A stretch of 63,777 nt of DNA, counting the filler, from Reticulomyxa filosa (Eukaryota; Protista; Foraminifera), in assembly GCA_000512085.1 (NCBI GenBank). It is 26 parts of 26 records of this genome, joined end to end, with 100 filler letters (N's around TTAATTAATTAA, not from the genome) between each part and the next. Parts side by side here need not be neighbours in the genome. Positions count along the whole stretch, not along the records: positions 2,798 to 7,406 come from ASPP01045437.1; 25 more parts are not named here. One strand, 5' to 3'. Of this stretch, positions 1 through 63,777 are shown in pieces. How positions within the stretch are numbered: the stretch's first letter is position 1; every line of letters starts with the position of its first letter. The notes under the pieces are model-generated. The model saw nothing but the letters and a program-made list of their open reading frames with translations. It was not told the DNA's origin and made no database searches. Both the position numbers and the translations under genes were made by a program.

Positions 1-80
1 ATGTAAATGTATATGTAAATGTAAATGTAAGTAACAAAGACAATACGAAAAGCGATGAGCAGAAGCAAGAACCCAGGCAA

Positions 81-1302
81 TTGCAAACTGATAATGCTGA
101 GACGTTGCAATTGCCCCAAACAAAACAGCAGAGACTCCTCACGCAAGATGAGAAAAAAGAATGGAAAAGAGAAGAGGATAGACTCCGTGAGGAAGCCATG
201 AACATGTTCAGGCAAGCCGAGGAAGAGACCATGCGAAGAATATTACGAGAAGAGGAAGCCAGAAGACCTGAACTCGAGAAAGAAAAAAGAAGAAGGGAAA
301 TTGAGGAAGAACGCGGAAGAGAAGAATTAGAGAAAGAACGCAGTAAAATGAGAATAGGAGGGCTGCTACCTGAAACCCCACCTGAGTACAGAAGAGATAG
401 AGGCTTTACGCAACCACAAAAAAAAAAGAATCCAACTACCATTATTGTACGCCGCATTCAAACTGCAGATAATCATACTATCAATGTATACATATATAAA
501 TATACATTTATATATACATATACACATATATATATGTATATATATATATAAAGACGAATGAATTATTGCTAGAATCATTGACAAAAGAACTAAGCAAAAT
601 ACCTGCTGTGCAGTTGCACGGGGAATTAAATATCAAATACAACAACGAGTCTGACATTGGCGAATGCCCATTGCGCGAGCTTTTATCCTTTTTGTCCGAG
701 CTTCTGTTCGTCCGTCAAGCGCATCACTTATTTCAATTGTCTCCGGATTCCAAGAGTATCCATATCACACCCATTCAACTCTTGTCACAACACTTGTCCT
801 TGCCAGCTATTCATAAGTTATATATACATATATATATATATGTACATATATATTTATGCAACTACAATACATTACTATTTTTTTATTTTTTAAAAAAGAT
901 ACTACAAATTTGTGGGCAAGTTTTTGGGATTGAGTCTAATCAACGGCGTGCCCATCGGAGTGAAACTGTCAAATGGCATTTTGAAGTATTTGTTGGGACA
1001 AGAGAAAGACTTGAATTGGACCGACTTGGAACACTTTGACGAAAAGATGTTCCACACATTTCAAGGATGGATGGACAACACTCCCAATCAAGAATTTCAA
1101 ATGCATCAAACCTATGGTCTGCATTTTGTCATTTACGACGACGTCTCCAAGAGCGAGGTCTTGCTATGCGAACACGGCGATCAAATCCAACTGACAGATC
1201 AAAACAAACAACGCTACGTCCGTTTGTATACAAAACACAGACTGACTCTAAATGTCACCTCGCAATTGCAGAGTCTGCAAAAGGGGTTTTGGAGTCTATT
1301 CC
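81..1302 (+). CDS. HECT-domain E3 ubiquitin ligase, partial, multi-exon, with an upstream E/R-rich coiled coil
   Basis: LNIKYNNESDIGECPLRE, GKFLGLSLINGVPIGVKL, WTDLEHFD, GDQIQLTDQNKQRYV and QLQSLQKGF match the HECT N-lobe; (TA)n introns. Confidence 0.8.
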
Positions 1303-1402
1303 NNNNNNNNNNNNNNNNNNNNNNNNNNNNNNNNNNNNNNNNNNNNTTAATTAATTAANNNNNNNNNNNNNNNNNNNNNNNNNNNNNNNNNNNNNNNNNN
1401 NN
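1303..1402. other. Artificial contig linker (N44-TTAATTAATTAA-N44), first of 25 copies; others start at 2698, 7407, 10473, 11586, 14892, 17536, 22502, 24244, 25389, 26562, 28745, 29969, 33665, 36349, 37692, 42048, 43154, 46376, 51681, 52897, 55609, 56880, 57980, 61234
   Basis: Identical 100-bp spacer with stops in all six frames; GC content and gene style change abruptly across it. Confidence 0.99.
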
Positions 1403-1483
1403 TTGCATTTGTTGCATCTGTGCATACATTTGTTGCTGTTGCTGTTGCTGATAACTTGGATTGCCTTGATTGCTTGGATTATC

Positions 1484-1515
<32 letters not shown>

Positions 1516-2580
1516 TAATTTAAAAATATGCATGTGCGTGCATATTTCAAAAAGTGAAAAGGTTCTAGACTATACCTGCGTTTATAATAATAATAATAAT
1601 AATTAATAAAAATACTTAACTAGATCTAGGATCGGGTGCGTATCTAAAATGCGGAGATTGCGACATGGGCTGCGAAAAAGCGACGTTGGGATTCATTGCA
1701 ACGGGATTGTTGTTATCTCTGTCTCTATCTCTATCTCTGACCATCGCCATGTTCGGCACGGCATTGGAGTGGTTCATTTTTTGGCGCGACAAAGTGGCTG
1801 TTGTCATTGAATTCGTCAGAGGAGAAGGAGAAGGAGAAGAAGAAGAGGAGGAGGAGGATGATAAGGATGAAGAGGTTGGATACATTGAGCCTTGATTCAT
1901 TGAACCTTGATTCATTGGATTGGCTTTGAAAGTAGGCGACGAAATAGTGACCATAGTCACATTGTTGGGATACGAAGATCCTCCTCCTCCTCCTCCGACA
2001 AACGAAGAAGAAGAAGAAGAAGGTTCTTCTGGCAAGTCTGGGATCGAAGCGACGCGCTGCGTGCGGTTCGCGATATTGTCCGAGCTGGAGCCGGCATTGT
2101 CGTTCTTCACAATTGATCTTTCCATTGTCTTTACTTTGGCATTGATTAACTCGCTCATCAGACTCTGTACCATCGGGTCGTCCTTTGAAAAATTTTCTAT
2201 TATACATACATGTATGTGTACGTATATATATACGTATATACGTATATACATATATGTATTTGTTTATGTATGCATGTGTGAATATACAATAAACTTAAAA
2301 TGGCAATGGCTTGATCATATTCTTTGAGTTCTTTGAGACAAAGTGCATAATTGGTGGCCACCATGACGTCCGTGGCGTTAAGCTCCAAACACATTTGGTA
2401 GTATTGGCACGCCTTCGCGTACTGTTTCAAGTACATGTGCAGCAGATACGCGTAGTTGTGATTTGTGATCGCGTGCGACGGGTTCAATTGCAGCGCCTTC
2501 TGATAGTAATCCGCCGCATATTGCGGCCGATTCATCACTCGCAACAAATCTGCATAATTGGCTAAATACACAAAGTTCAT
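1403..2580 (-). CDS. TPR-repeat protein with a long S/N/Q low-complexity tail, partial, multi-exon
   Basis: AADYYQKALQLNPSHAITNHNYAYLL and ACQYYQMCLELN are TPR-like; the tail exon is S/N-rich, and a poly-Q segment lies at 1403-1480. Confidence 0.7.
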
Positions 2581-3871
2581 TGGTTCAATGCTTATTGCTT
2601 TCTTATTTTATTTTATCATTTTTATGTACATACATACATACATATTGTATATATTATTGTTAATTAAAAAAAAAAAAAAATAATATATATATATATANNN
2701 NNNNNNNNNNNNNNNNNNNNNNNNNNNNNNNNNNNNNNNNNTTAATTAATTAANNNNNNNNNNNNNNNNNNNNNNNNNNNNNNNNNNNNNNNNNNNNTTT
2801 TTTTTTGGGCAGTTAGAAATGATTTTTTATGTTTACAAAAGGTGTGGAAGAATATTGATCGTTTGTTGACACCAAAAGAGGTATAACGTCTCAGCCGGCA
2901 AACACAAACATACTGCTGTGAGCATTTTACTATATTAATAAAAAAAAATGCGCTTATTGAATGCAAGACGGATGAAACAATGCCAAAAATTGTCTAAAAT
3001 GAATACTTAAAGATTTTCTGTATGAAAATCGACACTTTTGAAATTTTTTTTGGACGATATCTACATTCATGCGAATAAAATACTTCGTTGTAAATTGTAG
3101 AAAAAGATAAAAAAAAACGTTGATATTTGTTTCAATTTTTCCATTCAGACTTACAAAGGTAAGAATCTTACCCGTTTATTTTGATCAATTCTTTTTGAAG
3201 CCAATGTTTATTGTTTTGTTAATTCAGTATTTTATCGTGGTCACTAAGCACTAATCCAATATTTCATTTTTGTTTTTAACAGTGAAACAAATTTTTTATA
3301 CATATCCTCATCAGAACTACTAAAGTAGTTGTCGGTGAAGATATTAAATTAAAGGGAGGAGGGCTAGCATTCCAAAAAAGAAAAGAGTACTCATTGTGTT
3401 AATCAAGTCCTTAGGATTTGGTGCACAGCGGTGTGATGAGATGAAGTACTTCATATAACATATATAATGTCACAATCAGGACAAGACTGATGATCTTGCA
3501 CTTTTGCAAGAATCTATATTGAATTTTTTTAAAGTTAATGTTGCTTATTTATTTTATCCATTAATGTGTGATGGCTTGTTGTGAGTTTAGTTGGATTTTC
3601 TTTTTTAAATTATGAGGCAGGATGTACTCTTAAATTCTGTCTTATAAACAATCGGGATGAGTGTAAAGAAGCAGTCAAATATAGTATATCAAAAGTCACA
3701 TTTGACAAAAATGCCAAAGTAAATTATCAAAAAAAAAAAAGTGATTTTAACAAAAGACACGCCAGCCGTAAAGATAGTCAAACTTATTATTTTCGTTTCG
3801 AAATCCGAGTATCACACCAATAGAATTAACGAGACAAGCAATCCCGCTAAAAAACTTAAAAAAAAATATTT

Positions 3872-4290
3872 TTATTTATTACAAACTTGGCATTGCTGAA
3901 TTGGAAAACAATAAAAGTAGTAAACATTGATAACACGCCCATTACTTATCTTTTTTCTGTGAAACATTTTGAATTTGAAGTTGGGATGTCTAGCAGTGCG
4001 AAGAATTCTTTCACAAGTAATCAAATCTTTTGGACAATCAGAAGACACCCGATCTAAATATAGCATGGAAAATACAGCATAAAATTCAGAAACAGTGAAC
4101 CATCTCTTGTTAAATTCATTTTCAATAATGCAAGCTGCCATATCCACGGTTGTGTCTTGTTCCTTTGCTTCTGTCTTTTCATCTTCATTGTTTGACGAAT
4201 CATGACGAGGCGGGTCTAATACAATTGAATGTATTGAGACTCTTGTTTGAATATTTCCACGCACAGAAATTTCTGTCGATATAACTGGGC
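3872..4290 (-). CDS. Hypothetical protein or terminal exon, possible winged-helix-like domain
   Basis: Open ORF with pattern DMAACIIENEFNKRWFTVSEFYAVF...ITCERILR...GRVINVYYF; fold call is by pattern only. Confidence 0.4.
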
Positions 4291-4463
4291 GTTGCTTTGA
4301 AGTTTTTTGGTGTTTCTTATCATAGTCACTGTTATGACAACTTTCTATTCATTATCATTTCAAACACACAATAAAATGATACTTTTCAATGTTATTGTTT
4401 TTTTTTTAAAAATTGTTCAGCAAATCAGTGTTTGGTCACAAATCACAGCAAAATAATAAATAC

Positions 4464-5052
4464 CTTGGGAGCTACTGTCATCGTCCATGAGACGGTATGA
4501 ATAATATTCATGCTCTTCTTCTTTTTTTCGATTCCATATTTCTTTGACTAACAAATCAAATGCAGGAACAAGCTTTTGTTTTTCTTCTTTTGCCCAAATA
4601 CACTTGCCCTTGGACCCCCATCTCCGATGAATGCTATCATTAATCTGCATTTTGATTGCTCCCCAATGCGTTTTTGTAGAGTCAAAAGTTGATTGCTGGG
4701 ATTCATACAGTTTTTCGCATCTGTCAGTGATTTGTTCCTCCGTTAGACTTTTACTTTTTGAATCATAAAGACATTGTACAATGAGTGCATCTGCTACTAT
4801 AGCATCGTCAGGTATATAGATGTGGTTACTCAATTTTTTTTTTGCTATTGTTCCCATGTTTGACCAAAAAAAAAGTGCTTTAATCTTTAGAAATGGACAC
4901 CAACAACATAGGAGAAAGAAAAAAAGAAAACTGAAAGTATCCACAATAAATTCGATAAATTGAATTGCTTTGTTGTTGTTAATAATTTCCGATGAACCTT
5001 CACATGCATCAAACAGATCTTTCCAATGTCGAAATTTTCTTTCTCCATTTCC
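4464..5052 (-). CDS. Exon(s) encoding a HARE-HTH-like winged-helix domain, possibly the spliced continuation of the OAS-like gene at 5136-6182
   Basis: ADALIVQCLYDSKSKSLTEEQITDRCEKLY...TKTHWGAIKMQINDSI resembles the HARE-HTH consensus; candidate acceptor tttgcag near 5052 and donor CAAG|GTATTT near 4464. Confidence 0.45.
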
Positions 5053-5135
5053 TGCAAATATTGCACATGTAACACACACTTCAATATAAAAGTTGTTTTT
5101 TTTTTCTCTCTCTCTCTCTTGTCTTTTACCATCTC

Positions 5136-6182
5136 TTAACGTATAATGAAACTATCCAAAATTACAATATTGCCGGGCTCGAGGCTTTGTTTGTAATCGT
5201 TGATATCTTTAGGTTCAACCAAATACTGAAATTGGTTTTGCTGATACGGCCACTCAATTATTACTGATTTTATTTCTTTGTCGTTCACCAATGTTATCCA
5301 CTCCGTTATTTTTTTAAAAAATTGTTGAATGATGTCAAATGCTAGAATAGAGGTACTGGATTGACGTGTCTTTAACTGTTCGAATAAATGAACACAAATG
5401 ATTTCCAAGGAGTTATTCGAAAGGTGTTGCTTACCTTTCATTGCAGTATATTGCCACAGTTTCAAAAACAATACTGCCAATCGAGTGTTTTTTCCAACCA
5501 ATTCCTCTCTCATGTAATACACTCGAAGTAATGATAATGATGCACTCATGTTCTTTTCCAAAAATTTGGTCCATGCTTTATTTGCTCTGCCCATTTGTTT
5601 GATATATCTTTGATGTATTGGCGCTTCATCAATCAAGTCATTGGCAGCCATTTGTAATTGCTCTGAAGAAAATGGATACACATGCACATTGTGTTGAGTG
5701 TAATGAAATTCACAATATTGTCTTTTTGAAAATGTCCATGCTATTGCAATATGATATTCCACTCCTTTCCATATTATTTTCAAGATTGATCTTGAGTGCT
5801 CCAATATTTGTATATCATTTGTGAGAGGCCCTTTTTTTATTTTTTCAATACATTGTTTGATCCACTTCAAAATATCTTTATGTTTATTTTGGAGTAAGCC
5901 AAGATTATTATGATCCAAATGCTTCTCTTTCAAATGATATAAGAATACCAAATATCCACAAGATAATTTGGGAATGGCAAGTTGTTTTTGCACACACCCA
6001 GACAGTGCCACTCCATAAATACATGAGAACGGACACTTTGTGTTACTGTGTACCGTTTCTTTATGTTTGTCCAGTATACTGATCACCAAGTTGTTGGCAC
6101 GCTCGTAGTACAAACCACTGCCAAATGATTGAATTCTCTGTTCTAATAACTGTTGCACGTCCTCATTTCTTTGCGTTGCCAT
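5136..6182 (-). CDS. OAS/DZF-like Pol-beta nucleotidyltransferase-fold protein, paralogue A, catalytic Asp residues substituted
   Basis: [22 protein letters not shown] aligns ungapped to OAS1 [32 protein letters not shown] matches [20 protein letters not shown]...[15 protein letters not shown]...IEWP...VILD matches the OAS1 C-terminal helical domain. Confidence 0.75.
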   Translation of the reverse strand: [348 protein letters not shown]

Positions 6183-6466
6183 ATTTTTTAAAAAACCTGC
6201 AACGTCAACAAAAACAACCTTTTTTTTAACGTAAAACATGATTCAAACCACAAAAGGTATTTTTTAAGATTAAAGAATATCTTGGCTCAGAATTCTACAT
6301 AAAAACAAACAAAATCTTTTAAAAATAAATCATCGCGATTTGCGAAAGCGAACCCTTTCGTTTTCAACTTTTTTGTGTTCATTTACTTTTAGTGTTGACT
6401 TGCTCTTAATTTTTTCCTTGCAGAACCGTAAGCAAAGCACAAAGTCTATTATCTTAATTTTTAAAA

Positions 6467-7405
6467 ATGAATGGATCGAATTCTTGGTCACAAGATGTTG
6501 GAAATTTCGAAAACGTGACTGCGTCGGACATTGTTCGTTATGCGAATGATTTTGCGAACACTTTACTGAAGGGATGTAAAGAAATTGAATATTATCACAT
6601 TTACGGTGTAGTATTGTCTGGATGCGCACAAAAACAACTTATCGTCTCTGAAGTACCTTGCGGAAATTTAGTATTTTATTATTTAAATCCAACAGATTTT
6701 GACTATAACAATCTTGAACCACTTAAAACAAAACATAATGAAATTCTTAAAGGAATCAAAGTATACATCAAAGGAGCATACATTGATGTTGGAACAGAAA
6801 TAGTAAGTCATTCCGAATCAGTATTAAAAATAAAGTGGAAAGGGTTTGAGTTTCACATAACAGTAACATGGACATTTTCAGAAAGACAATATTGTAAATT
6901 TCATCGCACTAAAAATACCCCTGTATGTCTATTCTCTCCAGAAACATTGAAAGATATTGCTAATGATTTGGCTAAAGAAGTGCCAAGATATCGAAGATAC
7001 ATAAAAAATGTGGGTAGACAATGGAAAAGATTTTTAGAAAAGAACATGGATGCATCATTGTCATTACTTCGAGTGTATTACATAAATGAGAGATTGGTTG
7101 GAACGGACACGCGATTGGCAGTATTGTATTTGAAAAAATGGCAACGTGTTGCAATGGAAGGTGAAGAGAATCTTTCGAACAACTCGTTGGAAATTATTTG
7201 CACTTATTTGTCCCACAAATCGGGAGCACGTTCTCACCGGGAAATCGTTATACAATTTTTCACGTTGATGAAGCAAATCAAGGAGACCAATGAACCAGTG
7301 ATAATTCAATTTCCATATTTAGTACATAATGAGCTCCAACATTTAACTAAACCCAAATGTAGGGCAGGCGATGTAATAATTTTGGACTATCTTTACATGC
7401 GTTAA
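6467..7405 (+). CDS. OAS/DZF-like nucleotidyltransferase-fold protein, paralogue B, divergently oriented
   Basis: Shares IYGVxLSGCxQKQL, LKIxWKGxExHI, WTFSxRQYCxFH, [17 protein letters not shown], TRLAVLxLKxWQ, [10 protein letters not shown] and VILD with paralogue A. Confidence 0.75.
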   Translation: [312 protein letters not shown]

Positions 7406-10400
7406 ANNNNNNNNNNNNNNNNNNNNNNNNNNNNNNNNNNNNNNNNNNNNTTAATTAATTAANNNNNNNNNNNNNNNNNNNNNNNNNNNNNNNNNNNNNN
7501 NNNNNNTAATACATTCAATGATCCAATGACAATGCATCAACATTTTATACTTATTTTCATTTGTTTGTGGTTTCATCACCTGGTTTACCATTAATTCCAC
7601 TACTTGTGACTTTGAAGTATTCTAGTCCCTGTCAATTTAATGACAAAAAACAAATTGATTCGCTATCATCGATTTTGAGAACACACGAACAAGCAAAATA
7701 TATTTATTAAAAAAGTGATTTGGATAAATCAAAAAAAAGACAAAGCATTTGCGGTTTCACTTTGATGAAGTAATCTAATCATTTCTTGCCAATCTTGCCT
7801 GGATAACGATAACCAGATTTTTTTGTGTTGAGAAAACAATACAATCACCAAACGAATTGCAATAATCCACAATTTGAATATTTTCCACCAAATTGACACC
7901 CAAGCCATACCCAATTTGCATCTCTGATGTATATGGCATTGGAAACCACATACAACATAATATACAACTACGGGCACTTGGGTAAATGATGCACATAATA
8001 ACTGGAGTGAATGTACTGTGTTCGAGCTGAATGTTATTTGTTATGATTGCAGAACACACAACACTCCATTTTCACTTGTGCTTCGTTTATGTGCATGTCA
8101 TTTATAATTTCCCAGTGATGTATTGTGTCGGTTTTCTTTCATTCACTTTGTCTCTATGGACGTGAACACGACTTGCTTTTCACAATATGTTTGTACTCCT
8201 TGCAATGGTACATTGTCATTGTCGTCATCCCTCTTGCATACCATCCACTGCCACTTGTCATATTGTTTGAAATAGTCGATACATTCCTAAAATTATTGAT
8301 CCACATTTTCGTCTTTTTTCTTCTCATTAATCTCCTGTTCCTCTTTCATTCACTTCAAACCAAAACTAAAGTGCTTCACAATAAAGGGACCTATGTTTAC
8401 ACTGCCTTGGTTGATGCATATTACAACCACCGAAAGTATGGTGCAAACAACATATATTTACACTGACCTTTAAATAGTGGCTTTCTTTAAATCAATGTTC
8501 GTGTTTTTTTTTTTTGTCTTTTTTTTTGGTTGCATGTGTTGACGTGTGAATCTAACCATGAAACAACCAGTCTTTAAGTGATAATTGAGATATTTCGAAA
8601 AGGCTATGCTGGATACGAACAACACTGCGACGCATATATGAATTTACATTGTTTTTTTCATCTTCGTTGGTAACTCGTAATGCGATTATATTTATGACCA
8701 GCAATGTGATTGTGGACTGCTCCTCAGACGATACCTAATCAATCTGTTGAGCATTGTCCAAGATTGTCTATTTTGATTTCCATCTTATTTGTTTGCTACT
8801 TTTCCACATACAAAATTGTTCTTTGCATTGCCAACTGTGTTCAAACTATTTTTCCTTGCAATGCCTTCGTTTAATAACACCCTATTCGACGATATCAATG
8901 AATTGCTATGTTAGTACGTCGATGTTTGACTGCTATTGCACACAATTTGGAGATTATATAATTTGTCTTTTGGATTGCTTCAATCTACGGCACACATACG
9001 AAAAGAGCCAAATAATAACGCACCAATTGAAAATTATTGTGGATGGGATCGATGATGTTGAGGAAAGAGGAAGTCCTTCGATTAATTTCGATCTGTTTGA
9101 AAAAACTTGGATTTTTTCTTAGGTGTCAACAATAACTGCAACCACTTTCGTTATACAATTGATCTCCTCTTTTGGCTATGGGATTACTTGCTTGGAGTGA
9201 GGATTGCTCATTCGCGTCTCGATATGGTACCTCGGATGCAATGTTCAATTTATGAAGATGTTCCAATGCTGCAACAACTGATATCCTGGTCGTTGCAAAT
9301 TGAAGTATGTCCAATCAGTGTTCATATTTTATCGGCAATTATGGATGTAATAGAACTGCAAGTTGATGGTTGCAAGAGCATGGATGTGCAATTTGTTGTT
9401 CGGATTGTGATATTTTTTCAATAAATGAATTATTCAGATTAATACTTGGACCAATGGAACTGGACGGTGCGCTGCCGTTGTTACTAGTAACTATGCTGGT
9501 TTTGTAGTGTTGTAATTGGTTTTAGGAAATATTTGTATACTGAATGTTGAGCTAGATAGTTTGTCAAAGAGGAAATTATTGATGAAATTTTGCATAACGT
9601 GATATGAAATCGCAGGTACATCAATCAAATTGTGTTCATCAGGTTCTAACAAAAAACGAAAGACTTGAGATTGAATCACAATAAGTATATTCCATGTATT
9701 GGCGTCTGCGAAAAAGTGGAAGCCTATGGAACATCAGTTGGATTGAACGTATACTAAAAAATAAAATTGTAACACTATCTGCTGTGTTGTGATCATTACA
9801 TTCTGTACATAGCACAGTCCACTTGAACGTATATCTTTGTGGATATAAGCTTCAATTGTTGGTGAATTTTGTCAATCAGTATATGTCGAACAGAATCACC
9901 TACTTCATATTCTCTGCTTGGACCATTCTCTCATTGACTTGCAGACACTTTTGATGATATCGATAATCAAGCTAGTAGCAATTTTGCAAAAGGGCTTGCT
10001 CTTTTCTTTTTCAATTCTCTTACAAGTAGTGCGAGTGTATGTAAGTTGCATTGTCTGATATCTTGCCAGGAACATTGATGTGGATACTGTTGGTTAGCTT
10101 GTGCAATTATTGGTACTTGATTTGCCAATTTGTATGCCGACGATAATAATACACTCGAACTGCAAAACATCATAAATTCCATCACGACAATGAAACAGCA
10201 CTCCACCAAAACAACCATCTGCGTTCATATTGTAACATGCAATAGCTTTAATTGTAAAATTAGATATAATTTTTTTTCAAGCAAACACATAAAAAAATTA
10301 CTTAACTAACATTTGTTATCACCTCGTGGTAACAATAGTTTTTGGAGTCATAGCTCCCATATAAATATAAATTAAAAAATCAATTTAAATTAATTTCTTT

Positions 10401-11715
10401 CTTATTTGTTTTTTTTTTCTTTTTTATTCTTATTCTTTTTTTTTTTATCTTTTTTCTTTTTCTTTTTCATTCNNNNNNNNNNNNNNNNNNNNNNNNNNNN
10501 NNNNNNNNNNNNNNNNTTAATTAATTAANNNNNNNNNNNNNNNNNNNNNNNNNNNNNNNNNNNNNNNNNNNNGACAACAATAAAATTGAACCTGAAATTA
10601 TTGATATGAAGTGTTATAACAAAGGCAACTTTGTTTAAACTATAGTCAATAATATGGGAATTGGACAAAAGATGCACAAAGATATTGCCAAGAAAATGAA
10701 AAAAAAATACAAAACATAACTTATGTTAACCAAATAAAAAAGATACATAAAGTTAATTACAGTAATACAAATTTATGGAAAATGAAATGCAAGTTTTGGT
10801 GTAGAAAAAAAGTATATAAATTTTATTCACAAATTGTTGCAAAGATTAGTAAATTTCACATGTCAGAAAGACGAAAATGGAAAAGAACACGAAAGTACAG
10901 GAAAAAACAAACTATTGATGATCAAGCGGAGCATGCTATTAAAGCTCAAGATTGATTTGTTTTATCACAGTTAAATATTGATCATATTTTATCAATTTAT
11001 ATCTATTACTTGTCAATAGGTCAATAAATTTCATGTCTAGAAATAATTATATATATTTTTACAAATCTACATTTTGCAACTCCATCTAGCAAAAAGATAT
11101 TATTCTGTTTCTTCGTTAAGTACATACAAATTTATAATTTAATTCTTTAGTTGAAAAAGATTTAAATTAATTTTATCTAAAAAAATGAATTGGTTATTCT
11201 TTTTCTTTGATTAATCGTACATATTATATTGATTTATATCTTTATTTGTTCAATCAGTTTGAGCATCCACTTGACATAATGCGCAAATATGATAGTCTAT
11301 TGCTATTTCAGAATGCATATCATTTAAATGTGTTTCATGACAAGTATTTGTTGTATAAATAATTTGACAATTTTAATAAGTGTCATAACAAGTTGAATGC
11401 AGATCCTTAAAAATACTTTTCTGTTACTAGATTTCATTGTCGTGAAAAAAACTCAGGATCCAGATAATATATATTATTGAATTAATTTTCTTTTTACGCT
11501 TGTTCAAATAGTTTTTCTAGCAATATTTAGAAAAATAATTATATTGCAAGTGTAGAATCATTGAAATCACTTTTCTACATAATATNNNNNNNNNNNNNNN
11601 NNNNNNNNNNNNNNNNNNNNNNNNNNNNNTTAATTAATTAANNNNNNNNNNNNNNNNNNNNNNNNNNNNNNNNNNNNNNNNNNNNTGACAAAATTTATTT
11701 CATTTTTTATTTTGT

Positions 11716-11749
<34 letters not shown>

Positions 11750-11769
11750 CACACACATAAAGAAATGGT

Positions 11770-12195
11770 AACTTGTCCATAATAATAATTACGTGGAATG
11801 TTTTGTTGAATATAACGACCCCCTATAGTAGCAAGAATTTCTTTTTCGTCAGCGAAGGTGATCGTTCGACGACGGTTGTAGTCGGCATCGGACTCGATGT
11901 CACTGGGATGTGGATGGTGAAAACCCCTGCGCTCGGGTTGCATTGGCTTTGTAGCCACCATGGCCGAGGTGTTAGTGGGCAAAGTGACAAAATTCGGATC
12001 TTGGGGTGGTTGTTCTGTATTGGGGTTTAGGTTGCTCATTATAGCAGCGTTTTTGACAGACTTGCTCGCTGAAGCATCATCTTCCTCCGCCAAATTGCGA
12101 TTTCCGTCCATTGTCGCAATAGTTGCTCCAGCTTTGGAATTCGAAGGTTGTTTATGTTTTGCAATGGATGTGTGTAATAACATATACATATATGC

Positions 12196-12229
<34 letters not shown>

Positions 12230-13601
12230 TTCCTTGCTTTTCTTGTGGGCTAACCTTGAGAAACAAAAGATCCTTGTTTGGAACGCATGCCACCATTGGC
12301 ACTATTTAAAAGTTGATTGGTTTGCTCGTCCGTGTATTCGTTTTCTTCGTCTTCTTTGATCATTTCTGCTCCGCGTTGTATCGATTGTGACTTTTGTTTG
12401 TGTGCTTCGGTGTTGGCATCGTCGGTTTCTTCTTCGGTGGCGGTGCGCTCTTCGTCGTCGTCTTCTTCGTCTTCCGTCGTGCGCTCCCTGTCAAGCGGGA
12501 GCATATCCATGCCTCCAGGGGCTGCCATCATTGGATTGTCGGAGTGGGTCATCGACATGGCCAAGCTGGTGCTATCGTTGACATTGGTGCTCATGCCGAT
12601 GCCAATGCCCGAGGGTGCCATTGTGCCTGTTTTTGTCGGATTGGTGTTGTTGCGTGAATGGGACTGAGAAAACGAGGTATCCATCGAATCTTCCATGTCG
12701 TGATTACGACGCAAACGAGCCGACACATTTGAAACACGTCCAATACTTATCTCACTCAGTCGAGAGCTCATATTACCACTTTGCACATTTATTATATCGC
12801 TGGTGTTGTTGCCGATATTCGGTGCGCTGTCTGGAAGTACATTGCTGTCGGTGTTAAGATTCAGGCTTATATTGTTACTCAGAGTTTCGCTAGGAGTTCG
12901 AGTTCGATTCGTGCTTTTGTTGCTTACTACTGGAGTTGATAACTCCCGTCTTTTTGGTTGCTTTTTTTTTTTTAAAAAAATTAAAAAATAATAACACATA
13001 CATATACATATATATGCATATATAAGTTGCTATCGCTGCTTTGGAGTTGGTGAAATGTTTGTCTTTTTTTTGGAAGAAAAAAAAAAAAGGGGGTACAAAA
13101 AGACAAACAAAAAAAAAAAGAAATTTCGCACTTTTTGCAAAAGAACGAAAAAATGAAAAATATAATATGTAAACGAAAATAACTAATAACCGAAGATTCA
13201 TGATAAGGAGTGACTTTATGGCCGTGTTTTGTTGGATATGGAACTTTCAAATCTTTATTTTCAGTCCGTGAAGAGGCAACCAGCGGGAAATTCTGGTCGT
13301 CACGATCTTCTTTCACTTGATTCAAACCAAAAGGTGATGATAATGTCTCTTCCGCTTCTGTTGGTAAAATCTCTTCATTGGGAATACTCACTTGCACTTC
13401 TGTCACTAAGTCGTTCATATCTGGTTCTATGTCATTTAACGACTGTGATAACTGACTTTCTGAGCGCTGCTTCATACGCAACGGGGTTTCCAACGTGTCC
13501 ATTCTTGTACTGAAATCTACTACTTGTTCGTCTACATGGCCAGTCCGTGGGGACCCTGTCACATCTTGTCCTTTTTGATATGTACCAATATTTTGACTCA
13601 T
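11770..13601 (-). CDS. Multi-exon, disordered S/T/N/D/E-rich hypothetical protein, 5' part
   Basis: Three ORF blocks (13601-13200, about 12960-12255, about 12175-11770) separated by poly-A and (TA)n introns with GT..AG ends. Confidence 0.6.
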
Positions 13602-14881
13602 TGTTGATTAAAACATGCACTTTTTTTGAGAAAGGGATAAATATTTTAAACGTTCAGAAAAAACAAAAGATAAAGTAACGTGATCTTGTTGTCGCCGTCA
13701 ATTAAAGCTGTGGTATTATAACAATACTGCCTTACCAAAAGTTTTTTTGTTCATGTCCTTGTCGAAATCCGTTATCATTCCGTTTAGAAATGATCGGATA
13801 GAACAGAATAAAAAAATGAAAACAAAAACAAATCAATTGAAACATTCTCAATGGACAAAATATTGTGATTTGTTGTCTTCTTATTTTGGATTGTTCTTGG
13901 CAGTTTTCATTTTAAAAAAATTTCTCGTCAAAACTTTTTTGTTTCGTGGTTGTCGCATTGATCGCAACAATATTAGCAAATTAAGTTCAAAATTTTTACT
14001 CTAATTCCATTTTTGTCAATTATTTTTTAATATTTTGTAAACATTACTTTTGATCCAATTGTTTTCAATAACGAAAATATTTCATACATTTTTAATAAAA
14101 CAATAAACGTTTCATAAACTATTATCTTGCTGAAATATACAATTTTTATTATCTTGTAAACACAAACAATTATTTTGATCATTTCATCAAATATAATTTC
14201 TTTGTATGCCTGTATTTACACTTCCATCACTTTTACATACATAAGTCATAATACCACAAAGCAAGATTACTCGATTATACTTCAACAACTAAATTTTGAT
14301 GTTTTTATAATTACATTTTCAGTAAGTGTTCCTGTTATCTTCCAAGTATGATAAGTTCAATCACTACCTTTTAAATTAATTTTGCTTTCATCATAGAAAA
14401 GTACTTTTTCCAATCATCTGATGTCCATTAATTGTACTTTTTTGCAATCATTTAGTCATTTTCAAAAAAAATCAAAATGATTATTATATATACTCTTTTG
14501 ACATTCATCTTGAATTTTTTTTAGCTTGCTTTCATGTAGAATTATTTTTTTTGTTTGTGACTGTGTTTTGCGTTTTCATTGCACAAATTTTCTTTCGATG
14601 ATTTTTATTTTTAACATAATCGTCTTTTTTCTCTTGAAAAATCTTTCTAACTTTGCATATAATTTCGTTTAATTTGAAAGATAAATACTTGTCAACAATA
14701 CAAAACTAGCAACATTTTTTATTAAGATCTACAATTGAAAAAATTATCTCTTTCTAATTTCATAAAGTGAGTTTCTTTATACTGTAATTGATCTTGTAAA
14801 AAAATTTTCCACTTTTTTTTTCAAAGCTGCTTACACGAGTGGGCTCAATGTGCAAGACCAACCCAAAGAGTTAATCAGCTA

Positions 14882-14891
14882 CAGTAGGTTG
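14882..14891 (+). mobile_element. Start of a third copy of the CAGTAGGTTGC Tc1-type TIR, cut by the contig end
   Basis: The contig ends TA-CAGTAGGTTG, identical to the MITE left ends at 44663 and 54867. Confidence 0.55.
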
Positions 14892-14991
14892 NNNNNNNNN
14901 NNNNNNNNNNNNNNNNNNNNNNNNNNNNNNNNNNNTTAATTAATTAANNNNNNNNNNNNNNNNNNNNNNNNNNNNNNNNNNNNNNNNNNNN

Positions 14992-15028
<37 letters not shown>

Positions 15029-16934
15029 TGTTCATGACCAAAGCGTGTCTCTAGCTATTGTAAAAGTTGTGTGTCGGTGGGGGTCAGGGATGAGTTTGAA
15101 GGCATTTATTGCTTTCTCTTTTTTTTTATTTTTTATTTTTTGCTGTTGTTGCTGTTTTGTTTGTTCTTTTCCTCATGCCTTCAGTGTCATCTGTTTTTGT
15201 GACGGAAATATACAAGTTTTTTGTACAATCTTGGCACCTTTTTTTGCAGCTGCCAAAATTATTTGGATTGAATCCTCTTCAAACATCTTTAGAGTGTTCC
15301 AGAAACACTCCAACATGCAAGCTTTTTTTTTTGTTGGTTATGTTTTCATTATCCTGATAAAATCCCTAGGGTCATTTCAAAAAGGCTTTTTGTGTGCGTC
15401 CTCGTTGTCGCTTTTAAACAAGTTACAATATTGTTTTTTTTATATTATTATTATTTTTGTGTGAATAGTGTGGGTTGCGGCTTTAGCTCTTCCGTCTTTT
15501 AGTGGTGTATCTTTGCGTATTGAGTATTAAATGTCGAATTTGGAAACATAGCCTTTTGATCAAAATAGATGGTCGACGGAAAGTCATAAAATACAAAGCA
15601 CTTGATTCTATTCTTAATTCAAACTCTTTGTTTTAAGGACAGAAAGTATTGATGTACAGATACAATGCTATGGCAAAAATGATAATTTCAGGGATGACAA
15701 CTTTCTTTTTTAAAAAAATGTGGTACGTTGTTTTTTGATTCACTTATTTATACGTACTATTAAAAGGTGGTTGTTTCGGATACGACGAAACTTTAGCTGA
15801 TTTATTGACGAAAAAAATAAAGTAAAATGAAAGTTGACATAAAATGTCAGCAAAATGTAAGCAGCGTGTAAAATAGAAGCCGCTTCCAAAGCAAACATCG
15901 AGTTTTTCCTAAAACCTCAATTACAAATTTCATTATTGTTGTTTCTTGGCTTGCGTTTAGTTTATTTCTCATTGTTCAATGCACAATTTTCTCAAAGAAG
16001 CGGTTATGTGTACGCGCACACCGATTGCCTTACTTTTTGCTTGTTTCTCAGCATATAATATGTGAATGCAATGCACAAGCCAGCAAATTACTAAGCAAAT
16101 AATTTTAAAAAAGTCAACACTCTACAATTGTAATCATCAACTTCAGCAGCGAAATAAATTTTCCCCCTGTTGTCTGTTTTGCTGTTTATTTCTTCATAAT
16201 TTACTTTCTTTTTTTATCAAAATTTTGTTCAAAGAATAAACGTTTTAAACTTCATTTACCACCAAAAAAAAACACAATCAGTGCAACAAAATCAGTTGTA
16301 CTTGATCATCAATTTACCGAGTTGTCAAAAAGGTATCTTGAAGATTTTCAGACTTGACTATGTGAGACAAATTTCGTCATAAAAGTCATAATCAAGTGTA
16401 TAAGCCATAATAGATTCTAAAGCTGCATAATACAGCCCTTTTTTTTGATAATATTTTACTTTCCATTATTTAAGTGTCGTTCAATCTAATATATCTTTTG
16501 ACCTCACACTTTCTACAACGGTAATATGTAAAAAATCCGCAGTCTTAAAGTACAACACCCATTCTGTTGGTCTAACAGGGTTGGAATCATGATATAACTG
16601 ACAATTAATATGTTCAAAAATTCTTGTTATTGGTTTCATACACTAAAATATCTGAATTGTTTTGTAAATGAATTTGTACAAAGCACTTATTTCTTTTTTG
16701 TTAAATGATTCTGGTTAGGATAATGTGGGCAAATTGTAACTGTGGCTTGCATCAAAAAAAATATTGTAATAGCAAATTTTTCTTATCATTTTACGTGTAA
16801 TATTTAAAGCTGAAATTTGTGAAAGGATTTAAACACGTTTCAATTGTCATGCTTGCAAGTGAAACAGGCTCGAGGGAGAAAAGTATTAATAAAAACTTAC
16901 ATATAAAATATTTGTGGACATCTAAACTGACAAA

Positions 16935-17322
16935 ATGACCTCAGCGGTGAGGAATCCTCATAAAATTTATGTTTCCAATTTATCAAAGTTTTGTGTGTGT
17001 TTTTTTTGGTAGTGTTATTGTTATCTTGAACATGTGCTTTGCTTGTAGAGACACAAGAGAAGACGACTTGATGGACCTCTTTTCTCAAGCAGGCAAAATA
17101 TTAAAGATTCAATTTAAAGCAAACTTTGCGTTTATTGTAAGTAGAACGATTCGTATAACATTGTCTATGGACGTGTTGTTTGTAGAGCTGAAGGGGGGGT
17201 CAAACCAAAAAAAAAAAAGAAAAAGTAAATACTTATGTTGAAATCACACTAATGCATCTCCAAACAAAAATATATCTTTCTCAGGAATTTGATAAAGACT
17301 ATCAAGCCGATGACGCTGTCAG
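16935..17322 (+). CDS. SR-family RRM RNA-binding/splicing factor, 5' exons
   Basis: Spliced MTSAVRNPHKIYVSNLSKDTREDDLMDLFSQAGKILKIQFKANFAFI-EFDKDYQADDAVR gives RNP2 (IYVSNL) and RNP1 (NFAFIEF). Confidence 0.75.
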
Positions 17323-17497
17323 GTACTGTAAAAACCCCTACGCGCTTCTACCAACACACCCAACGTTTTTTTTGGTCGTTTTGTGCTATCAACTGTATAT
17401 GCATATATATGTATATATGTATACTCCCTCTTTTGTTTCATCATAACCTATTCCGTGCAACAACAACAGCAAAGAACTGAATCTTTTCGTCTTGTCC

Positions 17498-17535
<38 letters not shown>

Positions 17536-17635
17536 NNNNNNNNNNNNNNNNNNNNNNNNNNNNNNNNNNNNNNNNNNNNTTAATTAATTAANNNNNNNNN
17601 NNNNNNNNNNNNNNNNNNNNNNNNNNNNNNNNNNN

Positions 17636-17775
17636 GCCACATTCTATCTTGCATGAATTACTAAAACCTTTTGCACCAAAGCAAGCCCAAATCATGATAC
17701 TTCCTCCAACAAACAATAAATCTTTTAATTATCACAATGTCTCCTAAATCTTGGTTTGGTTTTTGCAATCTACTG
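17636..17775 (-). mobile_element. Internally deleted Tc1-like transposon relic (TIR plus transposase fragment)
   Basis: The minus strand reads TA-CAGTAGATTGCAAAA and then GGSIMIWACFGAKG, the Tc1 GGSVMVWGCF motif. Confidence 0.7.
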
Positions 17776-18957
17776 TATATTGATTTGTAGTGCTAGACAT
17801 TGATATAAATATAAAATAGATAGTGGTTAATGCATATATTTACAAAAAAATTTAAGTGATAAAATGATAAAAGTATGTATTTGTGTTTAGAATATGTCAA
17901 TTATTGTTTATTTCTTCAAGACAATGTCAATATGTAATGTGCCATTTTATACGTCAATTTTCTTTTGCATTTTACTGTATTTTAAGTATACAATATTTTT
18001 TAAATATGTATTTTTTGCCATTTTTTCATTTTTCTTCATTAGATTTATCATTATGTTGATTCATTTTTGTTTTGAATCAATTAAACGATATTAAATCTAA
18101 TAACTATTTGATAATGCAAAGTCATATCTTGATAATGTTTACACTTGTTTAATTCTTTTTCTCATCATAGAGCTGATTATTAAAATTGCACAAAGTTATT
18201 CAAACAGTTTCATTTCCACTATGAGTTTCAAGTGTTTTTTTGATTTTCCTTCAAATTGCCTTATGCAAATCACTATTGGATCACAAATTGTCTTCTTGTT
18301 ACATTGCTTCTGGAAAAATGTATTTTCATTTGATTAGATTGGACGTAATTAATAAATTACACATAATTAAATTTTGTGTATAATTTAATTCCACTAAATG
18401 ATTTGTAATTTGTTTGCAAATTAAACAAATGTAATATTTTATGTATTCTTGTTGGTGATACTAGTCTTTGTTAAAGCAGGAATTATCAAAGAAAAGATAA
18501 GTTACTTCACATTTTATTTCAGATCTTGTGCTTCGTTCAAGAACTTGTTTCATTGTTCTTTTTTTTGCTTTATTGATAACGAGCAATTGAAAGTTCAAAA
18601 AAAAGCTTTTAAAGTTTAGTTTTTGTAAAAAAAAAGACCCTTTTTCTGCACGTGCGTGGAACTGTTATTATTGATACATCTTTTTTTTAGTTTTTCACAT
18701 TGCAAGTGGAGTTTTTTTGCATAAAGATTTCTTTCATCGTTTTCTTTTTTCTGGCCAAAGGAGATTTACTTTAACACATGTATTGCCAATTTTCATTTCA
18801 ATTTTTTGAGCTGACTTTAGGATTGGCTTTCAAGGCACATATTACTACCTGAAGTTGAAAACACTACTTTAAAATAGTCTTTGAAAAAACTTTAAAAAAA
18901 AACAAAGGGGTATTAAAGAAGGGAAAAAAATCGCAAGATTGCTTTGTTGTGTTTACG

Positions 18958-20023
18958 ATGTCCTTCTCGCAAAACCCGATGTCTATGAAACAAATTTTCG
19001 AAAGTTACAATTGGGGTTCGCTGTTCCCTCATAACAGCAGTGCAGGCGCCTATTGGCTGGAATTACAAATAAACGACACAGTGCACGTAGACATGGACAC
19101 ATACGGATTTGTTCGGTTTCGCTTTCCAATTCTTTTATGTTTGGGATATGTAGCTTCGGTTCTTGTATCCCAGCCTAAAAAAGATGTGGACGAAAAAAAC
19201 GTAAAGAGTGCAAAAGGAGACAGTAGTTCAAAACCAATAGGTAGCGACTCCTCGGAACATTGGACGAACCAAGCATCATTTAAGGCATTTGTATTTGTTC
19301 ACAACATGGCACTGTGTATTTTCAGTGCCATGTGTTTCTATCAAACATTCCCAGTTATGTATAGGCTCATCTTCCACACACCTCTGACAATAACCTTTTG
19401 TCAAGGATGGGCCGAAGTTTTCGATGGTCCCTTTGGCTACTGGTCATGGCTGTTTTATTTGTCCAAATACTGGGAGTTTGTCGACACATGGTTATTAATT
19501 GCCAAAGGACGAAGACCTATTTTTTTACAGGTTTTTTTTATGATATTTTTTTTTTGTCCTGTTGGCAACTTTTGGAGAAAAAATTATATCCAAAAAAAAA
19601 GTTATACGTTCGCAATTTTTTTTTTGCGAGAAACACAAAAAAAAAAAATAACAACCGTAGAAATTTCATCACGTTGGCGCAGTGTTTTCATGTTGGTTTG
19701 GTGTGGTGACGCGATCGAATGGATATTATCTGTTTGTGGTGTTGAACAGCTTTATTCATACCGTGATGTATTTTTATTATGCGTGCTCGGTACTAGGAAT
19801 CCGCTTTAAGTACAAAATGATAATCACAACGATGCAGATGATGCAGATTGCTGTGGGATGGTCTTGCTTGGTGGCTCAACTGTATTTCTTTACCCCTTGC
19901 TTGCGAAAAGAGGACGTTGTTTCTTCTGTTTATGTTTTGTGGTATATTACCACTTTGTTTTTCATGTTTCGACAGTTTTATCACAATACATACAATACTC
20001 CCAAACAAATTAAAAAAGAGTAA
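18958..20023 (+). CDS. ELO/GNS1-family fatty acid elongase with variant QxxHH box; intron 19531-19660
   Basis: FYLSKYWEFVDT, FLQ|KFHHVGA after splicing, NSFIHTVMYFYY, ITTMQMMQ, C-terminal KQIKKE ER-retrieval-like signal. Confidence 0.9.
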
Positions 20024-21263
20024 GCTGTTTCAATAATAGCAAGTAGTGAAACAATTAAAAAAGCGGGACAATTGTATTCCGTTTGTTTTTTTTTACTATC
20101 TTTGATTATTTGCTTGTTTTAAATTTTTTTTCTTGTTGTTTCTTTAAAAAACAACGTCAAATAGAACTAACATAATTTTTTTACTTTGTTATCTTGGTAT
20201 ATTGTTGCGACGTTTTTTATGTTGTGTTATTTTTTGTCATTAATTAGTGGCTTTTTTGTTGGATATTTAGAAACAGCAAAAAGGGGAGATTTGTAGTTGA
20301 GAAAACTGACAAATTTTAAGGCTACTTTGTTGCTAACAGAATTTTTTGTATTGCTAATCACAGTTCACCATTCTGTGGTTAGTTCTGAAGCGGTCCATAT
20401 TTTTTGTATTATTCTCTTTTTTTACTTGTTAGATGTACAAATAGTTCTTTAGTGACCAAATCCCGTTTTGATGGGATAGATGCATATTTAGATAAGACTT
20501 TTTTACATAATAATTAAAGTACTATTCCATGTTACTTTTTTCTAAAAATATTTTGTAAATTGTTAATAAAATACATATTGTAAAAAGTTATGACACAAAC
20601 AAAATTATTCGAGAGTTTAAATGTTATCATTTCATTTTTAAAAAATTAAAATTTATATTGTTGATCACTATTTTTTTTCGTACATTACAAAGACAATTAT
20701 TTTTTAAAGCCTTGCCATAATCAACGGTATGTTGATTACATTTGCAATATTTCCAGAAAAATGAACAAGAAAGTTGAAACTTAAATTGGTTTAACATAAT
20801 TTTTTTTAACTTTCTTTTCCAAGTCGAAAAATTAAAGTAGAGACATGTAAGAATTGTAATGTAACTCTAGTTTCATGGTCGAATGAAGCATGATGCTCAC
20901 TACAACACGAAGTTTTTGTAGAATTATTGGGCCACATCATAATGAAAAAACATCTTTTTTATTGTCAGCGAGATATGGAATAAAAAACTGTATTCATATT
21001 TGATAAGCAATGGTAATACCATTGCTTTTCAATTCAGCAAATGTGTGCGAGTCGAACAAAAAAACATTTTGAAACAAAAAATGATGAAAAATTTATCCGC
21101 AGCGACAGTCACGATTTTAATCGTATTAACTGTTATAATAATTTTGTATTTATAGCGTTGCATTCCAAAAAAACAAAAAAGACTGTCCAAAAGGAAGAAA
21201 AAAGAAAGATGAGAAGATTTTACTGAGGCTACAAAAAAAAAAAAAAGAAAAGAAAAAGGAAAG

Positions 21264-22475
21264 TTAGTTTCTTTCTTCATTATAACGACTGTGTGGAACA
21301 TCAGTAGGAGTGGAAGTGGAAGTTTCATATTCAACGGAAGGTTCAATGCCGCTTCCATCATTGACTGTTTCTCGTGTTTTAGTAGTAACAGTGCAATTAC
21401 TGCTTTTTTTGCGGACAACACGAACACTTTGAGGATGAAGTTGCCAGTTGTCTTTCAAAGGGAGATAATCTTGTCTCGGACTGGCCAACGATTTCTTCCC
21501 AAGCACAAAATTGGGAGACAACCGAAGGTTTGGTTTGTCTTGCTCAAGACTACCACTCTTGAAGGCGTTATTATTATTCGTATAATTATCATTATTGTTA
21601 TTGTTATTATTATATTTTTTGTTATTATTGCTACTGTTGTTCAAATTCACTCCGTTATTTTTGTTATTTTTATTATTTTGATTATTGTAATTATAGCCAC
21701 TACTACTACTACCCGCATAATTGCTATTGTTGATGTTAACAATGGGAGAATTGAGATCCTGATCCGCGTCCTGAGCACTCGTGCTGCGAACGAAAGGATT
21801 GATAACATACGTGGATTTGTTTTTGAAATTCAAAAACGAGTTCTTACGACCGTTGGGTAGCGCACTCTTTAGCGAGCGCGACGGCGTGTCAAAGGTGGCA
21901 GGCGAGTTGGACCAGTCCTGCGGCAACGAGTCTCGACTGCCGGCATTGAAGCTCATATGGGCACGCAAGTTGTTCACACTAGTGGACCCTCGGTACGAAT
22001 TGGACGACGATGACGAATTCTTTGCCTTGCCTTTGTTCGTCTTTTCCAAGACGTGCTCTTGAGCTCGCAGTTGTCGACGACTCTGACTTCGCTCCGTGTC
22101 GTCGCGCATGCGAGACCATACCGGCGTCCACGCAATGCCCGGCAGCACTTGCTCCAAGTTGAATTGGATGTTTCCCAAGTTTTGCTCGCGTTGCAAGTCG
22201 TCGTATTCGTCCTCAATGTTTTCTTGGATCAGCTCTTCCATTATGTCCTCCATCGTTATGCATCCAAGAAACTTCACCTCTTCCGGAATCGAGCATCTCT
22301 TTTGTAGACACTCCAGGATCTTCTCCGCGTGCTCCGTCACTAACGCAAAGTGCGTCTTCTTGTCGCGAAACACGTTGATCGCTTGAATCATATTCGTGTC
22401 CGGGCTCAATAGCACCGGCACGCGCCGAGCAAACTGGCCCAGCAATAAGTTTTTGTTCGGATCGACCATTATCAA
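21264..22475 (-). CDS. CNNM/DUF21-type CBS-domain metal transporter, C-terminal part with N/S-rich tail
   Basis: AINVFRDKKTHFALV and LGCITMEDIMEELIQENIEDEYD match the CNNM CBS2 signature. Confidence 0.75.
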   Translation of the reverse strand: MIMVDPNKNLLLGQFARRVPVLLSPDTNMIQAINVFRDKKTHFALVTEHAEKILECLQKRCSIPEEVKFLGCITMEDIMEELIQENIEDEYDDLQREQNLGNIQFNLEQVLPGIAWTPVWSRMRDDTERSQSRRQLRAQEHVLEKTNKGKAKNSSSSSNSYRGSTSVNNLRAHMSFNAGSRDSLPQDWSNSPATFDTPSRSLKSALPNGRKNSFLNFKNKSTYVINPFVRSTSAQDADQDLNSPIVNINNSNYAGSSSSGYNYNNQNNKNNKNNGVNLNNSSNNNKKYNNNNNNNDNYTNNNNAFKSGSLEQDKPNLRLSPNFVLGKKSLASPRQDYLPLKDNWQLHPQSVRVVRKKSSNCTVTTKTRETVNDGSGIEPSVEYETSTSTPTDVPHSRYNEERN

Positions 22476-22601
22476 ATCCTTTTTTTTTTTTTTTAAAAAA
22501 ANNNNNNNNNNNNNNNNNNNNNNNNNNNNNNNNNNNNNNNNNNNNTTAATTAATTAANNNNNNNNNNNNNNNNNNNNNNNNNNNNNNNNNNNNNNNNNNN
22601 N

Positions 22602-23184
22602 AAATAGTAATAAACTTTGCCAAGTCTTGTGCTAAATTCAGAAACTCATTTTTGTACACAATTTTGTTGAGAGATTGCTGCAAATACAGTAGCTTCAATT
22701 CGGGATAGACGAGCATTGAATGGGCAGATAACAAACCTCCAATCAGTCGAATATTGGTCTCAAACACATGTACTCGAATGTTCAGATTACTAAAACTTGT
22801 CAGATTATGCGACTGCACATATCGCAGAAAATATTCAAATTCCGTGGTACGGTTAAACAATAACAACGAGTCTAATGCATCAATCAAGGTCAGTGCTGTA
22901 CCTTGATACAAATGGGCTGGTACTTTCGGTGCGTTTCCTAACTCTGGCAGACTATTCGTAAAACTCCCACTTTGTGGCTTTAGCTCATCATGTGGGAATG
23001 CCTTCACCATGTAATGATGAAAAGAGTGATCGAACATTTCCTTTATTTTGCTCAATGCTTCTTTTCGCAATGAAGTTGGAAACGATGTTGAATAGCTTCC
23101 AGAGACTATCACATTATCACTACAAAATTCGCTCAACAGGTAGGTCCACCACCAAACAGAGAGAAATTTCCACACCAACTTCAT
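22602..23184 (-). CDS. EDEM-like GH47 alpha-1,2-mannosidase, N-terminal part
   Basis: Signal peptide; EMFDHSFHHYMVKAFPHDELKP, LTLIDALDSL, VFETNIRLIGGLLSAH. Confidence 0.9.
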
Positions 23185-24343
23185 GTGCAAAAAAAAACAA
23201 CGATCATACAGGTCCCAGAAGACGAAAATATCCTTTGGTTAAGAATTTCTTTGTCCTTTCGTGCAAAAATGCTTTTAGTATTAATTTCGCTTTGCTGAAA
23301 ATTAAATAAATAATAAAACAAATAAAGGGGGCGTTTGTGATAACTTTATGCCAAGCCGTTTTTGAAGAACTACGCGACTGTCTTTGTCAATTTTTTTGTG
23401 TCAGGCTAAAGAGAGAATTTTATCTTTAATACATACAGTACTTCAAAAAAAGACCAAATCCGGCAAAAAAGTGCTGGTGTTACTTATGGCATTGTTAATA
23501 ACCAACAACATATTTTTGTTCATCAGCCATCTAAAATTGAGTTTCAGTTCTTTGATTCTCACGATAACTCAGACAATGGGAGTACTGTCAATTGTGGAGT
23601 CATTCCATGTCTTTACTTTCTTCTCGAAGAATAAAACTGTTTTTCAATTTCCATTTGCTCTTATATTTTGGTCATTTCACGTGATAAAAATTGAAAAAAG
23701 TTGAATATTTTTGTATTTTTATTTGGAAAAAAAGAATAAATTGGTACTTCCGAATTCTTGAATAATAAAATAGTTTTCATGAATGGCTATTTGTAAAAAT
23801 GCTATGATTTTTGATACAAGCCAAAAGGTTCAAAGATCTTGGGTGAGAAGAGTTCATTTTTCTTTCAAAAATTACAAAGTTTTAGAGTCAATAATTGAAT
23901 GATTGAATATAACTAGTTCCCTCATTTTAATCATAAAAATTTAAAGTAGAATTTGACATAAGCAGAATGTTTTAATGTATCAACATTAATAAAATTTAAT
24001 TAAATAATGCAAAAAAGGAGTTGTGCAATCACTCACTCCAAACAAGTTTTTTCCTACGACATTGCGCAGCCACATTTCAATTATCAAACTTATTTGAATT
24101 TTCCATTAGCCAGAAAAGCGATATTTTCACGCAATAACATTTTCTTTGAGCTCTTCATACAGCGCAACTACTTTTCTTTTTTGATCAATAACTTGTCGTT
24201 GCATTCTTTACAAACGAATGACGCATAATCAGTTTTCATTCGANNNNNNNNNNNNNNNNNNNNNNNNNNNNNNNNNNNNNNNNNNNNTTAATTAATTAAN
24301 NNNNNNNNNNNNNNNNNNNNNNNNNNNNNNNNNNNNNNNNNNN

Positions 24344-24628
24344 CATGCGCGGCATTGCGGCGCCGCCTACCGTGTATCGGGCGCTGGACTTTCTGGTGGC
24401 GGCGGGCTTGCTGCACAAGGTGGACGCCCTGAATGGCTACATCGTCTGCCACCATGTGGGTTGCAGCCACGAAGGCCTGATTCTGGTGTGCGGCGATTGC
24501 GGCAAGGTAGAAGAGCTGGATGCCAGCCGATGCTGGACGTATTGCGCCAACAGGCAGGTCAGGCCGGCTTTGCCATCGGCCCGCAGAACCTGATGCTGAC
24601 CGGACGTTGTCAGGAGTGTCAGGCATGA
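24344..24628 (+). CDS. zur: Bacterial Zur/Fur-family regulator, C-terminal part, one frameshift near 24525
   Basis: APPTVYRALDFL...GLLHKV, CGDCGKVEE and GRCQEC; the stop overlaps the next ATG (ATGA); high GC. Confidence 0.8.
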   Translation, partial: HARHCGAAYRVSGAGLSGGGGLAAQGGRPEWLHRLPPCGLQPRRPDSGVRRLRQGRRAGCQPMLDVLRQQAGQAGFAIGPQNLMLTGRCQECQA

Positions 24629-25388
24629 AAAAAACGCTGGTCAATGTGATTACCGGCTTTCTGGGCGTGGGCAAGACCACGGCGCTGCGCCACATGATTG
24701 CCCACCGTCCGCAGGGCGAGAAGTGGGCCATTATCGTCAACGAATTTGGTGAAATCGGCATCGATGGCGCCGTGCTGGATAACGGCGAGCTGCCGGTGGC
24801 GGAAATTGCCGGTGGTTGCCTGTGTTGCGTGGCCGGCCCGCAGATGACGGTAACGGTGGCCAATCTGGTGCGCCGTGAGCGCCCGGACCGGCTGATCATC
24901 GAAGCCAGTGGGCTGGCCCACGCTGCCGGCCTGATCGACGAGCTGCGCGCCGACCCATTGGGCAAGGCGCTGGAAGTGGGGGCGGTGATGACGCTGGTCG
25001 ACCCGCGCCAATTCGTCAACAACGACTACTTCCGCCAGCCGCTGTACCGCGACCAGGTGATGGTGGCCGACGTGTTGCTGGCTACCAAGGGTGACCTGTG
25101 CGACGACGCCACTCTGGCCCAGTACCGAGACAAGGCGGCTGCGTTGTTTCCGCCCAAATCGCTGGTGGCCGATATCCGTGACGGGGCGGCCAACCCCGCC
25201 TGGCTGGATACCGAAGTGGCGGCCAAGCCGCGTTACCGCCCGGCGGTGCGCAGCGACGACAAACCAAGCTGGCAGTCGCACGGCTGGACACTGCCGCCTG
25301 ACACGCCGTTCTCTGGCGAGGCGCTGACGGCGTTCTTTGATGGCCTGCCAGGCATGGTGACCGGGCTGGTGCGCGCCAAAGGCATTTT
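24625..25388 (+). CDS. Bacterial CobW/COG0523 Zn-chaperone GTPase, partial
   Basis: ITGFLGVGKTT (Walker A), NEFGEIGID, GGCLCC (CxCC), IEASGLA, TKGD, VRAKGI. Confidence 0.92.
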
Positions 25389-25488
25389 NNNNNNNNNNNN
25401 NNNNNNNNNNNNNNNNNNNNNNNNNNNNNNNNTTAATTAATTAANNNNNNNNNNNNNNNNNNNNNNNNNNNNNNNNNNNNNNNNNNNN

Positions 25489-26270
25489 ATTTTGCCGCTT
25501 TGTGATTTGCCAATCCGCAATATTCGACAAAGGCAAATCTCAAGCAATGCAGGAAATGCTACAGATTGAACCATATTGCTCGTGAATGCCCAAGGAAGCG
25601 CAAAGTATGTAAGTGGCTCCACTTTCACCATTAATATTTTGACAACATCTTCAGTCTTGGATAGAAGTACCTTGACAATTGGCATTAGATGAAAATTATA
25701 TTGGTAGATTGATGAAATTGGTGATCAATTGCAATCATTGCAGCAAAGTCTGGATTATAGACACATTGCATCACATTCAAACATCAAAACAAAAGGAAAT
25801 TTCCAAAGATGCAATTGACAGCAATCAACCGGCAAATGACCATACTCGAGACTATGACGAATGATGGTCTTGTATAATAGGGATAAACTTGATCCGATAT
25901 CCAAGTTTCCTCGCTACCATAGATGTAATTAACATGTTTGGAATCAAGAAGCAACCCAAGATACTTTACATGATCGCATTCCTTCAGGTTTGATCACTGG
26001 TAAAGTTGGATTGAATGATTATTTGTATAATATCAAAAGATACTGTCGAGCATTTTCTGATGGAATGTTTGCGGTACAGTGAATTACGTCGCAATTGGTG
26101 GACAAATGTCCAAGAATTGCTTCCAGATATAAATGTATTGTCCTTGTCAATGAAACAATTCATTATTGGGGATCGATCATGGAAACCAGATGTCGTGATC
26201 AATACCAAGAGAAGGGTTTGAATATTTGTCAAGTTTCTTCAAGACAAATCCCAATTTAAATTGAAATAAC
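25489..26270 (+). mobile_element. Decayed 3' end of a non-LTR retrotransposon ORF2
   Basis: LITGKVGLNDYLYNIK then DTVEHFLMECLRYSELR, the LINE C-terminal CCHC region with the CxxC deleted; frameshifts. Confidence 0.6.
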
Positions 26271-26292
26271 TTTATTGTTTTTCTTTTAATTA

Positions 26293-26561
26293 CAGTTGCG
26301 ACAAAAAAAAATTAGCCACCCTAAAATATGAATTTTTTGTGTGTCTAACCAAAATTTTAGTACTGGATTATGTTTGTTTTTATTGTTATTCTTTGGCTTC
26401 TAGTCATGACTCATAAGCTGTCTGGAATAAAAAAAGAAATTTTATTTGAAAAAATACGTATGGGAATGTCGTGGCCAGCAATTTGGGATACATCATGACA
26501 CAGCAAAAAAGTGTACCTCAGTATCCCCAACAGTGGAACGATTACACGCAAAAGAGGCTCT
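26293..26561 (+). mobile_element. Tc1-like transposon 5' end (second family): TIR plus decayed N-terminal HTH of the transposase
   Basis: TA-CAGTTGCGACAAAAAAAAATTAGCCACC, then MTHKLS...GMSWPAI / GIHHDTAKK / SGTITRKRGS with frameshifts. Confidence 0.55.
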
Positions 26562-26661
26562 NNNNNNNNNNNNNNNNNNNNNNNNNNNNNNNNNNNNNNN
26601 NNNNNTTAATTAATTAANNNNNNNNNNNNNNNNNNNNNNNNNNNNNNNNNNNNNNNNNNNN

Positions 26662-28624
26662 GATCGAATATCCCACAAACGAACACTTTTATCACCTGAT
26701 CCAGAACATATTGTATTTCCTTCATATGATGAATATTTTACACTTCTTACTAGACCTTCATGTCCTTTGAAAACAGTCAATTCTTTGGCTGTTTCGACAT
26801 CATATAAACGAATAGTTTTATCATCTGACCCAGAGCAAAGAGTGTATCCACTACCACCAATGACACCAATACTATTACTTTTATTTGCATTGCTGTTGTC
26901 TATGCTTTGCGGTGGTGAAAATTCCACACACCAGACCAAATTAGTATGTCCATTGAAAATATGCAACGATTTGGATGTCTCAACATCCCATAATCGAATA
27001 GTGCGATCACCAGATCCAGAACACAAATATCGACCATTATAAAATGATGAAAGCTGAATACCATACACTTCAGAAGTATGACCATTCAACACTTGAAATT
27101 CTTTTGCCGTTTCGACATTCCAAAAACGAATGGTTTTGTCAGCAGATGAAGAACAAATGACATTTTGACGATGATTATGATAATGATATGATGAAAATTT
27201 CACACAATACACAACTTGTGAATGTCCATTGAATGATTGAATTTGTTTATTAGTATCTACATCCCATACACAAACTGTTTTATCATTTGATCCAGAGCAA
27301 ATGAATAGGCTATCATTGACAATTGCATAATCAATACTCCAAACATAGCTAGTATGTCCTTTAAAAGTCTTGAGTAATTTGGATGATGAACAAAATAGTT
27401 CAAAAGAAAAAACGGAAGCACCTTTAGAATTAGAAGACAAAAACTTGTCATTGTCTTTTCGTTCATCTTTATTTTCTTGAATATTTTGGGTAAATTTCTC
27501 ATTCTTTTCTTGCAAATTTTTGATTACTCCGTTGTAACGGTCTTCCTTTTCTATAAAACTTTTGCGCAAATTTTCAATATCAACACGGAGTTTAAGTAAC
27601 TCTTGTTGGGATTCCCTTTGAACTTTTTTGATTTCATTATCCTTCTCCAATAACTCTTTTTGCTTCAGGTCATTTACTTTCCTTGCTTCATCAAGTTCCT
27701 TTTTTAATGTCTCAATTTCGGGAAGGAGTGCTTGCTGTTTAATTTAATGTACTCTTTTAAACTGGTCTTTTGTTGTGTATGGTATAGTCATACAAAGCAT
27801 TACCTTGGACGAATTAGCTTGAAGAATATCTTGTTGAAGTTTCAGTATTTCTTTTTTCAATGAAATGTTCTCATTGTTTAATTCTGTATTTCCTTCGCTT
27901 TTTATTTGTTTTTTCTCTTCCTATTTTATTTTCTGTTGTGTACTTATAACAGATATCTTCAAACAAAAAAAGGAATTAATTAAACTTGATAACATCGAAT
28001 GGTTTGTTGTAATGATTCAACAAAATTCACAGTTAAATCAAAATGTAGTTTTACTTCCGAAGCTAAGTGTTCTTGCAATTCATGTCTAAGACAAGTGTAT
28101 TTGCACCCAAATGGTTTATACCAACAATCTAATAATTTCAAAGGACATACACTATTCAAGTGATCATATAGCTCTTTAATCTTTCCTTTAAAATCGCATA
28201 CTATTTTTTTATTCTCTTCCCTTTCTTGTTGTCGTCCTTGAGTGGACATTTGCGAATCCTTTTGAAACTGTAGTGGACATGTCACTTTCAAGGCACCGAT
28301 ATGTCGTCGTGCGACCTTTGTTTGAGCATATACACAGTCACTATGAGGTTGAACTGGACAAGAGTCGGGGTTGGTTTTTAAAAATTCTTTTAGGCACTTT
28401 TCTCCAACAAGGAATGATTCATCCAGATCTTGATGTTGTGGACAGTCAATTTCAATTGGATTGTTGGCAACTTGTTTACAAATTAAACATATAAAATTTT
28501 CAATTTGCTCTTGCTGGTTCAGTTGCAGTATCCAGTTCTTACTGAAGCAAGACTGGTCCACAGAAACTGGAGCCACTCCAATTCTTATTTCTTCATTGTT
28601 TTTTTCATCATCTACTTTACTCAT
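26662..28624 (-). CDS. RING-like, TRAF-type Zn finger, coiled-coil and WD40 protein (TRAF7-like architecture), 3' truncated
   Basis: [13 protein letters not shown]...CPQH...GEKC...CP; CDFKG...HLNSVCP...CWYKPFGC...HL; at least five GH...CSGSxDKTxxxWD repeats. Confidence 0.9.
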
Positions 28625-29129
28625 TTTTTTATGTTAAAGTTTGTTGCGTAAAGTCTCTTTGCTGAGATGATGTTTTTTTTTTTTTTTTTTAATAACGGGG
28701 ACATACCAGAAAGTTTGTGACGTAGATCAAGAACTACAAGACTTNNNNNNNNNNNNNNNNNNNNNNNNNNNNNNNNNNNNNNNNNNNNTTAATTAATTAA
28801 NNNNNNNNNNNNNNNNNNNNNNNNNNNNNNNNNNNNNNNNNNNNCGAAGGCGTCGAACACCCTTAAGGCTAAGCTAGGATCGATACCCGAGTAAAGGAGT
28901 TACTATCTTTGCACCTTGGTACACTTAAAGCAACTGAGGTCAATATACGCGGTAAGTTTTAAAGCACTCCCACCTCTAGAACCGACGACAATAGCCCCCC
29001 GAAAATGAATTGCAACAAAAACGTTGCCAAATGGTGAAAAAGGTTAAAAACCACACAATACTAACAATATCACAAAAATCCAACTACTATAAAAAAATTT
29101 TTTAATCACTATAAAAATTAATTTTACTT

Positions 29130-29900
29130 GTGAAATTACATTCACTGTGTTATACGCTGTCGATTTCATAACACCAAGGATTCTGCACATTGACACTCTT
29201 TGAATCCTTTCCAGCCTCTTCTTGTGTGATCCTGCAGCTCCATTCCAAAATGCGCAAGCATACTCCAAGGATGGCCTGATAATTGTAGTATACAATAAAT
29301 TATATACTGATAAACTTGGACGAATCTCTTTGTACGAACACAGGATGTTAAATATCCAAGTTTCTTTGATGCTTTGCCATAAAAGTAATTAATGTGATTC
29401 TGGAATGTCATTTGCTGATCGACAAATAATCCCAAATTTTAATTTCATCTTTGGATATTTCCTTTTGTTTTTCATCTTGAAAGTGATCGATTGTGTCTTA
29501 TCTGGAGTCAATAACATTTTCCATTTAATGCCCACAAACTCACATTTTCCAAACTATTTTGTAATTGATTTAATTGACATTCCATTTCTTTTCATCACTG
29601 TGTAAATAGATGTCCACAGCGCAACATCATCTGCAAACATTCTACATTGAATTGGATCTTCAACTGTCTTTGCTAATGATGACCAACTTCAAAATTTCTT
29701 TCACTGGAATTGACTCCATTTAATACCACTTGTCCACTTCGATCTTTGAGGAAGCTAGCCACCACCAATACATTCTCCCTTTCAATCCAAATCCTTTTCT
29801 CATCTTGTGCCTTAATCCATCTCTATATCTATTTGATGATATTTATCCCAAAATGGATAACAATTCATTTCTTCATTTCAATCACAGATGTAATTTCATC
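29130..29900 (-). mobile_element. Decayed non-LTR retrotransposon reverse transcriptase fragment
   Basis: MFADDVALW (YADD box), LGLFVDQQMTF, YTTIIRPSLEYACAFWN, RLERIQR; frameshifts and deletions. Confidence 0.85.
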
Positions 29901-30068
29901 TTCCACCAATTGATAATGATCTTTCGTTTCTTCAGAATAGCTTGGTGGTTGTGGAGGTTGAGAGAACTNNNNNNNNNNNNNNNNNNNNNNNNNNNNNNNN
30001 NNNNNNNNNNNNTTAATTAATTAANNNNNNNNNNNNNNNNNNNNNNNNNNNNNNNNNNNNNNNNNNNN

Positions 30069-30107
<39 letters not shown>

Positions 30108-30176
30108 TTCTTATGTTGTCTGGGTGTTGGAAATGCGCATACACAAACAAATGCACAAATTTAAACAACACAAAAG

Positions 30177-30657
30177 ACCAATGGCTCAAAGAAGCAATAA
30201 ATATGGTTCAATCGAAACCTAAACCATTGGCTTGCTATATCTTTTCCGAACGCGATACGTTTGTCAATCAAGTTAAAGACAAAATTTCGGGAGGTGCTAT
30301 TGTTGTCAATGACACCGTGTTTCACATGACTTTGCAAAATGTTCCTTTGGCGGGGTTGGTGAGTCGGGCTGTGGCCATTATGGTGGCTACAACTCTTTTG
30401 TCTCATTTTCTCATGAGAAACCTGTTGCCCGACGCGTTTTTGGATTGGAATGGTCTGTGAAGGACAGATATCCCAATGGAAATCCAGAGAAAATTACTCC
30501 TAAGCTAGAACGCTTGATTCCTCGTCCCAAGTCTACACAACGAGTGATCATTGAAGCCGGAACCAAAATCGCTATTCTTGGAGTTACCACTCACTTTGCA
30601 CTTAAGAGATTTGCTAATTTTGATATATTTGAAAAATTACAAACCTTTAGTTCATAA
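30177..30657 (+). CDS. Aldehyde dehydrogenase (ALDH3-like), C-terminal exon, one frameshift near 30347
   Basis: KPKPLACYIFS, GGAIVVND, and VP(F)GGVGESGCGHYGG...FSHEKPV across the frameshift. Confidence 0.85.
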
Positions 30658-30986
30658 GCTTAAGCAAGTCTGTATTGAGATATTCGATTAAGGTGGATTT
30701 TTTTGTTCATAGTTTTCTATATTTGCACTCTCTCTTTAAACAAAAGTATCCATAACATCTTTTGGTAGATTAGACTTTCTATCTACTTTTGCGAATGTCT
30801 TTATTAAATTTCTATTGCATTAGCTTGTGTCTATCCTTTTTTTAGCTTTACTTTTTAATTAGGGGTAGTGAATTTCTAGAACTGTTTGCAAGAGTTTGTC
30901 TTGTACAAGTACACAATCAAAAACATTTGGCAAGGCCCCTTCTACAAATCGAAAATTCCTACGAGCTATTTCATCTTCGAGGAGCA

Positions 30987-32268
30987 ATGACCAGTCAATC
31001 GCAAAGTGTAGACACTACCAAAGCTAGTTCTATCTCGGTGGATTTGAAGAACAGCACCATCTTTGTTTCTATAATAAATTACCGTGACATAGACGGTCAA
31101 TTTACAATTTTGGACTTGTTTAGAAAAGCAAAAAATCCAAAACGAGTGTTTGTAGGTTACTGTCTTCAATACAATCCAAAAGAGGATTCGGATTGTGTTT
31201 CTCACTTCAATGCGAACAATCCGAATGTTCGTGCGCTGTTTGTAAATTACACGAATGCTCGTGGACCAATAATGGCGAGACATTGGGTCCAAACAAATTT
31301 GTATAACAATGAGTCCTTTTACTTGCAAATTGACTGTCACATGCGATTTGTCGAGCATTGGGATGACATTTTGTTGCGAATGTGGCACGACCTGCAAGAC
31401 GACATGGCAATTCTCACTACATATCCCAACGAGTTTGATACCGAGTATTTGAGTACCTTGTCTTCCTTGCAAAACAAATTCGCCGAAAATAAAGAAGAGA
31501 AAACCCAGCAAGAGTCCAGTCAAAAACAAAACCCACTTCCAAAAGACTGGGATGGCAGTATTGACATGAGTCGACTGGATAAGCGAGTAGCGTTGCTATG
31601 TGCAAAAGGATTTGATCAAAAAGATGGCTTTTTGAGAATCACCGGAAAATTATTGCATAAAAACCCAGAGAGTTTTGTTATCACTTTGCTTGCCTATCTT
31701 TTTTCAATTGACTCCATATTTTATTTTATTTTTTTTGGGGGGGGGAAAAAAAGAGCCCCTGCGGTCCCTGTTTTGGGCAGCCGGTTTTAGCTTCTCTCGC
31801 GCACATGTGATTCAAAATGTACCTTACAACGATGATTTGCCATGTCTGTTCTTTGGAGAAGAGTCTGTGATGGCAATGCGCCTGTTTGTGAATGGCTATA
31901 ACTTTTATTGTCCCAATGAGTGCGTTATCTATCATTTGTGGAAAAGATCCAATGCCTCTATTCGTAAGAAGACATGGAGGGAGTTATTTGAAGGGGCCAA
32001 CGAACAGGAAATGCATGACTTGGAATTGCAATCACAGCAAGCAGCGCAAAAGTTATTAGCTGACTCAAAACAACTCCAAAAGCACGAAATGAAGAGGTCC
32101 ATTGCCGACTTTGAAAGATATTGTGGGATCAACTTCAAAGAAAAGTGTGTGTTATGGAAAGATAGTTATTGGGGAGGAATCCCTCCACAAAAAAAGGAGC
32201 AAATGTTTGAAGAGTTCCACCACAAAAAAAAATTGACAAAGTCTTTGACATTGTTAATTCTTTTGTAA
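30987..32268 (+). CDS. GT60-family alpha-GlcNAc transferase (Skp1 Gnt1-like), one intron near 31676-31755
   Basis: IFVSIINYRD, YLQIDCHMRF, FWAAGFSFS, VPY...LFFGEE, YHLW; no N-terminal signal anchor. Confidence 0.85.
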
Positions 32269-32552
32269 ATGAGTGATTTAAGTCCTTTGGCTTTTTTTTT
32301 TTCCCTCACTTCACCAATCAGTTATTAAAAAAATAATAAATTAACGTTGATCTTTCCAAAATTTGCAAAAAGAGTGCCAAGGAAAGAGACAATAAAATGC
32401 TTTTTGTTTACATTCATCAACACAAACGCGTAATATTATGTCTATTTTTCGACAGTTCTCTCCGCTGTAATCTTGTTGCAGAAGAGGAGAAAAAAAAGGC
32501 ATTTGGAAAAAAAAAAAAAGAAAGCAAATTTAAAATTAAAAAACATATTCCT

Positions 32553-33590
32553 TCAACAAGTATTGCAAAGTTGGATATACATGTCAGTTGTGCGAAATCT
32601 ACCGAAACAATCGCCAATGAGATAAAGAAGTTCGAAAATGCAGTCATCGAAAATGGCCGTCATATCTTGTGCCAGCAACTTGTTGTTGTCATAAATACTA
32701 ATTAGCTTTGTTCTATATGCATGCGATATGTTTAAGCAAAAAATTGCATTATTTAGGATGAATTTTTCCATAAGCATTCGAAATTTTTCAAGGTCTGTTT
32801 TTGTGTCATCAAAAACTATTTGCGACTTGACAATGTCAGCAGGCAAAATAATAGGTAAAGGTTTGCTTTCATTAGTGATCTCTTTCTTTGACATCGTTTC
32901 TCTGAATTGCACCAATTCAATTATCCCTTTTTTAAAAAAAAAAATATACCGTTCAGCGTATATGGCAAAAAAAAAAATAAAAAAATAGCAAATAAAAAAA
33001 AAGACCTAGTATGTTATCATGTGCAAATTCTCCGAAAGCAAATTGAATGAACACTTCGAGTGTACGTTTCTGTGAAAATACCTGCCGAAGAGTTAGCGCT
33101 TGTGAAGACGTTTCTGCTACACCAAAATAATCATTAGAAGCAACGGTGGCTTCGCTGCTACTATGTATTTGGTCATGTTTTTGATTAAGCCCATCGACCT
33201 GGTTCAATTCTGCTAACAAAGCTTTGACTTTTCGTTTTCGATATTGTTCATATTGCAACGACAATGACTGTTGAGTGACCTTTTCAGAGTTTTTCATCGA
33301 AACAGTACGTTGCGATTGTTTGTAATCGTGCAGGATTATCATCAAATCATTCCAAATCAACACTTGACGAGTCGACGTTACAATGTAGCCACAATCGAAA
33401 ATTGCAAAAAAGATATTGAAAACACATACGTATACGAGATACGGCAAAAATTCAAAGTTGTGGTCAATCGTCAATACCGTTATGTAGATTACATATGAGG
33501 CCATCACAAATAGACACCAAAACAACAAATGTTTGATCTCTTTTTTCAAATGGATATAGTCTACATATGCTGGCATTTTTATCCTTTATG
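32553..33590 (-). CDS. Multi-TM protein with a C-terminal RGS domain (7TM-RGS-like), 5' truncated
   Basis: Two TM helices, then FIQFAFGEFAHDNIL...EKFI...CLNIS...IFDDC...DCFGRFRTTDMY. Confidence 0.75.
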
Positions 33591-33618
33591 ACAAGATCAA
33601 AACAAAAACGATACATAA

Positions 33619-33649
<31 letters not shown>

Positions 33650-33859
33650 GGAACCCCAAAAAAANNNNNNNNNNNNNNNNNNNNNNNNNNNNNNNNNNNN
33701 NNNNNNNNTTAATTAATTAANNNNNNNNNNNNNNNNNNNNNNNNNNNNNNNNNNNNNNNNNNNNACCAATTGGAGGTAATATATTTGTGTATATTTTACC
33801 AACAAAATAAATCAAAAACAAAAACAAAAAACAAAAAACAAAAAAAAAGCAAGAAAGAC

Positions 33860-34882
33860 CGTCGTTGGAAAACATAATGATGGTGGTGAGTGAGCTTGAG
33901 CAAGATATGCAAGTAACTGCGTTGAAGGAGTTTTGGAGGCTGACATCAGTGATGGCCGATGTGCTGACAGGGAAGACGGAGACGCCGACATAACGGAGCA
34001 AATGCAAGAATTTTTGAATGCCCCTTTGCCATTACCATTAATACTATTATCGTCATTGTCATCGTCATCGTCATTGCCATCGACGTGGCAGCACATTAAG
34101 CATCTATTCGTAGAGTACTTGGGGTTCGAAGTGGAGCGCGACGCCGACACGCAGAAGGTGGTGCGTGTGACGGGCAGACTGCCTTTGCACCAGCTTTTGG
34201 AAAATGCTTCAAAACGCAATAATGTCTGCGCGTTCAGATATGCCGGATCATCGTTACAAGTCGTGTCAAGAGATGGTGGCAGTGCAAGGAGGATCATCAT
34301 CATCAGATCAACATGCACAACAACATGCACAACAACATGCACAACCGCCATTAATATTACAGTTGGCATCGCGATTGAATTTGGAAAATGGCAAACACTT
34401 TTTATACATTGACAAAGACAATACGACGCTGCAGCTGTCTGGAGATAAGGTACATGACTACCCTTATGGCATCTACTTGGTTGGCAAGCATATCACAATC
34501 ACTTGCAAAGATCGCACGCTCGCGCATCTCAAACTGCGTTGCAGCCACTTGTTCATTGCAGACGGGACCAGTGGTATCCATTGCAACGGCAAAGGCTACT
34601 CGTCGCAGACAGGCCCCGGCCGCGGCCTACCTGTATCTTCGCAGCGTTTCAGCTCCGGAGGCAGCTACGCCACCAAAGGCAGAGGCGACTGCTCTGGCTC
34701 CATCTACGGAGAAAAGACTCTGCTTCAAGGACTCCACTTTGGTAGTGGAGGGGGACATAGTAATGGGCACAAGCCACGACCTCCCAAAGTCAAGAACGTC
34801 GTTGCCGCCAATCTCGACACTGCATTTGCCACGCACTTTCTTCGGAGTCATGACGACGTCGATGAACTCCAAAATCGTAATC

Positions 34883-34931
<49 letters not shown>

Positions 34932-36302
34932 TGCCCATGATGATAAAGATGAAAAACAAAATGACACTATTCAAAGAATCGAAGAAGAACATGACCAGTC
35001 CATTAGCGCCGGGGGCCGCGGTGGAGGCATCATCGAAATCGTCATCATGTGTCACATGGTCAATCATGGACAGATCCAATGCAATGGCGAGCCTGCTGAT
35101 GACGAGGGTGGTAGTGGCAGTGGAGGCTCCATTCTCGTCCACTTCCATCCTCGTGTTCCAGATTCCGACTCCGACTCCGACTCCGACTCCAATCCTGAAC
35201 AACAGCAGAAACATCAACAACACGAACATGTCATTGGCACTTTGGAGTGCGTTGGCGGGCATGGCAACTTTGGCACAAACAACGGAGGAGATGGCATAAT
35301 CGCGATTCATGGGCCTCCGTTTTCCACGCAACAGTTGTCTTCCATTCGTCCCACTCCTTATGTCGGGACTCAAGCTGTTCCAAGACCAGTTTTGTTGTTA
35401 TTCATTACTCTACTTGTACATGCATACATGCATATACGTATATAAATATATATATACATATACATTATACATATATATATATGTATATGTATACATATAA
35501 GATGGAGTGGACTCAAGAGATGATGAAAATACATTGCTCCAGTGTCAATTGTTTTCAAATGGTAAATGTATTGAGTGAAATGAAGACTCTGAAAAATGGC
35601 CGAGACTACTTGCTCGTGCGGGACAACAATGTGACAATTACGTTTACTGGAGTTAGATGGAATAGTTACCCGTTTGGTGTGTACTTGTTGGGGAATAACA
35701 TCACCATAAACATGGAATCGAAACCTTGCCAGCGGCTCAAGATCAAGTGCAGTCATTTGCTCATTGCCGACGCTTCCTGCAAGATTGACTGCAGTGGATT
35801 GGGGCACGTCCAAGAGACGGGCCTGGGCAAAGGCTGCTCGTACAACGGAATCGGAACTGGAGCCGGTCATGCCAGCTCCGGAGAAGGCATTGTCCTCGGC
35901 TTTTTCAACAGGCGAAGTGGAGGCACTACGTATGGCGAAGAGACGCTGATTCAACAAATCGAGTTCGGCAGTGGAGGGGGGAACTCCACTCATCGCAACG
36001 GAGGCGCTGGTGGGGGTATCATTGAATTGCAGGTCGATCATCAAATCGTCAATTACGGCAAAATCGCGTGCAACGGACTGAAGGGATTCCAAAAAGCCGG
36101 AGGGGGAAGCGGTGGCTCCATACTTATCAGCGTCCTTCACGCCTCCAGCCTGATACAAAGATTTGGGGAAATCGAGTGCATTGGAGGGACAAGTGAATCC
36201 GGAGGTGCTGGTGGATATGGTAGAATTGCTATTTGTAAGGCCTCCACTGTGAGAAATGATTTCATTGCAGGCAAGCCGGTCCCTTATATTCGCACTACTT
36301 GA
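33860..36302 (+). CDS. Protein with two tandem Gly-rich domains (GSGGG...GGxGGGII...GGGSGGSI...GGxGxIAI), multi-exon
   Basis: Both units share YPxGxYLxGxxITI, LKxxCSHLxIAD, IxCxGxG, YGExTL and FGSGGG; unit 1 has poly-N and (SD)n insertions; a frame break near 34200. Confidence 0.7.
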
Positions 36303-36313
36303 CAAATGTGCCA

Positions 36314-36348
<35 letters not shown>

Positions 36349-36466
36349 NNNNNNNNNNNNNNNNNNNNNNNNNNNNNNNNNNNNNNNNNNNNTTAATTAA
36401 TTAANNNNNNNNNNNNNNNNNNNNNNNNNNNNNNNNNNNNNNNNNNNNTGGACAGGTGAGCTTGGC

Positions 36467-36492
36467 TTCCTTCCCGTTCAGATGGGGAGGAA
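36467..36492 (-). terminator. Short stem-loop just downstream of the CoA-transferase stop (terminator or REP-like)
   Basis: TTCCTTCCC-N8-GGGGAGGAA inverted repeat, 5 bp from the stop codon. Confidence 0.3.
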
Positions 36493-36497
36493 CCTCC

Positions 36498-37691
36498 TTA
36501 GCCGATCACCTTCTTTTCGCGCAGCGCGGCGATCTCCCCCGCACCGAGGCCCGCCAGCTGCGTCAACACCTGATCGGTATGCTCGCCCAGCGCCGGCGGC
36601 GGGCGCGTGTCGTCGACCGGCGTGTCGGAGAAGTGGAAGTTCGAACCGATCAGCGGCACGTCGCCGACCCGGCTGTGCCTGTAGGTCTTCAGCATGCCGC
36701 GACGCTTCACTTCCGGCTCGTCGAGCGCTTCCTTCATGGTGCGGATCGGGCCGGCCGGCAGGTGGCGCAGCTTTTGCGCCCAGTTCTCCTTGGTGTCGGT
36801 CGTCAGCACCTCTTCCATGAGGCGCGTCAGCTCGGGCTTGTTGGCCACGCGGTTGGCGACCGTATCGAACCGCGGATCGGTCACCCATTCGGGGTGGCCC
36901 AGCGCCTTGGCCGTGTCAGCGAACAGCTTCTGGTTCGCCACCGCCATATAGATCTTGCCGTTCGCCGTCTCGAACGAGCTGTTGGGCGCCGAGGCGAAAT
37001 GGCCGTTGCCGGCGCGCCGCGGCTGCTCGCCGCCGATCAGATAGTAGGAGCCCATGTTGCCCAGCGACACGAGTGCCGTGTCGTAGAGCGCGAGGTCGAT
37101 CTGCTGTCCCTTCCCGGTGTCGCGTCGCGCATAGAGCGCGGCGTTGACCGCGGCCACCGAGTGGATCGCCGTCATCGTGTCGACGATCGCGATGGCGTGG
37201 CGCAACCCCTCGCCATTGGCCTCGCCGTTGACGCTCATCATGCCCGACTCGGCCTGCAGCACGGGATCGTAGCCCGGCCGGTCCGACAGCGGCCCGGTCT
37301 GCCCGTAGGCTGAGATCGAAAGATAGATCAGCTTCGGGTACTTCGCGGCGACGCTCGCATAGTCGAAGCCATACTTCTTCAGGACACCCGGCCGGAAGTT
37401 CTCGACCAGCACGTCGGCGCCGGCCAACAGCTTGTGCACGATCGCCTGGCCTTCGGATTTGGTGAAGTCCAGCCCAACACTCTTCTTGCCCCTGTTGTAG
37501 GTCATGAAGAAGTGGCTCTCGCCATCGGCTCCGCCGGCGCGCGGGCCGGCACCCTTGCGCGTATCGTCGCCGCCATCCGGATTCTCGATCTTGATCACTT
37601 CGGCGCCCATGTCGGAGAGCATCTGGGTGCACATGGGTCCCGCGATCACGCGGGAGAATCGATGACGCGAATGCCGTCGAGCGGCGGCCGA
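36498..37691 (-). CDS. Bacterial family III CoA-transferase (CaiB/BaiF), N-terminal frameshift
   Basis: PLDGIRVID..., AGPMCTQMLSDMGAEVIKIE, NRGKKS, ADVLVENFRPG, PGYD, PPALGEHT; high GC, no introns. Confidence 0.95.
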   Translation of the reverse strand, partial: SAAARRHSRHRFSRVIAGPMCTQMLSDMGAEVIKIENPDGGDDTRKGAGPRAGGADGESHFFMTYNRGKKSVGLDFTKSEGQAIVHKLLAGADVLVENFRPGVLKKYGFDYASVAAKYPKLIYLSISAYGQTGPLSDRPGYDPVLQAESGMMSVNGEANGEGLRHAIAIVDTMTAIHSVAAVNAALYARRDTGKGQQIDLALYDTALVSLGNMGSYYLIGGEQPRRAGNGHFASAPNSSFETANGKIYMAVANQKLFADTAKALGHPEWVTDPRFDTVANRVANKPELTRLMEEVLTTDTKENWAQKLRHLPAGPIRTMKEALDEPEVKRRGMLKTYRHSRVGDVPLIGSNFHFSDTPVDDTRPPPALGEHTDQVLTQLAGLGAGEIAALREKKVIG

Positions 37692-37811
37692 NNNNNNNNN
37701 NNNNNNNNNNNNNNNNNNNNNNNNNNNNNNNNNNNTTAATTAATTAANNNNNNNNNNNNNNNNNNNNNNNNNNNNNNNNNNNNNNNNNNNNTTTTTTTTT
37801 TTATCCAATAG

Positions 37812-38457
37812 GTTTTTGATGAAACTCAGCAATGAGACAGTAACAATTGAACTAAAAAATGGAACAGTTGTGGATGGCACAATTACAGGAGTTGATATGG
37901 CTATGAATACACATCTGAAAGTAAGTTTTTCAACTCTTTTTTTTTTGAAACATACTTTCAATATTTTCCACTAAACAACCACAAAAAGAAGTTATTTTTA
38001 TCCGCTCCAAGAAAAAAAAAAAAAATACAAACAAACACAGTAACGATAACAAAAAAACTAATTCAGAAAGTTAAAGTAATGGTACGTGGAAAAAAATCCT
38101 GTTCCGATGGAGACATTATCTATACGTGGCAGTAACATTCGATATGTTTTGTTGCCAGAATCATTAAATCTTGACACATTATTGGTTGATGATACACCAA
38201 AGCGTAAGTGTACATTTTTAAATACACTAATGAACGAAGGACAAAGAAGGAAGGGGGCTTTAAAAAAACTTCGCGTAATATCGCAACATTTTTTTTATTT
38301 TGTTGGAAAATTCAATAAACACAAAATATACAGCCAAATCAAGCAAGGACCGTTTACGTAGCAGTAGAGGTACTCGTGGAGGAAGAGGGCGTGGTCGTGG
38401 TCGTAGAGGTGGGCCACGTGGCGGAGCACGAAGAAATCGCAAGGAAAGAGAGGATAG
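37812..38457 (+). CDS. SNRPD1: Small nuclear ribonucleoprotein Sm D1, first exon missing
   Basis: [18 protein letters not shown]...[11 protein letters not shown] | ...[26 protein letters not shown] | RG-rich tail. Confidence 0.95.
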
Positions 38458-39277
38458 GGATTGATGCCATTAAATATTTCAAAAAAAACATTTTGAAAAA
38501 AACAAACGTTTGCAAATCTTTTGGTATGCAAAAAGTTATGCTCTCTTTTGCTGCAAAAAGAAATTAATTGTCTTGAAGAGCGATAAGTCTTTTTTTAAAA
38601 AATTTTTCATGGTTTATCTTCACAAATTAATATCACCACTCTCAATGGTGGTTGATGTTCAAATTTTTGTGAACGTCAAAACAAAAAAGGGAAACAAACG
38701 AAAAGCCTTGCTTGTCAACAATTTAATTTTTTGTTGGTCTGTTTTACATCCCTCTGGAATGAAGCGCTTGGTTATTTTCTTCTCTCTGTGTGTGAGATTT
38801 TGTTTTGTCCAACAATTTAATAGTTTCAATTTCCATCAAAACAACTCAAAACGTTTTTTCCCTAGCTCCTTGCTTACAAAAATTTCCAAAAAAAACACAA
38901 TGTTCTTAATATTTTTTACAGACAGAACATTTCATAAACCTAAAAGATAGTATTTTTAAAAAATTTTTTCTTTTGAAAGGACAAAAATTTCTTGACGTAG
39001 TGATTTTTAGAGCAGAAATGTCACAATGAAAATAAATTTAGACAAAATATTGTCACATGTCAACAAAAGCGAATCTTTCATTTGAAGGCAAACACGAAAA
39101 ACGACACAAAACAAGTTTATTCAAACAAAAAAAAAAATCAAAAAAAAATTTGGAGGGAAAAAGAGTCCAACAGAAGAAAAAAAGATGAGTAGAAAGAAGA
39201 ACAGACGGATTCCCCTCACTTGCATGGTATAGTGAGGTGTCTCCATAAAGAACACGAATAGATGAATGAGCCGGATA

Positions 39278-41998
39278 TCAAAAATCATTCCACCATTCAT
39301 GTGAAGATTCGTTGGCGGTATCCACTGGTTCTTCCTCAATCGAATAATCTGCTAAATATCGAAAACAACTTGGATCTTTGTTATTTCGAAGTACAGGAAC
39401 TTGAGGAGGTGTTGCTGTTTGATTTTCGATTCCTTCCCAGCCTCGGGTTAGTTTCTGTGCAATGTCGCATCAATCAAAAAAAAAAAAGAGGTGAATTGAT
39501 TTGTGATAATTTGTTTTCTTTAGTTTCAAGCATGAAGAGTGTCGCATCAATAACAACAACACATGCACAAAGATGTATACCTGGAACCATTTGTGATTTT
39601 TGACAGCCTGAACTCCAGTCGCGCCAATTCCACTACCTAAGCGTTCATGTTGATCTTTTTGTAGCAAGAGAGTGACAAGGTCTTTAAACTCGTTGGAAAG
39701 AGACAAGTTGGAAGGGAAAGAGACACTTTCTCCCAAAATACGATCAAACAAGGTGGAGGGACTGTCTTTGTGACTAGGTTGCGGTTTGTCAAAGGGTGAA
39801 TACCCGCAAACCATTTCATAAATGAAAATACCCATACACCACCAATCCACGCCAAACCCCTGTCGGCAGCCGTTGATAACTTCCGGTGCCAAGTACTCGC
39901 GAGTGCCACATAAAGAATTGCTTTCATTACGAATTTTGGCAAATCCGAAATCTGTCAATTTGCAATATCCATTGAAACAAACCATCACCTGTTGAATTTT
40001 TATTTAGCGATCAGTATACATTTGCTCCATGTCCAACTAAAACACAAAATGAACTGACAACAAACACACAAAACGTTTTCAGGTTTTAAATCTCGATAAA
40101 TGACATTACGGTCATGCAAATATTCAAAAGCCAAGATCACATTTGCAGCGTAAAAGCAAGCATTGGCCTCCGTAAAATGTTTGTGGAACCGAATGTATTC
40201 ATACAACTCTCCACCCAAGCACAGCTCGAGCAGGAAATATACACATTTGGCGTCTTTAAAAGTGGCGTACAATTTGACCAAAAAAGGGGAATTGGAGGCA
40301 CTCAGCACCATTTTTTCATTTCGAATATGTTGCTGTTGGCGGGTTGCAGTGACTCGGGACTTGCTAATTTTCTTCAATGCAAAGTATTGTACATCGTCGC
40401 TAGTTTGTCCCGACTTGGATTTCACTGCGACCAGCGACACGCGTCCAAATGCTCCTACTCCTAAGAGCGCAATTGTTTCCAAGTCTTCCGGAGTGCAATC
40501 CACACAATTCTTGAACGCCTTCGACATCGTCTCCATGTCTTCCTTCACGTCCACACTCGCCTTTTCATTCCGAAGCTCCTCTTTCTCCCCACCTTCGGAT
40601 CCTTTCCACATGTCGGGAAGCAGTCTTTCCAAATCCTTTCCAGAGATGGCCAGGCAAATGCAGTCATTGGTCGTGGCTTTCACTCCAAAAAAAAAAAAAA
40701 AAAAAGTTACGTACATATATGTGTATATACATATATTTGTATACGTATATATGTATTTATGTAATTAATTATACATCACAAAATTATATGAGGATACACA
40801 ATGAAAACGAAAAGAATAGTGTAATGTGAAAATGCTGACAGTATTTACCAGTGCAATCAATGATCTTAGTGATGGAGGACATCCACTGAATGCCAAAGGC
40901 GTCGGATATCCCAAAGTGTCGAACCACTTGTGTGGAGTTACGATAGGCGCAGCACTCTCCCTTTTGGACAATGTAAACGTATTGCGCGTGATCACCTTCG
41001 CGCACAATGATTTGGCCGTCTTGGAAATGAAACCTCGTGCAAGCGTAGCTAATGCTGCGAAAGTCAAACTGGCTCTCAGGCTGCTGGAACAAGGGCACCG
41101 TTTTCAAAAACTCCATGCGCTCACGAGTCTCTTCCGCGTGAATGCTTTGCAGCTTCTCGCGGATTTTCAAGTATTTTTCATAATCCAAGATCCACACGCG
41201 ACAGCAGCCTTTTGGAGGATGGTTACGACATTGTACATCTCCGTTCTCCACTTCTGTGCCCAATGTCGATGTCGATATCGATGTCGAGATAGATGCTCCC
41301 GAGTATTGAGAAGTCGGTGTTGTTGTTGTCGTTGTTGTTGTTGGTGTTGGTGTTGTCGTTGTCGTTGTCGTTGGCGTTGTTGCTGTTGTTGCTGTTGTTG
41401 TTGTGTCGGTCTTGTCGATTGCACGATAACTGTAGTGATGAGTCTTGCTCACAAGCAACACCTCGGCATCGGCCAGGATGTCCATTGGCTTCAATTGTTT
41501 GGTTACTCTTGGCATTGCAAAAGATTGTGGTTCATTTTGCAAAGAGCGCGATTTAATCGATTCGTTTTTGTCGTTGTCGTTGTCATTGTCGTCGTCGTTG
41601 TTGTCATCGTCAGTAGCTTTGCCATTGCTACGACTTTGAGTATGTGTCGATTGCAGCAACTCCCCCATTTCAAATCTCTTTTCCTCTTCTTTCTCTTCTT
41701 CTTCTTCTTCTTCTTCTTCATTCTTTCCATTCTTGTTATTATCCTTATCATTTTTGATCGCGTCCGTACGTAGTCTTTTGTTGCCACGGGGGGTGTCCAC
41801 TTGCATCTCTGTCTCTTCGATGCGCTCGAACCAACCATGTTCAATGACAATGAATGCGTGCGACTTCTCACCCTGCTTAATTACGTACTCTCCAAAAGGC
41901 ACGTCCACCCGATACATGTATTTCACTGTCGTGCCGAGTGCCACTTCGCGTTGTTGCGGCGAAAAGTCGCTTTCAAGCCACGGTTGTTTGTCCATCAC
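39278..41998 (-). CDS. cGMP-dependent protein kinase (PKG)-like: cNMP-binding domains plus AGC kinase, 5' truncated
   Basis: YVIKQGE and IVREGD cNMP domains; LGVGAFGRV, FALK, YRDLKPEN, DFGFAK, CGTREYLAPE; last exon ends WWNDF. Confidence 0.88.
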
Positions 41999-42007
41999 TT
42001 TTCTTAA

Positions 42008-42047
<40 letters not shown>

Positions 42048-43989
42048 NNNNNNNNNNNNNNNNNNNNNNNNNNNNNNNNNNNNNNNNNNNNTTAATTAAT
42101 TAANNNNNNNNNNNNNNNNNNNNNNNNNNNNNNNNNNNNNNNNNNNNTAAATGGACAACTCATAAATGTTTATTAAAAAAGATGTAAATTTACAATTTTT
42201 TGGAATATTTTCACATTTTTTACAAAAAAATTTGAAAAAAATAATTATTAAAATTTTTGTATTGTATTTCTACAATTGTGATTCCAAAAAATGGATTAAT
42301 TCAAAAAATTGAAAATTAAAATTGTTTTTTTTGAATGATTAATTATTTTTCATTGAGTAATGATTTTTCTATTGAAGAGAAAAAGATTTCCTTTTTAGAA
42401 AAAACTCTCTTGGACATTACAACTATTGTTTTAGCTATTCTCTTCAAAGAACCCAACAAAGCAACTTCTACAACATGGAACTCGCTCTTGAGGGTTCCTT
42501 CACAAATACTCTCCTCTGCAAAGTGCAACAGTTACCGAAAAAGAAAGAAAATAATCAGTGTGTACCCAATACACTCAAAACAAGAACATCATTCGAAAAA
42601 AAGATGCTGTCATCACGGCCAAAACAAATACGCTTTCCTATTGTAGTCTCTCCTGACATTGGCAACATTCAGGGTGCGTTGTACATCTATCTTCACAGTC
42701 AAGAGAAGATATCAATTTTTTTGTTATTTCATCCAATCTATTTAGCAGGATCACGTTTTTATGTATTTTTTTTATCACTTCATTGTGATCAATCTGATTT
42801 CAAAACATACATTGAATCCAGAATATTCGTTATCTTATAAAAAAGGATTTAGAAAAACAAGGCATAAAAAAGTTGGCAATGAGTCAACTTGGAGTGAAAT
42901 TGAAAAGTTCTTTTTTTTGGAATTATCATCAATGGAAAAAATATCTGATACAGAACACAAGAAATCACAGGTAAATGTATACACAATCAATCCAATGATA
43001 AATCTTCAGCATTAAAAAATCGACTTGCTGCCATTGCAACAAAAAACATTTAAGCAAAATTATAATTTCTGAACATTCCAGTGGTGGGAATCGGATTAAC
43101 AAACATAACCTTTTTTTTTGTGCAGATGATAACAAAGTAGTTGCTAAGGGGGGNNNNNNNNNNNNNNNNNNNNNNNNNNNNNNNNNNNNNNNNNNNNTTA
43201 ATTAATTAANNNNNNNNNNNNNNNNNNNNNNNNNNNNNNNNNNNNNNNNNNNNAAAAAAAAAAACAGATCAATTTCTCCCTTTTTTTTTCTTCTTTGCAA
43301 AGAAAACAGTGAGAGAGCACTATTACTTTTGTTTCAAAAGCTCTTCTGGCGTAATAGCCGATACTTTTGTTTGATCGGATGTTGACATGTCCTTCTCCTT
43401 CGGATGAGAGGTTACAATTTGATTTTGAGACATGAGTAGAGCTTTTCGCTTGAAAAGTTTACATCCCGTTTGTGGGCTTCTTGTTCTGTAGTGCAAAGTC
43501 TTGTTACCAAGGTGATAGTCAGAGTCTTTCTTTGTGTAAAAATTGAAATAGAAGTATAAGCAAAACGCAACATAGCTCATTATTACTAGAAATGTTTTTT
43601 TATTGCTCAAATCATCAATAAAAATTATTTGCCAGTGTAAATTTCATTAAAGACACTAAAATCAAACAAATTCAACATTTTTGTCTTTTTTCAGATTATG
43701 AAAAAAGATTGCTGAAACGATTTTTTTTGAAAATATAAATTATCCCCAAATATGGATTGGCTCTTTTTTAAAACTACAACACAAATTGAAACTATAATCA
43801 TTTTTTGTGTTGTTAGCATCATCTTCTTGCCTTTTTAATTTTAGAAACTTAAGACATAATATTCCATCATCTTCTTTGATCATGAAGCTATTTCTTATTT
43901 GATCGAATATTATCGAATGATCCAGAGCATATTACATTAGAATTATACATACTATTCTTTATTACAAATGGTTAATATTCAACAGCTTT

Positions 43990-44640
43990 AATATAATTTT
44001 TATGCCAATTGAACACTTGAACTTGTTGACCGAACGAATATCCCATAAGCGAACACTTTTATCATGTGATCCAGTATTACAACCACTAAATACTGACACA
44101 TGATGCATATTTTACATATTCAACCCAATTGTGGTGTTCTTTGATACAATCAATCGTTTGGTTTTTTAAATATACTATATTCGAATGGTTTTATCACCTG
44201 ATCCAGAACAAATGGTATCCATTACCACTAATCACATAATACAATTACTTTTATTATTATCATTATTATTGTTATTGGCTTGTAATGGTGAAAAGGCCAC
44301 ACAACAAACAACATCATTGCGTTCTGGATTTGATGATGAAACTATTTGTTTATGAGATATTGAAACATCCAATCCATTAAGTATTTTTAATGAACATAAA
44401 TATCGCCCACCACTAAATGGTAAAAATTCAATACTATTAACGCAATCAATGTGTTCTTTAAATGTTTAAAATTGCTTATTATGTTTGAAATCCCAAAACG
44501 AATGGTTTTGTCATCTGACGAAGAACAAATAATATTACGATTATGATAATATTAAGATGAAAACTTCACACAACATACAGCGTCTGAGTGTCAGTTGAAT
44601 GATTGGATTGGATTTGTTTCTTTATTCTTCATCCAAATTA
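43990..44640 (-). pseudogene. WD40-family pseudogene carrying an internal inversion
   Basis: Decayed [27 protein letters not shown] and [13 protein letters not shown], paralogous to 26662-27400; stops and frameshifts. Confidence 0.8.
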
Positions 44641-44662
44641 TATAGGACATTCACCTGATATA

Positions 44663-44790
44663 CAGTAGGTTGCAAAGAAAACTGAACGCCTAAAACGATA
44701 TCATATGATGATAATTGATTTTTCATGGAGAAAATCAATTATCATCATATGATATCGTTTTAGGCGTTCAGTTTTCTTTGCAACATAATG
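44663..44790. mobile_element. Tc1/mariner-type MITE, near-perfect palindrome with about 60-bp arms, TA-flanked
   Basis: TA-CAGTAGGTTGCAAAGAAAACTGAACGCCTAAAAC...GTTTTAGGCGTTCAGTTTTCTTTGCAACATAATG-TA. Confidence 0.9.
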
Positions 44791-44799
44791 TATATTTTT

Positions 44800-45750
44800 T
44801 TCTTGTAGTGTAATGGATCCTACTGCATGCTCAACAATGAACGCGCGCATCATTTGTAATAAGTGCCAATGTTTATGTGCAATAGCATTGCTAAACGCAC
44901 ATATCGATGCTCAGGTACCTGCAATTGCTTTTATGGTACCCATTTCTTTAGTGTACAATTCGATTACAATTTTATCAGGTTTTTCAATTACTTTGCCAAC
45001 AACAAGCATTGGAAGTACTCGCTATTTTCTTGATCTGACTGCTGTTCGATTACATATACTTTATTTCCATCGAAAATTTGATATGTAGCCTTTCGTGCTA
45101 ACAGTTGTCTTTGCCAACTTTGAAAATTATCTCTGAATCCGTTGAAGATATAGCGAAAGCGACCCGATTGTTCCATTGCCAACTTTATTACATCGTGGTC
45201 CATATGGCGAATATCCAGATCTGTTCTAACATCATTTCGCGATTACACCACAAAAGCTGCTCACTCAATATCTGTTTGGTCGCAGTAATACCGAAATCTG
45301 ATTTGTAGCATAATTTAACATCATCTTTGTCTTGATGTTTTTGCTATGCATAATTTGTGGTCCTTTGTGCTCCAAAGTCTTGTTAATTTCTTGACCTGAT
45401 CGACAATTGTTTCTTCAATGCTAGTTGATCATTGACGTCAGTGCAAATGAGTGACGCCATTTCAATGTTACTCTGTCTGTTCTTATCTTGCATTTCAACC
45501 TGGTTTTCAATAAGTGATACACCCAAGTTTAGCTTTGTTGGTACACATGATTGTTCATCGATCGTGTTACTTGTTCTTGAACGCATACTTTTGCAATGTG
45601 CTGATAACCGTAACTTGAAGACAGCTTCTGATTCGTTATGTCTGGCCATTTCACCTATTTCTAACAGTTTTTGTTTTAGCATTTGATGATTCATCTTTGT
45701 AATTTCATCTTCACTCGGCAATGTATTTCCAGATTGAGCTGATGTCATTT
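44800..45750 (-). pseudogene. Decayed ORF with SAP-like N-terminus and possible SWIM-like Cys cluster (possible transposon relic)
   Basis: TKMNHQMLKQKLLEIGE...EAVFKLRL is SAP-like; downstream frames are broken with Cys clusters. Confidence 0.3.
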
Positions 45751-46541
45751 TTTTTTGTTCGTTCGCTAATACAGTGGGTGCAAAATGTTGGACGTCTGCT
45801 GATAGTATTAGTGCACTAAGTGTAATACGATATGTGTTTAATAAGAAGATAAGAGGGGTTTTCGTAAAATGAAAGTAGTTTAAATAATAAAACAAAACAA
45901 CAAAAGGAAAGTAAGAAAAATAAGAAAGTGAGAAGTAAGTTTGTTGATGAAGTTTAACCTACTGTGGATTCCTCATTCCCTTGACGTTCGGATAATTATA
46001 ATATTGACTTGCCCTACAAAATATAAAATAGTTCGATAATGAGCAAAGTTCAAAGCCGAACAAAAAATACAACTGAAAGCAAAGAACAAGATATGCATCA
46101 ATGCAAGTAAAGTACAATTATGTAGACAAAAAACAGTATATAAAGCTGTAGGAGAAGCTCCTATAAAGTAAAAGGGGCTGATGAGCCCCCGGTGGGTTAA
46201 ACTTTCCCAACTCTTCACACAACCTTTATTGTGTGCCCAGACTTTTTCATTTTTGATATATGTGTCCTTCGTTACCAGAAAGCATTCGTGCCACAATTGC
46301 TTTTGGTCCAAATGCATTGACCAGCGCAAATACTGCGCTGTGAAATGTTTTTTGATACTATTCATTTGTGATCCCNNNNNNNNNNNNNNNNNNNNNNNNN
46401 NNNNNNNNNNNNNNNNNNNTTAATTAATTAANNNNNNNNNNNNNNNNNNNNNNNNNNNNNNNNNNNNNNNNNNNNTTAGCTTCATTAAAAACGGAAGCAA
46501 CAAAAAAATCGGCACAAGTCTATTTATTTTTAAAATTACTA

Positions 46542-47660
46542 CTAGTAAAGGCCACTAGTAGTGGTTGTCTGTTGTGAGTATTGTTGTTGTTGATTATAAT
46601 CATAGGGTTGCTGCTGGACAACGACAACGTTTTGTTGTTGTTGGACTAAGCCTTTTTTCGCGTTAATAATAGTTTGCGCATTGTTCAACAAGATGGCTTC
46701 ACTTTGGACTGTATACGTCGGGTTTTGTTGTTTTAAGGCTGCATATGTTCCAACCAAGGAAGAAGCATTGTATTCCATTGCCAAACTCAAAGTTTGTCCC
46801 CTTGCTTGAGCATTCGGATCAGAAGAGGTCTGGTATTGTACGATTAGTGATCGTAATTCTTGTTCAGCAAGCTGGTTCGGGTTTATGACCGTTTGGATAA
46901 TCACATTACTAGAAAATTGATCAGCACTTCCACAGCGTATTGCATGATTTGGACGATTTGCATCTAACCATTCCTTTATCTTTACCACAAAATCACTTGC
47001 ACGTGCCTGGCTACTATTATTGCCCACTAATCGTGTTGCACCGTTCGCAAAATGCAATGTCGTATCGTAAGAGTATGATGTTGATGCTGTGTACGTACAT
47101 TTATATTCAAAAATTAAATCTTTTCATAAAAAAAACTTCTCTTGAAAACATGGAAAAACTAAACTTGAAGAGAATCCGTTGTTGTTGGTACGTCTGGTTC
47201 TTGATATACGAAGAGTGATAAGAACAGCAGTTAATTGTGACAACTTTCCTGGATTAATCTTTCGGAAAAACATGTTGAAGAAATATCCCTCAATTATATA
47301 CACTTCATCAATGCTTGGATTAAATACAAGCCATCCTATATACGTGTATATGTATAGGTACACATATTTATTAAAGCAATTTTTGCCAGGTCGCAAAATT
47401 GCACTAAAAAAAAAAACAAACATTTTTTGTTTCAAACGTAACTCCCGCCAACTGCAACAAGGATTAGTACACCAACAACAATCAGGATAATAGGAACAAT
47501 TATAGCAGCCCCAGCGGCAGGAGTATTTGAGACAGCTACACAAATACCAGCCCCAATTAACACAAAAATGATGCCTATGATCGCACCTGGTGGCCATACG
47601 AAATACTGAAAAACAACTTCGCCTGATAGGCCTTCATATGTACGACACATCGCCAATAAC
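46542..47660 (-). CDS. Hypothetical membrane protein: two TM helices, a beta-rich domain and a Q-rich tail; multi-exon
   Basis: GAIIGIIFVLIGAGICV and AAIIVPIILIVVGVLILV, followed by further exons. Confidence 0.55.
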
Positions 47661-48759
47661 ACTTAACAGTGACAAAAAAACAAACAAACAAAAAAATGGT
47701 TCTGATCCCTGGACTTTATTTTTTAAAACTCACAATATAATATATTATAATACAATTGTATATATATTCAAAAATAACAAATAAATAAATAATATGTATA
47801 ATATATTGAATTTATTTTAATATATTTAATACATTTAAGTTATTCTCAATATCAAAGTTTATTTTTACAAAAAGTTTTTGTATTACAATTTGGTTTTCAT
47901 TGAAGTTTTTTTTTCTTCTTCATTAAAAAAAATTGTTAAAATCATTCCAAATTTAATGAACAAAAATAACTCTCATTTGGATCGAATATATTTTAAAATT
48001 GTAAATTTTCAAAATCACTATTACGATTTTTTTTAAATAATTTATAACTACATTTATGAAGTATATATCTTCAGCAATACGGGAATATAAAAATTACATT
48101 TTTAAACTTTGAAAACAAGAAATGACAAAAATGATATTAAATCTGGAACTAGATGATTTAAAACAAGAGGAAATTGTTCAAGTAGCGTATGACAAATCTA
48201 ACAAAAACAAGTGCCAAAAAGTACTGCAAAAATGCTTATTTGAGAAAACATTGCGCACTCAAAATAGCACAATTTACACAGCTTGAAAGACATGAGTATT
48301 TTTTAAATTTTTTTATTTGTACGTTTTAATTTTGTTTTGTTATAGTTTTTTTTGTGATATTGAAAAACAAATAAACATATCAAAATCATCAACCCCATCA
48401 TTGAAAATATTGTCGATTCTTTTTTGCAAACTACTGAAAATAAATAATAAAATATGCAAGTCAATATCATTTTCTTATTGTGCTTTAAAACATATTAAAA
48501 GCAAAAGTGGAAAAATTGGAAAAAGATAAAAAGATAAATAATGAGCGTCTTTGTTTTTTTAAAAAAATGTGTCCTATCTTACTCAAATTCAAACAAACAT
48601 TGTTAAATTCTATTCGAAGTGTTCCTGGTAACTTTCGTCTTAAGAGAAAAGTTTAATCATTTTTTCATTCAAGATAAAAAAACTGAAAAAATGATCACTC
48701 ATGGAAAAAAAAACGATCTTCATTACAGCTAACTTTGGTAAACTTCATACGATCTTTTA

Positions 48760-49095
48760 GAAAATTAGTTTTGATTCCAATTAATTATTCAGCATTGAAT
48801 TCGAATATTAAGGATTAAACTAGGATGGATTAATGAGTTTGATAAAATTGTTAATTATGTTATATTTTTTTTTGCATGATAATCAATATATTTAAATATT
48901 TATTTTATATACAGGCAAATGCATTCTTCATCTTTGATAATTTTCATTCATCATCCAAATTACTCAAAACTTTCACTGAGCATAAAGGTAGTGTGAATAG
49001 TATTGACCTTTTAGCATTTGGTGGTAGTCAATTACTTTGTTCTGGATCAGATGATAATACAGTTAGTGTATGGGATGTCGAAAATAACAAACAAA
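48760..49095 (+). pseudogene. 5' relic of the WD40 family with the IIQxxIRxLxIKLGWINEFDKIV module
   Basis: IRILRIKLGWINEFDKIVNY, then [12 protein letters not shown]...LCSGSDDNTVSVWDVE; truncated, with a stop. Confidence 0.7.
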
Positions 49096-49242
49096 GCTTT
49101 CTGTACACTGATACAGAGGAGAAAATGTTTTAATGTGACCAGAAAACTCCACAAAATTTGTGTTACAGAAAGGTTCGACAACGCGCAGTAAAGAAGTGTT
49201 TAAAATAAACGGGCGCCATTGGTATAAAAATTCAATAAAAAG

Positions 49243-49865
49243 ATGAGTTATCGCCGTGCGCTTATTCGTGAAATATATGGCAAGAGAGCTTCGGAACGGA
49301 AGCATGGCTTTTCGTTCAGAGATCTTGAACGACCGTCAAACAAAGAGTTCTTCCGTACGTATGATTTTCTTTTGAAGGCCACAGTCACCTTGTGTCGAGA
49401 AGGTATGCTTTGCAATACATTGCAAAAAGATCCATTTTGTCTTTTTTTAAAAAAAAGAATACACAATGTTGTTTTTGAAACTCATTGACAGGAAGCCTTG
49501 CACCAAATACATTGGCATTTCGAGTGCCAATGAATTTTAGCAAACCAATAATTCAGACATATTTTGAGCAATTGTATGGAATGGAAGTAGTAAATGTGAA
49601 TACGGTAAATATTGATCCTTCAGTTGTAAAATCGGATAACCCTCACATCAAAGGAAAGAAAAAAGGATGGAAAAAGGCATATGTGACTTTCACACAAAAG
49701 TATGAAATGGATTGGTCTGCCTATGAGGGAGCACCCGCTTTATTGTTCAATGTTGGACAAAAGAATGACGCAAAAAAGAAGGCCAAAGAAAAACAGGAAA
49801 CTAGTGCCACAAAATCTGCCGAAAAACCAAAGGACATTATTTCCACCACTAGCAGAAGTGTGTGA
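49243..49865 (+). CDS. Organellar (probably mitochondrial) ribosomal protein uL23, two exons
   Basis: LAFRVPMNFSKPIIQTYFEQLYGMEVVNVNT...GWKKAYVT; basic N-terminal extension. Confidence 0.8.
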
Positions 49866-50466
49866 AAAATCATTCTCAAAACTTTTTCCAACATCATCAT
49901 TTTTCTTTTATTATTATCCATTACTTTTCCTCCCTCCTTATTAAACACAAGTTTATTTAAGCGGATGCTTTTTTTGAATCTTTCAAAAGTGTACCAAAGT
50001 GCAAATTTCAACGGAAAGGTTCACAGAACTTTGTAAAACCAAATCAAATAAACTGAATGGTCAGTGTCAGTAAGCAAAGAATCAAACTTAATTCAATTCA
50101 TTGTTCTTATATTTTTCAAGCACAAAAAGAGCTTAAATCGCAAGGTGCATCAAATTCAACCTGGTGATGATATCAAAGTGTGTGTAGCAAATACAAACTT
50201 GCCGTGTTGTACCAACGAGTGATAGAGTAGGCCAAGCTTTGAACTTTTACTTTAAGTAATGCTCTCTTTTTTTTTAATTGGATGCTGACTTTTGGAAAAT
50301 GAAGCACTGGAGAAAAAAAGAAAGAGTGAGAGGAAAACAAAAAAATAAGAAAACAATAATGCAATTAAGACAAAAAGCCATTCACAGATCAACTCAAGCT
50401 ACAATAAAATGAAGATAAAAAACAACTGAAATTGAAGGGTGAGGCCCTTGGATGCAGAGAACTTAT

Positions 50467-51337
50467 TTATTTTTTCTTTCGTCGTTTTGCATTGGCTTTT
50501 CGTTTTTTGTTTCTTTGAAACTCTTTGACAAAGTTCAGCATTTTTTTGATTTTTTTGCGATCAGAACGTTTTTTTTCGGCTTTGTCAATGGCTGCGTTTT
50601 TGGTAGTAATTTTGGGTAGCTTTTGATGAGTCACGAAATCATGGATCATTTCTTCAACCGTGTTGATAGGCTTTTGAATCCCATTTTCCAAATTTGTTTC
50701 TTTCATTTCGTTTTCAAATGTTTTTTGCACTTCTTCGAGCAAAGCAGCATTTCGGTCCACAACACTGGGGATGGATGTAATCACCGTTGTTACCGTCTCA
50801 TCATTTTCGTATTGACTACGCTGCTTCGATCGCAAAGACGTGTCACTTTGCGATTTTTCGGGGTTGTGATCTGAAAATGGTGCACCGAATATCATTGTGT
50901 TCCATTCGTCGGTGTCGTTTTGTTCGTCAGGCATATCTACATCATTTGTTGGCTCTGCATTTGTGTCTTCTTCTAAAAACTCGTCCACCGGATCACTTAA
51001 ATAACCCGCAGCTATCAATTGCTCATTTTCTTCTCTCTTTTTCTCTTGGCGGGCTTCTTGTTTTTGTTTTTGTTGCAAATACAATAACTCACGTGCTGCT
51101 TTCACTCTTCTTTGCTCTTTTCGGCGCCGAAATCCTGTCAAAAAGTCACTACCGTTGACTCATTTTATTTTATTTTGGTTTCATTTTTTTAAGTGATATT
51201 TTTGTTGGTTGCCCCTTTCTAGCTTGTTTGGATTTTTATTTAAAACAAACATACATTCGTGCTTTTTCGTCAAAACGCACTTCAAACGGCCGCTTTATAC
51301 GAGTTGGCTGTTTCTGGGATTTCTTCACACGGGGCAT
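50467..51337 (-). CDS. Nop25/RRP17/NOL12-family nucleolar protein, two exons
   Basis: Spliced FEVRFDEKARIDFLTGFRRRKEQRR; TTVITS; K/R-rich C-terminus. Confidence 0.8.
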
Positions 51338-51780
51338 TCAGATAATGTTTTTTAAAATGACAAAGGAACCCCCAGTTGCCAGAACCCAAACTTTTTCAGT
51401 ACTAAGTTTTCACTTTGTCACTTCTTTTTTCAAAAACTTGGCGAGTGACAGCGAATTGAACTTGATAACTATTGTTGAATAATATTTAATTTTTTTAAGA
51501 TTTGCTCTCGATATTTCGACTAAAAATATATTTGGATCTCAGTGATTTGTGCATATTATGAAACAATTTTTGTAATATCAATGACAAATTTTAGAGAAAT
51601 TTTCTAGTGGATTGTATTGGACGTTTGACATTCTAGTATTATCCACATATTCCGATTATTTTGTCATAAGAAGTTGGCATNNNNNNNNNNNNNNNNNNNN
51701 NNNNNNNNNNNNNNNNNNNNNNNNTTAATTAATTAANNNNNNNNNNNNNNNNNNNNNNNNNNNNNNNNNNNNNNNNNNNN

Positions 51781-52216
51781 ATTTCAAGAAACTTTACCCA
51801 GTCCATTATGGGTATGTGTTACAATATTGAGTGATGACAACACGTATGTGCACATCATTGGAGGATATGATGGAGAACAAGATATGCCAACACACATTAA
51901 AACTGAAGTGGGTAAATGGTTGAGTAAAGAAGAAATCAAAAAAGGAATTCAATTGAAAGTGAAAGAAGAGGACAAGGGAAAGAAACAAGGTAATGATAAG
52001 GGAGAAAATAAAAAGAAAGAAGATGAAGAAGAAAAGAATAAAAAGGTAGAAGAACAAAAAGAGCAAAGAGGGCAAGAAGAACAAGAAGAACAAGGAGGGC
52101 AAAAAGAGCAAGGAGGGCAAGAAAAGCAAGAAGAAAAAGAAGAAAAGAAAAATAAAATGGAAACAATAGTAAAAAAAGAAATAAACGAACAACAAAATAA
52201 AGTTAAAAAAAAATGA
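51781..52216 (+). CDS. C-terminal fragment of a lineage-expanded kelch-like protein with an E/Q/K repeat tail
   Basis: LSDDNTYVHIIGGYDG...HIKT matches LGEDDTYVHIIGG...THMKT in the copy at 53027-54235. Confidence 0.6.
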
Positions 52217-53026
52217 CAATGTCGAGCATTATCTCATTAAATTAATATAATTTATTACTATTTTTTGTTGAAATAGAACGCAAATGAAATAGATGAATAA
52301 ACAAGAAAGAAAGAATATAATGAAGATTACGTCAATGTTATATATAATTCATAATAAGTTTGTTAAAATCATATATCCATCATAATTAAATTTTTAATTT
52401 CCAAATCCAATTTTCGACGGTGATTTAAATCTCTTCTTATAACTGATTCAATCATAAATATAATAGACACAATTAACAAGGCTTATAAAAAATTGAAATA
52501 AAGCTTTTTGCGTTAAAACCTCGAAGATAGTCATCTTTTTGATTTTTTAAGATTTTATTAGACGTAAACTTTTTTTTTTATAAAAAAGCCAAAAACAACT
52601 TAAATAAGGAACATAAAAAAATTTGTTTTATTACTATTTTGTCAAATAAATCCTGATAACTCTTCAACTAAACATTCATTACCATCTATAATTAATGCAG
52701 CTTTATGTTTATTCACTTTTAAAAAACAAGCAAAAAAAAAATTTTTATTTAAACAACCTTTCCAACAAAATAAAAAAAGTTGCACAATATAGCAACAAAC
52801 TAAAAAAAAAAGCATAATCCTAAAAAAAAATAAAAAATTAAGTTTAAATTAACACCCTTGGGAAAAACAGAAAATAAAACAAAATATATTCGCCAGNNNN
52901 NNNNNNNNNNNNNNNNNNNNNNNNNNNNNNNNNNNNNNNNTTAATTAATTAANNNNNNNNNNNNNNNNNNNNNNNNNNNNNNNNNNNNNNNNNNNNTATG
53001 ATTTATAGTTATTTTAATGTGGTCCT

Positions 53027-54235
53027 TCAAAATTTATTGCATTCTACTGATTTGATAATAATTTTATCGAAATCATTGATCCATACTAATTTTATCTTTA
53101 AAGTTCGAATCCAATATTGAATAATAAATTTTATTTCATGTTTTGACTGTTCATTATTATTTGCAATTAATTTCATACAATAAAATTTATTGTATTTAAT
53201 CACAAAAAAACACATTTACCAATTGTGGAGAATCCCATGCGCGTACTTTTGTCTTCATATGAGTTAATACTGCTGTCTTTTTATCATTTTGTCCTCCAAT
53301 GATGTGTACATAAGTGTCATCTTCACCTAGTGTTGCAACACAATAATATAATCGACTGGGCAAAATGTTTTCAAATATTATCCATTTATCTTCTTTAATT
53401 GACCCATTTATGCACAGATTTTAAAACAGCACATTCATCATTATTCCATCCACCAAATAGCAAGATGATATTATTGACACACATATGCATAATGATTGAA
53501 CGGTGCAATATCATCACAAACATGTAGTTGACGAAATTGAAAAGTGTTGTTATTTTCATATTCTATTGATAATCCTGTCTTTACACAAAACAGTGTCATC
53601 TGGTTATTTTTTTTATTTATTTTTATTATTTCTTGTCTTTTTTTGATTTTGATACAAAGCAATGACCGCTAATAAAATCCTCGGTTGGTAATTTGTCATG
53701 TTTAATAAATTGAAATGTGTTTAAATTAAACACACTAAATCATTATCAAAAAAAGTGGTAAATAACAAATGGCTGTTGCCTCCACCAATCACTGCACGCA
53801 CTCCACGATAAAATGATTTTCATCTCTTCCAATAATAATTGTGCAATTATTATTGTCTGTGAAAGGAATCCATTGATTGTAATTGTTGAATTCATTTGAT
53901 TTGTTTAATTTATTTGATATATTACTCCAAACACTTACATATTTCACCATCAATGTATGTTTACAACGTCCACCAAAAGACAACAAAGTGATTTGATTGT
54001 TGTCTTTGTTATTATCTACCAGCTTCACTATACAGTGTCCATCTAATCTAGCATGACTTGGATACTCACATATAAATTTGTATTCGTTTTTGAATGAATG
54101 GTAAGAATAACAAGCTCTTTGTTCATTACCTCCACAAATGAGGAATTTATGTTTGCGCAGCACCCATTGAGATTGAAAAATTAGAGTGAGTAAATTCTTT
54201 AAACTTTGAAAGGGAGTTGCGTTTTGATTACCCAT
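53027..54235 (-). pseudogene. Kelch-like beta-propeller family pseudogene
   Basis: MGNQNATPFQSL, LICGG, LLSFGG, IGGNSHLLF, ILLFGG, HIIGG; frameshifts; ends IIQYWIRTLKIKLVWINDFDKII. Confidence 0.7.
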
Positions 54236-54639
54236 GTTAATGTTGCGAATTTTTTCTAAAAAAGGAGGACGTGACATGACCTTTGAAAAAACAAAAAAAA
54301 ATGTTTTACACGGAATAAAATATTCAACAAAAATGGCTTGTTCCCTTATAAGAAAGACAAAGGCGTGTGATCTACTAATCAAGAAACTTGGTGCAGAATT
54401 TTCTTTGACATTCTTTTGTTTTGAAATTATATATCTTCTCCATTGTCATAAATTTAAAGTCGTCATACATCTTAATCAATTATTGAAAAAAAATATATTG
54501 AAAGAACGTATTATTTTTAATGAAAACAAATTTCAACATAGCGAATGTTGATAAATTTTAGTTTGATCTTTGCTCGTCTTTAGTATAGTATTAATCTATT
54601 GCCACTTACTTTTTGCAAAAGAAAGAGAATGAAATATTT

Positions 54640-54864
54640 GCATTCGATCCATATTTGGCAGAAATGGGCATATACCAAATAACAATCTACACAAAACAGT
54701 AAAATGACTTTAGAACCATCCAATGAAAATTGTATTACTTGTATAATATCTGAATGTCCTTTTAATATTTAGATCTATTTTTCAGTCAGAACATCTCACA
54801 ATTGAATTGTCTTATCTGAATAAGATGCAATTATAGTACCGTCTGAAAAAAATCTTGTTTCGGT
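54640..54864 (-). pseudogene. WD40 relic abutting a MITE
   Basis: FSDGTIIASYSDKTIQL*DV...LKGHSDIIQVIQFSLDGSK, with stops. Confidence 0.6.
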
Positions 54865-54866
54865 TA

Positions 54867-55056
54867 CAGTAGGTTGCAAAGAAAACTGAACGCCTAAAAC
54901 ATATCTTATGATGATAATTGATTTTCTCAATGAAAATCAACATTTAGACATAATTATTTTTTTAAAAAAATATCTACAAATGTTGACTTTTCATTGATAA
55001 AATCAATTATCATCATAAGATATGTTTTAGGCGCTCAGTTTTCTTTGCAACCTCTG
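54867..55056. mobile_element. Second copy of the Tc1/mariner-type MITE, longer arms, TA-flanked
   Basis: TA-CAGTAGGTTGCAAAGAAAACTGAACGCC...GGCGCTCAGTTTTCTTTGCAACCTCTG-TA. Confidence 0.9.
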
Positions 55057-55765
55057 TATAATGAAATGTTAATAGCTATCACAGTTCTCAGTATATTTTT
55101 GTAATAATATCAAATTTTGTGTATCTTTATATATATACACTGTATATATTCCTTAAGGATTTTTTAAGGTACCATTTTTTATCTTGATATGCTATATTTT
55201 CGTACTGGATCAAAAAAGGAAAAAAAGATAAAAAGCAAAAGTATTTGTTTGTATCAGGCGTCGTAGAACGACGCCGGATATAAACCATTACTTTTTCATT
55301 TTTTTGCCTTTTTTTCCTTTTTTTTTGGTAATGTTGAAGCATATTATTTAAATACAGTAAGATAAAAAAGAAAGTATTAAATGGTCCTTTTTTGTGAATT
55401 ATTGTCTTTACTGTTCACCAAAAATTTTTAATTTGATTTAAATCAGGAAATTCATTGTTTTTTTTTTGTTTTAACCATTTCATAATTTTTTCCGATTTAT
55501 GGCATGTTGTATTATCTTGCTGAAAATCCAATCATCTTTATTTTCTAAGCAGCAATTGACGTTCTTTAGATTTCGTCAGATAAAATTTCTTTATATATAT
55601 CAGTATTTNNNNNNNNNNNNNNNNNNNNNNNNNNNNNNNNNNNNNNNNNNNNTTAATTAATTAANNNNNNNNNNNNNNNNNNNNNNNNNNNNNNNNNNNN
55701 NNNNNNNNAAAAAAAAAAAAAAAAAAAAAAAGAGGAAGGGGGAAACATAAAAGAAACATACTTAC

Positions 55766-55938
55766 AAAGTGTGACTCTGATTCCACAGTGGGTCCGTAGT
55801 TCTATGTTTCTTGGCTTTACCTTTCCAAGTCAGCGAAGGATCCTTTACATTACCATTTTGTAATTCAACTTTGAAATAAGAATTGCAACGCGGGAGGCCA
55901 GAGGCCTCTACGACTCGCACATGTAGCCATGAGGACAT
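55766..55938 (-). CDS. C2-domain protein, first exon (not in the ORF track)
   Basis: MSSWLHVRVVEASGLPRCNSYFKVEL...TTDPLWNQSHT, then a GTAAGT donor. Confidence 0.7.
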
Positions 55939-56213
55939 GTTGGTTGGCTGGTTTAAAAACGTTTTTTGTAAAGAATTTCAGCTTTGTTTTTTAAAAAATA
56001 GGGCGTGGTACCCTTGTATGGAAAATAATCAAACAGTCGAATCAATTAAGATAAATATAATTTTTTGAAAGGTTATTCAACAACAAGACGCAAATGTCAG
56101 TAAAATCACTTGTTTCAAACTAATAAAAAAAGACCAGAGTTCAGGGCCTGTCGAACGCTTAATAAAGGGAAATTTTTTTTGTTAAGACATCAATCATTTT
56201 CCTCTCACTCAAA

Positions 56214-56758
56214 ATGTCGAGCAAAAGCGCGCAATTAGTGCCAAAAGAGGTCGGACAAGCCGCTATACGGCTAAAAAATGGTTTGAAAATTCGTTTTTTT
56301 TTCCCAGTAGTTGCTGTCTTTTTTTGTTAGCTGTACCGACACAATTGACAAGAAGCCGTGTGGGGGGGGGGGGGGGAAAAAAAGTTGCACGAAAGACACC
56401 TCTTCTTCAGAGCAGTTACTTTGGCAAAAGAATTGGAGATGTGCAAGTCTACTTTAAACCCGAGTGTATGCAGCGTTGTGGAGTATTCAAATTTCGCGGT
56501 GCGTACAACGCGGTGTCTCAAGTGCCAAGCGACATAACTACAGTAGTAACACATTCAAGTGGTAACCATGCGCTAGCATTGTGCAAGGCGGCGCGTTTAT
56601 GCAACAAAAAAGCGCACGTGATAATGCCAGAAAACAGTTTGCTCGCCAAAAAAGAGACTGTGAAAACATATGGGGGTGTCATTACACTGTGCGATAACAC
56701 TCTAAAATCGCGCGAAGAAACAACAGATCAAATTATACGTGAAGTCTATCAAAACAAA
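56214..56758 (+). CDS. Serine racemase / threonine dehydratase (PLP fold II), 5' part
   Basis: KTPL, FKPECMQRCGVFKFRGA (PLP lysine), HSSGNHA, VIMP, YGG. Confidence 0.88.
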
Positions 56759-57518
56759 GTACTTTTTTTATTATACGTATATATGTATATATGTGCACTT
56801 TTTTGTTGTTGTTTTTTTTTTTTTAGAGTCTCAAAGAAAAGATAAAAACTATTATTTTAAAAAAAAAAAAAAAAAAAAANNNNNNNNNNNNNNNNNNNNN
56901 NNNNNNNNNNNNNNNNNNNNNNNTTAATTAATTAANNNNNNNNNNNNNNNNNNNNNNNNNNNNNNNNNNNNNNNNNNNNTTTTATTTTTCTGGAAATTTT
57001 TAAAAAATTATAATTCTGGAGCCAGTAGAAAAAATATTTACGAAGTTAATATGCTTTGAATGATGAAATATATAATAAATAAAATGTATATTTAAATTTT
57101 TTACAAACCTTTTGATGGAATTTCTTTATAATTTGTCACTGGAATCACTAATCTATATATTGTACAAAATTTCAAACGTTGCATCAATGATTTTGGACTC
57201 CAACAGCAACTCACTGTGCAAAGCAAATTCGTACCGACACGTCATGATGTATGTTCGTCTACTGTTTCGACAGTCCAATCAATGTCCAGTCCAACTTCCC
57301 ATTGTCTTCGAAAATACATCCACATGATGATCATAATAGACCCAAACATCACACCAATGAACAGCACTAGTCACTAGCACAAATGGATGCTCATTAGTTT
57401 ATTGCGCAACTTCTGGCTCACAGTAATATTGTTTTGTCGTTCTAAGTTATTCACTTTTTTTTTTTTTAAAAAATATACATATGTATATTTAAAAAAAAAA
57501 GTTTGCATGTGCGAAGCA

Positions 57519-57979
57519 TTAACATGCTTTAATGTCATTTCCACCATACGTATAAAACACAGTATTTTTATCATCGAACTTGCGATCTTCATTGTCGACA
57601 GTAGAGTTAGTTGGGTTCAAAGTGATGAGTATGTCCCTTTGCAACAGCTGCTCGCACAATAGAACAGCATGACGACGAGTGCTGTATTTGAAGTTGAGTT
57701 TGGTGTAATTGGAAAGGACCCAATCGACGATCTCCTTGCTTGTCACGCAGTCGTCGAAGCGTTCATAGAAATGAACGTAATTTTTCAGCGCGAGTTTGCG
57801 ATTCAATTGACGCTATAGATTTTGCACCTCCATGGCAGATAAGTGCGTCTGTTCCGCCCAGTCTCCATCGCCAGTTTCGAATTTGAGTGAATGCAAGTCT
57901 TCATCGTTTTCATCTTCCAAAAAGGTGGTGAAGTAATTCATGAATAGTTTTTGAAGTTCAAAGGGGACGATCAACGAGG
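57519..57979 (-). CDS. DEP-domain protein, C-terminal part; in-frame TAG at 57813-57815
   Basis: FDDCVTSKEIVDWV...TRRHAVLLCEQLLQRDIL...FDDKNTVFY. Confidence 0.7.
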
Positions 57980-58079
57980 NNNNNNNNNNNNNNNNNNNNN
58001 NNNNNNNNNNNNNNNNNNNNNNNTTAATTAATTAANNNNNNNNNNNNNNNNNNNNNNNNNNNNNNNNNNNNNNNNNNNN

Positions 58080-59129
<1,050 letters not shown>

Positions 59130-59131
59130 TC

Positions 59132-59428
59132 ATGCGACGCCTGACCCTGGTGCTATTGGTGTTACTTGCCGCCTTGCAGTGGCCGCTGTGGCTGGGCAAA
59201 GGCAGCTGGCTCAGGGTCTGGCAGCTTGATAAACAGGTAGAAGAGCAGCGTGCGGCCAACTTGGTACTGGTTCGCCGCAACGCTGCACTGGATGCCGAAG
59301 TACGTGATCTAAAGCAAGGAACGGCGGCAATAGAAGAGCGCGCCCGCAACGAACTTGGCATGATTCGCCAAGGTGAGGTATTTTTCCAGCTTCTAGATAC
59401 GGCCAATGCGGGCAACAATAAGCCATAG
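59132..59428 (+). CDS. ftsB: Cell division protein FtsB
   Basis: [12 protein letters not shown]...[21 protein letters not shown]; directly follows eno. Confidence 0.95.
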
Positions 59429-59503
59429 CAGGCATTGACGCCCCCGCGGCCACTACCGATAACGATATAAATGGCAGGCTACAAAGGCTACAGGGTCTGG
59501 TCT

Positions 59504-61233
59504 ATGACGACACACAATCCCATCGATACCGCGCGGGAAACGCTGAAACAGCTCACCATGCGCAAGCTGTTGCCCACACCGGACAACTTCGAGCGTGTGT
59601 ACTGCGAGATCGCCCAGCTTCCTTCCGAAGCACGCAAGAACAAACTGGCCGAATTGCTGCTGCGTGCATTCGAAACCCTGCCGGTCGCCGAGTCTGCCTA
59701 CAAAATCGCCCTGACCAAACTGCGCAAGGCGGTGGAAGACGAAAAGTGGGAGCTGGTGCCACAACTGGCGATGGACCTCACCATCCTGCACCAGCGTAGC
59801 CGCGAAATTCGCAGAACTGGGGCCAGCTGGTGCTGGACCTGATCCGCGCCTGGGAAACCCGCACCCCCGACATGGGGCAGCGCTACAAGCAGTCGGCGCT
59901 GGAACGCGTGGTGGCCACCTTTGGCAACAACCCCGACGAGCTGAATGAAAAGCTCAGCAACCTGTCGCGCAGCTGGCTGCAAGCCGGCAGTGCCGCACAG
60001 GCGCCCGGCATTGAAGTAGCCGGCATCGACGAAGACACCCCTGCCCCGCAGGCTGCCGCCAGCCCGCTACTGGCAACCGCGGCGGCCAACCCTGCCGCCA
60101 GCCAGTGGCAAGCGTGGCAGGAGGTGCTGCAGTACGCCCTGAAGTTCGGCATCGAACCGCGCCTGGTGCACTACCCGGAGATGATGCCGCTGTTTGACGA
60201 GGTGCAGCAGGCACTGCAGGCCGTGCGCAGCGACGACGCCATCACCGGTTTCTTTCCGGCCCTGCGCGCGTTTCTGATCCGTCTGGAGCTGGTATCGCAA
60301 GACGACAAGCGCTTGGTATCCGGCCTGTCCGGCCTGATGCAGCTGATGCTGCAAAACGTGGCCGAGCTGAACCGCTCCGACAGCTACCTGGTAGGCCAGA
60401 TCGCCAGCCTGCAGCAGATCCTGTCGCAACCGAATATCTCGATCCAGCACATCTACCAGCTGGAATCCAGCCTGAAGGAAGTGATCCACAAGCAAGGCAG
60501 CTTGCGCCATTCGCTGGACGAAGCCACCAGCTCGCTGCGCGCCTTGCTGGACACCTTCATCGACAAGCTGTCGCTGATGACCGACCACACCGGCGACTTC
60601 CACCAGCGCATCAGCGGCCATAGCGAGCGCATCAAGCAATCGCAGAACGCCGGCGAACTCACCAGCATCCTGCAAGACCTGCTGGCCGACACCGCCAGCA
60701 TGCAAAGCAACCTGAAGCAGTCGCACAGCGAACTGGTGGCCGCACGTCAGGACGTGCAATCGGCGCAGACCCGCATCAGCGAGCTGGAAAAAGCGCTGGA
60801 AGCCGCCAGCGCCAAGGTGAAGGAAGACCAGCTGACCGGCGCCTTCAACCGCCGCGGCCTGGAAGAACACTTCGACCGCGAAATCCACCGCGCCGAACGC
60901 AGCGGCCAGCCGCTGTCGGTAGCGCTGATCGATGTGGACAACTTCAAGCAGCTGAACGACCGCTACGGCCACCTCACCGGTGACGATGTGCTGAAGTACC
61001 TGGTAGACATGATGCACCACAGCCTGCGCACCTCGGACATCGTGGGCCGCTTCGGTGGCGAGGAATTCGTGGTGATCCTGCCCGACACCCCGGTGAACGA
61101 GGCGGTCGAGCTGGTACAGCGCCTGCAGCGCGAGCTCACCAAGAACTTCTTCCTGGCCAACCAGGACAAGCTGGTGGTTACCTTCAGTGCCGGCGTGGCG
61201 CTGTGGCACCGTGGCGAGCGCGACTGTGACGTG
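59504..61233 (+). CDS. Bacterial GGDEF diguanylate cyclase with a long helical N-terminus; frameshift near 59810, 3' truncated
   Basis: DQLTGAFNRR, IDVDNFKQLNDRYGH, RTSD (RxxD I-site), RFGGEEF. Confidence 0.9.
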
Positions 61234-62102
61234 NNNNNNNNNNNNNNNNNNNNNNNNNNNNNNNNNNNNNNNNNNNNTTAATTAATTAANNNNNNNNNNN
61301 NNNNNNNNNNNNNNNNNNNNNNNNNNNNNNNNNTCACTCCACGTATCATGTTGAGTCAGCAACGACTCTATTGAAAACGAGAACCAATTGTTATCGCTCT
61401 CATGGGATGCCGGTTACAGCTGCGATAATATGCCGTCTGTTGTGCTCATCATCAATACTGACACTCCAGCATTACGATTCAACTTCTCAAGTATCAACTC
61501 TCCGCGGATGTCTTTACGAGTTTGCTTTCTTTTGTTTAAATCTATCAATTACTTTTGTGTTTTTTAGATTATTAAATACGAATTCGAAAATTTTATCAAT
61601 GACTAACTTTTCTATTGAAAAGCTTACCAAATTTTAATGTGGACATTGAAAAAGAAAATGCAAATGCGTTTTTGTAACGTTTGGGATAGTTCAATCTAAA
61701 TTTTTAACTAATATACGAATCAAAAGGTACCCCAAATGATTTTCCAAAATAAAAAACTGACTTTTAGAAGAAATTCCTTGCGAAAAACGACTTATTGTCG
61801 ACGTCAATAATGACCAACAAAACCCGAAACGAACACAAACAATATTTAGTTAATGTGAATGCAGGTGTGCACTCAAAAGAAATGAAAAATTCAATCTAGA
61901 AAAATCAAAAAGACATTTTCTCAAAAATTTTTATTATTGCAACTGTAAAGACAATCAATATTTTTTTTTTACAAGTTAAAGATAACTTGAAAACAAAACA
62001 AGACAAATGGATCAATATATTTCATTCAATTACATCTACTTTTCGTGCATTGATCTTTTTTTGTGAATTTTGTTTCGGCATAAACTAAAAGGTCAAAGCA
62101 AC

Positions 62103-62396
62103 TCAATTAGGAATAATCCGCACTTCAAAAATACGGGTGCCTGCTTCTACATATTCTATAAGCTCTTTTACAGTTACTATTTCAGCACAATTGGCATTAC
62201 CACGATAGAAATGCACAGCATAGCCCCCTTTCGATTCAGCAAATAAGCCATAGTCCTTTTCTAGGGCCAGTTCTTTAAGATCGTTCATAGATTTATGATT
62301 TAATTCTCCACGAGTGAAAGTGAAGAGTGTCCATTCATCTCCGCTCACTATTTCCACAAAGGTTATTCTACTCGACTTGCAGCACGCACAACCCAT
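62103..62396 (-). CDS. Small protein with a predicted myristoylation/palmitoylation start (MGCACCK) and a possible beta-grasp fold
   Basis: Intact 97-aa ORF; MG plus Cys cluster; alternating beta/alpha pattern. Confidence 0.45.
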   Translation of the reverse strand: MGCACCKSSRITFVEIVSGDEWTLFTFTRGELNHKSMNDLKELALEKDYGLFAESKGGYAVHFYRGNANCAEIVTVKELIEYVEAGTRIFEVRIIPN

Positions 62397-62863
62397 TATG
62401 TTATATCACCTGTTGTGAACACAAGCTAGGAAGATAATTTAAGGGTCTTTGTTGTGATTCTCAATTAAAAAGGGGGCCAAAAACAATAAATTTTGGAGGG
62501 CTTCTCTTTTAGTTACTGGTGATAGAATAAATTTGAAAGTTCTTAAGATCAATTCACAGCTCTGAAAAATTGAGGGAAACAGCAGAGATAACTTTTTGTA
62601 GATATAAACATGAAGTACTGCTTTTGTCTGTACAACCGCCTTAAAAAATATCGGATTAGCTGTGGAACTTTCTTTTGAATTTCAATTTACATACATTTTT
62701 CTTGTATAATCATAAAAACAAGTGGCAGCTATATTGCCAAGCAAATTGTTTTTGACACTCAGGGCATCATTCAAGACCGAACAATACAGCCCAAGTAGCA
62801 AAAAATGTGCAAATTATTTCGAAAATAAGGCAAAACATGGGAAAAAAAAATGATAATCAAAAT

Positions 62864-63685
62864 TTACCAAGGCGAGCAATCTGGGTCGTAGCAATACTGA
62901 AAATAGCTCTCCAAATGTCCATTGTATGCAGTCATGATCGAAGTGTATGTAGTCAATCTGTTACGGTTCGGTTTGCCATTCAATACATTGAATAATGTTG
63001 GGATAGCAATTGCGTCTGGACCAACATCAGCCATGCAATCTTCAGCTGGATATCGGCGATCATCATATTTAGGAGGCTCTTCCCTATATTGTTATTTTTA
63101 TTATAAAAAAAACACTTAACCTTTCTCTGCCAACACAAATTGAATCAAAAACTAATGTTGTTTATATATTTGTGTCGCCATACCAGTGATCATAGTTTGT
63201 CTCCAAGACGTACCACGGAGCCTAAAACATTCAAATACAGCATAAAAACAACGACAATCAGACTCAAAAAAAAAAAAAAAAAAAAACAATACCCTTTGGC
63301 ATACTACACTTCCCTCTTTTTTTCTTCTCTCCCCTTTCGCAAAACTTGTTTGGTATCATTTGCAGGTAATCCGTGGGCGATATCCCAATAATCTTCCAGA
63401 GTGCGATTAGGTCCCATGGTAAGAACAGCTCCTTGTCCAGCCAGAGGTCCGCCAACGATTACGTATGCTGGACACATCAGTGGAGTATTCATAATAAAGT
63501 TTACTGCCGAATCGAAGCTGGTGTAGGTTTCAATCGCAAGTCGCGTTGTCAAAGCCAAAAATTGAAGGTCACTCTCTGGATGTGTATACCAATCCATCAA
63601 ATACTTGTCATAATTATCGTCAAAGCGTGTATCTACACTTATCGTCATCGCTTGCTCTCGCACTCCAGTCAACACACCAACGTAC
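62864..63685 (-). CDS. Acid ceramidase / NAAA-like Ntn hydrolase, C-terminal exons
   Basis: VGVLTG, ISVDTRF, PAYVIVGG...GAVLT, YVLETNYDHW, DDRRYPA, LFNVL..KP, TTYT, CYDPDCSPW. Confidence 0.88.
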
Positions 63686-63730
63686 CTTTACAAGAGGGGG
63701 AGAGAAAAGAGAGTTTGCACATACATACAA

Positions 63731-63766
<36 letters not shown>

Positions 63767-63777
63767 CAAAAAAAAAA

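Follow-up and report, generated by a model that had tools for sequence, protein, structure and literature searches.

Does a head-to-head pair of oligoadenylate synthetase (OAS)-like genes in the foraminiferan Reticulomyxa filosa, in which cysteine and histidine occupy catalytic positions, form a special two-gene module with a rewired active site? Within the whole stretch of DNA that we analysed (the window, 63,777 nucleotides joined from 26 parts), the question is raised by a 4609-bp piece whose closest homologues in homology searches are all R. filosa proteins. It carries two divergently oriented stop-free open reading frames, gene A (6182..5136, minus strand, 348 amino acids from the ATG at 6182) and gene B (6467..7405, plus strand, 312 amino acids), which share 47% identity over 295 amino acids (E = 5e-84). 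Their ATG codons are separated by an AT-rich divergent spacer of 284 bp (6183..6466), which may act as a shared promoter. The initial annotation had described two intact, diverged paralogues lying back to back about 285 bp apart. Spacing and divergence agree with our measurements, but the genes are not intact as drawn: each open reading frame represents only exon 1, with its stop codon inside a conserved intron, and gene B is truncated by the contig end. The AT-rich DNA 3' of gene A (2798-3870) contains short open reading frames only, is ~90% conserved at a second locus, L001, and gave no Rfam match. The repeat search found nothing beyond paralogy and chance AT-rich matches.

The true extent of the genes is indicated by the family. 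All paralogues examined lose their similarity at C/GTTAA (or GTTTAG, GTTTGG; boundary at the slash), beyond which lies low-complexity DNA, and the stop codons of both A and B fall inside the C/GTTAA donor of a phase-1 intron conserved among the paralogues. Gene A exon 1 (5141..6182, minus strand) encodes most of the OAS-like pseudo-nucleotidyltransferase domain. Its predicted phase-1 intron 1 of 89 nt (5052..5140, minus strand, GTTAAG...TTGCAG) contains the apparent stop codon, and after its removal from 5140..5052 the frame continues as ..IIR-NGERKFRHWKDL... Consistent with this prediction, in P0036 and P0035, which come from environmental samples and are uninterrupted, the reading frame crosses the exon 1/2 junction directly. 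Gene A is predicted to extend, on the minus strand, through a middle coding region (4464..5051) encoding the last OAS C-lobe helix (..FRHWKDL..) and a helical domain shared by the family, which may include an extra small in-frame intron (near 4850-4930), a last intron of 119 nt (4345..4463, GTATTT...GAATAG) and a last exon (3872..4344) with an acidic linker and a terminal domain of ~95 amino acids ending in CxxC, to a stop at 3872. Exon 1 of gene B (6467..7400, plus strand) encodes an OAS-like pseudo-nucleotidyltransferase, and the contig edge cuts the gene six bases into its predicted intron 1 (GTTAAA, 7401..7406, plus strand).

The NCBI model of gene A, RFI_38583 (P0044), is 100% identical over its first and last exons. 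This model codes most of intron 1 (5052-5153) and adds a doubtful upstream exon in the spacer (6302-6382), and many database models of the paralogues are likewise mis-spliced or stop at the intron stop. The annotated stop of P0023 (RFI_14454; L005 5167-6366) likewise comes after the conserved donor site, which probably makes the database protein a truncated one. The modelled terminal domain of gene A (pLDDT 52) has the order helix-strand-helix-helix-hairpin, which fits the winged-helix order H1-S1-H2-H3-S2-S3; its fold search returned weak matches, many of them winged helices (PadR, TFIIE, RTP), with a best Z of 4.0 and none significant. The model tentatively suggests a winged-helix-like fold for this domain. 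The middle domain gave weak winged-helix Pfam hints only, and the two C-terminal domains have no detectable homology to each other.

Neither open reading frame matched anything in Pfam, PADLOC or single-sequence PDB searches. In the ESM Atlas, gene B was assigned to 2'-5'-oligoadenylate synthetases (feature score 0.97, 205/256 shared), and its structure matched OAS clusters with TM scores of 0.73-0.74, ahead of DZF proteins (0.93 by features) and CBASS cyclases. An AlphaFold2 model of gene A (pLDDT 74, with residues 64-71 below 50) matched only pol-beta-type nucleotidyltransferases among known structures; porcine OAS1 ranked top (Z = 10.7, rmsd 6.5, 252 residues), with Utp22 and poly(A) polymerase tied within 1 Z. 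This match stops ~45 residues short of the OAS1 end, consistent with the last OAS helix being encoded in exon 2. A family profile including distant paralogues retrieved human OAS2 (E = 1.6e-6), as did a profile of the intact subclade alone (E = 4.1e-6), and the family profile aligned with OAS2 without gaps from the GS motif to the DxD. The OAS assignment is thus supported by sequence as well as by shape. The models confirm an OAS-type two-lobed pol-beta nucleotidyltransferase fold for A and B, as the initial annotation had proposed, and the profile link indirectly places the descent of both within the OAS clade. The comparison that it had drawn with DZF proteins fared worse, DZF being weaker than OAS in every search run. 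The Pfam OAS1_C domain (PF10421) matched neither A nor B nor any relative, including those with an intact triad.

Two-Mg catalysis by OAS1 requires D75, D77 and D148 (PMC7264852), and Ser63 contacts the triphosphate (PMC4446440). Mapped via the intact relative P0023 (profile E = 1e-40), OAS1 Ser63, Asp75, Asp77 and Asp148 correspond to Cys63, Cys75, Tyr77 (Asn in gene B) and His144. In gene A these residues lie on the minus strand in S61-G62-C63 (5994..6002, the OAS1 G-G-Ser63 P-loop), C75-G76-Y77 (5952..5960, OAS1 Asp75-x-Asp77) and His144 (5751..5753, the Asp148 position); the gene B counterparts, on the plus strand, are S51-G-C53 (6617-6625), C65-G-N67 (6659-6667) and EFHI (6848-6859). The catalytic triad and the P-loop Ser63 are both absent from A and B, and the GG preceding the Ser63 position is SG. 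All the motifs first reported (SGC, CGY or CGN, EYHI or EFHI, QYCxFH) are where they had been placed, and the loss of the Mg-binding triad stands, with C75, Y77 or Asn, and H144 replacing the aspartates. The label Cys/Cys/His needs some care, since an Asp (D75) has given way to Cys at a single position and the other Cys replaces the P-loop Ser63. QYCxFH is not part of the active-site change: its YCxF core (gene A C157-x-F-H160, 5703..5714, minus strand) is older than the substitution, being common to the triad-intact relatives, and the His after this core varies. Given the established chemistry of OAS1, canonical two-metal catalysis by A or B appears very unlikely.

The shared substitutions are not peculiar to this pair. 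Searches returned ~40 relatives, almost all of them R. filosa proteins, and in the tree at least 21 R. filosa paralogues, including A and B, form one clade with 100/100 support and a stem of 0.83; the 21 are database proteins rather than proven loci, and some may be alleles or assembly fragments. C63, C75 and Y77 are each present in 20 of the 21 members and H144 in all 21, and the second Asp position is Asn in gene B only. As both genes lie inside this single clade, their substitutions represent one inherited event. The expectation that homologues would share them was borne out within this clade, and the argument that identical substitutions mark a special pair is for the same reason unsupported. 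Outside the clade, P0023 (RFI_14454) and P0026 (RFI_15844) retain an intact triad with GGS, DGD and D, while other relatives have lost it differently (ESS, NSA, EQR, DAS). Because the triad was lost in several separate ways, pseudo-enzymes are the norm in this OAS-like family.

P0023 and P0026 are among five R. filosa sequences of a published CD-NTase tree, which sit in a eukaryotic radiation after bacterial clade C02-C03 called the OAS superfamily (PMC10732462). The main text of that study (Culbertson and Levin 2023) never mentions Reticulomyxa, and the Cys/His clade is absent from the five sequences, judged by identifiers and the sequences shown. Protein searches and scans of metagenome and viral contigs found the Cys/His clade in no organism but R. 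filosa, the contig scans returning no relative. We found no paper joining Reticulomyxa and oligoadenylate. R. filosa OAS-like genes are thus already on record, and the literature searched gave no description of the large dead Cys/Tyr/His clade or of its C-terminal domains.

Several further observations concern individual family members. A TARA scaffold of 23% GC that looks eukaryotic (L003 9241-11268) encodes an intronless 675-aa relative with GGS, N-G-D and D, next to many tandem genes of 150-250 aa sharing an IPFDIIKL-like motif. An uninterrupted relative near the intact clade (L013 153-1064, JGI 3300030627) reads through the exon 1/2 junction; it shows that the family occurs outside the R. 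filosa assembly, and its catalytic region lies beyond the contig end. A reverse-transcriptase (RVT_1) gene (L008 1337-2585) is located ~5 kb upstream of paralogue P0007. The database name of P0020, "casein kinase II regulatory subunit", had no Pfam support and was discarded.

Selection was estimated from 12 exon-1 sequences. The clade is under purifying selection, with an omega of 0.40 (2dlnL = 221 against omega = 1) and pairwise values with A or B of 0.19-0.70; the earlier suggestion of selection rather than decay is therefore supported, omega not being near 1. It is this constraint that leaves very little room for a clade of neutrally decaying, duplicated pseudogenes, along with the conserved splice donor, the complete lack of stops in gene B where neutrality predicts ~11, and the retention of otherwise invariant residues, of which B has changed 8 of 51, mostly conservatively, and A none of 45. 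Such decay is seen at L001 2780-5507, a ~90% identical duplicate of gene A and 1.1 kb of downstream DNA, in which an in-frame stop has arisen towards the end of exon 1 and ~490 bp of the middle region are missing. The terminal branches of A (omega 0.69) and B (1.2) would also fit it, both being indistinguishable from 1, with B above background (2dlnL = 15.7). Gene B is relaxed or diverging, not dead. Clade-wide positive selection was not significant in site models (2dlnL <=3.7 at best fit). For gene A, a rough branch-site test gave a signal (2dlnL = 17) that was set aside, as the grid was coarse and the first ~35 codons are unaligned to the nearest copy, which can mimic selection. Rebuilding of the old site around C63, C75 and H144 as a Zn or thiol-redox centre, serving as a structural switch or for new chemistry, is an idea that we consider rather unlikely. 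The near-complete conservation of the three residues in the clade, the synonymous changes at all three codons with the residue kept, and the rank of H144 (17 of 315 sites by constraint) are in its favour, and in OAS1 positions 75 and 148 share one metal. However, 45 of 347 columns are invariant in this clade anyway because it is young, and C75 (rank 62) and C63 (102) are less constrained than the flanking S61, G62, K66 and G76, as is Y77 (54). His144 is thus under strong constraint; for the two cysteines it does not exceed that on structural residues nearby, and P0017 has lost both of them, where C63 has become His, still a possible ligand, although P0017 lies in a decaying cluster. A bulky Tyr at position 77 occupies the middle of the pocket, we found no fourth ligand, and model residues 64-71, as noted, have low pLDDT. 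Human OAS2 does have a Cys/His Zn site, at a different place (C652/H654; bioRxiv 2025.01.28.635220).

The gene arrangement bears on a further proposal, under which A and B would be co-regulated and form an obligate NF45/NF90-type heterodimer. Besides the short divergent spacer, it could draw on L001, where P0001, the sister of A, and P0017, a relative of B, repeat the divergent layout, which may therefore predate a duplication. Yet the L001 spacer is ~1.2 kb and cannot be aligned with that of A and B. Of the nine other loci that carry a clade member, eight (L002, L006-L012) lack a divergent partner from the family in the available DNA; P0030 and P0011, both related to B, occur singly, and the relaxed branch of gene B is unlike that of an obligate partner. 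An obligate heterodimer is unsupported by gene order, and we regard it as highly improbable. The L001 copy of gene A is flanked by P0017 and the frameshifted P0018; with the stop and deletion described above, these neighbours give the cluster its decaying appearance. Neither the spacer nor the opening ~35 codons of gene A (6080-6182) align to this otherwise 90% identical copy, which suggests that a recombination or duplication had its breakpoint within exon 1. Birth and death of copies is also what weighs against a non-immune scaffold or nucleotide-sensing role in RNA processing, chromatin or organelle regulation, comparable to NF45/NF90, Utp22 or MiD51: housekeeping genes of that kind occur as conserved single copies, in contrast to a clade that turns over, is found in one species only and descends, by its profile matches, from OAS. 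Fold matches to Utp22 (Z = 9.7-10.2), NF45/NF90 (Z = 8.6) and MiD49 (Z = 8.0), the weak winged-helix hints in the C-terminal parts and the lack of detected positive selection would suit such a role, which we judge improbable overall.

By analogy with human OASL, OAS2 domain I and mouse Oas1b, which work in this way in mammals, we give about an even chance to the explanation that the proteins of this clade, A and B included, are non-catalytic binders of nucleic acid that serve as sensors or decoys or regulate the few intact paralogues. An ancestral foraminiferan OAS-like nucleotidyltransferase would have duplicated, with intact copies surviving, such as RFI_14454; one lineage lost Ser63 and all three aspartates in a single ancestor. 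This dead lineage would then have expanded through tandem and segmental duplications, with decay of some copies. Its domain would be incapable of two-Mg nucleotidyl transfer, whereas the basic OAS scaffold (exon-1 pI ~9) and the C-terminal helical and winged-helix-like domains might still bind nucleic acid, probably dsRNA, so that the proteins could work without enzymatic activity, as sensors or decoys or by regulating active paralogues, possibly in immunity. The main effect of Cys, Tyr and His may be to fill the dead pocket and keep it stable. Against a sensor role, an arms-race sensor might be expected to show the clade-wide positive selection that did not reach significance, no RNase L or STING-like partner was noticed in the vicinity, and the low-confidence C-terminal fold weakens the explanation further. 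A bolder version, in which a single conversion turned an OAS active site into a Cys2His switch, metal- or redox-based, and 21 or more winged-helix-like fusions form a sensor array over active OAS-like cyclases, or carry new chemistry in protist immunity, seems to us doubtful at best.

The R. filosa genes closest to this clade are the OAS-superfamily CD-NTases of the published tree (EukProt P025644 = RFI_14454, P024262 = RFI_15844, and three others; PMC10732462). A and B resemble this set in profile (E = 1e-40), identity (31%), ungapped active-site register and intron position, but RFI_14454 and RFI_15844 keep GGS/DGD/D, whereas A and B have SGC/CGY(N)/H and belong to the separate 21-member clade. 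Cyclases of the cGAS/cGLR and bacterial CBASS groups share the CD-NTase superfamily fold (Z = 7.4-9.3) and score below OAS; A and B gave no Mab-21, SMODS or PADLOC match, and they are eukaryotic genes with predicted introns and no adjoining effector gene. The DZF proteins NF45/NF90 likewise have an inactive nucleotidyltransferase fold and appear among the matches, but they rank below OAS in all searches, lack a sequence-profile link, and the A/B family has no Pfam match to a dsRBD or zinc finger. With an OAS fold, a broken triad and retention by selection beside triad-intact paralogues, the clade corresponds to pseudo-OAS proteins such as human OASL, domain I of OAS2 and of OAS3, and mouse Oas1b-h, which also have an incomplete triad and are kept beside active paralogues; the mouse Oas1 cluster similarly consists mostly of inactive copies. 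As animals are well known to have pseudo-OAS proteins and A and B are two of many paralogues, the pair is less singular than first thought. In contrast to the mammalian proteins, the R. filosa clade is independent in origin, has all three aspartates and Ser63 replaced, by Cys, Tyr and His, carries different C-terminal domains with no ubiquitin-like domain, and lacks an interferon or known RNase L context. To our knowledge, OAS-superfamily genes are widespread in protists and have no described function there. Since neither Pfam nor earlier HMM surveys pick up the clade, counts of protist OAS genes are probably underestimates. With a handful of intact copies beside dozens of dead ones maintained by selection, R. 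filosa independently repeats the mammalian active-plus-pseudo OAS pattern, and RFI_14454 and A/B offer a natural active/dead pair, with activity predicted, for studying OAS sensing and products without interferon.
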